60,779 bases of DNA from a virus. Location of the stretch: IMG/VR virus record IMGVR_UViG_3300045988_033451; one strand, given 5' to 3'. Within the stretch, counting starts at the first letter, position 1. Each line of letters starts with the position of its first letter. Both the position numbers and the translations under genes were made by a program. The notes under the pieces are model-generated. The model worked only from the letters and a program-made list of their open reading frames with translations. It made no database searches and was not told where the DNA came from. This document shows positions 1 to 60,779 of this stretch, in pieces.

Positions 1-270
1 GCCGGAGCTTCCAATCTGTGCGTAATAGCCGGAGCTTCCAATCTGTGCGGAATCGCCGGAGCTTCCAATCTGTGCGTAATCGCCGGAGCTTCCAATCTGT
101 GCGTAATAGCCGGAGCTTCCAATCTGTGCGTAATAGCCGGAGCTTCCAATCTGTGCGTAATAGCCGGAGCTTCCAATCTGTGCGTAATAGCCGGAGCTTC
201 CAATCTGTGCGGAATCGCCGGAGCTTCCAATCTGTGCGTAATCGCCGGAGCTTCCAATCTGTGCGGAATT
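1..270 (-). repeat. 27-bp tandem repeat, 10 units (GCCGGAGCTTCCAATCTGTGCG + TAATA/GAATC/TAATC). Bases 1-265 duplicate 60515-60779.
   Basis: Unit-by-unit manual comparison. The spacer-variant order (TAATA, GAATC, TAATC, TAATAx4, GAATC, TAATC) is the same at both window ends. Confidence 0.9.
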
Positions 271-624
271 TTTTCCATTGTCGTAGTCCGTGCATTCTTC
301 GGCATTTTCAATTCTTGTTTTCTCGATTGTAAAGTCGACGCAAGCTTTAACAAATCCTTTAAGCCCTAACTTCGCTCCAATGTGTAATTTGTTCGTTGCA
401 CTCTTGTTTCCATCTTTCTTTACTTCTCCGACGGCTTCAACTTCGGCAAAATCGGAAATATCTCCATCCTCATTTACAAGCGGATAATAATCAAGAACAT
501 CATACGGATTTTCGCAGAAATGCATCATTCCATCTTCTTCGTATGTCGTGTTTTCCTTGTATTGTTTTCCGCTGCACGTCATATCTTTGTTAAATCCCTT
601 ATACCCTTTAATCGTTTCTCCCAT
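1..624 (-). CDS. N-terminal part of a repeat-containing phage protein whose gene crosses the window junction and continues 60514->60023. About 371 aa after removing the 265-bp overlap. The family resembles what I recall as DUF7666.
   Basis: ATG at 624-622. Translation is MGETIKGYKGFNKDMTCSGKQYKENTTYEEDGMMHFCENPYDVLDYYP..., running into IGSSGD(Y/S)AQ / IGSSGYYAQ nonapeptide repeats. The frame is continuous with the 60023..60229 ORF. Confidence 0.7.
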   Translation of the reverse strand, partial: MGETIKGYKGFNKDMTCSGKQYKENTTYEEDGMMHFCENPYDVLDYYPLVNEDGDISDFAEVEAVGEVKKDGNKSATNKLHIGAKLGLKGFVKACVDFTIEKTRIENAEECTDYDNGKNSAQIGSSGDYAQIGSSGDSAQIGSSGYYAQIGSSGYYAQIGSSGYYAQIGSSGYYAQIGSSGDYAQIGSSGDSAQIGSSGYYAQIGSSG

Positions 625-1393
625 TTTCAATCTCCCTTCCTAAAAATTTATTCACAAAATACAGCTGCCCTTTGCCAGTAATCTTAGTTGTGCGTGTAAT
701 TCTCACGCTTCCATCCGGGTTCTGCACGTTGCTTTCTTTCACTTCGAACAATCCTTGTTCGACATATCTCTGCATCGGCATGTTGCGTGATGAACCACTC
801 TTACACAGATATCCGTTGTTTCTCAACCATTCAAACAACCGCTTCTGCCCGATCTGATATCCATTCTGACAAATCAGCTTTGCCAAATCTCCGATAAGAA
901 TAGATGTCCGGCTTGTAGCCACCGCATCTGCAAATATCGATTTCGGTTTCATCTGTTCAATTCTTGCCTGTTTCTGCTCGATAATCTTGTCTCTTTCAGC
1001 GATCTTGTTATGTGCCACAAGCAACGCCTTTGAAAGCAATTCATCGTCAGATAGTGTTTCTTGCCCGGCTATATAACCTCCATTTTTACGAATTGAAGGA
1101 AGAACCTCTGATGTTACCCAATCTGTAAAACGTTCTGCGGATTCTTTCCTGCTTTGAAAGATTGTCTTGTAAAGGTTTGCTTCACTGATAAATGTCATTT
1201 TCTGCATTCCACCCTTTGTAGGGGTATCCGCAGTATGGATACCCTTTTCGGATAACCTCTGCTTAACATTTCCTACATTAGATATTTCTAATGCTTTGCA
1301 CACATCAGACAGGCAAAACATAGGTTCATTATTCGCTACTACTGTTCGAATTTCTCCAAATTCTTCGTTGTTAAAAATCTGTAATTCGTTCAT
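608..1393 (-). CDS. Phage antirepressor (BRO-N/KilAC-type)
   Basis: MNELQIFNNEEFGEIRTV... is a typical Bro-N start with an AGGAG RBS. The C-terminal half resembles the KilAC antirepressor domain. Confidence 0.8.
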   Translation of the reverse strand: MNELQIFNNEEFGEIRTVVANNEPMFCLSDVCKALEISNVGNVKQRLSEKGIHTADTPTKGGMQKMTFISEANLYKTIFQSRKESAERFTDWVTSEVLPSIRKNGGYIAGQETLSDDELLSKALLVAHNKIAERDKIIEQKQARIEQMKPKSIFADAVATSRTSILIGDLAKLICQNGYQIGQKRLFEWLRNNGYLCKSGSSRNMPMQRYVEQGLFEVKESNVQNPDGSVRITRTTKITGKGQLYFVNKFLGREIENGRND

Positions 1394-1446
1394 TTCTACT
1401 CCTTTCTGTGTTATACTCTCCTTATAAAACGAAGGGAGGTGTTGCC

Positions 1447-1611
1447 ATGGATATTGATTTAACAAAAGTTACAGAGGTAAGGCTTGTTCGAGTGGAAGAA
1501 ACCTGCAACAATTTGATAAAAGATGGTTGGAAACTAATAAATGTGTGCAGTTATTCGGACCCATTCGAAAAAGAATCCGGCACGGAATTTACCCTTGCTC
1601 GGTTTCAATAA
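1447..1611 (+). CDS. Small hypothetical protein (54 aa)
   Basis: GGGAGG RBS before MDIDLTKV. Its 3' end overlaps a minus-strand small ORF, so only one of the two may be real. Confidence 0.3.
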   Translation: MDIDLTKVTEVRLVRVEETCNNLIKDGWKLINVCSYSDPFEKESGTEFTLARFQ

Positions 1612-1735
1612 CCTTTGCCATAATGTAGATTGTTGGTGTGGTGGATGTGTTCATGTTGAGATATGTCCACCCATCATCAAGCAACTTGTTTGCTTCATCC
1701 ACGGTTACTTCTTTAATTGCTTCGATTTTTCTCAT
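1589..1735 (-). CDS. Small hypothetical protein (48 aa), translationally coupled to the Cro-like gene
   Basis: TAATG stop/start overlap with 1735..1965. Translation is MRKIEAIKEVTVDEANKLLDDGWTYLNM... The ORF is below the track's length cut-off. Confidence 0.35.
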   Translation of the reverse strand: MRKIEAIKEVTVDEANKLLDDGWTYLNMNTSTTPTIYIMAKVIETEQG

Positions 1736-1965
1736 TATTCCACCTCGCTTTCTAAATCTGAAAAATCTGTAACCGGCATAGACAAATAATTCGCAATTAA
1801 AATCATTGTGTCTAACTTTGGCTTGCTTTTATCATTTTTCCAATCTGATAAAAGCATTGGCGAAATATTAAGATCGGTTGCTACTCTGTAAGGGGTAATT
1901 CCTTTTTCAGATAATTTCTTTTCGAATTTGGAATATGATTGACCATATTTTCTGATTTTCGACAT
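1735..1965 (-). CDS. XRE-family HTH regulator (Cro-like, heads the leftward early operon)
   Basis: The HTH_3-like sequence LSEKGITPYRVATDLNISPMLLSDWKNDKSKPKLDTMILIANYL. It is divergent from a second XRE gene. Confidence 0.85.
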   Translation of the reverse strand: MSKIRKYGQSYSKFEKKLSEKGITPYRVATDLNISPMLLSDWKNDKSKPKLDTMILIANYLSMPVTDFSDLESEVE

Positions 1966-1976
1966 AAAACTTCTCC

Positions 1977-2137
1977 TTTCCTTAAAAATTCATTGCAATT
2001 ATTAAGGAAATCCGTTATAATGAAATCGTCGAATAACAATATAACAAAACAGCCTAGGTTTTAAGGATTTCCTTAATCTAGGTCTAGTATATTATGGTTT
2101 TCTTTAATTGTCAATAGAAAATTAAAGATTTCCTTAA
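1977..2137. promoter_or_regulatory. Immunity-switch operator region with four TTAAGGAAA/TTTCCTTAA sites
   Basis: TTTCCTTAA at 1977-1985, TTAAGGAAA at 2002-2010, the palindrome TTAAGGATTTCCTTAA at 2061-2076, and TTAAAGATTTCCTTAA at 2122-2137. Confidence 0.6.
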
Positions 2138-2158
2138 TATTTTGGAGGTGCGCGTAAA

Positions 2159-2467
2159 ATGTACGAAATATACCAAAAATTACTAGACATGAATGGAGTA
2201 AAAAGTGCAGATGTTGCAAGAGCTACAGGAATATCTAATATGACGTTTTCGGATTGGAAAAAAGGAAAGTCTACGCCTAAGATGGACAAAATTGAAAAAA
2301 TTGCAAAATATTTTGGCGTTACGACAGATTATATGATGGGAAAGAAGTCGGAAGTACCATCTTTGTCAATGGCGGACGAACATTTTGAACTAATCAAATT
2401 ATACTCTTCACTTTCAGAAGCAGATCAGAAAGCTATTATGCAAATAATGCGCAGCATGGCCAAATAA
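2159..2467 (+). CDS. XRE-family HTH regulator (CI-like repressor candidate)
   Basis: N-terminal HTH (VKSADVARATGISNMTFSDWKKGKSTPKMDKIEKIAKYFGV) plus a C-terminal extension. GGAGG RBS. Confidence 0.85.
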   Translation: MYEIYQKLLDMNGVKSADVARATGISNMTFSDWKKGKSTPKMDKIEKIAKYFGVTTDYMMGKKSEVPSLSMADEHFELIKLYSSLSEADQKAIMQIMRSMAK

Positions 2468-2483
2468 TAAAGGGGGATTTTAT

Positions 2484-2849
2484 ATGGATAATCAGCAATC
2501 TAATAACTATATGATATGCCCTAGGTGCAATCAGTATATTCCTTATGGATCTGCTTTCTGCAATTATTGCGGATTACAGTTTCAACCTCAAAGAAATGTT
2601 CAAATTGACACAAAACCAAAAAAGAAAACTGAAAGCCCATTGAGTGCATTATCTGGAATAATCAGTCTTGTTGGTTTTTTCACTTTTGGATTTTTGATTA
2701 TTGTAGGATTTATTATTTCTGTGATAGATTTGGCAATCGGACAATCTAAAAAATATGATAATCACATTCACGCTTGCTCTTGGTTTTCGGTTGTATTGTT
2801 TATAATTTTAATAATTTTAATGATTTTTGGCTTGTATAGAATAATATAA
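2484..2849 (+). CDS. Zinc-ribbon membrane protein in the repressor operon (superinfection-exclusion candidate)
   Basis: CPRCNQ...CNYCG zinc ribbon followed by two hydrophobic segments. Confidence 0.65.
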   Translation: MDNQQSNNYMICPRCNQYIPYGSAFCNYCGLQFQPQRNVQIDTKPKKKTESPLSALSGIISLVGFFTFGFLIIVGFIISVIDLAIGQSKKYDNHIHACSWFSVVLFIILIILMIFGLYRII

Positions 2850-2854
2850 AAATA

Positions 2855-2882
2855 AAGGCAGAGTTTTTGTTTTCTCTGCCTT
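2855..2882. terminator. Bidirectional hairpin terminator
   Basis: AAGGCAGAG / CTCTGCCTT stem with flanking A and T runs. Confidence 0.6.
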
Positions 2883-2888
2883 TTCTCT

Positions 2889-3110
2889 TTAGTTCCACTC
2901 TTTGATGGCTAACTCAATAAACCTAATCAAGTAGTCCATCAATTTCTCATTTGTAATGCGTGACATCATGTCACACAACTTCTGCCTCTTCTCTTCCACG
3001 TCGTAACCCCCTAACACATAATTTCGCAAATCCATATGCCTATTATAGAACATATGTTCTTTTGTGTCAATATTTAAGGGGAGAATGTGATAAATATAGG
3101 GCGATAGCAC
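2889..3110 (-). CDS. Hypothetical protein (start uncertain)
   Basis: ORF only. No convincing RBS at any of the three candidate ATGs. Confidence 0.3.
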   Translation of the reverse strand: MLSPYIYHILPLNIDTKEHMFYNRHMDLRNYVLGGYDVEEKRQKLCDMMSRITNEKLMDYLIRFIELAIKEWN

Positions 3111-3227
3111 TCAACTACCGCCCCGACCAGAATATTGAGGGGGATTCTGGTGTTCCTATTGAGAACATATTTATAATAGCACTATAACTTTGATATTTCT
3201 ATCGAAATCGTACGTCAAAGTTCGACA

Positions 3228-4154
3228 TTATTCCGGTTTGATTCTCACCGATTCAATTCTCTTCGAAAGTCCTACGGTTCCTTGCAAATTGCCGAATCCT
3301 TCCGCCCATCCGATTGTTTGAATATGACATTGTATCATTGCACCATGTATTTCGATAGCTTCAAGCCGTCTTGCTTCGCCTGTCGTTCCGATAATCGTGT
3401 CCTTTGTGATGATGCCATAATCTCTCCATCCAATGCCTTGAATATGCGCCTTAACTGAAATCTGTCTACCGGCTGGATCAATTTGGATTGCTTCAAGTCT
3501 CTTTGCTTGTCCTGTTACTCCGGCTTCTTCGCCCTCGTTCTTCCAATCTGACCATCCATATGTCTGTTGATGTACTCTATACTTCATAACTCCTTTTACC
3601 TCCTCAATATCATAACTAGGTCTGCCATATCCATAAATACTGTTTGAATTGATGTCGTAAGACTTCTTACATACGCCACCTCCATTCGCGATAACACCAC
3701 TTGCTCCGGACGTGTTTCCCTCGATTGTATAAACTTTGTATCTGTCAACTGCATAAACAAGTCCTGTGTGCTTCACGTTTGATGCACTTCCAAAGAATAT
3801 CTGATCGCCGACCTGTGGCGAAGTAAAGAATCTTCCGATCTGCTTAAAATAGTTAGCAGAATATCCGCATCCGGCTCCAAGCGACTTATCCGGTTGGTTC
3901 AACAACTTCTTAGCATTTTCAATTCCATACGCTTGAATAAAGCACCAATCAACGAACACGTCGCACCATGCATATCCGTTTTTCTTTCCGTTGTAGAAGT
4001 TTGGATATTTGGTGTCAATATCGTTCGCATATTTGGTGTAGTTGTTCGTTCCAGCATTTGCGGTCTTATCGTACAACTGCGCGTTCGTTTTCTTTTCGAG
4101 ATATCCAACTTCATTCATTGCTACCGCAATTACTTTGCTTGCATATAATTCCAT
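3228..4154 (-). CDS. Endolysin with an N-terminal CHAP-like amidase/peptidase domain and three ChW repeats
   Basis: The YAWCDVFV...HTGLVY region is CHAP-like. Three repeats of the (H)xQxxGW...G..G...RLEAI.I type follow. AGGAGG RBS. Confidence 0.85.
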   Translation of the reverse strand: MELYASKVIAVAMNEVGYLEKKTNAQLYDKTANAGTNNYTKYANDIDTKYPNFYNGKKNGYAWCDVFVDWCFIQAYGIENAKKLLNQPDKSLGAGCGYSANYFKQIGRFFTSPQVGDQIFFGSASNVKHTGLVYAVDRYKVYTIEGNTSGASGVIANGGGVCKKSYDINSNSIYGYGRPSYDIEEVKGVMKYRVHQQTYGWSDWKNEGEEAGVTGQAKRLEAIQIDPAGRQISVKAHIQGIGWRDYGIITKDTIIGTTGEARRLEAIEIHGAMIQCHIQTIGWAEGFGNLQGTVGLSKRIESVRIKPE

Positions 4155-4159
4155 ATGCG

Positions 4160-4211
4160 CACCTCCTAAAATAAAAACATCAAAACAAGACCTACATATT
4201 CCATTAGGTCT
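4160..4211 (-). terminator. Rho-independent terminator/attenuator between the tail-fibre region and the endolysin
   Basis: AGACCTA...TAGGTCT hairpin (4188-4211) followed on the minus strand by TGTTTTGATGTTTTTATTTT. Confidence 0.5.
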
Positions 4212-4308
4212 AAAAATTATATAAAGCCATTAGGCGATATATCGTTATGCTACTTTTCTATGTTCGATACAAGCACCTTGTAAAATCCTTCTAAAAAGTT
4301 TTTTAGGA

Positions 4309-4641
4309 ATGATTATACCACAGATGTCAAGACCCGGTCTAAATAAACTAAACTCGAATATCGGAAATATAAAACAATATAAAGATTATACAATATCAAC
4401 TGAATTAACAATTTCAAATGGTTTTTCAGTTCGGCAAATTGTTGGTTCAGGAGATTGGAGTTCACTTAAACAAACACCAGGAATAAATACAGTAACAAGC
4501 ATATGGGTAAGCGGTGGTTATGCGGATCAGTGGCAAATTACAGCATCATTATATGGTGACAATAGTTTGTGGATTCAATCATATTCTAAGTATAGCGGAA
4601 ATCTAAAAAACAATATCTTGATTCATCTTGTTTATTATTAA
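4309..4641 (+). other. Silent alternative tail-fibre C-terminal cassette, tail-to-tail with the expressed tail-fibre 3' end
   Basis: No usable RBS. GLNKLNSNIGNIKQY aligns with tail-fibre GALSTLNSNIDVVKHY. A shared 15-bp inverted repeat lies in the same codon phase in both copies. Confidence 0.55.
4347..4361. repeat. Inverted repeat, left copy (ACTAAACTCGAATAT)
   Basis: Exact reverse complement of 4981-4995. About 34/45 identity when the flanks are included. Confidence 0.8.
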
Positions 4642-7013
4642 TTGATATAATATGTACCAAATAGCTTAATAAATGATCCAGTTGTTATACTTCCGCTATA
4701 TGTTGGTGCTAAATATCCATTTCCAGATGGAGATATGTAACAAATTCCAATATTACCATCAGAACTTATCAATGTACCACAGTACGTACTATCTTTAGTC
4801 TTATTTTGAAGATTTGCTGGAATTTGTACTAATTTTGCCCAATCGTGAATTGTTGCAACAACTGTTGCGACAACTTGAAAATCAACTCGTTTATCTTGAC
4901 TATGTAAAATAAACGAGCAGTCTCTAACATCGGACAATAAATCTGTGTTAATAGAACCAACATAATGTTTTACAACATCTATATTCGAGTTTAGTGTACT
5001 TAGCGCACCTGTGACGGTACCATCTCCAAGCGAAGAAATATCCGTTGTTCCAATCTTCGATAAAAGCCATCTTACGTTTTTGAAGATAGTTGAAACTTTG
5101 CTAAAAATCGAAGCATGTGTCTCTCCACTTTTTAATAGTGCTGGCGCCGTAGAATCGCCTGTTTTTGAATCGTTTGATGTAAATTTTACTGTATTCTGGT
5201 AACTGTCGCTCCTAACATTCATAAGATTAACAGTCATTGCAGAACTTCCATCGTATTCTATAGCTTCTGTAATAATCTCATCTCTGAAATACAAATCATT
5301 GTATTCGTTAATAGGAGATGTAATTGTCAGTTTGTTCGATACTTTAGCTGATGTACTAGCACTTCCTGCACTTGTAGCATATTTGACACTTTTATTTGCA
5401 TCGGCGGTGTTATCAACATTCCCAAGTCCAACATTTGCTTTAGTTATATTGACATTCCCACGTCTAAAAGTTGTTTCATTTGCTCCCTTAACTCCTGTTA
5501 CCGGGCTTCCAGCTAAGACATCCCACTTTCCGGCTTCTGTCTTGTAAACATTGCTTCCTGCCGGTTCTGTGATTCCTGCACCCTCAACAAAATCATAAGT
5601 TGTCACGAACTCATCGGAAATATTATACATATCACCGGCACTTACAGAACTAACTGCCGGAAGATTTGCAAATGTGACAGTTCCCATCGGGCGCAATGCT
5701 CCGCTGAATGATTCAGAGATTGCTTTTGCCTGTTCGTAATACTTTTTTGCATTTGCTTCTGACGTGGCGGCGTTGGTTGCACTTGTGGATGCCGCTGATG
5801 CTTTGGATGTGGCTGTGGATGCTCCGCTTGCGGCGTTTGTTTCCGAAGTTTTTGCATTTTTTGCACTTGTAGCAGATGCGGTCTCGCTTGCTTTTGCGTT
5901 AGATGCACTTGTTGATGCCGCCGTTGCGGATGTACTCGCTGAATTAGCGAATGCTTTAGCCTCTGTGGCTCTATTAACAGCGTCAGATGCACTAGAATTA
6001 GCCGCAGATGCAGATGATTCCGCCGCCATTGCGTAAGATGATGCATCCTTTGCTTTTTGCGTGGCTGTTGTTGCAGATGCACTTGCTGATTCCGCACTTT
6101 CAGAAGCATTGCTTGCAGATTCGGATGCAGACGAAGCACTACCACTTGCAGATGTCGCACTTTTAGACGCTTCACTCGCTTTAGTTGATGCCGTAGATGC
6201 ACTTGTGGCGGCAGATGATGCACTCTTGCTTGCGTTGCTCTCCGACGTTGCAGATTTGGTTGCAGATGCACTTGCAGATGATGCACTTACCGATGCTTCA
6301 CTTGCCTTAGTGCTTGCCATGCTTGAAGAATCAGCAGATGCAATCGCACTATCACTCGCTTGTTCACTGTAATACTTCGAGTTGTCAGTATCTTCGCCAT
6401 CTCGAACACTTGCACCGCCGATAGCGTATGACTGTGACAGTTTTGCGTTATTGTATGCGGAATTGCTACTTGTCGTCGCCGAATTCGCCATGTTTGTTGC
6501 TTTAGCCACTTCGGTTTTGATTTCTGCTAAGTAGTCAGTCTTTAGGTGCCTATCTTCGATTGAACCATCTGCAATGTGTGCTTTAATATGACCGTTAGGA
6601 AGCGCATTAAAAATTATTGTATCCGAATCATCAAACTCGTATTGAGTAATAAGTGCAGACATATCAACATATTGTTTATTCCCGTCTGGCAATTCCAAAA
6701 CAAGTCTTTGATATGCATAGTCATACTCAAAGTTTACGGCAATTTTGTTTAAATTCGTATTGTACTGAGACACTTGACCGCCGTATCTTACAACTGTTAG
6801 AAATCCTGTATCAAGATTAATAGAAACGCTAGATACAAGAGATGGCAACACACTTGAATCTGCTTTTAGTGTGTCCAATTGTACAATCCTATCGTCCAAC
6901 GCGTCAATTCCTGATTCTATGTGGTTCATATCCGATGCGTTGAGCGGTGTGTCTGTTGATGGTCTGTTTTTCCAAAATAATCGCTCAAACGCTTTTTTCC
7001 AACCTTGTGACAT
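4638..7013 (-). CDS. Tail fibre protein (791 aa) with a long Ser/Ala-rich central region
   Basis: N-terminus is WKNRPSTDTPLNASDMNHIESGIDALDDRI, typical of Firmicute prophage fibres. It has about 240 aa of SAS/ATS low complexity and lies downstream of the Tal-like gene. Confidence 0.85.
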   Translation of the reverse strand: MSQGWKKAFERLFWKNRPSTDTPLNASDMNHIESGIDALDDRIVQLDTLKADSSVLPSLVSSVSINLDTGFLTVVRYGGQVSQYNTNLNKIAVNFEYDYAYQRLVLELPDGNKQYVDMSALITQYEFDDSDTIIFNALPNGHIKAHIADGSIEDRHLKTDYLAEIKTEVAKATNMANSATTSSNSAYNNAKLSQSYAIGGASVRDGEDTDNSKYYSEQASDSAIASADSSSMASTKASEASVSASSASASATKSATSESNASKSASSAATSASTASTKASEASKSATSASGSASSASESASNASESAESASASATTATQKAKDASSYAMAAESSASAANSSASDAVNRATEAKAFANSASTSATAASTSASNAKASETASATSAKNAKTSETNAASGASTATSKASAASTSATNAATSEANAKKYYEQAKAISESFSGALRPMGTVTFANLPAVSSVSAGDMYNISDEFVTTYDFVEGAGITEPAGSNVYKTEAGKWDVLAGSPVTGVKGANETTFRRGNVNITKANVGLGNVDNTADANKSVKYATSAGSASTSAKVSNKLTITSPINEYNDLYFRDEIITEAIEYDGSSAMTVNLMNVRSDSYQNTVKFTSNDSKTGDSTAPALLKSGETHASIFSKVSTIFKNVRWLLSKIGTTDISSLGDGTVTGALSTLNSNIDVVKHYVGSINTDLLSDVRDCSFILHSQDKRVDFQVVATVVATIHDWAKLVQIPANLQNKTKDSTYCGTLISSDGNIGICYISPSGNGYLAPTYSGSITTGSFIKLFGTYYIN
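4981..4995. repeat. Inverted repeat, right copy (ATATTCGAGTTTAGT), inside the tail-fibre gene
   Basis: Exact reverse complement of 4347-4361. Encodes LNSNI in the tail fibre. Confidence 0.8.
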
Positions 7014-7015
7014 TG

Positions 7016-9151
7016 CTATCTACCTCCAATCTGCTTCTCTAATTCTTTTATTCTCTCGTTCTGCGATTGCACCGTTGCTACAAGGTCAGCGATCAGTTCT
7101 TCATACCGAAGTGCCTTACCGCCATTTTCTCCTGTGTCAATATTTGCATCGCAGTACACTCCCCAATCACTATGCATGGAATCGTGAATCTCCTGTGCTA
7201 TAAATCCATGATGCAAGCGATCAGATGTGCCGTCTTTATACTTGTACTCAACTGGATTCAAGGCATAAATAAAGTCACTAGATTTTTTTGTATCTAGTGA
7301 CTGAATATTTGTCTTGACATCTTTATCGGAGCCAATAACCGGTGAAGATCCCAAATATGCTGTCCCACTTGTAAAAAATCCGGCAACTTCAACTTTGGCA
7401 TAATCTCCGGTGGCTGGGTATCCATCTTCATATACGCCCATCCCTGTCGGTGTGATTATCGTGTGTCTTAATGTCGCTCCGAGAATAGATATCAACTCTT
7501 GCATAATTAAATAACCGACATCATCCTCATATCCTTCTGCTGACAATCTCATTTCTGAATATTTTTGCCCGTTGTAATAAAACTCACTCTTGAACGTTTT
7601 TGCATTGATATCGCCTTCAATGTCTGCGCCCTTGCAAGTCATTTTTCCTTCTTTGGTGACGCTAAAATTGTCAGAAGTTATCGCAATGCTCTTACCTGTA
7701 AGATTGATTGTTCCACCGGACAAAAGATTGATAACATCGCTTGCAGATAGTTTTATATTATCTGCATCAACCTTAAATTCTGTTCCACTTCCTGTATCTC
7801 CAATAAGTGATACTTGAACAATTTTTCCTGTTGCAGAATCCACACGCAAAACAATTTGTTGTTCAGTTTGTTCAATTCTTGTAGACAACTCACTCTCTGC
7901 GTCTGTCGCACGTTTAACTTCCGATTCCAAACCTTTTTCTGTGACTTGTACGGATGTCTTAACTTTTTCGGTTGTTTTATTAAGGCGTTGAATCTGTGCG
8001 GTTACTCCATTCATATCGTTTTCAAGCATTTCCTTGCCTTTACAAATAAAGGAATCGCGAAGTGCCTTAACGCCTGTTAAATCCCTCTGAAAAACGTATG
8101 CTTCAAAGCCATAGCCGTTGACTTCTCCACTGATAAAATCGCCACACTCAACATGCGGTTGACCTTTTATTTTCGATGAATTGATCGGTCTGTAAGATAT
8201 AGACGAAATCTTACTCAGCAACGCATTTGCAAGTGCTGTAATCGTTTCGTGTGTCTGCCCCATGATTACGAAGTTATCTTGCACGTAATACGGATTTTGA
8301 TTGTACTCTGTGACGACTTGTGCGCCCTCTGAATCCACAATTATTACGCCATCAATATTAGACGTGAAGAAATCTTCAACCAACGGATGCTCGTACATAA
8401 GCGAAGTCGGAATATTGAACGAATTTTCGCTGTTTCCACTTCCTGCAGATGGGTATAAGTCATTCGCCGGGTATAAATCATCGGCTGGCAACAGCATAGA
8501 AGATTCAAGAGACAAATAATCAAACTTGCCATATCTATCCATCCGGCCAAACACACCGCTGATTTCGCATATCTGTTTCATCAGAGAAAGCCCGTTGATT
8601 CCGCTTGAAGAATCCAACTCTTTTGTAAGCACGATATTATCTGCAATCAGCGTTGTTTCATTCTGTTCCACACCGACATACTCACAAAGGCTATCTCTAA
8701 AATTCTTAACACTTATAGGTAATGTAAGGTTGTCATACCAATCCTTGACATCCACATCGAAATACCGCATCTTATCGTATGAAGTAAGTTTCTTATAGTC
8801 TTTTCCGGCATATTTCTCTATCGTTTCCACGTAGAACACACCCAACGGAATCTCCGTTTTGTTCGTGATAAGTACCGGCTCAATCTCATATCCCTTAATT
8901 CCGCTGTTTAGATTGAATACTGTCAATTCAAAGCTGGATGCATTGCAACCGCCAAATTTTAATTGTTCTTCTTCACAGATAGATTCATGCAACGTCATTT
9001 GTTCAGAAAGCACGTCTGAACCTTTGATTGTCGGAAACGCATTATCCTTGAATCTCACTTCTAATTCAATCGGTGTGCTATCTTCGATATACAGTTTTTT
9101 AATTGCTTTTGATATCTTAATCATACTGTTTTCACTCCATAAGAAATCCAT
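7016..9151 (-). CDS. Tail-associated (Tal-like) structural protein with a C-terminal S74 intramolecular-chaperone domain
   Basis: The C-terminus (...YALNPVEYKYKDGTSDRLHHGFIAQEI...RYEELIADLVATVQSQNERIKELE) matches the S74 autoproteolytic chaperone pattern. Confidence 0.8.
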   Translation of the reverse strand: MDFLWSENSMIKISKAIKKLYIEDSTPIELEVRFKDNAFPTIKGSDVLSEQMTLHESICEEEQLKFGGCNASSFELTVFNLNSGIKGYEIEPVLITNKTEIPLGVFYVETIEKYAGKDYKKLTSYDKMRYFDVDVKDWYDNLTLPISVKNFRDSLCEYVGVEQNETTLIADNIVLTKELDSSSGINGLSLMKQICEISGVFGRMDRYGKFDYLSLESSMLLPADDLYPANDLYPSAGSGNSENSFNIPTSLMYEHPLVEDFFTSNIDGVIIVDSEGAQVVTEYNQNPYYVQDNFVIMGQTHETITALANALLSKISSISYRPINSSKIKGQPHVECGDFISGEVNGYGFEAYVFQRDLTGVKALRDSFICKGKEMLENDMNGVTAQIQRLNKTTEKVKTSVQVTEKGLESEVKRATDAESELSTRIEQTEQQIVLRVDSATGKIVQVSLIGDTGSGTEFKVDADNIKLSASDVINLLSGGTINLTGKSIAITSDNFSVTKEGKMTCKGADIEGDINAKTFKSEFYYNGQKYSEMRLSAEGYEDDVGYLIMQELISILGATLRHTIITPTGMGVYEDGYPATGDYAKVEVAGFFTSGTAYLGSSPVIGSDKDVKTNIQSLDTKKSSDFIYALNPVEYKYKDGTSDRLHHGFIAQEIHDSMHSDWGVYCDANIDTGENGGKALRYEELIADLVATVQSQNERIKELEKQIGGR

Positions 9152-9540
9152 GCCATTCTTGTTGATGTGTATTGAATTTTTGTTGCATCCGCAAAGTACA
9201 TTGTCGGTTCAAAGTCAGCCATATACATATCGCTTGTCACATACTTATCCAATTCCGGCACATATACTTCAACGCTTGCCCTCTTCTCAACAGCGTTCTT
9301 GTAATTCGATTGAATATTTGCAAAAATGCTCGACATCTGTGTGTTATCAAGCATATTCCTCGTTTCAAATTCAACCTTGGGTGCCGTGTTGGATAATGCC
9401 GTTCGATGCAAGATTCCATCGACATCACGCGTTGAATCCAAATCTTGACCGTAGTTTGTTGCCTTGTAGCTCTCCGCCTTTATCATCGAAAGCGGAAATA
9501 TGTAATTGCCAATCTTAATTAAATAGCCTTTATATGCCAT
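9121..9540 (-). CDS. Distal tail protein-like
   Basis: Lies between the tape measure and Tal genes. GAGG RBS before MAYKGYLIKIGNY. Confidence 0.55.
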   Translation of the reverse strand: MAYKGYLIKIGNYIFPLSMIKAESYKATNYGQDLDSTRDVDGILHRTALSNTAPKVEFETRNMLDNTQMSSIFANIQSNYKNAVEKRASVEVYVPELDKYVTSDMYMADFEPTMYFADATKIQYTSTRMAWISYGVKTV

Positions 9541-9597
9541 ATAAAAACCTCGCATAAAAAGGGCAGACACGCTTATTTGCCTACCCTATAAAAATTC

Positions 9598-12500
9598 TTA
9601 ATATAACAATGGATTCGTACCTGTTCGGTTATACGCTTGCCGGTTCGACCGCTTTACGCTCTCAAAAATATCATTTGACGATATTCCTGTATCTTTCGCA
9701 AGCAACTGTCTAAGCAATTCGTTCTGTTCGCGCAATAGCCGGTTCTGATCTGCCTGTGACATCGACATTCCATCTACGATGCCACTTGCAATGTCTGTTG
9801 ACATCCGACCTGTGTCAATAACTGTCGATGTGCTTGTTGCCACATCTGTGTTGATTGATGATGCAATATACGCTGACATATCAGCTAAATCTTGCAATGG
9901 GTCTGTAAACTGCAAGGATGTGTTGAATGCAGATGTCAAATCTGTAGCCATTCCGCTTGCATCACTTAACAACTTAGGCATGGCACTTTCCATACCCAAA
10001 CCGATGCCGGGTGGCAAGAATTGACCGATTTCTTTATTCCATAATCGAGACGGAGAATGAATACCAAACGCACGTTTTAATGCGGATGTCAATCCTCTTG
10101 CAAGTGAAACTATGCCTCCAATAAGTCCATATTGTCCTCGACTATTCCACTTGTCAGACAATCCAATTCTAAGTCCATCTACAAGATTCGAGCCGGCTAC
10201 CCCCCAAGGACTTTTTTCATCTTCTACTTTTTTCTTTGCTTTCCATAAATTTGAACCGGTGTCAGATATAACTCCGCCCCATTGATTATTTGCTCCACCG
10301 CGAAGTCCGGCTAAAGCACCGACAAATGCGTTAGTCACGTTCTTACCGCCGCTTGATGAATCCGCTTTCATCTTGGCAAATTTCTGTGCCATATCGGATG
10401 CCATACCATTAAGAGTTGTGCCAGAACTGTTCTTCATTCCTGTTAAAGCATTAATCACAGACAACGACATACCATTAGCTGAGCTTGTAGCATTTTTAGT
10501 CATAACAGAAAAATTGTTTGTAGAATTTCCTGCCATTCCTTGAATACTTGTTACAACCGACCCAGCCATTCCTTGTACGCTTGATGTCGTATTCTGTGAC
10601 ATATTTTTGACACTGTTAGATGCGCTGTTGTTCATGTTATTGTAATCGGAAACTACACTATTTTTAGTCTGCTTAACAAGCGACGTTATTTGATTTTTCC
10701 CATTTGCAACAGAAGCTCCAACATTGGCTAATCCGTTTTTAGTCTTTCCATCGACATCTTTCCCCGTTTGTTCCACATATCCAGGAATCAATTTTAAAAA
10801 TCCGCTGAATTTTTCAGTCATTTTCCATGAAGCATTTTCGATTGCTTCACTAAGCACACCAAAAGAAGATCTTCCTGTTTTTCCTATGCTTTTTAATGGT
10901 TTTTCACCCATTGCAACGGATTTCCATACTTTTTGTACCTGCGGTGGCAGATCTGATATTTTTTGCTCCATAATTTTTATGTTGCTTATTTGTTCTGCTA
11001 CCTGTTCTCCTATGCTAGTATGTCCTTCTTTGATTGTTTCTACCAATCCTTTGATAGCTTTGAATGGCGTATCGTATTCTCTATAATACGATGCCAATTC
11101 GCTGTCTCCCTGTGATTCTGCAAGAGATGCAAGACCTGTATTTACTTGTTTTCCGATCAATTCTCCAAGTCCAAGACCTGCAGCAATGGCAATCCCTATT
11201 TGTCCCAAAGAAGCGGTTGCGGCGCTTGTCTTAAAGTAAGCCGCCATCCCACTAAGCAAACCTCCTCCTGCCGCATTTCCTACGGAAGAAGATGCAAAAT
11301 GAGTAACTATTGCATTTGTGATTGCGTTTTTTGCAGCCGATGTTAGTTGCACAGCCGTAATCACAACGCCAAGAGAAGCAATCGTAAGGCTAATAGCCTT
11401 TGCAATGTTTACATTCCCCTCTTTGTCTACAAGCCACTTTGCAACTACATCTGCAAACTTACTGAACGGTGTATTTTCGTACAGCCAATTTCCAACCTTA
11501 AATCCAATTACCGCTGTTGTAATTGAGATAGAAATTGCTTTGCTAAGAGGAATGGTTTTATCGCCAATTCCTGTTGATATTTCCTTTGCAAGCAAATTCT
11601 TTAACACGCCTGTGGCAATCTCTTTACCGCCATGCATCCATTTAAAAGCACCGATGGCAATTACAACCGTATCAAGGTCTAATTCGGTAAGGAAATCAAC
11701 ACCACCTTTTAATACATCCGACCATGATATATTTTTTAAGGCAGTAAATATTGTATCTTCGATTCCATCTACCCAACCATTGATAGCCTTTGCAAACTTC
11801 TTAAAATCAAAGTTTTGGAAAAATCCGTTTATTCCATACGCAATGGACAATCCAAGGTCGTCAAAATCAAAGTTATCTGTAAAACTAAGTGATGCAGTAA
11901 TTGCAGTGTTTAACGAATTTGCAATAGTTTTTCCTGTTGCGTAGAAAAGCTGTGGAGATATAAGACCTGTTAAAAAGTCTGCCAATCCTTTTCCGAAATT
12001 CTCCGCACCCTTGTAAGCACTATCCCAATCAATGCTTTCAAGTTCTTTTGTCAGATTTATTCCGATGTATTCTCCCAAACCTCTAAGGTTAGAAATGGCA
12101 CTCTTGTAAAGTCCGTCTGTCTCTGTGACATTAAACTTCATTCCACCGCTTGAACCACCGGAAGATGCACCGCCACCACCACCAGAGCCACCATTACCGC
12201 CGGAACTATCGTTAGGCGTATTCAACACATTCAGTTCATCAAAGCCTTGTAACTGTTGCTTTAACTTCTTAGCATTATCAGCCGCTTTGCCTGTTCCAGA
12301 CGCAAGATCGTCTGCGCCTGTTGCCGCATTCTCAAAATCATCCGCAAGTGCGCCACGCTGGATTTCTAATTTCCAACCGAATATAGCACCCAATGCGTTG
12401 ACAATGCTTTCCGAAAAATTGATAACTGCATCCAAGCCTTTGTTAAGTGCTTGAAGCAAAGGCTTTAACATGTTGATGCCAGCATTGCCCCATATGGCAC

Positions 12501-14076
12501 CAAGTCGCGTGAAATTCTCTCCAAGTAATCGCACTTGGTTGTTCCATGTATCAGCGGTTCTTGCAAAATCGCCTTGCGCCATGGTGGTTTGCGACATAAC
12601 GTACTGATAGCGAAGCATTGTCTTTTCAGCCTGTGACATGCTATCAATATTTGCATTTAAGCCGTTATTCATCGCCCATTGCTTCAACGTAGCCTGTGTA
12701 AGATCAAGTCCATATTTACGCAAAGGAACGACCATGCCGGTATATACCGCCTGTAAATCTTCCGCAACGTCGACTTGCGACTTATCATAGAACGATGCAA
12801 TATCTCCGGCTAACTTAGTCAGATTCAGAGACACATCCGCCATATCGTCAGATGCCTGTACATATCCATCTGTGGACTTTGCGAGGAAGTTGTTTGCATC
12901 GCCTACTTGCTTTGCTGTAATACCCATAGCAAGACCCATTGATTGATATGTTGATGCATATTGCTTGAACGACAATTCGGACATGCCGAGGGTATAAATC
13001 GCATTCTTAGCCTGCTCTTCGACCTTATCCATAGACGGTCCGAAACTGTGTGATACGACGTTCTGAACCTCTGTTAAAGCTCCACTTATATCTATTGCTT
13101 TACGGAATACTCCCAGCGCACGGAATAACATCCAATATGTCGCATACACTTTACCGATTGCAGATGCAAGGTTAAATGAGTGCTTTGATGCTTTCTTTGC
13201 AGAATTTCCCCAGCTATTAAGCGAAGATGTAAGTCCGCGTGTCACTCCACCGACGCGATTACCGTTCGATGCAAGTTGTCCGATTGCTTGCGTCATTTGG
13301 ATAATGTTTGCATTAACTGTCGGTGCGGTTGACATTGTTTGCATAAACCGCTTCAATGCTTCCGCAAGTGCATCAAGATTTGCGGCGGTCTGTGCGGTTC
13401 TGTTTCCGGCAGATGCAAGAAGTCCTAACGCCGATGCAAACTGTATTGTATTCTCTGATACAACTCCAGCCTTTGACAGCGAATTTATCAGACGTTTAAG
13501 GTTTGCTCCTAAGAGCGGTAATGCTGTGCTTGTTGCCTGTGCATTTGCTCCGGCACTTGCCAATCTCGACACCGCATTTACGACTTGAATAGTGTTGCTT
13601 GAAACAGTTTTTGAGCTGTTTAATGCCGATGTAAGTTGATTTATGTTTGCGCCTAACTGTGCGAAATTTACGGAGTTAAGACCGCTCACGTTTGAATTTG
13701 ATAATCTTGTAATCGAATTTATAAAATTCACAAGACCTTTGTTGTCAAAATTCAAACCGCTAAGCGTTGCAATTCCACTTGCAAGCGGTGTCAACGTGCT
13801 TGATAACTGCGATAGCTTTGTTCCATCCACCGCTTCAAATTTCTGTATACCCTTGGCAATTCGTGTAAAATCAGACAGTTTTACGCCCTGAAAACTCTGC
13901 ATTGCGCCACTAAGAATATTTACGCCACTAGCCAGCTTTTGCAGGCCTTTTGTGTCTACACTACCAAGAGATTTAGACAGAACACCCAATTTATTTATGA
14001 GTTTGTCGATTTCGTTATTCGCCTTTGGCGCTTCCGCCCCGATTTTAATTTGCAAGCTATCAATTTCCGTTGCCAC
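9598..14076 (-). CDS. Tail tape measure protein (1492 aa)
   Basis: Size, position, helical Ala/Gly/Ser-rich repeats and a GGGSGG tract. Confidence 0.9.
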   Translation of the reverse strand: MATEIDSLQIKIGAEAPKANNEIDKLINKLGVLSKSLGSVDTKGLQKLASGVNILSGAMQSFQGVKLSDFTRIAKGIQKFEAVDGTKLSQLSSTLTPLASGIATLSGLNFDNKGLVNFINSITRLSNSNVSGLNSVNFAQLGANINQLTSALNSSKTVSSNTIQVVNAVSRLASAGANAQATSTALPLLGANLKRLINSLSKAGVVSENTIQFASALGLLASAGNRTAQTAANLDALAEALKRFMQTMSTAPTVNANIIQMTQAIGQLASNGNRVGGVTRGLTSSLNSWGNSAKKASKHSFNLASAIGKVYATYWMLFRALGVFRKAIDISGALTEVQNVVSHSFGPSMDKVEEQAKNAIYTLGMSELSFKQYASTYQSMGLAMGITAKQVGDANNFLAKSTDGYVQASDDMADVSLNLTKLAGDIASFYDKSQVDVAEDLQAVYTGMVVPLRKYGLDLTQATLKQWAMNNGLNANIDSMSQAEKTMLRYQYVMSQTTMAQGDFARTADTWNNQVRLLGENFTRLGAIWGNAGINMLKPLLQALNKGLDAVINFSESIVNALGAIFGWKLEIQRGALADDFENAATGADDLASGTGKAADNAKKLKQQLQGFDELNVLNTPNDSSGGNGGSGGGGGASSGGSSGGMKFNVTETDGLYKSAISNLRGLGEYIGINLTKELESIDWDSAYKGAENFGKGLADFLTGLISPQLFYATGKTIANSLNTAITASLSFTDNFDFDDLGLSIAYGINGFFQNFDFKKFAKAINGWVDGIEDTIFTALKNISWSDVLKGGVDFLTELDLDTVVIAIGAFKWMHGGKEIATGVLKNLLAKEISTGIGDKTIPLSKAISISITTAVIGFKVGNWLYENTPFSKFADVVAKWLVDKEGNVNIAKAISLTIASLGVVITAVQLTSAAKNAITNAIVTHFASSSVGNAAGGGLLSGMAAYFKTSAATASLGQIGIAIAAGLGLGELIGKQVNTGLASLAESQGDSELASYYREYDTPFKAIKGLVETIKEGHTSIGEQVAEQISNIKIMEQKISDLPPQVQKVWKSVAMGEKPLKSIGKTGRSSFGVLSEAIENASWKMTEKFSGFLKLIPGYVEQTGKDVDGKTKNGLANVGASVANGKNQITSLVKQTKNSVVSDYNNMNNSASNSVKNMSQNTTSSVQGMAGSVVTSIQGMAGNSTNNFSVMTKNATSSANGMSLSVINALTGMKNSSGTTLNGMASDMAQKFAKMKADSSSGGKNVTNAFVGALAGLRGGANNQWGGVISDTGSNLWKAKKKVEDEKSPWGVAGSNLVDGLRIGLSDKWNSRGQYGLIGGIVSLARGLTSALKRAFGIHSPSRLWNKEIGQFLPPGIGLGMESAMPKLLSDASGMATDLTSAFNTSLQFTDPLQDLADMSAYIASSINTDVATSTSTVIDTGRMSTDIASGIVDGMSMSQADQNRLLREQNELLRQLLAKDTGISSNDIFESVKRSNRQAYNRTGTNPLLY

Positions 14077-14121
14077 GATTCCACCAACTTTCTGTCACAT
14101 AGTAAAAAAGACGGTACAAAC

Positions 14122-14454
14122 TTATGTTGTACCGTCTGTATTCTTCTCAACTTTTGGATGCTCTAATTCATAATTTGCCTGCATAGCAAGAAGTCCAGCC
14201 AAAAATGCTTCACGTTGCTTTTGCAAATCTTCTTCTCGCGTTTCCATAGCCAAGATAACAGGTTTTTTCATATACTTGCCTTTTGGGTTCTTTGCGAAGT
14301 TTGCTTCAATAGCAACCGCAACCGCAGACATAGTATACTGACCACTCATCCAATTTAGAGCATCTATCTGTTTGATTTTTTGCTTATATCCGTCTCTTAC
14401 ATATTCCAACTTACGCGGATTCATATGCTTAAATTCCTCATACGAAATTCCCAT
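14122..14454 (-). CDS. Tail assembly chaperone, T-like downstream frame
   Basis: Lies immediately upstream of the tape measure. It has no RBS. Its frame is -1 relative to 14487..14972 and stays open for more than 35 codons upstream of its ATG. Confidence 0.5.
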   Translation of the reverse strand: MGISYEEFKHMNPRKLEYVRDGYKQKIKQIDALNWMSGQYTMSAVAVAIEANFAKNPKGKYMKKPVILAMETREEDLQKQREAFLAGLLAMQANYELEHPKVEKNTDGTT

Positions 14455-14486
14455 AGAATATGCCGAAGGGAAGAAACCCTTCCATA

Positions 14487-14972
14487 TTACTTCGTGGACG
14501 CTTTGGAAGGCTTCTTGTGGTCTTGCGGAACTACCTTCGGTGCCTGTTCCGCATTCTCTTCTTGTTCCATTGCCTGATTCATGGTCTCGATCATCTTCTC
14601 GATTCCACTCATCACGAAAAAACCATCATCCTCCATGCATGGCATTAGCACTTCATTGTACACGTCCGTGCAAGACTTCTTTTCTTGTTTCATATATTTT
14701 TTCAACAGAGTTTTTGCTTCGTCCATAGAAACCGGGCTATGCTCTAAACATCCGGCATAAATGGCAAGCACGCAAATCTTAGGAATTGTAGCCAGCATCT
14801 CACTTGTTCCATCAAGCATTGCAACCGCAATATTGTTTCCCTCCTGTGCCGACCGCGCAATATAGATGCCTGATTTAACCTCAAACATTTTTTGCACAAG
14901 GTCTCCCACTTCTACTGCATCAAAACCAAACTCTAACTTATATTCTTTTCCATCAACTGTAATTGTTTTCAT
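14487..14972 (-). CDS. Tail assembly chaperone (G-like)
   Basis: MKTITVDGKEYKLEFGFDAVE... in the expected position between the major tail protein and the tape measure. Confidence 0.65.
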   Translation of the reverse strand: MKTITVDGKEYKLEFGFDAVEVGDLVQKMFEVKSGIYIARSAQEGNNIAVAMLDGTSEMLATIPKICVLAIYAGCLEHSPVSMDEAKTLLKKYMKQEKKSCTDVYNEVLMPCMEDDGFFVMSGIEKMIETMNQAMEQEENAEQAPKVVPQDHKKPSKASTK

Positions 14973-15144
14973 AATTAAATACCTTTTACCTTTCCTCCTA
15001 TGTCTTTCACATAGGAAAGGGGCAGACCGAAGTCCGCCCTTTCTGTGCAATGTCATTATTCATCATCATACGATGAATAGGTGTTTACCGCATTCGATTC
15101 TTCGTCACTCATCACTGCGGTATTAGAATTTAACGAGTGACTAA

Positions 15145-15621
15145 CTATTCCCCCGGTGTAAATGCCACGGATGTATCCATTCCCTTGTACTCTTCAATCG
15201 TAAGATTCATCTCGATTGTAAGCAGTTCGTTCTGTCCGATTTCCGGCTGTGGGATCTGCTCTGGTGGCTGTGCTACAACAAAGAACGACTTCTCGATTCC
15301 CGGAATAATTGTCTCAAACCACATTCTCTTTCCACCGGACAACGCCTTGTACTCTGTGATAAGAGCCTGCCACTCTTCGATTGTCTCTGCTGTAAAGTTT
15401 ACTGTTACAGGGAATGATCCGCCTGTGTCCGCACGCCCCTTTACGTATCTGGTTATGAAATCTTCCAAAGCAGATGCGTCAATCTGTTCCGGCTCAATGT
15501 TGATACCGGCTATTGCGTTGATACGTGTCAACTGCTTAAATGACGTTGGCTTTGTTCCAGCGGTTGCCTCTGAGCCATAGCCGAATGTAATTCCAAGTGT
15601 TGAAATACCTGCTGCTGCCAT
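15145..15621 (-). CDS. Major tail protein
   Basis: AAGGAGG RBS. Translation is MAAAGISTLGITFGYGSE...FKQLTRI... Size and position fit. Confidence 0.75.
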   Translation of the reverse strand: MAAAGISTLGITFGYGSEATAGTKPTSFKQLTRINAIAGINIEPEQIDASALEDFITRYVKGRADTGGSFPVTVNFTAETIEEWQALITEYKALSGGKRMWFETIIPGIEKSFFVVAQPPEQIPQPEIGQNELLTIEMNLTIEEYKGMDTSVAFTPGE

Positions 15622-15677
15622 CTTTTTTACCTCCTTAAAAATATGCATAAAAAAAGAACCCAAAACAGGTCCTTAAA

Positions 15678-16115
15678 TTATTTGTTCATCAATCTATCAT
15701 TTGCTCCGAGTATTCTTCTGAATCTCGCAACGCTTCTGTACACTGTTCCATCAGACTTAAATTCCGGCATTGGTGTTGCCTCGAATCTCATAGTCTTAAA
15801 TACGTCTGAAACTATTGCAAGCATAATCTTTGCATCATACTGTGATGTGTTCGTGAACGTCTGAACCTCAAACGTGGTTAAAACACCATTGATATTCTGA
15901 CCGTCTAATGTCCGTCCTTGCTCTGTTCCGGGCAATTCGTGAACGTAAATTGTCGGAAATGTTGGCTTTGATAATCTGATTTCAAGGTTTGTGATTGTAA
16001 CCCCTTGTTGCCATTTCATTTTTGGAAATTTCTTTCTTAACTTTGGGATGGCATATGAATTAAGAATACCCAAAACCTTTGTTTCATTTTCATACGCCCA
16101 TGTGTTATCAACCAT
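15678..16115 (-). CDS. Tail completion/terminator-like protein
   Basis: Position only. Confidence 0.45.
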   Translation of the reverse strand: MVDNTWAYENETKVLGILNSYAIPKLRKKFPKMKWQQGVTITNLEIRLSKPTFPTIYVHELPGTEQGRTLDGQNINGVLTTFEVQTFTNTSQYDAKIMLAIVSDVFKTMRFEATPMPEFKSDGTVYRSVARFRRILGANDRLMNK

Positions 16116-16683
16116 TCTTGAATACCTCTTTTACAGTTTTCTCAACCAATTTCATGAGTTGAAGAGATGTATAATACATAAAAGGTCTGCTTGGCATACC
16201 CTTTGTGATATGCAGTTTCCCATCATCTCCGATGTAAGTCCAATAATATTCGCCAGCCTTAACAAATGTATCTCCATTTATAGATATGTCTTGCATAGCC
16301 TGTCTAATTGTCTTACCACTCGCATAATCCCACGTTACTCCATCCGGCAATTTTCCCGGATAAGGATGCTCTTGACCTACAATTCCTGTTCCAAACTCAA
16401 CGAACATCGCATGATCTGTGCCAGCTACAACCGCCCATACACCTCCACCCTTGACACTTCCAGCATATTCAGAGTGAATGCTTTTTATCAAATCTTGATT
16501 AAATATCGCATCAAGGTCTGCAATCTGTACTCTCGCAATCTCTACGCCCTTTTCAGCCAACTTTTGAGCTACCATTTGACATTTGTATGTCAAACTATCT
16601 TGATACGCTCTAAGCTGTTTTATTGCGTTCTGAATGCTTGATTGAGACAGACAATTCATACTGATTGTCTTTTTACGTGCCAT
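16108..16683 (-). CDS. HK97 gp10-like neck/tail component
   Basis: HAMFVEFGTG motif, and position. Confidence 0.6.
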   Translation of the reverse strand: MARKKTISMNCLSQSSIQNAIKQLRAYQDSLTYKCQMVAQKLAEKGVEIARVQIADLDAIFNQDLIKSIHSEYAGSVKGGGVWAVVAGTDHAMFVEFGTGIVGQEHPYPGKLPDGVTWDYASGKTIRQAMQDISINGDTFVKAGEYYWTYIGDDGKLHITKGMPSRPFMYYTSLQLMKLVEKTVKEVFKNG

Positions 16684-16691
16684 GCCATCAC

Positions 16692-17174
16692 CTACTCTGC
16701 GTTCTTGACATTCTTACGGAGCAGATAAAGGTCAACTGTCAATCCTTCATCTGCTACGCCCTTGACGATGTAATCTGCCGACGTGGAATCAATAATTGTT
16801 TTTTCGTTGTCCTTATAGCCAACTTCCGACCGCTTCCATATCAATGCACCTTCCACAAGTGGAAATGCGTTTTTGTCTGTAACAAGTTGTGCATAGTTGG
16901 TTGAATCATCTATTCCAAACTCTTTCGCGGTTGCTTCGCTTAGCTTGTTGCTTATGGATGAATAAAAAATAACAGGCTCCGTATATGCTTCAATCGGTTC
17001 TCCTGTTACTTCTGGTATTTTATTGCCATCTTCATCCAAATATGGAATAAACGTGCCATCATCGTCTATATATCCGGTATATATGATATTCCCATCATCG
17101 TCACGTCTGTACTGCGGTTGCAATCCAAGGCTAAGTGAATACATCATCTTTTGCTTGTTGATTTCCAACGACAT
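16692..17174 (-). CDS. Head-tail adaptor-like protein
   Basis: Position only. Confidence 0.4.
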   Translation of the reverse strand: MSLEINKQKMMYSLSLGLQPQYRRDDDGNIIYTGYIDDDGTFIPYLDEDGNKIPEVTGEPIEAYTEPVIFYSSISNKLSEATAKEFGIDDSTNYAQLVTDKNAFPLVEGALIWKRSEVGYKDNEKTIIDSTSADYIVKGVADEGLTVDLYLLRKNVKNAE

Positions 17175-17486
17175 TTACTTCACATCCTTACCGAAACGCT
17201 TCCATAATTCAGATAGCTTTTCCCATCCGAACATGGCGACAAATGCAACAATAAATCCGGCAATAACGGATGCGAAAATCATATACCATAGCATTGCCGC
17301 GCCAATATACTGCATATATGCGACAAATGCTGTTACTGTAAGAGCAATCGACAAAACAAATACAACTAAGTCGGTCGGAATGTTTTTGAATATTCCCTTA
17401 ATCACCTGTGTAATTACAGACACAATAAATGCCAAGCCTCCAACCACCGCAAGTAATAATGTTGAGTTGCTTAATAATTCCTGCAT
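17175..17486 (-). CDS. Holin (three predicted TM segments)
   Basis: 103 aa with three hydrophobic helices and a charged C-terminus (WKRFGKDVK). Adjacent to the XhlA-like gene. Confidence 0.7.
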   Translation of the reverse strand: MQELLSNSTLLLAVVGGLAFIVSVITQVIKGIFKNIPTDLVVFVLSIALTVTAFVAYMQYIGAAMLWYMIFASVIAGFIVAFVAMFGWEKLSELWKRFGKDVK

Positions 17487-17487
17487 A

Positions 17488-17805
17488 TCAATTACTCCTT
17501 TCCATATTTAGTCGCTCTTCAATGCCATCTAAACGATGATGAAAAGATTTGACACTTTCTTCCACTTTAACAATACGGCTGTCGTGCGAATTGATTTCTT
17601 TTCGCATTTCGGACACTTCATTTTTTATGTCTGTTGTATTGTTAGAAATGGCATCTAACTTCATATTGATTCTCGTGTTTTCTTTCACACGTTCCTCAAT
17701 GTCTTTGGCATCTGTCCTTTTATTGCTTTTCAATCCCATAAAGACGGAAAAACCAAGTGATAACACGCTTATAATGATTGCTGTTGATACCTCAATAGTC
17801 ATCAA
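17488..17805 (-). CDS. XhlA-like membrane/coiled-coil lysis accessory protein
   Basis: N-terminal TM segment followed by a heptad-rich region. Paired with a holin, as in PBSX xhlA-xhlB. Confidence 0.55.
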   Translation of the reverse strand: MMTIEVSTAIIISVLSLGFSVFMGLKSNKRTDAKDIEERVKENTRINMKLDAISNNTTDIKNEVSEMRKEINSHDSRIVKVEESVKSFHHRLDGIEERLNMERSN

Positions 17806-17874
17806 TCATATACCGCCTTTCTATTTTAGTTGGTGTGCCGCCCACCACCCTTGATGCACACCGCCTGCTACCAA

Positions 17875-17889
17875 ATTTGCACCGCAAAT
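17875..17889. promoter_or_regulatory. ATTTGC-acc-GCAAAT inverted repeat upstream of the XhlA/holin pair
   Basis: Seen directly. It has the same TGCAAAT word as the 10-bp-phased boxes at 22463-22510. Confidence 0.35.
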
Positions 17890-17909
17890 CTGATAACGCA
17901 CAATCTTCT

Positions 17910-18266
17910 TTATAATGCCTTTACAAACGGATATACACCCACAAACAAGCTGTCTCTATCTCTCCAATGGCGCGATACTCCATTTTCAGAATAGCTAGTC
18001 ATGTAGTTCTCGCCAGCTTGTGAATAGTCGTACACAACAAGGTTTACTATGACACCCTCAAAAGAGTTCATATCTTCTTCAATCATTTCCTGTGTGTAAG
18101 AATCCGGGTAGCACCGTTTTGCAACAACATCTTTCTTTGCTTGCTCAATTAGTTGTTCAATAAGCGGATTGTTTTCGATTTCATCAAACAAAACAACATC
18201 TTTTCCGTCAGCCTTCTCCATATGAAATTGTTTCAATCGAATTTTGACTTGTTCTAATGTTGTCAT
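17910..18266 (-). CDS. gp6-like head-tail connector protein
   Basis: Size, position and acidic helical sequence. Confidence 0.55.
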   Translation of the reverse strand: MTTLEQVKIRLKQFHMEKADGKDVVLFDEIENNPLIEQLIEQAKKDVVAKRCYPDSYTQEMIEEDMNSFEGVIVNLVVYDYSQAGENYMTSYSENGVSRHWRDRDSLFVGVYPFVKAL

Positions 18267-18276
18267 ATTTATTCTC

Positions 18277-18537
18277 CTATAAGCCCAAAACGCTAATCAA
18301 ACAATCTTTCAGCTCTTCGCCTGTTTTTTCTTCTGCATCTTCAATTCCGTATTCAGAAGCAAGTTCTCTAAGATTTCCAACAGGCATACGCTTAATTTCT
18401 GTCTTTGTAAAATTTTTTGACGGTGGCGTCATAAAGTCAGAAGTATCAGAGGAAGTGTTTTTATCCACTTCCTCTTCAATCTCATCTCCAGCTTGATACC
18501 ACACGCCATTATATTTAATGCCGTATTCAGCGATCAT
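18277..18537 (-). CDS. Small protein with a Rho-N/SAP-like C-terminal motif
   Basis: ...MPVGNLRELASEYGIEDAEEKTGEELKDCLISVLGL. Confidence 0.4.
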   Translation of the reverse strand: MIAEYGIKYNGVWYQAGDEIEEEVDKNTSSDTSDFMTPPSKNFTKTEIKRMPVGNLRELASEYGIEDAEEKTGEELKDCLISVLGL

Positions 18538-18540
18538 AGG

Positions 18541-19629
18541 CTACTCCTTAACCTTCATTACAAGCACGCTATCCATTCCCTCAAATGTAGGCAGACCAAT
18601 CATAGATACTACGCAATGAGTATTGATTGGATGATTTGTTGCGTATGTGTAAACAGATACACCTGTCTCGACAATAGACAGATTTCCGTCCGTGAGACTT
18701 CCGCTTCTCTCTTCTGGTGTCTTACCAAATACATAATCGCCAAGGAAAACGCCTGCTGTCTGTGCAGATACAATTCCTGTTGGCACAAAATACTTGGTTG
18801 TTCCTGTTTCATCAATATACAGTTTGTCGTATACCTCAATCTCGATTCCGTATCCACGAAGATACTCTGTAACTTGTGCCTGCTGCAATCTGATACCGCC
18901 ATTATAAGCTGTGATACCAAGCACCTGTTTCTTTGTATCCTCTGCCTTGAGTACCATCTCCCATGTTTCGGTGTTCATCGTAAATCTTGTAAGAGAATAT
19001 CCTGTAGCCTTTGCGAAATCTCTACGTGCTGTAATCAGATCATCAAGAGGTGCCGCTGTTGAAGGTTTATCCCATGTGCTTGTTCCTGTGATGGCTTTGA
19101 AGTGCTTTTGTTTATGTTCTGCTCCTTCATCCGATGTATAATCAACATAATATGGCTTGTTATCGATAACGACCTTTACTCTTGGAATACCATCTTCCGG
19201 TGCAAGCAACTGCCAAATCTGTCTCTCTGGTACAACAAGCGCACCCTCGATTAGGTTCATAGGTTTCTTGCTGATTTCTCTAAGTACATCATTTGCAAGG
19301 CTTGAATTTTCTGCGCTTCTGTAGTTATCGTAGTCCTGCTCTTCTCTCTCGGTAACCATATATGATTCCCGGTAAAAAGGCATTTCGTTTTGAATGTCAG
19401 AGAAACCACCAACATCTCTCAACTCTGCCTGTGCATCAAAGTTTGATGCCTTTAATGAAACCGGAAGTCCGTTCTTTCCCTTAATGAATCTAAGCGAAAG
19501 GGAACTCTGCTTTCTTGTTCCAAACTTTTGTCTGCCAAGATAAGGGGCAGAACCTAATGTCTTTTGGTAATTGTCCCACATCACACCGAGGCTTCTCGCT
19601 GTGAATGCTTCTGATAATGGTAATGCCAT
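18541..19629 (-). CDS. Major capsid protein (gpE-like family)
   Basis: 362 aa. The N-terminus resembles the capsid-E family as I recall it. Flanked by scaffold and decoration genes. Confidence 0.8.
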   Translation of the reverse strand: MALPLSEAFTARSLGVMWDNYQKTLGSAPYLGRQKFGTRKQSSLSLRFIKGKNGLPVSLKASNFDAQAELRDVGGFSDIQNEMPFYRESYMVTEREEQDYDNYRSAENSSLANDVLREISKKPMNLIEGALVVPERQIWQLLAPEDGIPRVKVVIDNKPYYVDYTSDEGAEHKQKHFKAITGTSTWDKPSTAAPLDDLITARRDFAKATGYSLTRFTMNTETWEMVLKAEDTKKQVLGITAYNGGIRLQQAQVTEYLRGYGIEIEVYDKLYIDETGTTKYFVPTGIVSAQTAGVFLGDYVFGKTPEERSGSLTDGNLSIVETGVSVYTYATNHPINTHCVVSMIGLPTFEGMDSVLVMKVKE

Positions 19630-19642
19630 GTTCTTCTACCTC

Positions 19643-19999
19643 CTAAACACTTTCTGTTGTAGCTTTAATTGCCGGCGCACCATAGAATGTTACTCTTGGT
19701 GTTGCCGATCTTGCTTTGTCTGTAATTGAAAGTCCTGTAACCTTAGTCCAGTCAATCGTTCCTTGATATACATATGTTCCCGGAGCATCTCCCTGTGTCA
19801 CATCAACGTCATGGAGTAAATATCCAACGCAGTTTTCGTCGTTACTTGGGAACGGCGTGCCAGCTTTTACAATTTTTCTTCCGTTTTCGTCTGGGCTTGA
19901 TACGGATGCCTGTGTTACAAGGCACGCTGCGCCTTCATACGGAAAAAACTTCAAAATTCCTTTTTCCTGAGAAAAATCTCTTACGATTGGTTTTCCCAT
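19643..19999 (-). CDS. Head decoration-like protein
   Basis: Lies between the scaffold and capsid genes. 118 aa. Confidence 0.45.
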   Translation of the reverse strand: MGKPIVRDFSQEKGILKFFPYEGAACLVTQASVSSPDENGRKIVKAGTPFPSNDENCVGYLLHDVDVTQGDAPGTYVYQGTIDWTKVTGLSITDKARSATPRVTFYGAPAIKATTESV

Positions 20000-20014
20000 C
20001 GTCTCTACCTCCTG

Positions 20015-20566
20015 TTAAATCACATAACCGTTTTTTGCGTCTGAATTAGATGCTGGATTGCCAAATGTTATTTTTTCGGCATTTTCAACATCTGCTGTTT
20101 TTTCTTTATCTTTGCCGCCAGCACTTCCACCGCCCGGAACATCTTGATTCTTAGCAATCTCCTGTTCCTTTGCTTGTGCAGCGGCTGTCTCTTTGTCGGA
20201 CATAATCTTTCCAAGAGATTCATAATCAAGGCTTCCATCATCCTTGACTACTGTCTTTGCCTGCTCAGCCGTAATCTTGAAGTTAGTCATGGCAGCTTCT
20301 CTCTGATCTCTAATTGCATTGTCTTTCTGTAACTTAGCGATCTGTTCATTTGCCGCATCCAAGGCTTTGTTTGCCTTCTCAACCTCTGTCAACTGCCCGG
20401 CTTCTAATTCATCAAGTTTCTTCTGCAATTCATCAGCTGTTCCAGCCTTTGCTTTATACTCATTAGCTTTAGCATTTGCTTTCTGAATTGAGCTTCCATA
20501 ATCTGCCATGATCTTGTCTGCGTTTTCGTCACTAACTCCCATAGCGATCAATTCTTCTCTTGTCAT
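20015..20566 (-). CDS. Capsid scaffolding protein
   Basis: GGAGGT RBS before MTREELIAMG. Charged coiled-coil sequence located between the portal and capsid genes. Confidence 0.7.
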   Translation of the reverse strand: MTREELIAMGVSDENADKIMADYGSSIQKANAKANEYKAKAGTADELQKKLDELEAGQLTEVEKANKALDAANEQIAKLQKDNAIRDQREAAMTNFKITAEQAKTVVKDDGSLDYESLGKIMSDKETAAAQAKEQEIAKNQDVPGGGSAGGKDKEKTADVENAEKITFGNPASNSDAKNGYVI

Positions 20567-20679
20567 AATTACCTCCGACATGTCATACGAATTTTTATAC
20601 GGTGCAACGACACCGAGTGACATTGCTGTTTTATACGCTCACAGCTTTGCGAATTTATAAAAATAAAAGCAACTACCGA

Positions 20680-22116
20680 TTATTCAGTAATTGCTTTATC
20701 TTTCTTATTAATTTGATCTACTATTTCTTGTGCTTTTGCTTTTTGTGCTTCTGCATCATCAATAGTCTTATACAGATTTTCGAGATACGGTTTCGATAAG
20801 TTAAATGTCTTTTCCGCGTCTCCCCACAGTCCTACTGTTGCTATCGCAATAAGGGGATGTATGCCGGCTTGAAGCAATACTGTAAGTGTTTGTGCCTTGG
20901 TGTACATATTATCCTGTGGGCTATGATTGATCTGTACATCAAAATCTCTTATTGACAACTTTAGATCGTTATCATTTACTCTAAGGATATTTAACACGAC
21001 ATTTGCAAGCCGCTTTTCTGCCGATTTAACAATTGGGTCTTTCAGCTTTGCCCTTGTCTTAGAGAAGTCCCAGCCATTACGAAGCTCTACGGCTCCCTGT
21101 GTATCTCCTCCGGTATTTCCTTGTTTGTTCGGTATTGCCAAAATAGATAGTGTATTATCCCATATATCATCCTTTGCTACTTGACATTGTGTTTGATTTA
21201 ATTCCTGTGTCATAATATCGACGTCGGATTTATTATCTCCATTGTTCGACTTAACTGCCAAAGCATGGCTTCTCTTCATTTTCTCGAACTCTGCTTCGTC
21301 GATTTGGCAATTCACGAATTTTATCCAATACTGCACAAATTGTTCAACGCCATCCATTCTATTGGACTGCATATTGTTTATCGCATCCAGCATACCAATA
21401 ACAAGCTCGATATCGGAAATTCTTTCGTGATTGTTAGGGAACTCAACAATCGGTATTCCACCGTATGTGTGAAGTTTGCTCTCAATCAATTTCCCATCTT
21501 GAATCTTATAAGATGTCGTGTCAGAAAACGCCAATTTATACCAATTTCCGTTTTCGTCTTTAAGTTCTTGAACGGAAAGCATCGGCTCTTCTGTGCTATC
21601 GTTATAGATTGAAAAAGTATTCATCGGCGTTGGTGCAACAATTAAAAATGGAACATCTGAATTTGCTTTAGGTCTTGCCGCCTTAAATGATGTTCCTGTT
21701 GCGGATTGCCACTCACCAGCTTTGATGTCTTTTTCTTGCTTGTTTGCATCTGCCATAAAATCATTGAGCATATCCACAGCCTTGTTGACTGCTTCATCAT
21801 CTTTTCGGCTAATGAATTGAATCGGCTCGCCGTAGGTCTGCCCCACTTTGAACTGAACAATTTCGTATGCATGATTTTCCACGATTCTGTTTGTGATATC
21901 TTCATTTGTTAACTTCTGTCGATACAAAATCGGTTGATCTCCCTTGTAATAATTCCAAAGATATCGGATAACAGATTTGTTGTAGTAAAATGTTCCAATG
22001 CATTCTCCAATAACTTTGACAACATTATCTGCGGTTATCTTATCAACGCTTGTATATGCAATTTTTCTTCCGTATCGACCTTGAACAAGGTCTTGTAGAT
22101 ACATTCTGTTATTCAT
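20680..22116 (-). CDS. Portal protein (SPP1 gp6-like)
   Basis: 478 aa, downstream of terL, with a typical portal N-terminal region. Confidence 0.85.
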   Translation of the reverse strand: MNNRMYLQDLVQGRYGRKIAYTSVDKITADNVVKVIGECIGTFYYNKSVIRYLWNYYKGDQPILYRQKLTNEDITNRIVENHAYEIVQFKVGQTYGEPIQFISRKDDEAVNKAVDMLNDFMADANKQEKDIKAGEWQSATGTSFKAARPKANSDVPFLIVAPTPMNTFSIYNDSTEEPMLSVQELKDENGNWYKLAFSDTTSYKIQDGKLIESKLHTYGGIPIVEFPNNHERISDIELVIGMLDAINNMQSNRMDGVEQFVQYWIKFVNCQIDEAEFEKMKRSHALAVKSNNGDNKSDVDIMTQELNQTQCQVAKDDIWDNTLSILAIPNKQGNTGGDTQGAVELRNGWDFSKTRAKLKDPIVKSAEKRLANVVLNILRVNDNDLKLSIRDFDVQINHSPQDNMYTKAQTLTVLLQAGIHPLIAIATVGLWGDAEKTFNLSKPYLENLYKTIDDAEAQKAKAQEIVDQINKKDKAITE

Positions 22117-22126
22117 TCTGCCACAC

Positions 22127-22318
22127 CTAAATAATCATTACTCCGCTAGAAACTTCTCTTTGCGGTCTGTCTTTTATCTTTATCTCGTTGTCTGCCGGAT
22201 TGAACAAAACTCTTTTACCGCATTTCCGGCAACTATATGTCATTATGAATGATGACCGCCCATCATAGATGCCAACCTTACGTTTGCATCTCGGACAGTA
22301 AATTGTTTTACTTTTCAT
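22127..22318 (-). CDS. Zinc-ribbon small protein
   Basis: CPRCKRK...CRKCGKR. Confidence 0.55.
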   Translation of the reverse strand: MKSKTIYCPRCKRKVGIYDGRSSFIMTYSCRKCGKRVLFNPADNEIKIKDRPQREVSSGVMII

Positions 22319-22342
22319 CCTATGCTCCTAAAAAATTGCATT

Positions 22343-22371
22343 AAAAAAGCACCGTGATAGCGCCACGATGC
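22343..22371 (-). terminator. Rho-independent terminator
   Basis: GCATCGTG...CACGGTGC hairpin followed by T6 on the minus strand. Confidence 0.55.
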
Positions 22372-22462
22372 TTTTCCAAGGATTTTTCTATGAAAGAAAT
22401 TGAAATGTCTTTAGACAACATTTGCAGTTTAACTATATAATACTTTTGATGATGAAACAATA

Positions 22463-22510
22463 TGCAAATGTGTGCAAAATAGTGCAAATGTACGCAAATT
22501 TACGCATAGT
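22463..22510. promoter_or_regulatory. Five 10-bp-phased (T/C)GCAAA(T/A) boxes
   Basis: GCAAA at 22464, 22474, 22484 and 22494, with a degenerate copy at 22504. They lie between the regulator gene and the portal operon. Confidence 0.45.
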
Positions 22511-22925
22511 ACAATCTTCCGAACATTTTTTCAAATGTTTTCATTGCATTTGCCTTGATTGCATTTACTTTTCTGATACTACAATCTTTGAATTTTGCAC
22601 ATTCCTTCATAGTATATCCGTCAATGAAGTACAGATGCAGTATCTCGTATTGTTCCATATCTTCCATCTGGTCGATCTGCTTAATAATCTCTTGTTTCTT
22701 AGACACGTAAATGTCAATCAAACAGTCGATTTCTTTCTCCGTGTCAATAATCTTTGCAACGGTGTCACCCAATTTGTCACGCTTAATAGAAGTCTGCACT
22801 CGTTCGCCATCACCGGTGCCACCTGTAGATGTCGCAATTTCACGTAACCTGTTTTTTTCTGCAATCTTCCGGTCAATTTTAATGTCAAATTCTTTAATCT
22901 GTGATAGATATTTTGCCGTTGTCAT
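22500..22925 (-). CDS. Late-gene transcriptional regulator candidate (sigma70 region-4 / ArpU-RinA-like)
   Basis: Coiled-coil N-terminus and a C-terminal HTH (YFIDGYTMKECAKFKDCSIRKVNAIKANAMKTFEKM). Confidence 0.55.
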   Translation of the reverse strand: MTTAKYLSQIKEFDIKIDRKIAEKNRLREIATSTGGTGDGERVQTSIKRDKLGDTVAKIIDTEKEIDCLIDIYVSKKQEIIKQIDQMEDMEQYEILHLYFIDGYTMKECAKFKDCSIRKVNAIKANAMKTFEKMFGRLYYA

Positions 22926-24740
22926 TTAATAGCCTCCTGTTCTAAACGGATTTGCCGTTGCTGTTGCCGTTGCAAGATTATTTGGATTCTCGATAAACAT
23001 TTCAAGCTGTGTAAGTCCATCGGCAGCATCATCATGTTTGTTCTCTCCGATTGATACAAACATGGTCAATTCGTCCATGGCCGCTTGATATTCGTCGTTT
23101 CTTCGATATCGGACAACTCCTAATTCTGCATCTTTCTGTAACTGATCCTGCGTAACCTTTTTTGATTCAAGGAAAATAAATTTTCGTTTTATGTCGCCAG
23201 AATACGCTATGATTTTTGATAGCTTTTCAATTTTGTTCGGTGCCTTCCTACTTGTACACGAACATTTATATTTCTGATCCTGTAACCGTTCATCAACATA
23301 TTGACAATATAATTCTCCACCCGTGTTTCCCTCAAATCTTGTTTGCCTTATTCCGTTTCCTATAATTCTTCCTACCACCAAAGGCAATGTAACCTCTTTT
23401 GCTCCTTTATTGAACACCCAATCATAGATATATACATCTCCGTTATCATATTCTGCACCAATCGGCATTGATAAGCTATCTCCGCCGCCCCATGCAACAT
23501 CCACAACTCCAATACGGCGAAAATCTCCATCCGGCAATATTCCGTTGAAATATCTTAATTCGTCCGTAGGGAAAAGCAATCCCTCACGCACAAATGGTCG
23601 CTGCATAAATTTAGCTTCCCATTCAGCCTTGTCAAGTTTCTCTCTCATATCCCTGTAATATGCCGTAGAAAAACCATTTATTTCATAATCAAAATTACTT
23701 TCGTCGTTTTCATCAAGTGCCGGTATTCTTCTAAATCTGTACTCTGGATTTCCGTCATAAGATTTTCGTAATCGTTCCAACGGATCAAGGACATTCCATA
23801 ATGTACCGACCATCAGTTCTCTTGCTCCATCGTTTTTACGGTCAACCATCTTATTCAGATATTCTTGATACGTATTTTCCATTCGAGTAGGACTAAGGGA
23901 ATGTTCACGATCTCTTACCAAGTCATCCACATATAAATATCCATCTTTTGATACATCAACAGCACCGGTCCATGTTCCGTCAATACCTCGACAAGTAACT
24001 GTTGCGAATCTATCTGGATCACCCAAAGTAATTGTAAATTCATCCGCGCTTTTGTCTGTTACAAGAGATTTATTTGCATATTCTGGATTCCAAAAGAAAA
24101 ATAATTCATCAAATGCATATTCTTCTGTCGAAAACAAATTCATAAGTTCCTTATAAAATCCTTTTGCAAGGATTCCAGAGTGTCCTCCCATTGCAGAGTG
24201 GCTATTTGGTCTACGCATTGCAACCCAGGCAAGGAAGAATATGCATATTGTTGATTTTCCGACACGGGATGGCATTGACAAGCCGTAAAATTTGATCTTT
24301 CTGTTTTCCAAATCTTCAAGGTCATTTACAACAACCTTCAAAGTTTTTCTTCTTGGATAATAAAACCGCTTACTCCAATTACGTTTGCGCTCCATATAAT
24401 ACATAAAGCTCTCAAAATTGTAATAGCTTTCCAATTTTAGAAGTTCATAATATTTGTCTATTAGGTCATATGGCGTATTATGATCTTGTGCATATTTCTC
24501 TAAATCCCATATAGTTCCGCCTGTCTGTTTCATGCAGAATTGCTCTATAATGCCCTTAGACCGCTTTGTAAGTTGTAACCCATACTCAATATCCTTTTCG
24601 CCATTTATAGCCACCTTACAGGCTTCAATGTATGCAGATATTACGGATTCATCGACCAAATGTGTCTTTATAAAATTGTCATATTGATTTACTGTGTTGA
24701 TTAACTCTTTGGATGCCAAAGAAAAAGCACCTCCGCTCAT
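22926..24740 (-). CDS. terL: Terminase large subunit
   Basis: Walker A-like motif SMPSRVGKST. 604 aa, upstream of the portal gene. The start could instead be the TTG 18 nt downstream. Confidence 0.9.
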   Translation of the reverse strand: MSGGAFSLASKELINTVNQYDNFIKTHLVDESVISAYIEACKVAINGEKDIEYGLQLTKRSKGIIEQFCMKQTGGTIWDLEKYAQDHNTPYDLIDKYYELLKLESYYNFESFMYYMERKRNWSKRFYYPRRKTLKVVVNDLEDLENRKIKFYGLSMPSRVGKSTICIFFLAWVAMRRPNSHSAMGGHSGILAKGFYKELMNLFSTEEYAFDELFFFWNPEYANKSLVTDKSADEFTITLGDPDRFATVTCRGIDGTWTGAVDVSKDGYLYVDDLVRDREHSLSPTRMENTYQEYLNKMVDRKNDGARELMVGTLWNVLDPLERLRKSYDGNPEYRFRRIPALDENDESNFDYEINGFSTAYYRDMREKLDKAEWEAKFMQRPFVREGLLFPTDELRYFNGILPDGDFRRIGVVDVAWGGGDSLSMPIGAEYDNGDVYIYDWVFNKGAKEVTLPLVVGRIIGNGIRQTRFEGNTGGELYCQYVDERLQDQKYKCSCTSRKAPNKIEKLSKIIAYSGDIKRKFIFLESKKVTQDQLQKDAELGVVRYRRNDEYQAAMDELTMFVSIGENKHDDAADGLTQLEMFIENPNNLATATATANPFRTGGY

Positions 24741-24825
24741 TAAAGCAGAGATGCCAAAAAGAAATCTCTGCCTATAATTTTTCTAGGGTAGCGACTGAAA
24801 CTATTTATCAGCCGGTAATTGTGAT

Positions 24826-25029
24826 TTACCAAAATTTTATGTTTGATTTTGTCACATCAATTTTTCTTGTCATTTCAATTTCTGTTCCATTTTCATCTTT
24901 TGTTCTAACGCAAACTTCCGTAGTAGCGTCTCTATTCCGATTGTCGAACCATATTTCTGTTTTCCTATCCTCGAACGGATAGCACTCTCGCATTTTCTCA
25001 ATGCAGTTATTCATTTCTGTTATCTTCAT
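24826..25029 (-). CDS. Hypothetical protein
   Basis: ORF in the operon context. Confidence 0.45.
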   Translation of the reverse strand: MKITEMNNCIEKMRECYPFEDRKTEIWFDNRNRDATTEVCVRTKDENGTEIEMTRKIDVTKSNIKFW

Positions 25030-25039
25030 AACCTCGCTC

Positions 25040-25573
25040 CTAACAGTTTATTTTTATTCCCTCTGTCAACACTTCTGTCTTATCATCATTCAGAATCACA
25101 TTTCCGTTTTCATCCTCTTTATGCCATTGAGCATCGACAGTAATCATCGGATTACTGTCTACATGACCGCTAAAGTGTAATTCCATATCGGTGCATTTTA
25201 CCTTTTCACCATCAATAAACACTTGTGCCGTTTCGCCATCAGATATTATCTTAATTTTTTCTTTCATCCCTCCACACACCCTTTCTGGAAATTCGCAAGT
25301 TTCAATTTTTTCTGTCGATTCACCAATTTCTTTTTCCCTATCAATCGGTTCCCATCTGTAAGCAGATTTCCAGTTATCCTCATACCACCTATCCATTTCT
25401 CCGATAACTGAATTTGCATAATATGTCGGTTTACTCATTGTTTTTGTTCTACTGCATAAAACCTCTTGATAGTTTTCGACAATAAACTCGCATTCAGCTC
25501 CGTTATACTCATAATCTTTGTAGAATCTATAAAACGATTTTAGATTCTTGATGAATTTAATTAGTGTTTTCAT
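25040..25573 (-). CDS. Hypothetical protein
   Basis: ORF in the operon context. Confidence 0.5.
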   Translation of the reverse strand: MKTLIKFIKNLKSFYRFYKDYEYNGAECEFIVENYQEVLCSRTKTMSKPTYYANSVIGEMDRWYEDNWKSAYRWEPIDREKEIGESTEKIETCEFPERVCGGMKEKIKIISDGETAQVFIDGEKVKCTDMELHFSGHVDSNPMITVDAQWHKEDENGNVILNDDKTEVLTEGIKINC

Positions 25574-25785
25574 TCTACCACCCCATATTTGTCAATCAAT
25601 TCATCAGTTATTTTCTCGACATTTTTTATATCATCTTTGTCATATCCGAAAACAGGAGGATATAAACAATGATATTTAGCTGATTCTGTTTCTCCTGTGC
25701 TAATTTTGCGGACTGTTACCTCAACTTCCATTCCTTCAAAAGTAGTTTCATATGAAACGCCACGTTCTTGTCCTGTAAATTTCAC
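25570..25785 (-). CDS. Hypothetical protein
   Basis: ATGA overlap coupling with its neighbours. Confidence 0.5.
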   Translation of the reverse strand: MKFTGQERGVSYETTFEGMEVEVTVRKISTGETESAKYHCLYPPVFGYDKDDIKNVEKITDELIDKYGVVE

Positions 25786-25982
25786 TCTTCCACCAGCTTT
25801 CTACCGCACACAGGGCAATAATTTACATCTATCGTTCCAGGACATCCGCTATCGCCTGTATTTATGTACAAGAAAATTGTTCCATTTTCATTCGCAATAA
25901 AATCCTCTTGCGTCATAAGTGCATCCAAAAATCCTGTTTTAACATCAACTATTTTTCTACATAAGTCACACATATCTCTCAC
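25782..25982 (-). CDS. Zinc-finger small protein
   Basis: CDLC...CPVCG. Confidence 0.5.
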   Translation of the reverse strand: MRDMCDLCRKIVDVKTGFLDALMTQEDFIANENGTIFLYINTGDSGCPGTIDVNYCPVCGRKLVEE

Positions 25983-25984
25983 TC

Positions 25985-26857
25985 CTATATTCGTTTCATG
26001 TAAATATTCTCTCTGATCTTCCCGGAAAAGAAATGCTGCAAACTCTTAGATACGCGCCTGCCATTCATCTTGTAGTCGGTTGCAAAATAATCATCAATCA
26101 TCCACATATAATCTTCTGCTTCACAATCAACTACTTTGCCGGTCGGGTGGAAATACGCATCGACGATACTCTTAATTGCGCTGTCTGATACGTCTATATG
26201 CCTTATATCCGATTCTTTTTCGTATCTGCTGATGAAATATTGAATAATGTTTCTAAGGTCGATTATTCGGCTTCCTAACGTGTTCGGTTCTGCATATTGA
26301 CCGATAAGATACGGAACATCCTCTATCCGATATTTAACATTGCTTTGCCCGACTGCCTTTTCGTCAGAAAAGCATAATGTTCCTTTTCCTTTAGGAAAAG
26401 CATAAGAGTAATCTTTAGTAGTATTCTTTGGTATTGGTCTGTCATATTGTCCTTCTCGACAGGACATTTTGTCCTCTTCGGAGATTTTATTAGAATCATA
26501 AGCCTTTATCATCTCTTCAAGCACTTCAAAATCTATTGAATACCACTTTGTTTTATCAATGCACATCTTGTTATAATTTGCAGAAATAACGATTCCTTTG
26601 TTTTCAAGACGTGTGAATGTTCTTTGTATTGTTTTTTCACTCCAATAAGGGAAATCATTTTCTCTCCACTCCGCATAAGAGTTATAAACCCAATATTTCC
26701 CATCAATAAAATTCTTGTCAGCCTTTTTGTTGATTTCAAGCCAATAATTTAACTGATTAAGAATTATTGCTTCGTTCAGATCGCCCAATACAAGTGCTAA
26801 ATCTGTATTTACAATAAGTGTCTTTGACTTATCTATAAATAAATCTCTCAAATTCAT
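25985..26857 (-). CDS. Winged-helix DNA-binding protein (replication-organizer/DnaD-N-like fold)
   Basis: AIILNQLNYWL...DGKYWVYNSYAEWRENDFPYWSEKTIQRTFTRLENKGIV pattern. Confidence 0.5.
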   Translation of the reverse strand: MNLRDLFIDKSKTLIVNTDLALVLGDLNEAIILNQLNYWLEINKKADKNFIDGKYWVYNSYAEWRENDFPYWSEKTIQRTFTRLENKGIVISANYNKMCIDKTKWYSIDFEVLEEMIKAYDSNKISEEDKMSCREGQYDRPIPKNTTKDYSYAFPKGKGTLCFSDEKAVGQSNVKYRIEDVPYLIGQYAEPNTLGSRIIDLRNIIQYFISRYEKESDIRHIDVSDSAIKSIVDAYFHPTGKVVDCEAEDYMWMIDDYFATDYKMNGRRVSKSLQHFFSGKIRENIYMKRI

Positions 26858-26980
26858 TTTATATTACCTCCTGTGAAAGATAACAGCACTCCACTTGTGC
26901 TTAGAACCTGTGAACAACAAATCAGCAAACAGACGGTCACAGTTCCGCTTTTCGCTTCGTCAAGCTAGTTTGCTGTAAAG

Positions 26981-27063
26981 TGTAGCAGGTGGATTCGAAC
27001 CACCATCCGGCTTTCATCGTTGTTTTCTGTGCGCACGCCACTCTACCATTGAGATATGCTACA
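26981..27063 (-). ncRNA. tRNA-like element A, with good acceptor, D and T arms but no anticodon stem
   Basis: TGTAGCA/TGCTACA acceptor, GGTGG-TTCGAAT-CCACC T arm, and a 34-nt middle with only 3-4 bp of pairing. Confidence 0.4.
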
Positions 27064-27339
27064 ATGTGCGGTTTCCGATGCAGACATTGTAACCGGTGTG
27101 GTATGCCATGCATCGGAATTTTTTTATTTCAGCAGGGATTACTGCAACGCCTGCTTATTCGGGACTACCCGACCGCTTGATGCGGCGTGGATTTGCACCA
27201 CACATATTCTTCTATAGCAGAACAGACACCCTCCGGGTCCTGCTTACCTATTTGCATACGCATCAACTGAAAAGCAAGATGGTTTTACGGATGCAAAGAT
27301 AACCAACAACTAAGCTCCGAGGTTCATTGCTTTTTCAAA

Positions 27340-27430
27340 CGCCGACAATAGGACTTGAACCTATACGCCGCATAAGCGACTACTGACAGTTTAGCAAACT
27401 GTTCCCTTACCAAATTAGGGTTATATCGGC
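27340..27430 (-). tRNA. tRNA-Ser (GCU), class II
   Basis: GCCGATA/TGTCGGC acceptor, ACAGT-TTGCTAA-ACTGT anticodon arm, 21-nt variable arm and ATAGG-TTCAAGT-CCTAT T arm. No CCA is encoded. Confidence 0.75.
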
Positions 27431-27496
27431 AAAACACCGCCTGTTACGGTATGCACATCCGAAAATGTGCATGGTTGGATTCCACAACATTGGGAG

Positions 27497-27523
27497 AAAC
27501 AAAAAATGTCCCTTTGCAAGGGA
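27497..27523 (-). terminator. Rho-independent terminator after tRNA-like B
   Basis: TCCCTTGCAAAGGGA hairpin followed by CATTTTTTGTTT on the minus strand. Confidence 0.5.
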
Positions 27524-27597
27524 ATCGACACGGAAGATTCGAACTCCACCTATATCGCAATATGCGAATTATGCTATCCAATTACACTACATGTCGA
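27524..27597 (-). ncRNA. tRNA-like element B, cloverleaf-compatible but with a 5-nt (ATATT) or non-canonical 7-nt (CAUAUUG) anticodon loop
   Basis: TCGACAT/GTGTCGA acceptor, TGGAG-TTCGAAT-CTTCC T arm and TCGC-ATATT-GCGA anticodon region. If it is a tRNA, the anticodon would be UAU with A33. Confidence 0.4.
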
Positions 27598-27789
27598 AGC
27601 GACTTTTTTCGCCGCGGGTTAGTCGAAATTGTGTGGCGCACGCGTGAACACCGCGCAAAATCCAAGACTGTTCGTTAGTCAATTATCGCGAATCAGTGAC
27701 ATAGAATCAGACAAGATATTACACTCACAACCCGATAAAAAATAGTTTGTTGCGTCAAAACGTATTCGTGGGTATGCAGGTTGTGAGAT

Positions 27790-27873
27790 ACGAAGCACCC
27801 GGAATCGAACCGGAATTTACGGGAAAACGTGGGGTGTGTAAAACCGTATGATCTGCCATTGATCTATGCTTCG
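27790..27873 (-). ncRNA. tRNA-like element C, with perfect acceptor, D and T arms and a 5-bp anticodon stem closing a 21-nt loop
   Basis: CGAAGCA/TGCTTCG acceptor, GATC-AATGGCA-GATC D arm, TACGG[TTTTACACACCCCACGTTTTC]CCGTA anticodon region and TCCGG-TTCGATT-CCGGG T arm. Confidence 0.4.
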
Positions 27874-28060
27874 TGTGCGCATCCTCTTGGGGAGACAGAC
27901 GCGCAAAAGGAGAAATGTGTGTTCCCCATGGAATAAAGGGGTTTATACGCGCCGGCATTCAACCGGCAAAACCCACCGAGCCTTGTGACGGCTCTTAACA
28001 GCTTTCCGCTAGTGGGTTACGAAAGGAGGATCCTAAAATGAAAAACATTAAGAATCCAAG

Positions 28061-28132
28061 CTGCCCTAGTTGGATTCGAACCAACAACTGCAGGAATCAA
28101 AGTCCTGTGCCTTACCATTTGGCGATAGGGCA
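28061..28132 (-). tRNA. tRNA-Gln (UUG)
   Basis: TGCCCTA/TAGGGCA acceptor, CAGGA-CTTTGAT-TCCTG anticodon arm and GTTGG-TTCGAAT-CCAAC T arm. Close to the Bacillus tRNA-Gln as I recall it. Confidence 0.85.
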
Positions 28133-28140
28133 TAAAACGC

Positions 28141-28734
28141 TTATGCAGCGTGTTCTGACAAAATTCTGTCTAAAGTCGGTCTTGATACACCAATGTTCTT
28201 CGCAAATGCAGACTTGGTGATCTTACCGGACCGGTAAAGAATCAAATTGCTGTCAAGCAATTCGCTATCTACAGTTTTCTTTGTACCGCCCTTGTATTTG
28301 CCTTCTTTCTTTGCAATAGCGATTCCTTCTGCCTGCCGCTCTCTGATATGTTCTCTTTCAAGATTCGCAACGTAGGAAAGAATCTGCAATACCAGATCGG
28401 CGATAAATGTGTCTGTCAAGTCTCCGGTTCTTCCAATAGTCGTGTCAAGTAGTGGCATATCGAGGACCTTAATGCCTGCTTTAATAGTCTTAGTAATTCT
28501 ACGCCATTCCTCCATGATCTCGTCATAGTTTCTGCCGAGCCGGTCGATAGAAAGGATAATTAGAACATCGTCGCTTGTTAAGTTGGCAATCATCTTTTGA
28601 TAATCAGGTCGTTCAAAATCCTTGCCTGATAACTTGTCTGTGTAAATCTTTTCGCATCCAGCATTTTTAAGTGCTTCTAACTGTCTTGCAAGGTTCTGTT
28701 CCTTGGTTGACACTCTCGCATAGCCTATAATCAT
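28141..28734 (-). CDS. Small serine recombinase (resolvase/invertase family, 197 aa)
   Basis: MIIGYARVSTKEQNLARQ... catalytic-Ser motif, SIDRLGRN, and a C-terminal HTH (SAFAKNIGVSRPTLDRIL). Confidence 0.85.
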   Translation of the reverse strand: MIIGYARVSTKEQNLARQLEALKNAGCEKIYTDKLSGKDFERPDYQKMIANLTSDDVLIILSIDRLGRNYDEIMEEWRRITKTIKAGIKVLDMPLLDTTIGRTGDLTDTFIADLVLQILSYVANLEREHIRERQAEGIAIAKKEGKYKGGTKKTVDSELLDSNLILYRSGKITKSAFAKNIGVSRPTLDRILSEHAA

Positions 28735-28782
28735 AATCACACACCCCTTATCTTTAATTGATATGGGTATTATATCACAAAA

Positions 28783-28847
28783 TGCAATGCTTTGCAATGC
28801 TTTGCAGTGCATTTTATTGCTTTGCAGTGCTTTGCATTGCAATATTT
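28783..28847. promoter_or_regulatory. Six 10-bp-phased TGCTTTGCA(N) repeats overlapping the divergent promoters
   Basis: Units begin at 28788, 28798, 28808, 28818, 28828 and 28838. A TTGCAA-17-TATATT promoter faces the RHH gene. Confidence 0.5.
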
Positions 28848-28886
28848 ATTCGTTTATGTTATATTATGCTTATGGAGGTGTAATAT

Positions 28887-29039
28887 ATGGCTAAAAAGCA
28901 AAAGCAAAACGATGCTCAAATAACAGTTCGTGTTCCAAGTGAATTGCGTGTTGATCTGGAAGCAATTGCAAAAAAGCAAGGTCGCTCTCTTTCTAATCTC
29001 GTGATACACATTCTAACATCATATGTCGAAGATAATTAA
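28887..29039 (+). CDS. Ribbon-helix-helix (CopG/Arc-like) protein, 50 aa
   Basis: GGAGGT RBS. Translation is MAKKQKQNDAQITVRVPSELRVDLEAIAKKQGRSLSNLVIHILTSYVEDN. Not in the ORF track because it is under 60 aa. Confidence 0.65.
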   Translation: MAKKQKQNDAQITVRVPSELRVDLEAIAKKQGRSLSNLVIHILTSYVEDN

Positions 29040-29059
29040 GTCGCAAATTAGCGGCTTTT

Positions 29060-29422
29060 TTATTTTTCCGACAATTCGATATATTTATCCAGATACCATT
29101 TCGCCTTTTTAATATCTTCAACGCCATTTTTGTTATTGTGACGGTAGATGTACTTAAAAGCATTGCACACGCAGAAGTCCATAACAGCTTCTTTTCCTTG
29201 TGTTTCAATCATTACGTCGATGCACTCAAAGTTTCCTGTCTCATAATGCGACGGATGATTGACATTATCATTTGTTGATGTGGAATCGGATTCTCCTTCG
29301 GAAAGAACAAGCCGAACTATGTCATTCATACTTTCGGAAATGTTTTTTAATTTATCGTTCAACTTATTTATTTCTGTATTTATTTCGTCTATTTTTTGTT
29401 TTGTAAATCTCATTAAATCCAC
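29060..29422 (-). CDS. DUF3310-like protein
   Basis: NHPSHYETGNFECIDVM...AFKYIYR motif, as I recall for DUF3310. Confidence 0.65.
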   Translation of the reverse strand: MDLMRFTKQKIDEINTEINKLNDKLKNISESMNDIVRLVLSEGESDSTSTNDNVNHPSHYETGNFECIDVMIETQGKEAVMDFCVCNAFKYIYRHNNKNGVEDIKKAKWYLDKYIELSEK

Positions 29423-29598
29423 CTCTTAACTATCCGTATTGCGTATGCGTGAGATAAAATCCACTTTGCAATCGTTGATACCGGGTTTCCATCGTATTCT
29501 TGCCTTGAGTACAAAGACACCAAATAAATTCGATCTGTGATTCCGTAAACCTTATATCCTGTAGAACGGAGCCGGTGTATGTCTCGATACGTTATCAT
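29413..29598 (-). CDS. Hypothetical protein
   Basis: ORF, overlap-coupled to its neighbours. Confidence 0.4.
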   Translation of the reverse strand: MITYRDIHRLRSTGYKVYGITDRIYLVSLYSRQEYDGNPVSTIAKWILSHAYAIRIVKRWI

Positions 29599-29786
29599 GC
29601 TTCTTCTCCATATAGTTTGCTACGAACAGAAATATCATCTTGACAGCAAGGACATTTAATCGTCCATCTGTCTGAAACATCCGACCAATTAAACCTTAAA
29701 AGCGCATTGCATCCATTGCATCTAATCTGTTCATATTTCCCACGTTCAATTATTTTAATCATGCTTCTTCTACCTCGTCTCCCCAC
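29595..29786 (-). CDS. Zinc-ribbon small protein
   Basis: CNGCNA...CPCC. Confidence 0.45.
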   Translation of the reverse strand: MGRRGRRSMIKIIERGKYEQIRCNGCNALLRFNWSDVSDRWTIKCPCCQDDISVRSKLYGEEA

Positions 29787-30181
29787 AGTTCCAGATATTT
29801 CTGAACGTCATAATCGCCGACTGTTCTTTTTGCATAATCTTCGTTGATTGGAATAATATTTGAATAACTGATTGTTTTTTCATAAACAATGTATTTGCAT
29901 ATATCAAGGTCTAAGTACACATATTTCTTTGTTTTTTGTAAGCAACGAAACCATCTTCCGTTTTTTGTCTTAAATAACGCAGCCTTTTCTTCTTCACAAG
30001 AATCTGAATATTTAAAACAAACGACCAACTCTGAATCTTCTGTACTGTAAAGAAGTCCGTTGCAAATGCGTTGCGAGTGAATAATGGTTGTACGAGGTTC
30101 TTGCTCTTTGCGTTCTATCTCTTCTCGATTTTCAATTTCTGAATTTTTGTTTTTACGCTTAGAAAACAGTTTCATGTTCAA
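29759..30181 (-). CDS. Hypothetical protein
   Basis: GGGAGGAG RBS. Confidence 0.5.
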   Translation of the reverse strand: MNMKLFSKRKNKNSEIENREEIERKEQEPRTTIIHSQRICNGLLYSTEDSELVVCFKYSDSCEEEKAALFKTKNGRWFRCLQKTKKYVYLDLDICKYIVYEKTISYSNIIPINEDYAKRTVGDYDVQKYLELWGDEVEEA

Positions 30182-30534
30182 TCTCCTCCCATACGATCAC
30201 GTCCTTTTTTGTTTTTTGAAAAATTTTTAGATTCTAAAATGCTGGTCCATATCCACCATGCATGATTATTCACTCCTTAAATATCTATATATCAGTCACT
30301 ATAAAGCCTTTATATAATATTTATATATATTATGTGTATGTGAATAATGAGTATATATATTTGTTATATAATAAGACTCTTTTTGTTTTGAAAAATGTTT
30401 GGGGTGCTTAGTAGAGGTGTTTTCCTGGTCCTGTCAAACCCCCACCCCCTGCCGGCTGATCTGTTGGAGCTGATCTACTGCCGTTTTTCTATCGTCAAAT
30501 TGCACAAATAAAACAGGAAATCCGATTGTAAAAA

Positions 30535-31191
30535 CTAAGTACACTCTGGTTTTACACTATCAATCACTATATCTTGTGGTTTTGCTTCTATCTGTGCTAT
30601 ATCTTGTGTGCTATTGCCTAACTGTGGAAGATCGGCAGCGGTTAAGGCTTGCTTTGTGTCGGCTCTGTCTCTTGCTCCCGGCATACTCCAGCCGTGTACC
30701 TTGTTCAGCTTTGGAAGTATCTTCATTGGGTTATTGCGTCGGTCTTTCATAAGTGAAAAAAGACTTTCTTCATTATCTTCCATGATTTTTTCTTGCAGGT
30801 CGGAACGTTGAGAGTTTAGCCGCCCATTTGCCCAGTCATAAAGAGTTTGCTTTCCTATGCCGGCCATATCACAGAATCCCTTTTGGCTAACCTCTTGGCA
30901 ATGTCTATTGCATAGCCTTTTATATATATTATTATATATATATACTACTCTATCTATATCATAATCATTATATTGGGCATTATCTTTTTTCAATAACTTA
31001 TTACACGGTCTAAATAATTTAATATATAATTCTGTGATAATGTCATTCCAGATGCTTGGATATATATCCGACTCATCTATGTTATTAATTTTGCAATACT
31101 TTGAAACAATATCGGCAGCGATTGCTGGCATATCTTCAACGCATGATATAAATTGCGTGTATTCACTTTCCTGCTCTTTGATCTTTGCCAT
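30535..31191 (-). CDS. Terminase small subunit-like protein
   Basis: GGGAGGG RBS. An HTH (GFCDMAGIGKQTLYDWANG) is followed by NPMKILPKLNKVHGW, which resembles the TerS NP..IF.LKN..GW motif. Confidence 0.5.
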   Translation of the reverse strand: MAKIKEQESEYTQFISCVEDMPAIAADIVSKYCKINNIDESDIYPSIWNDIITELYIKLFRPCNKLLKKDNAQYNDYDIDRVVYIYNNIYKRLCNRHCQEVSQKGFCDMAGIGKQTLYDWANGRLNSQRSDLQEKIMEDNEESLFSLMKDRRNNPMKILPKLNKVHGWSMPGARDRADTKQALTAADLPQLGNSTQDIAQIEAKPQDIVIDSVKPECT

Positions 31192-31466
31192 GCTGTGCCC
31201 TCCCTTCCTGATCTTTGGCAAATAAAAAAGCCGGCTAGAAATGAATCTAACCAGCGAACGTTTAAATACAAGCGCCCTCTTGCCTTGGCTTGGTTGTTCA
31301 TATGCTCCGGGCGCATCCGCATATAACAATTATATACAAGCTTTATAAATTGGCTATACTATACCACTATATCTTGAATATGTCAATAATCTATGGGTTT
31401 ATAGGCTCTATATCTTGTATATGGCTTTTATATATCTATCAGGCATATATTTATATAATTTAATCA

Positions 31467-31495
31467 TTGACATATAAATAATATAAGTGTATATT
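31467..31495 (+). promoter_or_regulatory. Near-consensus sigma-70-type promoter (TTGACA-17-TATATT), plus strand
   Basis: TTGACA at 31467-31472, a 17-nt spacer, TATATT at 31490-31495, with a TG just upstream. Confidence 0.5.
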
Positions 31496-31502
31496 ATAAG
31501 CA

Positions 31503-31670
31503 CGATATAACCATATTGGAATGTTGAATAAATCTATTCAATTTATCAACCAATATAGCCATATTGGAATATAAAGTAAAAAGAATATTTCAATTTTGCA
31601 ATTTAACCGATTCGGAATGTAAAGTAATCTAATTAAATTTATATTTACGATATAACCATATTGGAAAAGA
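31503..31670 (+). ncRNA. Candidate non-coding transcript made of about 3.5 tandem 48-bp units with the core ATAACCATATTGGAAT
   Basis: GGAA cores at 31518, 31566, 31614 and 31663. The unit is bracketed by a promoter and a hairpin terminator and contains no ORF. Confidence 0.4.
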
Positions 31671-31671
31671 A

Positions 31672-31695
31672 AAAGGCACCTTGTTTGGTGCCTTT
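31672..31695. terminator. Bidirectional hairpin terminator
   Basis: AAAGGCACC...GGTGCCTTT stem with T runs on both strands. Confidence 0.6.
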
Positions 31696-31699
31696 TGTG

Positions 31700-32149
31700 T
31701 TATCTGTGCCATTGATTTAATAGTGCCCGCCTGAAAGTTATTCCATCGCATCTATCCGATTCTATATAGTGATTTTTAAACTCTTCCGGAGAATAATCAT
31801 GTACATATTGGGCGGATATGGTATAAATATTATTACCACCATATCCATTTTCTCGGCTTTTGTATAATTTGCGTTGCATCGGTATAATGCAATACGGGAT
31901 ATAGCTAACTGCAAGCGATCTTGTAACAGATATATGCGAATTGTAACAAGGAGCCTGCCGGAGATTTAAAGCGAAATCATAAGCGATATTATCAAGCTCC
32001 AGATCCGGACAATTTTCTTTTTCGTGTTCGTATAGCTTTTCTTTGCTGATATGCTCGCCCTGATCGTCTAAATAATTAAATATATCATCATACAAAATCT
32101 TATCTATCAATGTTTTCTTGTTATACACAAACATAGCATGAATTGTCAT
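31700..32149 (-). CDS. Hypothetical protein
   Basis: ORF, last gene of the leftward early operon. Confidence 0.5.
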   Translation of the reverse strand: MTIHAMFVYNKKTLIDKILYDDIFNYLDDQGEHISKEKLYEHEKENCPDLELDNIAYDFALNLRQAPCYNSHISVTRSLAVSYIPYCIIPMQRKLYKSRENGYGGNNIYTISAQYVHDYSPEEFKNHYIESDRCDGITFRRALLNQWHR

Positions 32150-32160
32150 ATATGCACCCC

Positions 32161-32427
32161 CTAAAATTCATCTGGAAGAAATGAAATTTCTTCCATTTCA
32201 GAATTAAAAAACCGGATTTTTTGCGGGAACTCTGGCACAGCGGTTTCTTCATCACCATTTTTTTCCTCTGCTCCGTAGATTTCAGCATATCCAAATTCTG
32301 CTTTTAATCGAAAATCACCGAATTTGCCGCCTGAAATATTCCATTCCGCATTTTCTGCAAATGTTTCCGCCTGTTGTTTGTCCTTTATTTCTCCACTCTT
32401 GAGAATTTCTAACAACTCTTTAATCAT
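32161..32427 (-). CDS. Small acidic protein
   Basis: 88 aa, rich in Glu/Asp/Phe. Confidence 0.5.
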   Translation of the reverse strand: MIKELLEILKSGEIKDKQQAETFAENAEWNISGGKFGDFRLKAEFGYAEIYGAEEKNGDEETAVPEFPQKIRFFNSEMEEISFLPDEF

Positions 32428-32442
32428 AAATACCGCCCCTTT

Positions 32443-32892
32443 CTAATCTTCTAAATACTGCTGATACAGATCATCCCATGCTTCGTGATCGTGGTTATTT
32501 TCAAGCTCCATAGAAGCTTCAAATGGTGTCTCTTCTTCATGGTCAATCACGCTATCAATTGGAATTGTATATTGATTTCCGCGAACTTCAACCCACACCT
32601 GCTTGCTGTCATTCTGGACGCCGTTTCCCTCTTCTGCTTCCCGGATGAAGTCCGGAAGATCAATTTTGAAATCTAATGTGCTGTAATCGAAACACTCGCA
32701 ATCTTCGCTCTCAATATCTTCTTCATACATGCGGATTTCTACCGTTTCGTCGTTGCCGTCTCTTCTATTCACGAAGTCCTCTTTCTTTGCCGCCTTGATA
32801 GCTTCCTCCTTGTCGTTGGTCTTGAGAATCTCAAATTCGTTGCCCCGCTTATCAATCGCCGTCACATAATATTTATATTTCATACTTTCCAC
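32443..32892 (-). CDS. Highly acidic protein (DNA-mimic/anti-restriction candidate)
   Basis: 149 aa with a very high Glu/Asp fraction, in an early-operon position. Confidence 0.5.
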   Translation of the reverse strand: MESMKYKYYVTAIDKRGNEFEILKTNDKEEAIKAAKKEDFVNRRDGNDETVEIRMYEEDIESEDCECFDYSTLDFKIDLPDFIREAEEGNGVQNDSKQVWVEVRGNQYTIPIDSVIDHEEETPFEASMELENNHDHEAWDDLYQQYLED

Positions 32893-32933
32893 CCTTCGCC
32901 ATCTGGCGTCCTTTCGTTTTTGTTTGGTCTTAT

Positions 32934-32951
32934 TATAACGATATCGTTATA
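32934..32951. promoter_or_regulatory. Perfect 18-bp palindrome TATAACGATATCGTTATA
   Basis: Seen directly. Same word family as the sites at 33231-33434. Confidence 0.6.
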
Positions 32952-32978
32952 TTATGTCAATAGTTTTTCCTACTTTTT

Positions 32979-33209
32979 TCAATCCATAAACGGACATTTC
33001 CCCGGATCACCTTGATCCGCTTGATCTTCTGTGTTTTTTTGCTGATCTTCTAAGTGATCAAGCACGCATTTAACTATAAACCCGTTCAGGCTTTCGCCTG
33101 CCGCCGCTCTGATCCGCTCCTCGTCTTCTTTTCTGAATCTTACTAGAGCTTTAAAATATGCGTTTTTCTCATATTTAGCGGTTGCTTTTGCTTGTGCCTT
33201 TGTTGCCAT
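32979..33209 (-). CDS. Ribbon-helix-helix regulator
   Basis: KALVRFRKEDEERIRAAAGESLNGFIVKCVLDHL has an RHH pattern. The gene is flanked by palindromic sites. Confidence 0.6.
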   Translation of the reverse strand: MATKAQAKATAKYEKNAYFKALVRFRKEDEERIRAAAGESLNGFIVKCVLDHLEDQQKNTEDQADQGDPGKCPFMD

Positions 33210-33230
33210 AATAACGCCACCTTTCTATAT

Positions 33231-33434
33231 AATGATATCGTTATTATAACGCTACTATATATATAAGTCAATACTTTTTATAAAGCTATCGTTATTATAA
33301 CGATACTATATAATATAGAAGAAAAACAGTATATAAAGCTGGCTTTATACATATTGCACAACAAATATATAATGATAGCGTTATATATTTGTGCATTATT
33401 CCGTCTTGCAATAATATAACGATAGCGTTATACT
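33231..33434. promoter_or_regulatory. Divergent early control region with at least four ATAACGATA(T/G)CGTTAT-type sites and a TTGCAA-17-TATACT rightward promoter
   Basis: Sites near 33234-33254, 33285-33306, 33372-33388 and 33415-33430. The -35 is at 33406-33411 and the -10 at 33429-33434. Confidence 0.55.
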
Positions 33435-33481
33435 ATAACCAAGTTAAGAAACCAAGCACCAAACGAAAGGAAGAAAACAAT

Positions 33482-33595
33482 ATGAAAAATTACAAAATCA
33501 CAGACAAGGCAACAAAGGCAATAATCGGGATCATAGCAATGACACCAGATCAGGCGCGGAAGGTTGAAAAGGATTTCATAGTTAAGGAGGTATAA
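33482..33595 (+). CDS. Tiny ORF P1 (37 aa)
   Basis: AAAGGAAG RBS, first gene of the rightward operon. Confidence 0.4.
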   Translation: MKNYKITDKATKAIIGIIAMTPDQARKVEKDFIVKEV

Positions 33596-33597
33596 AC

Positions 33598-33852
33598 ATG
33601 ATAATAGGAATGTTAAACAACGGAACAACATGTACATACGATTTACCATCAGAGGTAAAGACAGCGGAAGAATTTAAAAGCCTTATATATGGCTACAATG
33701 ACGGAAGAATGGCAGAAAGCCAGCGTGAAGAACTTTACAACCAGCCTAAATTATTGGGCTTGAATGGTCCTATGTGGGGCGGCTGGGGAACTCTTAAAAG
33801 CACAGGCGAAACGGTCGCAATAATTCGATATGAAAAACCTTTAAATTTTTAG
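33598..33852 (+). CDS. Small ORF P2 (84 aa)
   Basis: GGAGG RBS. Confidence 0.55.
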   Translation: MIIGMLNNGTTCTYDLPSEVKTAEEFKSLIYGYNDGRMAESQREELYNQPKLLGLNGPMWGGWGTLKSTGETVAIIRYEKPLNF

Positions 33853-33913
33853 CCGAAACGCTCCGATCTTGGAGCGTCCACCGCGGGACGGTCTCCCGGT
33901 GCTGATGATGGCA
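33851..33913 (+). ncRNA. Hammerhead ribozyme motif HH1 (type II topology)
   Basis: GAA at 33855-57. Stem III is ACGCTCC/GGAGCGT (A15.1-U16.1) and C17 is at 33878. Stem I hairpin spans 33879-33901 and CUGAUGA spans 33902-08. Stem II is short (GGC/GCC with one extra U). Confidence 0.55.
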
Positions 33914-33932
33914 GACCAGAAAGGAAAAAAAT

Positions 33933-34085
33933 ATGAAATACACAATCAAGATCAGCGGAAAACAGTATAACGACAATTACACATATGACACACATAATGA
34001 CGGTGACTTCTTCGGAGAGATCAAGGAGATCATCGAAGAGATCGAAAAGGGAAATATTGATACCTTGGAATTATCAAAAAATTAG
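33933..34085 (+). CDS. Tiny ORF P3 (50 aa)
   Basis: AGAAAGGA RBS. Translation is MKYTIKISGKQYNDNYTYDTHNDGDFFGEIKEIIEEIEKGNIDTLELSKN. Preferred over the track ORF 33985..34233. Confidence 0.5.
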   Translation: MKYTIKISGKQYNDNYTYDTHNDGDFFGEIKEIIEEIEKGNIDTLELSKN

Positions 34086-34145
34086 TGTCGAAACCGCCCG
34101 CGCGGCGGTCTTGCGTAGGCTGGCAACCTTGCAACTGATGAGACA
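34086..34145 (+). ncRNA. Hammerhead ribozyme motif HH2 (type II topology)
   Basis: TGTC precedes GAA (34090-92). Stem III is ACCGCC/GGCGGT and C17 is at 34110. Stem I hairpin spans 34111-34134, CUGAUGA spans 34135-41, and GACA pairs with TGTC to form stem II. Confidence 0.65.
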
Positions 34146-34175
34146 AGCCGGATATATGAAAGGATGGTTGATTTT

Positions 34176-34352
34176 ATGGAATTTATGGAAAAATTGCAGA
34201 AGCAGAAAGACGAAGCAAAAGCGGCATACATAAAGGCGCGCGGCGAATGGTGGGAAACAAGAACCGCGCAAAATGTCAATGGCGATTTTGAAAAATGGAA
34301 AATTGTATGTGACAAAAAGCGCGATTGTATGCGCTTGGGCGTTCTTGTGTAG
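34176..34352 (+). CDS. Small ORF P4 (58 aa)
   Basis: AAAGGA RBS. The ATG at 34164 is an alternative start. Confidence 0.45.
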   Translation: MEFMEKLQKQKDEAKAAYIKARGEWWETRTAQNVNGDFEKWKIVCDKKRDCMRLGVLV

Positions 34353-34400
34353 GCAAGTGCAGACGGTGCAACTTTCCGGGGTTCGATCTCCCCGGCTTGC
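34353..34400 (+). ncRNA. T-arm/acceptor-like minihelix element 1
   Basis: GCAAG...CTTGC outer stem stacked on CCGGGG-TTCGATCT-CCCCGG. It starts at the first nt after the stop codon and is followed by TTTT. Confidence 0.4.
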
Positions 34401-34446
34401 TTTTACCCGGATAACCGGGTAAAATTAAAACATGGAGGTGTTGAAC

Positions 34447-34641
34447 ATGACAATTATTGAAAAAATGCAGAAGGACGGATATCCGAAAATTATAAAAGGA
34501 AATGGAGGTTTTAGAGCATATTTGAAAGATATACAGCCTTTGGGCGGTGGTGATTATATGGCCATATATAGTTATCCCGGCGGCGAATGCTGCCACAGCC
34601 TGGAAGAGATACAAAAATGTTTTGAAATCATCGAACAATAA
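34447..34641 (+). CDS. Small ORF P5 (64 aa)
   Basis: TGGAGGTG RBS. Confidence 0.55.
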   Translation: MTIIEKMQKDGYPKIIKGNGGFRAYLKDIQPLGGGDYMAIYSYPGGECCHSLEEIQKCFEIIEQ

Positions 34642-34686
34642 CCGCCGCAGAGGATGCACGCCGGAGCGATACCGGCGGCGGTTTTT
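34641..34686 (+). terminator. Minihelix element 2 / intrinsic terminator
   Basis: ACCGC...GCGGT outer stem with a CGCCGG-AGCGATA-CCGGCG inner stem, or alternatively an 8-bp ACCGCCGC/GCGGCGGT stem. Followed by T5. Confidence 0.5.
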
Positions 34687-34726
34687 CCCGGAATTGGGAA
34701 TAATTGAAATATGGAGGTATGGAACT

Positions 34727-34891
34727 ATGGAGATAACGAGGAAATTTGCAAGTTGCTATTCAGTGACACAAGGGGAAAAGATTTTATTTAATGGCAGCAT
34801 GGCGGAGTGCGTCGAGTATTTGAAAAAGCGCGGAATAGTTGTTGAATTTTGCGGATTATGCAACGAAAAAATAAAGTATAGCCGCATATAG
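34727..34891 (+). CDS. Small ORF P6 (54 aa)
   Basis: TGGAGGTA RBS. Confidence 0.5.
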   Translation: MEITRKFASCYSVTQGEKILFNGSMAECVEYLKKRGIVVEFCGLCNEKIKYSRI

Positions 34892-34933
34892 CAACGTTTG
34901 AGCATTGCGCCCGGTTCGATTTCGGGCGGTTGC
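34891..34933 (+). ncRNA. T-arm/acceptor-like minihelix element 3
   Basis: GCAAC...GTTGC outer stem stacked on CGCCCGG-TTCGATT-TCGGGCG. The loop matches the tRNA T-loop consensus. Confidence 0.4.
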
Positions 34934-35053
34934 ATTTGTTCTTGAAATAATAATAAAAAGGTGTATAATATGTATAATTTCTGCTATTGCAGATAATAAC
35001 ATATATCTTTATTTTGAGGACGCAAAAAATAAAACAAAATGGAGGTATACAAA

Positions 35054-35299
35054 ATGGAAAATTTGACACAGAAAGAAATGGAAGCTATCAAAAAAGCACT
35101 TGAAGAATTGGGATATTCAGAAATTGCGAAAAACTCAGACGACATGGCGCGCTGGTATGATGATGGGACTATAAGCATTAACACCGCTCGGAATGGTCGC
35201 GCTGTTGCTTGGGTGCTTCTTGAATCTTCCGAAAAGGCGTTATATGTCGACACGCTCGAAGAGTTGAGTGAAAAAGAAATAATCGATCAATTATGCTAA
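35054..35299 (+). CDS. Small ORF P7 (81 aa)
   Basis: TGGAGGTA RBS. Confidence 0.55.
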   Translation: MENLTQKEMEAIKKALEELGYSEIAKNSDDMARWYDDGTISINTARNGRAVAWVLLESSEKALYVDTLEELSEKEIIDQLC

Positions 35300-35304
35300 T
35301 TCAA

Positions 35305-35327
35305 AGCCGGGAAACCCCGGCTTTTTG
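35305..35327 (+). terminator. Rho-independent terminator of the rightward operon
   Basis: AGCCGGG-AAAC-CCCGGCT hairpin followed by TTTTT. Confidence 0.7.
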
Positions 35328-35334
35328 TCGTACC

Positions 35335-35363
35335 TTGACAATTTGACGACATAGGCATATTAT
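35335..35363 (+). promoter_or_regulatory. Near-consensus promoter (TTGACA-17-TATTAT) firing into an ORF-poor region
   Basis: TTGACA at 35335-40, a 17-nt spacer, TATTAT at 35358-63. Confidence 0.5.
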
Positions 35364-35507
35364 AGCCTTAATTATATCTATAGCGCTTTTATATGCCTTG
35401 TATGGTTCGCGTGGCTCTGTGAGCGTTCTACGCGTTAAGAAGTGTAAATATTCGCATGTGATAGGATTTAATTTACGCGCCTTGAAATTCTGCAACCACG
35501 CCCGGAC

Positions 35508-35716
35508 AGATCAGCAAGACAGACACCCGGAGAAGTGCGCCCGGATTCCATATGCCGGAGCATGGCGGAAGATCAGGACACCAAACCGGCGCAGCGGTAT
35601 ATCCGGAATTTGTGCAACATGTCGGCGATCTGCAAAAGATCAGCGCAAACGATCAGCACGCACCCGGACAGGTCCCGGAGTGAATCGCCCAAGATCAGCC
35701 AGCCGGCGAAGATCAG
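35508..35716 (+). repeat. Cluster of six direct (A/C)GATCAG heptamers plus one inverted GATC site within 210 bp
   Basis: Copies at 35508, 35570, 35637, 35650, 35692 and 35710, with the inverted site at 35627. The local sequence is GC-rich. Confidence 0.7.
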
Positions 35717-35920
35717 AAAAACAGGCAGAAAAATTGTGAAATCGTGAAATTTCCGACCGAAATCTGCGAAAAAATTTTTTGATGGTCGTGGGAATATTTA
35801 GGAAACAGTGGGGCGTTCAAATCCTGCCAGAACCTAAAATTGAAAATCGAAAATTTTTTGAAAAAATTCTGAAAATTATTTTTCTTTAGTCTCTGTAATT
35901 TCTCATAACATAGGGGGATA

Positions 35921-36076
35921 TTAAATTCTCGTAGACCCATCCACAACATTTTGAAATCCAAAAATCAAAGCTCTCGCAGAATACTCACACTTTCCTAATT
36001 CTTCTATCAGCTTATCACGTGTCATTTCCGGGTTCGTCCGTTTTACATATTTAAGCATTTCGTCTATCTTATCCAT
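35921..36076 (-). CDS. Small hypothetical protein (51 aa)
   Basis: GGAGAG RBS before MDKIDEMLKYVKRT. Confidence 0.4.
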   Translation of the reverse strand: MDKIDEMLKYVKRTNPEMTRDKLIEELGKCEYSARALIFGFQNVVDGSTRI

Positions 36077-36395
36077 ATCTTCTCTCCAATACATTGTGTA
36101 AAATATCGTCAGCAAGGTATATAATATCCCTACCATATAGCGACATAAAATCTGCGATTATCTCTTCTGTCGGCATATCAATATGGCAATCATAAGAGAA
36201 CGAATAACAATGCACTAATTCATGGCACAGAACCTTGTTTGTCATGTAATCAGACATACCTTTTGCTATGCTAACCGTCTTAGTGTTTCCGTCGGTAACG
36301 CCTAACGTATATACGCCATCCGAACGCCGCAATTCTTCACTGTTTGGGCGTACAAATTGTAATATCCAATTTTCTCCATTGATTTTAAATACCAT
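36069..36395 (-). CDS. HExxH metallopeptidase-like protein (ImmA/IrrE or SprT-like)
   Basis: CHELVHC motif, 108 aa. Confidence 0.5.
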   Translation of the reverse strand: MVFKINGENWILQFVRPNSEELRRSDGVYTLGVTDGNTKTVSIAKGMSDYMTNKVLCHELVHCYSFSYDCHIDMPTEEIIADFMSLYGRDIIYLADDILHNVLERRYG

Positions 36396-36445
36396 GTTTA
36401 TACCTCAAATAAGGCTATGAGCATTACACCCATAGCCTGTGTAAA

Positions 36446-37117
36446 TTACATCTTGCTTACAAGAGTTGTGAGCTTTGACTTCGCCATATTCATTTCTTCT
36501 TGTGACATACCGGACATCAAATCTGTAATGTCTGCTGAAAGTTCCTTCATGTACTTTTCAAGGTCACGCATCTTTGCTTCCTTGTCCTGCGGCGTATTTG
36601 AGCGGTGCATTTCCTTAGTCTCCGTGTAATTACGCTTTGCGCGGTCGTAATTACTCTCGCTCATTCTTACGTCGTGCATACCGGTCCCACGATCATCGTG
36701 GATTCCTGTTTCGGTATAGTGCATACGACCTCTTGTTTCGCGATCCATGTCCCGGTACATTTCCGGTGTCATGCGATATACCGGCTCCATATATCCACGC
36801 TGATACGTTCCGTGTCCTTTTGGTGCAAATCTGCCATCAGCATATCTGTAATGATCGTAGAATCTCTTACCGGCTTCATCACCAAATTCTTCTTTCAGTT
36901 CGCGAAGCAGAATCTTGTCATACTCTTCTTCCTCTTTCTTGGATTCATCCATAGACTTTGTGATTGTGGCGCGATACTCTGCTTCTGCAAGATCCTTAAT
37001 CATGTCTACTACTTCTCCCATTTCGCAAGTGTCAACATTCTCGATTCCTTTTTCAAGTTCGTTCAATGCTTTTTCTGTCAAAATTTCCTGCATTTTGTGC
37101 ATTCTTACAATATGCAT
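36446..37117 (-). CDS. Charged hypothetical protein
   Basis: GGAGGT RBS before MHIVRMHKMQEIL. Rich in Glu, Lys, Arg, Tyr and Met. Confidence 0.5.
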   Translation of the reverse strand: MHIVRMHKMQEILTEKALNELEKGIENVDTCEMGEVVDMIKDLAEAEYRATITKSMDESKKEEEEYDKILLRELKEEFGDEAGKRFYDHYRYADGRFAPKGHGTYQRGYMEPVYRMTPEMYRDMDRETRGRMHYTETGIHDDRGTGMHDVRMSESNYDRAKRNYTETKEMHRSNTPQDKEAKMRDLEKYMKELSADITDLMSGMSQEEMNMAKSKLTTLVSKM

Positions 37118-37129
37118 ACAGATCACCTC

Positions 37130-37552
37130 CTACGCTTCACGAACAACAATTAAATTGCTGTTCTGCGCTTGAATAGCCTGTGTCGAAGTATTCTGCACAG
37201 CTACCGTACTGCAACATCCGCAATCCACATCAATATATGTCTGTGCCGATACATTAAACAAATTCTCAACTGCTGCCGGGGTTACAACCATTCTTGTTGA
37301 TTGTAAAGGCTCGCCATCTACCGCAAGCGCAAGTGAGATAGATTCTACTGTACCGCCTGTTGGAATCTGAACATTTCCGGAATACGATGCAAGGAATCTC
37401 GCTCTGCACTGATTTGTGATTCCTCTCAACTTGACAATTCCACTTCCCTGTCTATGAACAATGCACTTTGAACCGCATACCGGCGTTTCTGTCAAAGCAA
37501 CATCTTCTCCGGCGGCAACAGTCTGTAATGCAATTCCTGTAAATTCTGCCAT
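37130..37552 (-). CDS. BclA-C-terminal/C1q-like jelly-roll protein candidate (spore-surface-type fold)
   Basis: The sequence pattern (...IVHRQGSGIVKLRG...FLASYSGNVQIP...ISLALAVDGEPLQSTRMVV...TVAVQNTS...NLIVV) resembles exosporium BclA-CTD-type domains as I recall them. Confidence 0.4.
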   Translation of the reverse strand: MAEFTGIALQTVAAGEDVALTETPVCGSKCIVHRQGSGIVKLRGITNQCRARFLASYSGNVQIPTGGTVESISLALAVDGEPLQSTRMVVTPAAVENLFNVSAQTYIDVDCGCCSTVAVQNTSTQAIQAQNSNLIVVREA

Positions 37553-37566
37553 AATAATATACCTCC

Positions 37567-37779
37567 TTACTTCAATTCACTTATTGACTTTGAGACATTG
37601 GCTTCAGAATCGACTTTACCTGATTTAAGAGTTTCAACCAAAGCCTCCATATAATCTTTTTTTGAAAGCTTATCTATCGTTTCCGTGATTTCAGAAACAG
37701 TTTTAAGCTCATTTACACTAAGTTTTTCGAAATCAATCTTTTTGATCGCTTCGATAAATTTCTCTTTGATTTCGTCCAT
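37567..37779 (-). CDS. Small helical hypothetical protein
   Basis: ORF with an RBS. Confidence 0.45.
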   Translation of the reverse strand: MDEIKEKFIEAIKKIDFEKLSVNELKTVSEITETIDKLSKKDYMEALVETLKSGKVDSEANVSKSISELK

Positions 37780-37799
37780 GTTGTTACCTACCTATCCAT

Positions 37800-37838
37800 A
37801 AAATAAAGGGCAAACATTATAGTCTGCCCTTGTTTTAT
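37800..37838. terminator. Bidirectional hairpin terminator
   Basis: AAGGGCA...TGCCCTT stem with T runs on both strands. Confidence 0.55.
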
Positions 37839-37905
37839 AGGTAATACTGCATAGCAGACATAATCGAGTTAAACTCAATTAAGATACTCAATTATTTTGT
37901 TGTAA

Positions 37906-38688
37906 TTAGCATCCGCAACTCTGATTGCATCCGCATCCGTATGGTACATATGTGTTTGGGTTAGGAACAACATATGCCGGGATTGCTGATGGGTTTACAG
38001 AATTGATAATCTGCTGTGTCTGTGCCGCCATCTGAGTTGTAAGCAGTGCGCTCTGACGATCCTGTGAAGCTGCTCTGCGCAGGTCGTTATTCTCTGCTTG
38101 TAATGAAGAAATTTTTTCATTGCAGAGATAATCAAGAATAGCTCTCGTTCCTGCCTGCTGGCTGTCGATGATGTCTCTTGTGTTGCTGTTCATTGTGTTC
38201 TGCAATGCGCAAGTGTTGGTTGCCATATTGTAGTTAACACCCTGAATAGCTTCACGAGTTTCACAGCAGCAGTTTGCAAGCTGTGTCTGCAATGCATTTG
38301 TGTTCTGCATGTTTGCGATTGTGTCAGCGTTGATTGCCTGCTGGATTCCATAACCTGTCTGCATAATATTGGTGTTGATTCCGTTGAATCCTGTAAGCAT
38401 ACTGTTGTTTACAGCGTAGAATCCATCACACAGACCGTTTGTGATTCCGTCAAGCTTTGAAATTACCGCCTGATTGTCGAATCCGCGCTGAATTGCGCTG
38501 TCTGTATAAGCGGCGGCTGTAGAACCCATTCCATTTCCATTTCCCCATCCGTTGTTGCCAAAACCGCCCCAACCGAAGATAAGAAGAATGACAATCCACC
38601 ATGCGCCATTGCCCCACATACCGTCGTTGTCTCTGTTGTTGCCTGTTACTGCCGCAATGTCGGCAAGGCTAACTCCGTTGTTAAACAT
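37906..38688 (-). CDS. Membrane-anchored Gly/Asn/Trp-rich, Cys-rich protein
   Basis: TM segment WWIVILLIFGWGGFGNNGWGNGNG. Internal CCC. The C-terminus is YGCGCNQSCGC. Confidence 0.55.
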   Translation of the reverse strand: MFNNGVSLADIAAVTGNNRDNDGMWGNGAWWIVILLIFGWGGFGNNGWGNGNGMGSTAAAYTDSAIQRGFDNQAVISKLDGITNGLCDGFYAVNNSMLTGFNGINTNIMQTGYGIQQAINADTIANMQNTNALQTQLANCCCETREAIQGVNYNMATNTCALQNTMNSNTRDIIDSQQAGTRAILDYLCNEKISSLQAENNDLRRAASQDRQSALLTTQMAAQTQQIINSVNPSAIPAYVVPNPNTYVPYGCGCNQSCGC

Positions 38689-38768
38689 ATTAGTTTACCT
38701 CCATTTGTTTATTTACAAATAGGGAACCGTGGTTTTTGTTGTCCGGACAAAACCCTAATATGCACTAT

Positions 38769-38999
38769 TTATCTAAGCATTTGATTTATGTCGTTCATGC
38801 TTATTCCATTTTCACCCATAAAGTTATTAAGTGTTTGCTCCACTCCAGCCATATTGCCGGATTGGATGTTCTGCAAAATTCCGCTCGCCATTTGATTTCC
38901 TTGACTTGCCGCATTCTGCAATGCTTGCATAGCCGCCCGTTGCGGATTTCTGATTGCTTTTAATTTATTTATTGCTTGCATAATTCCTTGATTCATCAT
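38769..38999 (-). CDS. Small Gln/Asn/Met-rich protein
   Basis: ORF. Confidence 0.45.
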   Translation of the reverse strand: MMNQGIMQAINKLKAIRNPQRAAMQALQNAASQGNQMASGILQNIQSGNMAGVEQTLNNFMGENGISMNDINQMLR

Positions 39000-39033
39000 A
39001 AAACCACCATCCTATTTTTAGACTAAACTTGGA

Positions 39034-39519
39034 CTAATCTTGACTAACTTTTGTTCTTGCGTTAGTCTTAGTCGAAGATTTTTCGTCTATTTTCTTTTCC
39101 AACTCTTCAATCTTTGAAAACAGGGTATCAAAGTGCTTGTTAAATACCTCTGTGGCTTCGTCTGATAGCCCTATTTTCAATTTTTCTGTATCTTGTGATA
39201 ACTTGTTAGGGTTATCATTTTGAATCGGTTTAAAAACCATTGTAGAGATTGTTCCATCTGCGCTCCATTGCTTCGCGTAAATCTCCGACAAGTCACTCTT
39301 TGGGAAAAATGCAACGCTTCCATTCATCGGAACATCATTGGCAACGATAGAATCTTGTGACTGCACGACTTTACCGAATATTCCCTGTTGAATCTGCTCC
39401 GGCTGTTGCTGTTGCTGGAATCTCTGAATGTTCTGCATAGGGTTATACGCCTGTTGATATTGTTGATACTGTGGCGCATAACTATTCACCTGTGGCATCT
39501 GATACGGATTCATCTGCAT
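39034..39519 (-). CDS. Protein with a Gln/Tyr/Pro-rich N-terminus
   Basis: MQMNPYQMPQVNSYAPQYQQYQQAYNPMQNIQRFQQQQQPEQIQQ... followed by a globular part. Confidence 0.55.
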   Translation of the reverse strand: MQMNPYQMPQVNSYAPQYQQYQQAYNPMQNIQRFQQQQQPEQIQQGIFGKVVQSQDSIVANDVPMNGSVAFFPKSDLSEIYAKQWSADGTISTMVFKPIQNDNPNKLSQDTEKLKIGLSDEATEVFNKHFDTLFSKIEELEKKIDEKSSTKTNARTKVSQD

Positions 39520-39643
39520 TTTGCTTTTCCTCCTCGTCCATAATGCTTTCGATCGCGTGAACGACCGCCGATTGTGTATTTAAGTCCAGCGTCATAATTG
39601 CTGGATGCGAAAATATTTTTGTTAAAATCTCGTCCGTAAACAT
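39482..39643 (-). CDS. Small hypothetical protein (53 aa)
   Basis: AAGGAG RBS. Below the track cut-off. It overlaps the start of the next gene. Confidence 0.35.
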   Translation of the reverse strand: MFTDEILTKIFSHPAIMTLDLNTQSAVVHAIESIMDEEEKQNADESVSDATGE

Positions 39644-39676
39644 AGATCATCACTCCTTTATGATTTAATTGTGACA

Positions 39677-39699
39677 TAAAAAAAGACGGAATATCCGTC
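39677..39699 (-). terminator. Rho-independent terminator
   Basis: GACGG-ATATT-CCGTC hairpin followed by T7 on the minus strand. Confidence 0.55.
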
Positions 39700-39737
39700 A
39701 GTTTTCCGTCTTAAAACCTTTAGATTTCCGTCATAAA

Positions 39738-39761
39738 ATAAAAAAAGATGCAAAACGCATC
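39738..39761 (-). terminator. Rho-independent terminator
   Basis: GATGC-GTTTT-GCATC hairpin followed by T7 on the minus strand. Confidence 0.55.
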
Positions 39762-39904
39762 ATTCTATTACAGGTGTTACCATATTCAAAAAGTGTTACC
39801 TATGGTGTTCACTCTTGATTTTATGGAGAAAAATAAGCGACATACAATTTTCTCCTTTCCTAGTAAAATCAAGGCTTCCCAAGGATTTTCATTTAATTAA
39901 AAAA

Positions 39905-39928
39905 GTAGCGGAAGGGGGATTTGAACCC
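39905..39928 (-). other. attP core candidate resembling a tRNA 3' end (GGGTTCAAATCCCCCTTCCGCTAC)
   Basis: T-loop plus 3' acceptor strand only, with no 5' half. It lies 40 nt downstream of int. GTGTTAC-type repeats are at 39774, 39793, 39805, 39981 and 39990. Confidence 0.55.
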
Positions 39929-39967
39929 TTTCACTATTCCTTTATCTGCGCATAAATGCTATGTTTT

Positions 39968-41215
39968 TCAGGATTTAAAAGTGTTGCCCGTGTTACCTTT
40001 TCGGCATAAAGCGTTCACAACAAGTTCTTTTACTTCATCTCTTCCGTGATTGTTGAAGTAATAATATTTTTTCGTTGTCTCTATGTCCTCATGCCCCATT
40101 TGATTCTCAATCACGCTATCAGGAACGTTTGCATCAATTAACTTCGTTGAATATGTTTTTCGTATTTTGTGAAGTGATCTCTGCTTAATTCCCAATTTGT
40201 TACATATCCGATACAGTTTTCTCGAAAACAAATATCCCTTGATGCGCTGTCCGTCTTTGAAGAATAGATAATCATTAAACGGATTCAACGCTCGAATACG
40301 CTTAATAATCATTTTCGCTTCCGGTGTCAAATACACAGTTCTGTACCCGGCTTTTGTCTTAGGTGCATCCCTTACATCAAAAACATAGTTTCCATCTTCA
40401 TCACGATATCTAATTTCCGTCTTAGTGATTGATATAGAATCTTCTTTTACATCTTTCCACATGAGGGCGGATAATTCTCCCGATCGTAGCCCGGTTTGGA
40501 ATGTAAGCAAAATTCCAAGTCCAAGTAAAGAATCTCGCTCCGCATTTATGCACCATTCAATCTTCGCTTCTTCGGAATCCGTAAAAACTTGTTCTTCGCT
40601 TGAAGTGTAGGTTTTCTTGAAAGATTTATCAGAAATCTCCAAATCTCCAATAAATGATGTAATGCTTATCGAAGTAAGTCCTCGCTTTTTTCCACGCTTG
40701 AATATTCCGTTTATGAGCGTTCTAAGATTTCCCCACGCTTTTGATGTAAGCTGTTTCTCTTTGATCGTCGTCCGAATAAAATCTTCCAGATCATCTTCTG
40801 TGATATATCTGAATTTTATCTGCGCAATATGAGAATTTTTAATATATTTAATAAAATCTGTTTTGTATCTATCTGCTGTTTGCTTTTCTATTTCTCCGTA
40901 TTTAAGCTTTCTATCTAACCATTCATCAAATACGTCATCTATATAAGGCTCGTTTTCTTGTTCCTTATAAAACTGAACAATAGCATCATTCAATGCCTGT
41001 TCTGTTGTTCTCTTTATCAACCTCTTTCCTCTGCTATATTTTTCGTCTGGCAGATATGTATAAAACTTTCCGTCTTTACTCTGCCAGATGCTATAATTGT
41101 GATTTTCAATGTACCGATTTCTTTCGTTCATTTCAATCTTTTGTTGTATGTCGCTTACGTCGATAATACCATTTTCGATAGCGAAATTCAACAATTCTTT
41201 GTCGGAAAGTTCCAT
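39968..41215 (-). CDS. int: Tyrosine integrase
   Basis: AGGAGG RBS before MELSDKEL. The C-terminal catalytic region contains ...HKIRKTYSTKLIDANV...MGHEDIETTKKYYY. Confidence 0.85.
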   Translation of the reverse strand: MELSDKELLNFAIENGIIDVSDIQQKIEMNERNRYIENHNYSIWQSKDGKFYTYLPDEKYSRGKRLIKRTTEQALNDAIVQFYKEQENEPYIDDVFDEWLDRKLKYGEIEKQTADRYKTDFIKYIKNSHIAQIKFRYITEDDLEDFIRTTIKEKQLTSKAWGNLRTLINGIFKRGKKRGLTSISITSFIGDLEISDKSFKKTYTSSEEQVFTDSEEAKIEWCINAERDSLLGLGILLTFQTGLRSGELSALMWKDVKEDSISITKTEIRYRDEDGNYVFDVRDAPKTKAGYRTVYLTPEAKMIIKRIRALNPFNDYLFFKDGQRIKGYLFSRKLYRICNKLGIKQRSLHKIRKTYSTKLIDANVPDSVIENQMGHEDIETTKKYYYFNNHGRDEVKELVVNALCRKGNTGNTFKS

Positions 41216-41415
41216 GCAGACACCTCCTTCCATTTGCGTTTTATTTCCCTGACAGTTCTTTCAACTGTGCTTACAGATATGCTTAATTTGTACGAAACTT
41301 CCTTCTGTGTGCTTCCCCGGCACAACATTCTAAAAATCTGTTCTTCTTCGTCCGTAAAGTTTGCTTTAGTAAGAATCCCCTCAATTTCCGGCTTAGTAAG
41401 TCTACTAAACTTCAT
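41188..41415 (-). CDS. Small sigma70-r4/LuxR-type HTH protein
   Basis: LTKPEIEGIL...QIFRMLCRGSTQKEVSYKLSISVSTVERTVREIKRK. Confidence 0.55.
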   Translation of the reverse strand: MKFSRLTKPEIEGILTKANFTDEEEQIFRMLCRGSTQKEVSYKLSISVSTVERTVREIKRKWKEVSAWNFPTKNC

Positions 41416-41429
41416 AAGCCATTTCTCCT

Positions 41430-42038
41430 TTAATATTTAATAAATAATGCCTTGTTACTCTTTCTTAGATAGTCTCTGTTTGCTTTCTTTGCTTTTTCGC
41501 AATTCATCTGATAGTGAATTTCGCAAATTTTATATCCGTCTTTAACAGGTCGGTCGCACCAAATGCACAATCCGCCTTTCTCTCTTTCATCTCTTAATGT
41601 TTTAGGTTTTGTCCTGCTGTTCTTTTTATTCCGGCAATTATTACATGTAACGTATCTTTTTTCTTTATTTGTTTTACCACAAACAGGGCATAAACCCTGT
41701 TCTTTTCTCCTGTCATAAATAGATTTATGATAGGAAGATATAGAATTGTTATACGATTCCCTATCTAATTCTCTTTTTAATTCTGCTTTTTCTGCATCCT
41801 TCGCTCTGCATTCAACGCATGTTTTTTCTTGCCCCATGAGCTTATTCCTTTTACAACGAGGGCAATATCCATGATTTCTATACCAATTTCGTGTCTCCGT
41901 TTGATATATAACGTCTTTTTTGGCACATTCAGAACACACTGCTTTATTGGGACGATCATTGATTTTCCCACATTGGCCGCATCTTCCCTCTGCAATATTT
42001 TTATGATATGCACTACTCATAGTTTTAAAGGATAGCAA
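41430..42038 (-). CDS. Multi-zinc-ribbon protein
   Basis: At least five CxxC pairs in repeating modules. Confidence 0.55.
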   Translation of the reverse strand: MLSFKTMSSAYHKNIAEGRCGQCGKINDRPNKAVCSECAKKDVIYQTETRNWYRNHGYCPRCKRNKLMGQEKTCVECRAKDAEKAELKRELDRESYNNSISSYHKSIYDRRKEQGLCPVCGKTNKEKRYVTCNNCRNKKNSRTKPKTLRDEREKGGLCIWCDRPVKDGYKICEIHYQMNCEKAKKANRDYLRKSNKALFIKY

Positions 42039-42088
42039 ATCGCGATTTATTGTCCGGACAAATCTATCTGCCTCCTTTCTCTGAATTT

Positions 42089-42325
42089 TTACTTCTTCTT
42101 TCGCATAACTAACTCGTAATCGGTATCCGGGTATGTGATTCGATACTCTGTACGCTTTCCATGTTCATCTTTCATATTACCGACAAACCAAGCAAAAACC
42201 GAAGAAATAACATCTTCTGTGACATCTGTTTTTGTTCCAACCCACATGCCTTTATCGGTGTCTTGGGTGCCATAAAAAATTTTGTTTGTGATTGGACTTA
42301 CTCCAAATCCTTTTTTTCTTGCCAT
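42089..42325 (-). CDS. Hypothetical protein
   Basis: AAAGGAG RBS before MARKKGFG. Confidence 0.5.
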   Translation of the reverse strand: MARKKGFGVSPITNKIFYGTQDTDKGMWVGTKTDVTEDVISSVFAWFVGNMKDEHGKRTEYRITYPDTDYELVMRKKK

Positions 42326-42361
42326 CTTCAAAACTCCTTTCTTAATCATCATACATAAGCA

Positions 42362-43114
42362 CTACCTCAATCTGTAATTGCCACTCTCTTTGAACTCGAC
42401 CACATAACCCTTAGACATCTCAATGATTCTGCTACCAAGAGCTTCATCAACCGCAAGTAAATCCTTCGGATATTTCTCCGTTGAAACAATCATAGGTAAC
42501 CGTTTCAAGTATCTGTGATTGATAAGCTCATACATAATGTTGATGTCGCTCTCAGTGATCCTGCCCTTGAACAGATCATCAATAAACAAAACACTTACAT
42601 TCTTCATTCGGTTTATCTCTTCTGAATACTCCACGTTATCTGTAATATTCTGCTTCAACCTTGTAATTGCATCCCGATAACTTACATACTGAACCGGCGT
42701 GCCGTTTTTGATAAGCTGGTTTGCAACGCAGAATCCTAACATTGTCTTTCCTCTTCCCGGAAGTCCGGTAAGCAACAAACTGTTATTCTTCTGATATCTC
42801 TGCATCGGTAAATCTTTACAATACTTCGCAGCTGTTGCTTTTGCAATCTGCAATTCCGACTCATTAAAAGTCTGAAAATCATTAAATCGGACATTCACAT
42901 CTTCCGCATCAATGCCACTTGCTTTCATCAATCTACGATATACTGTTTGTGCCATGCAATCACAATCTCTTGCTACCGATCTGCCATCTTCGTCCTTAAC
43001 GATTACAATATGGGTGTCTTTGCAGATGGGGCATTTGTAGTCTGGCTTGAAATTTCGGTTTGCGCTCTCTACTCGCATACGTCGTAGTTCATCAACCATT
43101 CCCATCTGATTCAC
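42362..43114 (-). CDS. DnaC/IstB-like AAA+ helicase loader
   Basis: Walker A motif LLLTGLPGRGKT and Walker B motif VLFIDDL. Confidence 0.8.
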   Translation of the reverse strand: MNQMGMVDELRRMRVESANRNFKPDYKCPICKDTHIVIVKDEDGRSVARDCDCMAQTVYRRLMKASGIDAEDVNVRFNDFQTFNESELQIAKATAAKYCKDLPMQRYQKNNSLLLTGLPGRGKTMLGFCVANQLIKNGTPVQYVSYRDAITRLKQNITDNVEYSEEINRMKNVSVLFIDDLFKGRITESDINIMYELINHRYLKRLPMIVSTEKYPKDLLAVDEALGSRIIEMSKGYVVEFKESGNYRLR

Positions 43115-43391
43115 ACTCCCTTATGATTTCTACCGCCCTTATAAGTCCTGCCGAAAACGTATTTTCATTTTCGCAAATAGCAACTTCTCTTGCGTATTTA
43201 TCAAAGTTTTCACAGGATGCATCTGCTTCTGCGTTCAAATTTCCAATTACTCGATTTACATTGATTGCTGTTGGAATTTCTCTTATATGCGTCAAAATAC
43301 TTTTGCCATTAACTTGCATATTATCAATACGTAAGTCGTGCAAAAGTCTCATTACAGATTTTCGAGTAATTAAATCATTCATCTTTACCAC
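43092..43391 (-). CDS. Hypothetical protein
   Basis: ORF. Confidence 0.45.
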   Translation of the reverse strand: MVKMNDLITRKSVMRLLHDLRIDNMQVNGKSILTHIREIPTAINVNRVIGNLNAEADASCENFDKYAREVAICENENTFSAGLIRAVEIIRECESDGNG

Positions 43392-43656
43392 CTGCCTTTA
43401 TGATTTCGATTGCATGTTCATAACTTCTCGCTTTCTCTTTTCCTAAATCACTGTCGTATGCATTCTCCCAAAACTTTCGCTCATTTTCCAACTGCTCCAA
43501 AACCTTATCCACATCATAAGCGGTTGGTTGTGTGTCAACAATTCCGATCAACGCAGTCTGCAACACACAAGGATATTCGGCAACTGTCAATATGTTCTTC
43601 AATTCATCTGCATCAATCAGTCTCATTGCTTGCCCTCCTGTTCTTTTATCAGACAA
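43375..43656 (-). CDS. Hypothetical protein
   Basis: ORF. The start is uncertain. Confidence 0.45.
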   Translation of the reverse strand: MSDKRTGGQAMRLIDADELKNILTVAEYPCVLQTALIGIVDTQPTAYDVDKVLEQLENERKFWENAYDSDLGKEKARSYEHAIEIIKAGGKDE

Positions 43657-43734
43657 TAATTGTAAGCCATACAGCCATCACAAGTCTGTCTTTGACATCC
43701 TTCCTCTAAATAATCCGCTCCATCTTCCATATAT

Positions 43735-44022
43735 TCAGCTTCGCTCATCTTCATCACTCCAATCTAACTTCTGTCCGCACTGGTGGCAGTACTTTAAATC
43801 GCTTCTAACTATTCTTCTTTCGCATACTGGGCATAACCATAATGCTGTACAACCTAAATTTGCAATATATAGCGGTTTCTTAGGAATTTGCTTTTCAAGT
43901 GCTTGTATTGCCATTCCATAAGCATTTTCAAAAGAACATCCCCATGAAGTATCACAAGGGATTGCCTTACCAAGTTCATTGCAGTCATATTTTAGTTCTT
44001 CGATAGCTTCACTCTCTGTCAT
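43735..44022 (-). CDS. Zinc-finger protein
   Basis: GAGGGA RBS before MTESEAIEEL. CPVCERR...CHQCGQ. Confidence 0.5.
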   Translation of the reverse strand: MTESEAIEELKYDCNELGKAIPCDTSWGCSFENAYGMAIQALEKQIPKKPLYIANLGCTALWLCPVCERRIVRSDLKYCHQCGQKLDWSDEDERS

Positions 44023-44023
44023 A

Positions 44024-44188
44024 TTATCCCTCACTTTCTTCTTCTTCCGCATTGCCTACTGCAAGTGCTAAAAATTCGTCAAATTCATCTGTTGTAATAT
44101 CCCAACTGTCGCACCAATCGTACAAGGATATTCTTTGGCACTCTTTTTTAAGTGCATATGCTATTGTTTCTGCTTTTGATTTCCTCAT
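44024..44188 (-). CDS. Small hypothetical protein (54 aa)
   Basis: GAGGGA RBS. Below the track cut-off. Confidence 0.4.
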   Translation of the reverse strand: MRKSKAETIAYALKKECQRISLYDWCDSWDITTDEFDEFLALAVGNAEEEESEG

Positions 44189-44189
44189 A

Positions 44190-44657
44190 TTATCCCTCGC
44201 TTTCTAATAACTCTTTATTGTCAAATATGTTGCCGATAACTTCATAGTCAACGGCTTTTTTATATTCTTTAAAATCATTGGTTTTCCAATCACAAATCAT
44301 TGGTTCCCATTCGCCCATTGGAATGTTATGTGAATTATTTAATACAATGTCAAATCTTGCACAAGGTACATTCCATTTAACAATAAAATAATTTCCATTA
44401 TGTAGGATATCATTCTCCCAAATCAGCTTGCCGTTCTTGTCTTTCAAGCCTGTACATTGGCAGATGGTGGATGGGTCTACTTCACAGAAATCTATACCGG
44501 TAACGTTCCAATCATCACAAGCAGTTCCGTTATATTTTTCAATAACAAGACCGCCTATAAATATTCTCCCATTTTCAAATCCATCATCAAACAGGTAGCC
44601 TTGCACCCATTCTCCGTCACTAATCCTCTTAGCCTTGAATAAATATCTATCTTCCAT
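44190..44657 (-). CDS. YopX-family protein
   Basis: FKAKRISDGEWVQGYL...CQCTGLKDKNGKLIWENDI...VIGNIFDN. Confidence 0.7.
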   Translation of the reverse strand: MEDRYLFKAKRISDGEWVQGYLFDDGFENGRIFIGGLVIEKYNGTACDDWNVTGIDFCEVDPSTICQCTGLKDKNGKLIWENDILHNGNYFIVKWNVPCARFDIVLNNSHNIPMGEWEPMICDWKTNDFKEYKKAVDYEVIGNIFDNKELLESEG

Positions 44658-44665
44658 GTTCTCTC

Positions 44666-44878
44666 CTATTCTGCTTCTGACTGAAGCCATTCTTTCCAGC
44701 ATTTAGAACATTCCGTTTTTTCACAGCAACAATCGCACGGAATGTCCGCATACTGTGAGGAAATACCATCTTCTCCGACAATATCTAAAAACTCTGCTAA
44801 CTCTTCATCCGACATATTCCTTATTCTGTCGGCTTTGGTCTGTGACTTTGCTTTTCCAATATCACTCATATTCTCCAC
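44666..44878 (-). CDS. Hypothetical Cys-rich protein
   Basis: ORF. Confidence 0.45.
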   Translation of the reverse strand: MENMSDIGKAKSQTKADRIRNMSDEELAEFLDIVGEDGISSQYADIPCDCCCEKTECSKCWKEWLQSEAE

Positions 44879-45224
44879 CTCTCAATTCTTCAAAATAGAA
44901 TTTCACATCGTCCGACATATGCTTCACGATTCCAAACCGCTCCGCCACTTGATATGGTATGCTGTCACGCATAAGCCTTTTATGTATTTCTGAAAGATAC
45001 TTTCGAAATCCCTCGACATCTAAAGTGGCTTTATAGTGGTTGCAGCTCCTACAAGCCGGCATGTAGTTCGATATGTCGTCCGTTCCACCTATCCTAAGCG
45101 GTATTGCATGGTCTACTTGCATATCCTTATAATCAATCTGTTTGCCACAATAAGCACAATGTCCGTCATACATGAGATATACAGATTGCCGCACTTTTTT
45201 AGGTATTGTTTTTCGTTTATTCAT
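44862..45224 (-). CDS. HNH endonuclease
   Basis: CAYCGK...VDHAIPL...CRSCNHYK. Confidence 0.8.
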   Translation of the reverse strand: MNKRKTIPKKVRQSVYLMYDGHCAYCGKQIDYKDMQVDHAIPLRIGGTDDISNYMPACRSCNHYKATLDVEGFRKYLSEIHKRLMRDSIPYQVAERFGIVKHMSDDVKFYFEELRGGEYE

Positions 45225-45525
45225 CGCTACATATCAATCCTTCCTGGTAATTAAAATTTTCAAAATCTTTGTAATTTGGATGCACTGTATGTATATACAA
45301 TTCGATGCCACCACCATTCCAAAGCAAAATATGATCTTCATTTTCAAACTTACATATCCACCACGAGCCTTTTTCAACCATAAATTTGTCTAAAGTATCA
45401 TCTTTGCTCAACTCAAAATCTTTGGTACAAATTCTTATATCCTTGTTTTCAAAACATTTTTCGCATTGATTATCGCAATTATCTCCTAAGATATTTTCAT
45501 AATACCATTCACAAGGTACAAACAT
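45217..45525 (-). CDS. Hypothetical protein
   Basis: ORF. Confidence 0.45.
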   Translation of the reverse strand: MFVPCEWYYENILGDNCDNQCEKCFENKDIRICTKDFELSKDDTLDKFMVEKGSWWICKFENEDHILLWNGGGIELYIHTVHPNYKDFENFNYQEGLICSDE

Positions 45526-45542
45526 ATTTTCAACCGCCTTTC

Positions 45543-45980
45543 TTATCTCAATTCTTTCAGTTTTGCTTCGGCTTCGGATTTGCTTAAAAATACCGACTTG
45601 CCGATTTCACTTTCTGCAAAACTTCCTGTAATACTCCCATTTGAATTCGTATAATAGAATACGACTTCTTTTGTTGCAACAGGTTCGTCAATGTATCCTT
45701 CACATTCACCAAACGAAAAGGCCGTTATTGTATATGCATAAGGTCTGCCATAATCGTTATCCCAGACTATATCTCCCACCATGCAAGGCAACTTAATAAG
45801 TCTGCCCTGTTCCTCTAAGTCCTCATATTCGCCAAGTTTCTTACAAACCGAATAACTAAAATCACACTCGTCACACTTTTCAGATGCCCCATTTCCGCCA
45901 CATCTTTCAAAACATTCCGGATAATAGTAGTCTCCGTTATTATTCTTTGTCAATCTATCCATAAAATCAATCTCCTCCAA
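45543..45980 (-). CDS. Hypothetical protein
   Basis: ORF. Confidence 0.45.
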   Translation of the reverse strand: MEEIDFMDRLTKNNNGDYYYPECFERCGGNGASEKCDECDFSYSVCKKLGEYEDLEEQGRLIKLPCMVGDIVWDNDYGRPYAYTITAFSFGECEGYIDEPVATKEVVFYYTNSNGSITGSFAESEIGKSVFLSKSEAEAKLKELR

Positions 45981-46887
45981 ACATTTTATTTATTTCTTCG
46001 TCGCTCAGAATTGGAACATTCTGTCTCTGACGTTCTGCAAGCGAATCCAACTGCATATCGGTTACAGATTTATGATCCGATCTGTTTTGACCGTCTTTCT
46101 TATCCGAATACTGACCCTCTAAAACCTTTGGGAAGTTGTTCGGCTTTACAAACCAATCAAATGTGATTACCCAAGCGCGCCGGCTATCACTCTTCCCTTG
46201 CAAGAAGCTGCTATGCTTAATGTTCTCGATTGCAGTTATCACATCATCAAGCGAAAACTGTTTAATTCTCGCATTCAACATCCGGTACCGGTTAGAACCG
46301 CTTGACAATTTCTTAATTGATGCAATTCCGTATTTTTCAAGTTCGTTCCACTTATCCACAACACGTCTGACATCTTGTGTCTGACATATAGTATCGTTAG
46401 ATACTATATATATATTCTTATCTTCTTTATTTCTTATATTCTTTATTTGTGGTTCGTCTGCTGGTTCGTCTGGTAGTCCGTCTGGTGGTTCTAGTGCTAG
46501 TTCGTCTGCTAGTTCGGCCGTTGGTTCGTGTGGTGGTTCGCCTTGCTTATCTTGATTCTGATAAATGCAGTAATTTACTACGTTTACAAGGGTTCCTTTG
46601 TTGGTTCGCCTAGTGACTATCATGTGTTCACGTTCAAGCACATCCAAGTAACGCTTAACCTTGTTCCGGGACCACATCCAACGATCACACAATTTCTCGA
46701 TACTAAGCATATATGAACCACGTTTAATAGTCTCAATCTTCCCATCAATCATAAGATTTTTGTCTTGGTGTTCCATAAGAAGCAACAAGTCAATCCATGC
46801 GCTTCTTTTATCGAATGGTTCTTTAATTCTCCATAAAAAGCATTCCTGTATCTGCCTGTGAAGTTTTATCCATCCACTCATAAGCAA
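45967..46887 (-). CDS. Replication initiator / replisome organizer (wHTH N-terminus, DnaD-like C-terminus)
   Basis: GWIKLHRQI...RSAWIDLLLL...SIEKLCDRWMWSRNKVKRYLDVLE at the N-terminus. The C-terminal region has WNELEKYG...RYRMLNARIKQF... Confidence 0.7.
   Translation of the reverse strand: MLMSGWIKLHRQIQECFLWRIKEPFDKRSAWIDLLLLMEHQDKNLMIDGKIETIKRGSYMLSIEKLCDRWMWSRNKVKRYLDVLEREHMIVTRRTNKGTLVNVVNYCIYQNQDKQGEPPHEPTAELADELALEPPDGLPDEPADEPQIKNIRNKEDKNIYIVSNDTICQTQDVRRVVDKWNELEKYGIASIKKLSSGSNRYRMLNARIKQFSLDDVITAIENIKHSSFLQGKSDSRRAWVITFDWFVKPNNFPKVLEGQYSDKKDGQNRSDHKSVTDMQLDSLAERQRQNVPILSDEEINKMFGGD
46450..46545. repeat. Eight degenerate 12-bp tandem units (TGGTTCGTCTGC-like) inside the initiator gene. 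Iteron/origin candidate.
   Basis: Units tile 46450-46545 exactly. They encode the linker EPPHEPTAELADELALEPPDGLPDEPADEP. Confidence 0.6.
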
Positions 46888-46890
46888 TCA

Positions 46891-47355
46891 TCACTCCTCG
46901 AAAATTTGAATACCGTTGTTCACAGCATATATCATTTCCTGAGATGCCCCTAAACTGTATTCCCATCCCTTTAACATACAAATCGCATCGCACATAGATA
47001 ACATGCATATAGACATCTTCATATATTCTTCGTGCGTCGTGTCGCCCGGCATATTAGAATTTACTTTCGCTGGGTTGATAACGCTGTATTCTCCATTTAA
47101 TCGTTTCTCCGCTGCTTCAAAACGTTCCATGTAATCTGTGGTTCCTGTGATCGGACCGCTGATATAAACCCTAATTTTTGGGCCATTGTCTTTCAACTCC
47201 TTTGCAATTTCGAGAAGATCATCACGCGTAAGATTTTTACATTCTCCTGAATAATATCCGCAATGTTTGTCTGCCGCTTTGATAAAATCATCAATCGCCT
47301 TATCATACCCAAACTTGCACAATTCTTCGTAAGTCGCCATTGCCATTCTATACAC
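46891..47355 (-). CDS. DUF4406 / nucleoside 2-deoxyribosyltransferase-like protein
   Basis: RVYISGPITG...INPA... pattern. Confidence 0.5.
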   Translation of the reverse strand: MYRMAMATYEELCKFGYDKAIDDFIKAADKHCGYYSGECKNLTRDDLLEIAKELKDNGPKIRVYISGPITGTTDYMERFEAAEKRLNGEYSVINPAKVNSNMPGDTTHEEYMKMSICMLSMCDAICMLKGWEYSLGASQEMIYAVNNGIQIFEE

Positions 47356-47581
47356 CGCCTTCCCACGCTTTAATCATCGTTTTCTTGCTATCCAGTGAAG
47401 TCTCGGTATAATAACATCCAAGCTCCCGGTAATACTGATTATCCGGCGTATAAATCGTAACCTGTGACATATAATCGCGTATCATAGCCATAGCCTTATC
47501 CTTGCGCTTCTTGTCAAGAAAAATAATCGGTCGTATTCCGTACCGATTTTTATATGCCTTTTTCCACCGCCTATTATTCAT
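47348..47581 (-). CDS. Hypothetical protein
   Basis: ORF. Confidence 0.45.
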   Translation of the reverse strand: MNNRRWKKAYKNRYGIRPIIFLDKKRKDKAMAMIRDYMSQVTIYTPDNQYYRELGCYYTETSLDSKKTMIKAWEGGV

Positions 47582-47855
47582 CGCTATTCATCCTCTCATC
47601 ACATCTACTATGTTTTTGGCATACATAAATTTGGATTTCTCTATCAGATACTCCATACACCTGTTTCAGAATATCCATACAGATCATAACGTCCGCCATC
47701 TCTTCAATGAGATTGTCTCTGTTGTCCTTGCCGCGCTTCATCTTGCTAATTGCCTGTATAAGCTCCGAACATTCCTCCATGCATACGGTCGTCTGTAAAT
47801 CATCGCCATAATGTTCGATACTCTTTTTCACTACGTTTGAATCAATAATAATCAT
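47574..47855 (-). CDS. MazG-like nucleotide pyrophosphohydrolase
   Basis: EECSELIQAISK...LIEEMADVMICMD. Confidence 0.65.
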   Translation of the reverse strand: MIIIDSNVVKKSIEHYGDDLQTTVCMEECSELIQAISKMKRGKDNRDNLIEEMADVMICMDILKQVYGVSDREIQIYVCQKHSRCDERMNSDE

Positions 47856-48250
47856 TTCAACCTCACATCCTTTTCATTCATGCGGATTGAATACTCCAAT
47901 CCGCACTCTTCTTTTAAAATTGATATCTGATCGCTCCAATCGGTATAGTTTTCGCCGATGCACTCTGCCTTGAAGTTAAAGCGCTTCTTAAATCGGTTTA
48001 ACCTATCTCTACCAAAACCAAATTCATCATGCAACGTTACAGATGCAAGAATCAGAATCGTGTCAAGCATCATGTTCTTTGCGTTATCTGTAAACTCCTG
48101 CAACGCCTTATCATCAATACGAACAGGTATGTTATATGCTCCACGCTTCTTTAAATCCTCTTCTAAAGCATCTAAACCATGTTCTCTTGCGTATCTAAGT
48201 GCATAAGACATTCCCTCGCGTCTTGCTTGTTCCTCTTTGCTTTTGCTCAT
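47852..48250 (-). CDS. Hypothetical protein
   Basis: ORF. Confidence 0.5.
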   Translation of the reverse strand: MSKSKEEQARREGMSYALRYAREHGLDALEEDLKKRGAYNIPVRIDDKALQEFTDNAKNMMLDTILILASVTLHDEFGFGRDRLNRFKKRFNFKAECIGENYTDWSDQISILKEECGLEYSIRMNEKDVRLK

Positions 48251-48263
48251 TACTCAATCACTC

Positions 48264-48476
48264 CTAACTCTCTTTGTGACGATTTTTCTTATACCGTTCC
48301 CATTGTTCCTTATGCATATCTTTTAGAGAATTATGCACAAATTTCTGTTGTCGGATACTCTCTTTGAGTTCCTCGTGTGCTTCTGTATATGCCTTATATC
48401 TGTCACATATACCATGACACCCGATATTACGATCAGAACAATCCATGCACGGGCACGGTGATAGTGGTTTAACCAT
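48264..48476 (-). CDS. Cys-rich small protein
   Basis: ORF. Confidence 0.45.
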   Translation of the reverse strand: MVKPLSPCPCMDCSDRNIGCHGICDRYKAYTEAHEELKESIRQQKFVHNSLKDMHKEQWERYKKNRHKES

Positions 48477-48480
48477 TTAA

Positions 48481-49233
48481 TCACTCCTGTTTAATATTCA
48501 AGTTTTTAAACATGGCGCACATAACATCAACGACTATACTGTTGCCAAACTGCTTGTATAACTGCGTATTACTGTTTACTGCTGCCATTTTGTCAATATC
48601 TTCATCAGATACGCCCATCAACCGACCACATTCTCTAGGGGTTAGCTTTCTAATGCGATATTGGGTTTCAATTCTGCACAATTCTTGGTTCTGTGCCATA
48701 ATTGTAGAGCATACGCTTCCACGATCCTGTACTCTGACACGTCTAGTGTCACTGTCTGGGAAACTTAAATCAGCCACTCCACCTAGTTCACATTCGGCAT
48801 ATCCTCGCTTTGTCGCTTGTTTTACAAGAACCATATTATCTTTCTGCACGCTCGTTAAACAATTACTTGTGCCTTGTGTATTCGCTTCTAACCGCTGCTC
48901 TGTTGGACTTCCTGTAGTTCTATCTGACGGATTATCAGGATTTCTGCCACGCATGGCAACTATCTGACTTTCACATATTTTAATCTGTTGTGTACCACCA
49001 CCCTCAACTGTTGTGATATTAGGGCAAAGTGCATTTTCATCATATACTGTGTTTGATTGATGTTTTCCTGTGCCATTATCCATAAATCCCAACTGCTTCG
49101 CTTCAAGAATTTTCGGCTCTTGATTACCGCCTTGCATTGTACTCAATGTTGGACTACACCCCCCCACATCATAAATTCTGTTGGTACTCTCAAATTTTGC
49201 TTCAAGAGAACCTAAAACATTTACATCTGCCAT
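48481..49233 (-). CDS. C5 DNA methyltransferase, C-terminal piece (target-recognition segments plus motifs IX-X) with its own RBS
   Basis: RIRKLTPRECGRLMG (motif IX) and QFGNSIVV (motif X). AGGAG RBS. Confidence 0.75.
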   Translation of the reverse strand: MADVNVLGSLEAKFESTNRIYDVGGCSPTLSTMQGGNQEPKILEAKQLGFMDNGTGKHQSNTVYDENALCPNITTVEGGGTQQIKICESQIVAMRGRNPDNPSDRTTGSPTEQRLEANTQGTSNCLTSVQKDNMVLVKQATKRGYAECELGGVADLSFPDSDTRRVRVQDRGSVCSTIMAQNQELCRIETQYRIRKLTPRECGRLMGVSDEDIDKMAAVNSNTQLYKQFGNSIVVDVMCAMFKNLNIKQE

Positions 49234-49378
49234 AACTACTCCTAAATCATGTGTATATGCTTCCTATTACTTCCATTCAACTACTCCATTCGTTCCGTAA
49301 TTATTCAATCCCTTATAATCTCTTGCCATAATTGTTGCCGAAACATCAATCACGGACGCTGTTGGTTCAATATCCTTA

Positions 49379-50361
<983 letters not shown>

Positions 50362-50365
<4 letters not shown>

Positions 50366-50952
50366 TCATCCCCACTTCCCAACAAACTCATAAACTTCTC
50401 GTACTGTTTCTGCGATACCTTATTGCTTTTCTTTTCGTCCTTAATTTCGATTTTAAGGTGTTTTTCTGCGATAGAGGATAATTCCCTTGCCAAAACCTTT
50501 TGACCTTGCTGTATGCCGTCTCTATATCCCTTAGCAGACTTAAATTCATTTATCTTCTCCTTTCCCTCTCCTTGACCTCCGGCAGTTTTGTTGTATCGAC
50601 ATTGATACCCCTTTTTCGTGTATTCTAAAATCCAATACTGTTCCCATTTGTCAAGTTCGCTTGCCGGATAATGGATGAAATTCAGTCTCCAACCATAAGG
50701 GTTTTCTTCGCTCCAAAATCCTCTTTTCTTGATGGATAAATCTATGTGCTGATATCCTGCAAGATGTCCGCACATCCTTTGTAAGATATGTAATGCCTGT
50801 CCGATGTAAAAATAGCCTATATTGTTTTCATCAACCCTTGTCAGAAAATATATTCCACTTTTATCATCAAGATTAGGATTTATATTTAACAACCTTTGGC
50901 TATTAACTTTTTCTATCGACTTGGCTTTTGCGATATTCTTGTATTTCTTCAC
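50362..50952 (-). CDS. GIY-YIG nuclease (homing-endonuclease-like)
   Basis: GIYFLTR...YIGQA. Confidence 0.65.
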
Positions 50953-51589
50953 TGTTTGCCACCTCTATTCTCAAATCTAAATATTTGCAATTTTGACCGC
51001 CATTTGCATAATGCATCAAATTCCAATAATCAACATTGTATTTACGAGACATATTAGCAACTGTTCCAATTTCTCCGTTTATTTTGACAAACCTGTTATT
51101 GTTCTTATTGTTGGCTTGGACAAATTTGTCAACCCATCTACAGTTGCTTGGCGAATATCCCCTGTTATTGTTTATTCTGTCTATAGTCAAACCGTCTCTA
51201 TATCCATTTGAAAGCGCCCAATTGCAAAAGTTTTCAAATCCTTTATCTCCTAACCATTCATCGCATACAGTTATCCCTCTTCCACCATATTGCAAATATT
51301 CATAATTGCTTTTCCGCAAGCATCTGTTTTTCATGTTGATATAAGCATATTGAATTTTTGTATTTGCAAGTCCGTTTTTATAATTAACTTTTGAAATCAA
51401 TTCTTTATTTAAGCATCCGCACGATTTTGTGTGTCCGCCCCTAAGATGTGATCCGTCTACTATAACAACATTCCCACATTCACACTTGCACTTCCACATA
51501 GTTCTTCTACGACCTCTTACTCCTGCATATTCAATCACAGTAAGTCGACCAAATTTCTTCCCGTGCATTTCGATTTTATAACATGCCAT
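50903..51589 (-). CDS. Homing-endonuclease-like DNA-binding protein
   Basis: FGRLTVI...WKCKCECGN...SCGC and TIDRINNNRGYSPSNCRWV motifs. Confidence 0.55.
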   Translation of the reverse strand: MACYKIEMHGKKFGRLTVIEYAGVRGRRRTMWKCKCECGNVVIVDGSHLRGGHTKSCGCLNKELISKVNYKNGLANTKIQYAYINMKNRCLRKSNYEYLQYGGRGITVCDEWLGDKGFENFCNWALSNGYRDGLTIDRINNNRGYSPSNCRWVDKFVQANNKNNNRFVKINGEIGTVANMSRKYNVDYWNLMHYANGGQNCKYLDLRIEVANSEEIQEYRKSQVDRKS

Positions 51590-51622
51590 TCGTTATTCCT
51601 TTCTTCTGTAATTCGTAGCCAC

Positions 51623-51817
51623 TTACGTCTCACACTCCTTTAAGTCGCTTGCTATCTGGTCTAAATCTGATACGATCTGTGCAAAGCAATCTGTCGGATT
51701 CTCACTTACAAGGTCTTTAATTGCCTGCACAACATCGTCCACGCCTTGATTGTACTGATTCTGTTCGTCAATATTTACCACATTTTTCACTCTCCTTTGT
51801 TCCCTACCGCCCACCAC
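51623..51817 (-). CDS. Hypothetical protein
   Basis: ORF. Confidence 0.4.
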   Translation of the reverse strand: MVGGREQRRVKNVVNIDEQNQYNQGVDDVVQAIKDLVSENPTDCFAQIVSDLDQIASDLKECET

Positions 51818-51826
51818 TTATAAAAC

Positions 51827-53054
<1,228 letters not shown>

Positions 53055-53065
53055 ATCATCAACTC

Positions 53066-53497
53066 CTACTTAAATGGTAAATCGTTGCCTGTCAATCCTG
53101 TCGGAATATCCATGAATCCGGCGTCGGAAGGCATCGGCTTCGGTGCATCCTGTGTATTACCGCCCTGCCTACTTTCGCAAAATTCGTGTTCTTCGACAAC
53201 AACGTCTGTCGTGTACACCTTATTTCCGTCTTTGTTCGTGTAACTTCCTGTCTGGATGCGTCCTACAATCGCAATCTTTGTCCCCTGCTTCAAATACTTT
53301 TCTGCAAACTCGGCGTTCTTTCCGAAAGCAATGCAGCTAATAAAATCTGCGTTCTGTTCGTTCCCAGAATTGTCTTTTCTCTGAAATCTACGATCAACTG
53401 CAAGTGTATATCTTGCGATTGCCAACGGTTCTGATGCCTGTGTGTATCTGATTTCCGGGTCGCGGGTCAATCGACCCATCAAAATTACTTTGTTCAT
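53066..53497 (-). CDS. ssb: Single-stranded DNA-binding protein
   Basis: MNKVILMGRLTRDPEIRYT... OB fold with an acidic C-terminal tail ...GNDLPFK. GGAGGT RBS. Confidence 0.9.
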   Translation of the reverse strand: MNKVILMGRLTRDPEIRYTQASEPLAIARYTLAVDRRFQRKDNSGNEQNADFISCIAFGKNAEFAEKYLKQGTKIAIVGRIQTGSYTNKDGNKVYTTDVVVEEHEFCESRQGGNTQDAPKPMPSDAGFMDIPTGLTGNDLPFK

Positions 53498-53514
53498 GTT
53501 TAATACCTCCATCT

Positions 53515-54111
53515 CTAATATGTTAAATCATCATATTTATTGCCCTTGACAATGAAATCTTCGGAATAAGACATCTCATACGATATGCCTGTCTCTTTGC
53601 ACTTGAACTCGAAACACGCTGCACTTGCAATCCACCGGCACACATACCGCTTGCCGTTCTTATCTTCGCAAATATCGTGTTCATAGATAAGTTCTCCATC
53701 TGTGTCTCTGCATCCGGTACATCGGCAAATCGTGTCCTTGTCAATGATGTGTGCCATATCCATGAGAAGTTCCTTCGCAGATCGCATACATGCTCCCTCT
53801 GATTTCTCGATAATGAATACAAAATTGTCTTTCCAATCCTGTATCACAATGCCGCCATATACCCATTCTTTATTGTCTGCATCAATGGCTTTGCACTGCA
53901 TAGCATCCTGTTTCATTCCCATTTCATAATTCCTTTCACACCAACAATCTTGGCAATAATCGTTATCGCCATCGTGAATAAACTTTTCTGCATCGGTTGT
54001 TGTCTCACCGCATCTGTCACACTCAAACACGTAATAGTCATACTGCCTACCGCAGTTAATGCATCCTTACGGGCATCCGACACAATCATTTTCTTTCCAT
54101 CTGCTCATCAT
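53515..54111 (-). CDS. Zn-ribbon + YopX-like protein with an in-frame TAA at codon 15
   Basis: The ATG at 54111 overlaps the upstream stop (ATGA). Translation is MMSRWKENDCVGCP*GCINCGRQYDYYVFECDRCGE..., with the TAA at 54067-54069. The track ORF starts at the GTG at 54030. Confidence 0.5.
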
Positions 54112-54479
54112 CCCACCGCCTTGTCCTGAATAATCTTGCCCGGCTTGATGCGTGTAAGAAGTCCAAGTTCCAATCCGTTATGCGGTCTCCACAGATGCAA
54201 GCAATTATCAACCATGTTGACGTACTCGCTTTTCTTCGGCATGATCTGATATGCTTCCTCTTCATCGTCGAAAAACGCATCTTTCAGCTCGCACATTGCA
54301 TTCCAATCAGGTAAACGTCCGTTATACGGACAGAAACTTACATGTTCATAACCTCTTTCATTGTTAGAGAAAACAACGCTGCCCTTATACTTTCCGACCA
54401 TGATTTCTGCGCTGTACGTATTGATGTCGATTTTCTTCACGTAGGAAAGCGTTTTCTTAATCTCTTCAATATCTTTCAT
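54108..54479 (-). CDS. Hypothetical protein
   Basis: ORF. Confidence 0.5.
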   Translation of the reverse strand: MKDIEEIKKTLSYVKKIDINTYSAEIMVGKYKGSVVFSNNERGYEHVSFCPYNGRLPDWNAMCELKDAFFDDEEEAYQIMPKKSEYVNMVDNCLHLWRPHNGLELGLLTRIKPGKIIQDKAVG

Positions 54480-54493
54480 GCTGTCACTCCTTT

Positions 54494-54724
54494 TTATTCT
54501 CTGTAGCCGTCATATATTTCAATAAACGGTTCTTTCGTTCCGATGAAATCTTCTCCGACAACAATTTCGCCTGAAAGTTTTGCAAGTTCCATAAGTTCTT
54601 CTGCGCTTTCAACATCGACATAAGCATCTCCATCCACAATTTCAACTTTATCCTTTAACTGTGGATATTCTGTTAAAATAGCTTCTACATCAATAGTTAC
54701 CGTTGCTATCAATCTAAATCTCAT
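54494..54724 (-). CDS. Hypothetical protein
   Basis: ORF. Confidence 0.45.
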   Translation of the reverse strand: MRFRLIATVTIDVEAILTEYPQLKDKVEIVDGDAYVDVESAEELMELAKLSGEIVVGEDFIGTKEPFIEIYDGYRE

Positions 54725-54738
54725 TTAATACTCCTTCC

Positions 54739-55476
54739 TTAAAACGGACACTCATTCGGATTCCGAAGCAACCATTCTTTTTCCGGCTCAGCAACTTCCA
54801 CATTCACATTTGGAACAGTTTTTTTCATCTTCTCAATGAATAAATCCTTGTTGGCATTATTCTTCGATAAATGGCACATAATCACATTTTGCAAGTCCTT
54901 TGAATCGTTAGCCTTAACAAAATCACAAGCGGTATCAATGCTCATATGTCCTCTAAGTACATGGTTTGCTTTTGCCGGATTACTCATGTCAACCATGCTT
55001 TTGTCATAATTAACTCCAAGAAGTATTTGGTTGATTCCATTAAAACGCCACTTAACAAACTCACAATCTGTGATATAAAGCATCTTGCCCATCTCTGGAT
55101 GTTCAATTAAAAATCCATAGCAAGGGCACTCACTGCCATCTGAGTTAGTGTGAATCCATTTATTATCTGATGTCGTTAAATCAAATATTCTAACGGTAAA
55201 ATAAGAGTTGGATAAAAATTGATTCATAATCAAAGGTTTGTATGGTCGAAAAACAGGAATACCCATTTTAATTAAATCTTCAACAGATTTGCTGTGATCT
55301 CTGTGGTGGTGCGTAACAACGCACCCAACCACATTTTTAATATTCCAGTTCAAACCTTTTTTGATTTCGGAAATCGGAACACCACAATCAAGTATAAGTG
55401 TTTCTCCACTGCTGGAAGTTAGCAGATAGCAATTTCCGGTTGATGATGAACCTAAACATTTTAGCTTCATACTCAC
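54739..55476 (-). CDS. MBL-fold metallo-hydrolase
   Basis: VVTHHHRDH motif. Confidence 0.75.
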   Translation of the reverse strand: MSMKLKCLGSSSTGNCYLLTSSSGETLILDCGVPISEIKKGLNWNIKNVVGCVVTHHHRDHSKSVEDLIKMGIPVFRPYKPLIMNQFLSNSYFTVRIFDLTTSDNKWIHTNSDGSECPCYGFLIEHPEMGKMLYITDCEFVKWRFNGINQILLGVNYDKSMVDMSNPAKANHVLRGHMSIDTACDFVKANDSKDLQNVIMCHLSKNNANKDLFIEKMKKTVPNVNVEVAEPEKEWLLRNPNECPF

Positions 55477-55841
55477 ACCTCAATTTCATCATCCTGTGGA
55501 AACTGAAAAACAGCATTGTTGATAAAATCTACTTTTGACGGCTGATTTTCTGCTCGCACCATAATGCCACATTTCTTTAATCTTTCAAATTCCTTTGCCA
55601 CATCTTCTGAAATAGCGACATTCTGCATTACGATAGGCATACCGATATATGTCTCTCTAAGCATTTCCATAGCCTTAACCGCTTTTTCCTCGGTGGAATA
55701 TTCCGCTACAATGTCAATCTCCGTGTCTCCACATAATTGTATTTCTACGCAAGTATTCCCTTTTATGCAGCTTTCATGCAGAAAAACCAAACTGTTATCG
55801 TACGGAAAATCCATTGTTCCGTTCTGCGAAATTACTCTCAT
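55473..55841 (-). CDS. Hypothetical protein
   Basis: ORF. Confidence 0.45.
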   Translation of the reverse strand: MRVISQNGTMDFPYDNSLVFLHESCIKGNTCVEIQLCGDTEIDIVAEYSTEEKAVKAMEMLRETYIGMPIVMQNVAISEDVAKEFERLKKCGIMVRAENQPSKVDFINNAVFQFPQDDEIEV

Positions 55842-55843
55842 CC

Positions 55844-56893
55844 TTACTCTCCCTTCATAAACTCCGGCTCTGCCGATTCTTCACTCACGATTTCTGAATC
55901 TACAACATCCTCGTCAAAGTCAACGGAATTGGCGTTTTCTTCAATCTCTTTTTTTGAAATCTGATATACCTCATCCATTTCCATCTGCGCCTGTCGCGCC
56001 ATAGGATCGTAATTCTTTGGATATTTTTTCGTCGCATTGTTGCACATTTTACGGACAATCATGCTTTCCGGCGTATCAAGCCATGCACCGCTGATATATG
56101 GTCTTGCAATCTCGCATTTAAGCATTTCATCAACGGTTTTGCATGATCTAAGGGCATTAAGAATCTCTTCTTTTTTTGCCTTAATCTCCGCTTTCTGCTT
56201 TTCCGTTGCTTTATATCTGTCGGCACAAATTCCGAAAGTAACATTCATCAGGTTTTGCTTAACATGCGCCATAAGATTGATTTTTACGCTGTCTCGGTCT
56301 GCCGAAAGATATGTGATATTTCCATCATTCAACTTCACAGGATATACAACCCTTACAGCCTTATCTGACAAGAATTTTTCTTCCCATTCCGGTTCTGTAA
56401 CTGTAAGTCCTTTGTGTTTTGGTGGGATATATACATCTCCTTCCTTAATTACCCAATATGGATATACCTGTTTTACATCCTTGCCATAATTAGCAAGCAA
56501 TGAATCGTAACCGCTTCCCTCGATTCCCATTTCTACCTGTTTCTGCCATACGTCTTTGTTCGTCTGCGGGTCTATTCCGACTTTTACATTACGAATTTGA
56601 AAATAGCACTCTCTCGGATATGCGCTTGCGTTCAATTTAAGCGATGCACAACGCTTTACAATCCCTCTTAAATTGCTTGTATCAAGGGTTCCCATACCGC
56701 TAACCTTTGGGTCGTTTTTGACAAGGTTGTAAATGCTTGTCATTGCTTCCATAGCGCACTCTTTCGAGTAATCATCCATCTTCATCCCACAAGACTTATA
56801 ATCTTCGATAATCAATCCTGTCATTGCATTGCTCCACTCGCTTAACGAAGTGGTAAATTCTTTCTTCTCTGCTACCTGTGTATTCTCTGCCAT
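55844..56893 (-). CDS. RecT-like single-strand annealing protein
   Basis: Size, position beside the MBL hydrolase and ATPase, and general sequence character. Confidence 0.55.
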   Translation of the reverse strand: MAENTQVAEKKEFTTSLSEWSNAMTGLIIEDYKSCGMKMDDYSKECAMEAMTSIYNLVKNDPKVSGMGTLDTSNLRGIVKRCASLKLNASAYPRECYFQIRNVKVGIDPQTNKDVWQKQVEMGIEGSGYDSLLANYGKDVKQVYPYWVIKEGDVYIPPKHKGLTVTEPEWEEKFLSDKAVRVVYPVKLNDGNITYLSADRDSVKINLMAHVKQNLMNVTFGICADRYKATEKQKAEIKAKKEEILNALRSCKTVDEMLKCEIARPYISGAWLDTPESMIVRKMCNNATKKYPKNYDPMARQAQMEMDEVYQISKKEIEENANSVDFDEDVVDSEIVSEESAEPEFMKGE

Positions 56894-56906
56894 ATTACTT
56901 TCCCTC

Positions 56907-57359
56907 CTAATCTTCTTTTACTTCCATTGCGCACATATGCCTGCCATTTACCAAATAGCTTAAATAATCTTTCACATCATTAAAATCCTTTAATGGCTTA
57001 AATGAGATAGGGTATTTAATTCCATCTATATTCACACGCCCATTTACAAATTCGTAAATATGACCGACTTTGAATGTACAAGAATCTCCATCAACGATAA
57101 AAATCTTTCCGTTGTAATACTGCTCCTGTTCTACAAGATCAATCATTTCGTCATTACACCAATATCCATGATTCTTCACGCAATGACCGAAGCAATCATG
57201 GAATTTAGGTGATTCTTCGTCGAACTCAACCGCATAATCAAGGGCGTCCTGATCGTCCTTTTCGATGTACTCAACAGTTCCTGTTCTGCCCCAAAAATTC
57301 CGACCAAGTTCTACCGGATTTACAAGTTTCACTATGTCTCCAACCTTAAATTTACTCAT
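56907..57359 (-). CDS. Hypothetical protein
   Basis: ORF. Confidence 0.45.
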   Translation of the reverse strand: MSKFKVGDIVKLVNPVELGRNFWGRTGTVEYIEKDDQDALDYAVEFDEESPKFHDCFGHCVKNHGYWCNDEMIDLVEQEQYYNGKIFIVDGDSCTFKVGHIYEFVNGRVNIDGIKYPISFKPLKDFNDVKDYLSYLVNGRHMCAMEVKED

Positions 57360-57363
57360 ACTC

Positions 57364-59310
57364 TCATTCCTCCATATCCTTAATAATCAATTCCTTGTCG
57401 TCTGTCCGGCGAATAACAATCAACTGTGTGTCAATCTCCGGGATTCTCCATGCATCCAAGGATTCCGTATCGTCAATTATGATTGGCATTTCTACGTCAT
57501 TCTTACGCTGGAATGCACGACAAATATCAATCTCTGTAAGCAACTTTGCGCCGTGGTTCATGTTGCGGTTATATGGTTCTCCCTTATACACGAACTCACA
57601 GCACTCTTCTGTATCTCCGTTAATAAGCGGTCTGAATAACCGCACTTTGCAGAAATCCAAATACTGATTGACGCTTTCGGAAAGAATCTCATTTTTCTTT
57701 CTGTCAAGCTTCTTCAACAAATCAAGAATTGATTCCTGGTCTGCAATCTTCTGTTGTGTGTCTCTCTGCTGTTCACGAAGCTGTGATATCTGGTTGTCAA
57801 TATAATCATTGACCGATGCCTTACCAATTTTCTCCGTTACATCCAACAGATCATGTTGCAGTTTTTTAAGTTCTTCCTTTAAGGAATCGGTCAAATTTGA
57901 ACCAATCGCTTCCTTATTATAAATGGATTCTTTTTCGTCCAATTCCGACTTAACTTTCTTGTATTCAGAAGTGTTCGTAATATCAACGCAAACCGGCATC
58001 CCGTCAATTCGATTGTTCAGAGAATCATATTCAGCCTGCAAATCTAATACTCTCTTGCCCCGCTCCTGTATCTGCTTCTCTGTCTGTTCAATCTCTGCCT
58101 TGCAGCGTTCAAGTTCCGATTTCTCGAAGTTCCCACTTGCAACAATGTTGTCAAGTCTCTGTTTCTTTGTCTCTTCGTACCTCTCCCGGATTTCGTCTGC
58201 ATTTTCCAGCTCTCTATGGCAAGCCGGACAGATCGTGTCATTCTCTCCGATTGTCTCTGCGTTGGTTCGCTTCCACTCTTCGGCATATTGCTCACGAAGG
58301 GAAACATGGCGCTTAAATTCTGCTTCAAGGCTCTCTTTCATACGTAACATATCGTTTTGCAGATTCTTCAGTGCAATCAATTTCTTGTTGACATCAAACG
58401 ACTTCTGCGTAAGCTCCGATCTAGTATCATCAAGGTTCCCATTCGCCTTGTTTTGCAAGCTGGACAGTTCAAATTTAAGGTTCAAAATCTCCTGTCCTAA
58501 TGCATCATGCTCCGCCGATGCATCCTTAATTTTTCCGTTTACGGCTTCGATTTTGGATTCAATTTCCGACTTCATCGACTGCAAATGCGACACATCAACA
58601 TTCGTCTTTTGCTTCATCAATTCGTCGATGCGTGGCGCATATTCATCTGCAATCTGCCGAAGTCCTTTAGACGATGATTTTCCACGTGAACCATTCAGGG
58701 TGCGATTGCAACGCTCTTTCAGTTCCTTAATTGTTCCATCTTCAAGCATCGGAACGATAGTCGCGAACTGTTCATCTTCCTGTGCGATATCTAATGTTGA
58801 TTTAGCACCGAATGTCTTTTCAAGCACTGTTCTCTGATCTGCTGGAGACTTTTTCAATAGCGATCGAGCATTTAAGCAATACTGCAATCTATCGGCGTCA
58901 AGGAACCCATCTTCAAGGAACTCTGCATAGTCCTTAACCTTTTTCGGAACGTCATTGATGTATGAATCAGTAATGTTCCCAATAAAATCTCCATTCTTAT
59001 TGATATTCTCACGGAACACCTTTTTCAGTTCTTTCTCTGTTCCGTTTATGTCAAACGTAACAGCGCACGTTGTCTCGATTCCGAAATAATCATTCCCGGA
59101 TTCGTCATGCGGCCGGATTCCTGTAATCTCCTTGCCGTTATCATCCAGACAATTAAGCACATACTGAATTGCACGCTTAATTGTTGTCTTGCCGGATTCA
59201 TTTACGCCGAAAATTTCTGTTCTGTCGAATATGTCTGCATCAACAGTATTCGCACCGAAGAATTTACCGAAATTCTGCAAGAAAATATGCTTAATTCTTA
59301 TCTTTTTCAT
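57364..59310 (-). CDS. SMC/Rad50-like AAA ATPase
   Basis: Walker A motif GVNESGKTT, a long coiled coil with a CPAC hook-like motif, and a Walker B-like C-terminus IIIDDTESLD. Confidence 0.75.
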   Translation of the reverse strand: MKKIRIKHIFLQNFGKFFGANTVDADIFDRTEIFGVNESGKTTIKRAIQYVLNCLDDNGKEITGIRPHDESGNDYFGIETTCAVTFDINGTEKELKKVFRENINKNGDFIGNITDSYINDVPKKVKDYAEFLEDGFLDADRLQYCLNARSLLKKSPADQRTVLEKTFGAKSTLDIAQEDEQFATIVPMLEDGTIKELKERCNRTLNGSRGKSSSKGLRQIADEYAPRIDELMKQKTNVDVSHLQSMKSEIESKIEAVNGKIKDASAEHDALGQEILNLKFELSSLQNKANGNLDDTRSELTQKSFDVNKKLIALKNLQNDMLRMKESLEAEFKRHVSLREQYAEEWKRTNAETIGENDTICPACHRELENADEIRERYEETKKQRLDNIVASGNFEKSELERCKAEIEQTEKQIQERGKRVLDLQAEYDSLNNRIDGMPVCVDITNTSEYKKVKSELDEKESIYNKEAIGSNLTDSLKEELKKLQHDLLDVTEKIGKASVNDYIDNQISQLREQQRDTQQKIADQESILDLLKKLDRKKNEILSESVNQYLDFCKVRLFRPLINGDTEECCEFVYKGEPYNRNMNHGAKLLTEIDICRAFQRKNDVEMPIIIDDTESLDAWRIPEIDTQLIVIRRTDDKELIIKDMEE

Positions 59311-59650
59311 TCTTGATCTCCTTCCTCATAATTTCGTCGATTGCGCCAAACGTCAAATCGCTTGAAGCCTTATAAAACCGATCTCTGAATTTTTCATCTG
59401 TAATCGACCGTCCAAGAATCATCGACCCGATCAATCGTGTTGTAGTCTCGACATCTGCACCGCCTCTTACGGCTCCGGCATACAGTTTGAACATCGGGAA
59501 ATCCTTAAATTCTCCTGCCAAGGTGTCAACCGATGCGTCCTTCGTGTTCTCAACATACTCCGCCAATCCTTCCTCAAAAGAAACATCCTCATTCAGTTCA
59601 TCTTCTAAGTGCAGTTTGTTCAAATCGAACATATTCTTTACTTCTCCCAT
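59291..59650 (-). CDS. Hypothetical protein
   Basis: ORF with an RBS. Confidence 0.45.
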   Translation of the reverse strand: MGEVKNMFDLNKLHLEDELNEDVSFEEGLAEYVENTKDASVDTLAGEFKDFPMFKLYAGAVRGGADVETTTRLIGSMILGRSITDEKFRDRFYKASSDLTFGAIDEIMRKEIKNEKDKN

Positions 59651-59852
59651 TTCTTTTATTTCTCCCTTCCATTTTTCTATAAATTCTCATTGCCTTGTTG
59701 ATCTTTTCATAGTTCCAATATCCGTATACCGTAAGCATCATGCCGATAATTAAGATAATCTTCGGGATCGTCTGAAAATCATCCGTAATCGAATATGCGG
59801 CCGTGATTGCCATAATGCTTCCGGCTACCACATATGGATTGAATCTGCTCAT
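59598..59852 (-). CDS. Small membrane protein (2 TM)
   Basis: ATGA coupling with the upstream ORF. Confidence 0.4.
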   Translation of the reverse strand: MSRFNPYVVAGSIMAITAAYSITDDFQTIPKIILIIGMMLTVYGYWNYEKINKAMRIYRKMEGRNKRNGRSKEYVRFEQTALRR

Positions 59853-60022
59853 TTTCTCGCCCTCCGAATATAATTATCAATTGTCGCTCTTCTTCCCGTA
59901 TCCTTGTGAACTAAGAATAAATGGAACTCCGTTTCTCTCCGAACCATCCATTCATCTACGTTATAGCCTTGCGAATGAACGATTTCTTTCTGCGTTCTTG
60001 TAAGTTTCTTTGGCTGCTTCAT
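59849..60022 (-). CDS. Small conserved phage protein (57 aa)
   Basis: MKQPKKLTRTQKEIVHSQGYNVDEWMVRRETEFHLFLVHKDTGRRATI... Below the track cut-off. Confidence 0.45.
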   Translation of the reverse strand: MKQPKKLTRTQKEIVHSQGYNVDEWMVRRETEFHLFLVHKDTGRRATIDNYIRRARK

Positions 60023-60779
60023 TTATTCACACTCCTTAAATTCCCCGTCAACCAGCTTGTAAAACGTATTTTCCTTAATGCGTTCTCCGTCGACGTATTC
60101 AGTCTTTACGCACTTCGGAATCCATATATAGAATCCATTTTCGTTTTTCTCTCCTGTTTTAACCCACTCGGCAAGCGTTATCCAACTTCCGATTTTTGCT
60201 CTTGCGATAGAGTTGTAGCCAGCAGCCATAACTACTGAATTTTTTCCGATAGATGTAATCTGTGCGTAATCGCCGGAGCTTCCAATCTGTGCGGAATCGC
60301 CGGAGCTTCCAATCTTTGCGTAATAGCCGGAGCTTCCAATCTTTGCGGAATCGCCGGAGCTTCCAATCTGTGCGTAATCGCCGGAGCTTCCAATCTTTGC
60401 GGAATCGCCGGAGCTTCCAATCTGTGCGTAATAGCCGGAGCTTCCAATCTGTGCGGAATCGCCGGAGCTTCCAATCTGTGCGTAATAGCCGGAGCTTCCA
60501 ATCTGTGCGGAATCGCCGGAGCTTCCAATCTGTGCGTAATAGCCGGAGCTTCCAATCTGTGCGGAATCGCCGGAGCTTCCAATCTGTGCGTAATCGCCGG
60601 AGCTTCCAATCTGTGCGTAATAGCCGGAGCTTCCAATCTGTGCGTAATAGCCGGAGCTTCCAATCTGTGCGTAATAGCCGGAGCTTCCAATCTGTGCGTA
60701 ATAGCCGGAGCTTCCAATCTGTGCGGAATCGCCGGAGCTTCCAATCTGTGCGTAATCGCCGGAGCTTCCAATCTGTGCG
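60023..60779 (-). CDS. C-terminal part of the junction-spanning repeat protein (the unique part is 60023-60514)
   Basis: The IGSSGD(Y/S)AQ frame runs into ...ITSIGKNSVVMAAGYNSIARAKIGSWITLAEWVKTGEKNENGFYIWIPKCVKTEYVDGERIKENTFYKLVDGEFKECE*. Confidence 0.7.
   Translation of the reverse strand, partial: AQIGSSGDYAQIGSSGDSAQIGSSGYYAQIGSSGYYAQIGSSGYYAQIGSSGYYAQIGSSGDYAQIGSSGDSAQIGSSGYYAQIGSSGDSAQIGSSGYYAQIGSSGDSAQIGSSGYYAQIGSSGDSAKIGSSGDYAQIGSSGDSAKIGSSGYYAKIGSSGDSAQIGSSGDYAQITSIGKNSVVMAAGYNSIARAKIGSWITLAEWVKTGEKNENGFYIWIPKCVKTEYVDGERIKENTFYKLVDGEFKECE
60254..60779 (-). repeat. 27-bp tandem repeat, about 18.8 units in this copy. The last 265 bp duplicate 1-265.
   Basis: Full units start at 60272. 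Three units carry CTTTGCG variants (60300-60410). Confidence 0.9.

What the first reader, a model, noticed from the sequence alone, without database searches (positions are those of the whole stretch)
34353..34933. Three paralogous T-arm/acceptor-like minihelices, so that every cistron of the operon ends in a structured RNA
The remaining intergenic gaps of the same operon each begin at or 1 nt after the stop codon and share one architecture. A 5-bp outer stem is followed by a 12-18-nt single-stranded 5' linker. A 6-7-bp hairpin then stacks directly on the 3' outer strand.

- 34353-34400: GCAAG...CCGGGG-TTCGATCT-CCCCGG-CTTGC.
- 34641-34682: ACCGC...CGCCGG-AGCGATA-CCGGCG-GCGGT.
- 34891-34933: GCAAC...CGCCCGG-TTCGATT-TCGGGCG-GTTGC.

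Two of the loops match the tRNA T-loop consensus (TTCGAT). The stacking mimics the acceptor/T-arm minihelix, which is the minimal substrate of RNase P and CCA-adding enzymes.

Together with the two hammerheads, five consecutive stop codons are each followed by an RNA element. This suggests systematic post-transcriptional segmentation or 3'-end protection of a polycistronic early transcript. Alternatively, these could simply be elaborate intrinsic terminators, because two of them are followed by T runs, or members of a self-cleaving class I cannot recognise by eye.
Basis: inference. Interest (0 to 1): 0.65.

Follow-up and report, generated by a model that had tools for sequence, protein, structure and literature searches.

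The report
tRNA-like punctuation marks in phage operon
The three elements belong to a widespread, apparently undescribed family of small tRNA look-alikes (a tRNA without its anticodon arm) that sit between the genes of gut-phage early operons in the slots that hammerhead ribozymes occupy elsewhere, so they are probably cutting signals for the host's tRNA-processing enzymes.

Summary
The architecture needs revising.

- **Outer stem:** 7 bp in E1 and E2, overlapping the stop codon.
- **"Linker":** not single-stranded. It holds a conserved 3-bp hairpin (GCA-GAGGA/GACGG-TGC).
- **Inner hairpin:** a 5-bp stem with a 7-nt loop, stacked on the outer stem. That gives 7+5 bp, the size of a tRNA acceptor/T-arm.

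E2 is a canonical member of a family with more than 120 copies in IMG/VR gut-phage contigs, and 6 of its 7 outer-stem pairs covary. E1 belongs to a sister type (39 contigs) and has a 1-nt insertion in its loop. E3 is a weakened member of a third type.

Rfam 15 has no model for the family; the best match is mascRNA at 20 bits. In close relatives every internal gap of 80 nt or more carries a hammerhead or one of these elements, while last genes carry a plain terminator. Orthologous genes are followed by a hammerhead in one phage and a tRNA-like element in another. A similar tRNA-like junction sits inside the phage's tRNA array.

My best reading (about 0.5) is that these are tRNA mimics cut by RNase P and/or RNase Z, which segments the early transcript. 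No cleavage has been shown.

The parts
33851..33920 (+). Type II hammerhead ribozyme directly after the stop codon of ORF2 (33598-33852). The predicted cleavage site is after GUC, between 33878 and 33879.
   Evidence: Rfam RF02276 at 62 bits against a cut-off of 37. The same ribozyme follows ORF2 homologues in relatives.
34086..34153 (+). Second type II hammerhead, after ORF3 (33933-34085). It scores below Rfam's cut-off but has an intact CUGAUGA...GAAAC...GUC core.
   Evidence: RF02276 at 26.5 bits, E = 0.012. It is conserved after ORF3 homologues, with a compensatory change in stem I (UUGCA/UGCAA versus UGGCG/UGCCA).
34352..34401 (+). E1, a tRNA-like element of type B. Its segments are GGCAAGU (outer 5' strand), GCA-GACGG-UGC (small hairpin), AACUUUC (linker), CGGGG-UUCGAUCU-CCCCG (T-arm-like hairpin) and GCUUGCU (outer 3' strand). 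The loop is 8 nt, one more than in relatives.
   Evidence: mascRNA-menRNA (tRNA-like) is its only Rfam hint, at 20.4 bits and E = 0.53. A type-B pattern scan matched 39 viral contigs; 26 distinct descriptor-selected type B/C/D/b4 sequences plus window E1 are 98% pair-compatible, with one covarying pair.
34402..34423 (+). Trailing hairpin after E1 (UUUUACCCGG-AUAA-CCGGGUAAAA), followed by the Shine-Dalgarno sequence (SD) of ORF5.
   Evidence: The family-wide trailing hairpin has a mean energy of -6.1 against -2.4 kcal/mol for shuffles, p = 2e-20, and starts 0-4 nt after the element in 88% of cases.
34640..34683 (+). E2, a canonical tRNA-like element of type A. Its segments are AACCGCC, GCA-GAGGA-UGC, AC, GCCGG-AGCGAUA-CCGGC and GGCGGUU. 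The first two bases are the last two of the TAA stop codon.
   Evidence: Model R1 scores it 76 bits, E = 1.8e-17. The family alignment A4 has 121 hits and 53 distinct sequences, is 95.6% paired, and 6 of 7 outer pairs show compensatory changes with 0 of 500 shuffles reaching the observed values.
34685..34700 (+). Trailing hairpin after E2 (UUCCCG-GAAU-UGGGAA), followed by the SD of ORF6.
34890..34934 (+). E3, a weakened member of a third type. Its segments are AGCAACG, UUUGAGCAUUGC, GCCCGG-UUCGAUU-UCGGGC and GGUUGCA. Only 5 outer pairs form, and there is no stable small hairpin.
   Evidence: Relatives carry AGCAACC...GGUUGUU (7 bp) with UUGGAG. R1 gives it only 9.5 bits, E = 0.38. Natural E2/E3 chimeras occur in L236 and L067.
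34942..34969 (+). Promoter-like site (TTGAAA, 16 nt, TATAAT) between E3 and ORF7. If real, E3 closes the upstream transcription unit.
   Evidence: 11 of 12 matches. It is conserved in L233, L239 and L240.
35303..35327 (+). Plain intrinsic terminator after ORF7 (AAAGCCGGGAAACCCCGGCUUUUUG). It shows what the end of an operon looks like in this phage group.
   Evidence: equivalent terminators end the arrays of L234, L236, L237, L239 and L240.
27971..28017 (-). Type F tRNA-like three-way junction inside the phage tRNA array. Its segments are ACCCACU, AGC-GGAAA-GCU, GUUAA, GAGCC-GUCACAA-GGCUC and GGUGGGU, followed by UUU and a hairpin. It lies 42 nt downstream of tRNA-Gln.
   Evidence: It sits next to tRNA genes in L013, L028, L035 and L043 and in L082. 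Whether it is related to E1-E3 is inferred from its architecture only; R1 gives 7.1 bits.

Best explanation
E1-E3 are cis-acting tRNA mimics, abbreviated TL. Each is the "top half" of a tRNA: a 7-bp acceptor-like stem stacked on a 5-bp T-arm-like hairpin, plus a miniature D-arm whose loop supplies the GG that would dock on the T-loop. The anticodon arm is missing.

They are transcribed as part of the phage's early polycistronic mRNA. I propose that the host's tRNA-maturation endonucleases recognise them. RNase P would cut at the 5' edge of the outer stem, and/or RNase Z would cut just after the unpaired base that follows it. The long transcript would then be cut between cistrons, which is what the hammerheads do autonomously in the neighbouring gaps.

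After the 3' cut, the downstream mRNA would begin with at most about 4 unpaired U followed by the conserved trailing hairpin. That is a 5' end of the kind that protects mRNAs from 5'-dependent decay.

- **Shown:** the anatomy, its conservation and covariation, the tRNA-like dimensions and loop residues, the position rules, and the replacement by hammerheads.
- **Inferred:** that cleavage happens, which enzyme does it, and what it does to expression.
For: 1. **It is a real family.** A core pattern found 111 IMG/VR contigs, of which 3 are chance hits. Model R1 finds 121 copies in 100 loci.
2. **The structure is supported.** 95.6% of cells pair, 6 of 7 outer pairs carry compensatory changes, and 0 of 500 shuffles reach the observed values. 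Sliding the partner columns drops pairing to 28-47%. RNAalifold recovers the three-helix topology on an independent MAFFT alignment. G.U pairs outnumber A.C by 36 to 17, which favours the + strand RNA.
3. **The metrics are tRNA-like.**
   - Among 194 descriptor hits the T-like stem is 5 bp in 174 and 6 bp in 20. The 7-bp outer stem and 7-nt loop were fixed by the descriptor, so only the 5-versus-6 split is an observation.
   - Loops are UUCGAUU, UUCAAUU or UUCAACU in types B, C and E3.
   - The descriptor required C at loop position 3; independently, every hand-inspected variant loop keeps it.
   - The small loop nearly always contains GG.
   - The small hairpin is realised by different sequences in different types: GCA/UGC, GCCG/CGGC, AAG/CUU, AGC/GCU.
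   - Rfam's only hints are tRNA-like models: mascRNA for E1 and the tmRNA T-arm for a type-B copy.
4. **The position rule holds.** 62% of strict hits abut the stop codon of an ORF of at least 30 codons, against 10% for random positions. In six close relatives every internal gap of 80 nt or more holds a hammerhead or a TL, while last genes have plain terminators. ORF5 loses its TL for a terminator when it is the last gene, in L237.
5. **Hammerheads and TLs are interchangeable.** Orthologues of the "...RKAVEKIA" gene are followed by a TL in L028, L102, L055, L080, L088, L234, L239 and L240. In L092 the orthologue is followed by a hammerhead that Rfam confirms at 48.7 bits. A second gene family shows the same swap, L029 against L082.
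6. **The layout makes sense for a 3' cut.** TLs are followed by a few U and then an extra hairpin. Hammerheads are not; their own stem I would be the 5' hairpin of the downstream product.
7. **The same machinery is already in use.** The phage's own tRNA genes lack an encoded CCA and have T-rich trailers like those of the TLs, and a similar three-way junction sits inside the tRNA array.
8. **Background knowledge.** Acceptor/T-arm minihelices are sufficient RNase P substrates, and clustered prophage hammerheads process polycistronic RNA in vitro (PMC3088659).
Against: - No transcript-end, RNA-seq or enzymatic data exist for any member.
- In 60 of 69 cases the outer stem overlaps the stop codon by 1-2 nt. 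A canonical RNase P cut would therefore remove part of the stop codon and leave the upstream cistron without a stop or a 3' hairpin. That is awkward unless RNase Z alone acts or the upstream fragment is meant to decay.
- Type A loops (ACCGAUA, AGCGAUA, AUCACUA) depart from the T-loop consensus at positions 1, 2 and sometimes 5.
- About 10% of type A copies are recombinants with two mismatches in the outer stem.
- The small hairpin and the T-like stem are nearly invariant within each type, so their covariation rests on comparisons between types selected by a descriptor.
- A U run follows nearly every copy, which also fits a terminator.
- R1 does not link E1, E3 or type F to E2 significantly.
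Confidence: 0.5

Rival explanations
1. The elements are a new class of self-cleaving ribozyme. The three-way junction would cut itself, which would explain directly why it swaps places with hammerheads.
For: The elements occupy the same slot as hammerheads and replace them after orthologous genes. Earlier ribozyme classes were found by looking near hammerheads (PMC5737381). The small hairpin sequence is strongly conserved within each type. No Rfam ribozyme family matches, so any such class would be new.
Against: No nucleotide outside the helices is conserved across types. The junctions are 0 nt and a variable 2-8 nt (CA, AC, CC, AGCGUUC and others). The features shared by all types are helix lengths, a GG in the small loop and a C at position 3 of a 7-nt loop; these are tRNA-elbow hallmarks rather than a catalytic core. 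A similar junction lies inside a tRNA array.
Confidence: 0.1
2. The elements are structural RNA elements that do not involve tRNA enzymes. They could be leaky intrinsic terminators or attenuators. Alternatively they could be 3'-end caps, with the actual cut made by RNase Y, E or J in the U-rich spacer between the element and the trailing hairpin.
For: A GC-rich closing stem is followed by 3-5 U in almost every copy. The simple scan flags all three as terminator-like. E3 is followed by a promoter-like site, so it may end a transcription unit. A single-stranded U run between two structures is a typical site for RNase E or RNase Y (general knowledge).
Against: True operon ends in the same phages use plain hairpin-plus-U6 terminators, and the TL is dropped when its gene becomes the last one. 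A terminator does not need the conserved small hairpin, the loop C, the GG or the fixed 7+5-bp geometry. Hammerheads, which are not terminators, substitute for the elements. Type B outer stems (GGCAAGU/GCUUGCU, with two wobble pairs) are poor terminator stems.
Confidence: 0.15
3. Processing is only the means. The product that matters would be the excised 45-50-nt tRNA "top half", acting in trans. It could be a decoy or sponge for host factors that recognise the tRNA elbow or acceptor end: RNase P, CCA-adding enzyme, acceptor-targeting toxins or defence nucleases.
For: The small hairpin and loop residues are conserved more tightly than a mere cutting signal seems to need. A similar element sits in the tRNA array, where no cistrons need separating. 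There are several copies per operon, in an early operon of small orphan genes next to the lysis-lysogeny switch.
Against: The tight link to gene junctions and the swap with hammerheads, which release no such RNA, point to a cis role. There is no evidence that the RNA accumulates, and no identity elements such as G3.U70.
Confidence: 0.1
4. The elements act at the DNA level. They would be conserved recombination sites that shuffle gene cassettes, in the manner of integron attC sites, with the RNA fold being incidental.
For: Near-identical phages differ by whole gene-plus-element cassettes. Chimeric elements mark deletion or exchange points: the E2/E3 chimera in L236 and L067, and mismatched outer strands in L013, L017, L021, L070 and L107.
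Against: G.U pairs outnumber A.C pairs, so the fold is strand-specific, as expected for RNA. Compensatory changes maintain the helices. Validated RNA elements (hammerheads) occupy the same slots. No dedicated recombinase is linked to the array. Homologous recombination between any repeated 45-nt sequence would yield the same chimeras as a by-product.
Confidence: 0.05

Closest known systems
Mitochondrial tRNA punctuation and plant mitochondrial t-elements (Forner et al. 2007, PMC1920247)
   Same: tRNAs or tRNA-like structures lie between coding regions of a polycistronic transcript and serve as cutting marks for RNase P (5') and RNase Z (3'). The cut can fall inside the stop codon, as it would here for type A.
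   Different: The setting here is bacteriophage and bacterium, not an organelle. The elements lack the anticodon arm altogether, they alternate with self-cleaving ribozymes, and no polyadenylation is known that would repair a truncated stop codon. Cleavage is untested.
mascRNA / MEN-beta tRNA-like elements (Rfam RF01684)
   Same: A tRNA-like fold embedded in a longer transcript, whose role is to recruit RNase P and RNase Z for end formation. It is the only full-length Rfam hint for E1.
   Different: The score is 20.4 bits against a cut-off of 42.5, so this is resemblance and not membership. mascRNA keeps an anticodon-stem equivalent, is eukaryotic, and occurs once per transcript.
Clustered hammerhead ribozymes flanking genes in prophages (Perreault et al. 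2011, PMC3088659)
   Same: The same genomic niche and the same proposed function, cutting long phage transcripts into gene-length mRNAs. Two such hammerheads lie in this very operon, and hammerheads replace TLs after orthologous genes.
   Different: TLs have no hammerhead core and no match to any ribozyme family. They would depend on host enzymes and would leave 5'-phosphate/3'-OH ends rather than 5'-OH/2',3'-cyclic phosphate ends.
Acceptor/T-arm minihelix model substrates of RNase P and CCA-adding enzyme (general knowledge; reviewed in PMC4919913 as the "molecular ruler" on the tRNA elbow)
   Same: A 12-bp coaxial stack capped by a T-loop is the minimal recognised unit. TLs reproduce 7+5 bp and add a D-loop-like GG for the elbow.
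   Different: The minihelices are laboratory constructs. The TLs are natural, carry a mini D-arm, lack a 3' CCA, and type A loops deviate from the UUCRAnY consensus.
tmRNA tRNA-like domain and bacterial Y-RNA (YrlA) tRNA-like modules
   Same: Natural bacterial tRNA mimics that keep the acceptor, the T-arm and a reduced D region but have no anticodon arm. A type-B T-arm gives a local tmRNA hit of 15.4 bits.
   Different: There is no G3.U70, no mRNA-like or Ro-binding module, and the size is far smaller (44-50 nt). The TLs are embedded in mRNA gaps rather than being stand-alone genes.
Synthetic insulators (RiboJ: ribozyme + hairpin + ribosome-binding site (RBS); tRNA-spaced guide arrays) - general knowledge
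   Same: The same parts order is seen here: a cutting element, then a hairpin, then the RBS.
   Different: Those are engineered parts. Here the arrangement is natural and recurrent.

Membership tests
tRNA genes (Rfam RF00005 / ARAGORN) | Cloverleaf with an anticodon arm, scored above the family threshold | tested here: not met
   No RF00005 hit at E <= 10 over 33400-35400. ARAGORN finds only the three array tRNAs. No TL is scored as a tRNA in 10 loci. Only 11-25 nt lie between the outer stem and the T-like arm.
tRNA-like processing elements (t-elements, mascRNA type) | Acceptor-like stem stacked coaxially on a T-arm-like hairpin (about 12 bp), maintained in evolution | tested here: met
   The T-like stem is 5 bp in 174 of 194 descriptor hits, giving a 7+5-bp stack (the 7-bp outer stem was fixed by the descriptor). 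6 of 7 outer pairs covary, with 0 of 500 shuffles reaching the observed values. RNAalifold gives the same topology.
tRNA-like processing elements (t-elements, mascRNA type) | T-loop-like 7-nt loop and a D-loop partner (G18 G19 with U55 C56) | tested here: inconclusive
   Types B, C and E3 have UUCGAUU, UUCAAUU or UUCAACU. Type A has ACCGAUA, AGCGAUA or AUCACUA. C at loop position 3 was a selection criterion of the descriptor set (43 of 43 is by construction), but it is also present in every hand-inspected variant loop. GG is present in most small loops. Tertiary pairing cannot be tested from sequence.
tRNA-like processing elements (t-elements, mascRNA type) | Cleavage by RNase P at the 5' edge and/or RNase Z at the 3' edge | not testable with these tools
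   No transcriptome or enzymology is available. Only indirect support exists: the swap with hammerheads, the trailing hairpin, and CCA-less phage tRNAs with similar trailers.
mascRNA-menRNA (Rfam RF01684) | Score at or above the gathering threshold of 42.5 bits | tested here: not met
   E1 scores 20.4 bits, E = 0.53. E2 and E3 give no hit.
Known self-cleaving ribozymes (hammerhead, twister, twister-sister, pistol, hatchet, HDV-like, hairpin) | Match to the family covariance model, that is, the conserved catalytic core | tested here: not met
   Searches at E <= 10 over the operon and E <= 5 over L234 give no ribozyme hit on any TL, and the hammerhead hits lie in other gaps. There is no CUGAUGA or GAAA core.
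Intrinsic (Rho-independent) terminators | A GC-rich hairpin immediately followed by a U tract, located at the end of a transcription unit | tested here: inconclusive
   A U run of 3-5 follows the outer stem, and the simple scan flags all three. However, the structure is branched, the elements sit at internal junctions, and operon ends in relatives use plain terminators instead.
tmRNA tRNA-like domain | G3.U70 alanine identity pair, and linkage to a tag reading frame | tested here: not met
   Outer stems are A-U/A-U/C-G or G.U/G-C/C-G at positions 1-3. There is only a local T-arm hit of 15.4 bits. ARAGORN finds no tmRNA.

The most novel reading that the evidence does not exclude
The phage turns every gene junction into a source of a stable 45-50-nt tRNA "top half". 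Once excised by RNase P and RNase Z, and possibly CCA-tailed, these RNAs would act in trans as decoys for host factors that read the tRNA elbow or acceptor end. Candidates are acceptor-modifying or acceptor-cleaving abortive-infection toxins, or RNase P itself. The punctuation marks would then double as an RNA-based counter-defence, and their repeated sequence would drive shuffling of the small early genes as cassettes.
Probability: 0.1. Interest if true: 0.9.

Novelty: new variant of a known kind. Interest (0 to 1): 0.7.

Why it matters
- **It bears on an open question.** What prophage hammerheads are for is still unresolved; the 2019 review says "additional work is needed" (PMC6765202). If a host-enzyme cutting signal and a self-cleaving ribozyme are interchangeable after the same gene, then cleavage between cistrons is what is selected. 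The ribozyme would not be selected for being a ribozyme. That makes the question directly testable with one construct.
- **It would extend tRNA punctuation.** This would be the first case I can find of tRNA-style punctuation, known from mitochondria, in a bacteriophage operon. The full-text searches I ran found no description.
- **It adds a compact RNA family.** The family is abundant and absent from Rfam 15.
- **It offers natural parts for synthetic operons.** The order is cutter, then hairpin, then RBS.
- **It may explain mosaicism.** The repeated elements could account for how blocks of small early genes are shuffled between gut phages.

Tried and rejected
- **Protein annotation.** Pfam and PHROGs scans of the seven operon proteins and the divergent 76-aa protein gave nothing useful, so the genes give no functional handle.
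- **Phage GenBank records.** Only the hammerhead matches, in 3 records, and there are no close relatives of the structural half.
- **Genome-contig scan.** No real copy was recovered, so the host is not identified.
- **Model R1.** Built from type A, it does not reach E1, E3 or type F significantly even with filters off (8.5, 9.5 and 7.1 bits). Kinship between the types rests on architecture, the shared GCA/UGC hairpin, context and natural chimeras.
- **MAFFT across types.** It mis-registers types C and D and the 6-bp variants. I therefore could not run tool-based covariation for the small hairpin across types. The between-type comparison comes from my own descriptor parse, which requires pairing by construction.
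- **Literature.** Full-text searches for the motif sequences returned only unrelated primer hits. The phage structured-RNA catalogue (PMC10690425) mentions tRNA-like candidates, but no sequences are held.
- **Exact look-up of ORF5.** The 69-aa form failed; the 64-aa form, starting at 34447, is the one on record.
- **Ideas considered and dropped.** attP or tRNA-3'-half remnants: each element has both outer strands, and the elements sit at gene junctions. CRISPR-repeat mimics: no repeat match. tmRNA-like function: no G3.U70.
Full report
**What is in the window.**

The + strand from 33482 to 35299 carries seven small genes. All have good Shine-Dalgarno (SD) sites and none has a Pfam or PHROG match. 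They lie downstream of a divergent switch region with five copies of the palindrome TATAACGATATCGTTATA.

- Rfam finds a type II hammerhead directly after ORF2, at 33851-33920 (62 bits).
- A weaker one follows ORF3, at 34086-34153 (26.5 bits).
- ORF1 is followed by a 2-nt gap.
- ORF7 has its own promoter-like site (34942-34969) and a plain terminator (35303-35327).

**Revised anatomy.**

E2 reads:

AACCGCC | GCA-GAGGA-UGC | AC | GCCGG-AGCGAUA-CCGGC | GGCGGUU (34640-34683)

That is a 7-bp outer stem, a 3-bp hairpin with a 5-nt loop, a 2-nt linker, and a 5-bp stem with a 7-nt loop stacked directly on the outer 3' strand. E1 (34352-34401) has the same plan:

GGCAAGU | GCA-GACGG-UGC | AACUUUC | CGGGG-UUCGAUCU-CCCCG | GCUUGCU

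RNAfold gives these shapes as the minimum-energy structures of E1 and E2.

The result is a tRNA without its anticodon arm. It has a 7-bp acceptor-like stem, a miniature D-arm whose loop carries GG, a short variable-loop-like linker, and a 5-bp T-arm-like stem with a 7-nt loop.

E3 (34890-34934) fits less well. It has 5 outer pairs, a G.U pair in the inner stem, no stable small hairpin, and a fold no better than shuffles.

**It is a family.**

A pattern for the shared core is absent from shuffles of the window. It hits 111 IMG/VR contigs, almost all from human-gut samples, and 3 of those are obvious chance hits.

- A covariance model built from 19 type-A copies (R1) finds 121 copies in 100 loci. 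There are often two or three per operon, and some have loop or hairpin variants that the pattern could not see.
- On the resulting alignment 95.6% of cells pair.
- Six of the seven outer-stem pairs carry compensatory changes, for example AACCGCC/GGCGGUU, AGCCAUU/AAUGGCU, UCCCGCC/GGCGGGA and ACCUGCC/GGCAGGA.
- No shuffle reaches the observed values, and sliding the partners collapses pairing to 28-47%.
- RNAalifold on a plain MAFFT alignment recovers the same three helices.
- G.U pairs outnumber A.C pairs by 36 to 17, so the + strand RNA is the folded species.

Within type A the small hairpin and the T-like stem hardly vary, so they are conserved rather than covarying.

**Sister types.**

I wrote a sequence-blind descriptor: a 7-bp outer stem, 8-25 nt, then a 5-bp stem with a 7-8-nt loop abutting the outer 3' strand. 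It finds 258 hits in the fetched loci against 22 in shuffled controls. The hits show further types in the same phages:

| Type | Outer 5' strand | Small hairpin | T-like arm | Note |
|---|---|---|---|---|
| B | GGCAAGU | GCA-GRCGG-UGC | CGGGG-UUCGAUU-CCCCG | E1's type; a type-B pattern scan hit 39 contigs; 26 distinct B/C/D/b4 sequences incl. window E1 are 98% pair-compatible, one covarying pair |
| C | GGCAACC | GCCG-AAGG-CGGC | loop UUCAACU | |
| D | AGCAAGU | AAG-ACAGG-CUU | | |
| E3 type | AGCAACC | UUGGAGCAUUGC (no clear hairpin) | GCCCGG-UUCGAUU-CCGGGC | outer 3' strand GGUUGUU |
| F | ACCCACU | AGC-GGAAA-GCU | GAGCC-GUCACAA-GGCUC | |

Across types the small hairpin is built from different sequences. 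Its loop almost always holds GG, and every variant loop I inspected by hand keeps C at position 3. In the descriptor-selected set that C was a selection criterion, so its invariance there is by construction.

These comparisons come from a descriptor that demands pairing. They show diversity of realisation and are not an independent pairing test.

R1 does not connect E1, E3 or F to E2 significantly. The link rests on four things: the architecture, the shared GCA/UGC hairpin of types A and B, the identical context, and natural E2/E3 chimeras (L236 and L067).

Relative to its family, window E1 has one extra base in the loop, and window E3 has lost pairs and one G of the GG.

**Not a known family.**

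Rfam 15 at gathering thresholds reports nothing on the elements. At E <= 10 the only hit is mascRNA-menRNA, a tRNA-like processing element, for E1 at 20.4 bits against a cut-off of 42.5. A type-B copy gives a local hit to the tmRNA T-arm.

No ribozyme model matches, and ARAGORN and RF00005 do not call the elements tRNAs. Full-text searches found no description of the motif.

**Context rules.**

- 62% of strict hits abut the stop codon of an ORF of at least 30 codons, against 10% for random positions. In 60 of those 69 cases the stop codon overlaps the outer stem by 1-2 nt.
- Two thirds have an SD and a start codon within 110 nt downstream.
- After the outer stem come 0-4 mostly U residues and then a second hairpin of variable sequence. 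Across 137 distinct tails the mean energy is -6.1 against -2.4 kcal/mol for shuffles, p = 2e-20.
- I looked up eight near-identical phages by exact match of ORF5 and inspected six of them. They carry differently shuffled arrays of the same gene-plus-element cassettes. Every internal gap of 80 nt or more holds a hammerhead or a tRNA-like element, and every last gene ends in a plain hairpin-plus-U terminator.
- In L237, ORF5 is the last gene and has the terminator in place of its usual element.

**Interchange with hammerheads.**

I clustered all ORFs that are followed by either kind of element. This gave two gene families in which orthologues differ in what follows them.

1. The "...RKAVEKIA" gene is followed by a type-B element in at least eight loci. 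In L092 it is followed by a hammerhead that Rfam confirms at 48.7 bits.
2. The "...NRLYVFNTARxILAD" gene is followed by a hammerhead-like element with an intact core in L029, below Rfam's threshold, and by a type-B element in L082.

Hammerhead II co-occurs with the elements in many operons. Gaps with a hammerhead have no extra hairpin before the SD, while gaps with a tRNA-like element do. That fits a layout in which the downstream product always starts with a hairpin: hammerhead stem I in one case, the trailing hairpin in the other.

**Link to tRNA metabolism.**

The phage has a tRNA array on the minus strand. Its tRNA genes lack an encoded CCA and have T-rich trailers. In Firmicutes that implies 3' maturation by RNase Z followed by CCA addition (general knowledge). 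The elements have the same kind of trailer.

A type-F junction lies in that array (27971-28017, minus strand), 42 nt after tRNA-Gln. The same holds in L013, L028, L035, L043 and L082.

**Interpretation.**

The most economical reading is that these are tRNA "top-half" mimics that recruit RNase P and/or RNase Z to cut the early transcript between cistrons. This would be a host-enzyme equivalent of the hammerheads, and a bacteriophage counterpart of mitochondrial tRNA punctuation and plant t-elements (PMC1920247).

Clustered prophage hammerheads have been shown to cut polycistronic RNA in vitro, and their purpose is still regarded as open (PMC3088659; PMC6765202).

I put this reading at about 0.5, because nothing here demonstrates cleavage.

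The main internal difficulty is that a canonical RNase P cut at type A elements would remove part of the stop codon. Either RNase Z alone matters, leaving the element as a 3' cap on the upstream mRNA, or the upstream fragment is meant to be short-lived.

**Rivals.**

- **A new self-cleaving class (0.1).** It explains the swap equally well. It is disfavoured by the absence of conserved junction nucleotides and by the tRNA-like invariants.
- **Terminators, or structural caps with an RNase Y/E cut in the U run (0.15).** Both are compatible with the U runs. The terminator version fits poorly with the internal-only placement and the conserved loops.
- **A trans-acting excised RNA (0.1).**
- **A DNA-level recombination site (0.05).** Chimeras show that the repeats do mediate cassette deletion and exchange. 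Strand-specific G.U pairing and covariation argue that selection acts on the RNA.

**Verdict.**

E2 is a textbook member of the family, E1 a slightly aberrant one, and E3 a decayed one. The family appears undescribed and would be well worth a bench test.

Noticed in passing
window 27971-28017 (-), with upstream 28018-28033: A further tRNA-like three-way junction (type F) lies inside the phage tRNA array. It is preceded by GGATCCTCCTTTC, which resembles the anti-Shine-Dalgarno 3' end of 16S rRNA. Its reverse complement is a strong SD plus ATG, but that ORF (28038-28220) would run antisense to tRNA-Gln. The pairing recurs in other phages. In L082 the junction sits between a tRNA and a ROOL RNA (361 bits).
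   Followed up: partly
window 26990-27075, 27530-27600 and 27789-27874 (-): There are irregular tRNA-like sequences in the array. ARAGORN calls 27789-27874 tRNA-Val, but Rfam does not confirm it. Two other stretches have good T-arms (GGTTCGAATCC) but odd or interrupted bodies.
   Followed up: no
window 26907-26975 (-): An int-alpA RNA (Rfam RF02996, 50 bits) lies just downstream of the tRNA array. The same arrangement is seen in L003, L028, L029 and L035.
   Followed up: no
window 32925-33440: The lysis-lysogeny-type switch has five copies of the palindrome TATAACGATATCGTTATA, interleaved with strong divergent promoter-like sites. A 76-aa leftward gene (32979-33209) matches only phrog_13890, of unknown function.
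   Followed up: partly
window 35335-35363 and 35508-35716: A near-consensus promoter-like site (TTGACA, 17 nt, TATTAT) follows the ORF7 terminator and is conserved in relatives. After it comes a non-coding stretch with five AGATCAG repeats. The whole window has 16 copies against 8.2 expected.
   Followed up: no
L233-L240 (relatives of window 33400-35400); L236 3196-3283; L013, L017, L021, L070, L107: Near-identical phages differ by whole gene-plus-element cassettes. L236 and L067 carry an E2/E3 chimera that marks deletion of the ORF6 cassette. About 10% of type A copies have outer strands from two different parents, giving two mismatches.
   Followed up: partly
L234 2562-2650: A third hammerhead-like gap has CCGATGA in place of CUGAUGA in its core. 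Rfam does not detect it at E <= 5, so it may be a variant or an inactive ribozyme.
   Followed up: no
window 28141-28842 (-): A 233-aa serine-recombinase-like ORF (MIIGYARVSTKEQ...) lies immediately upstream of the tRNA array on the same strand.
   Followed up: no
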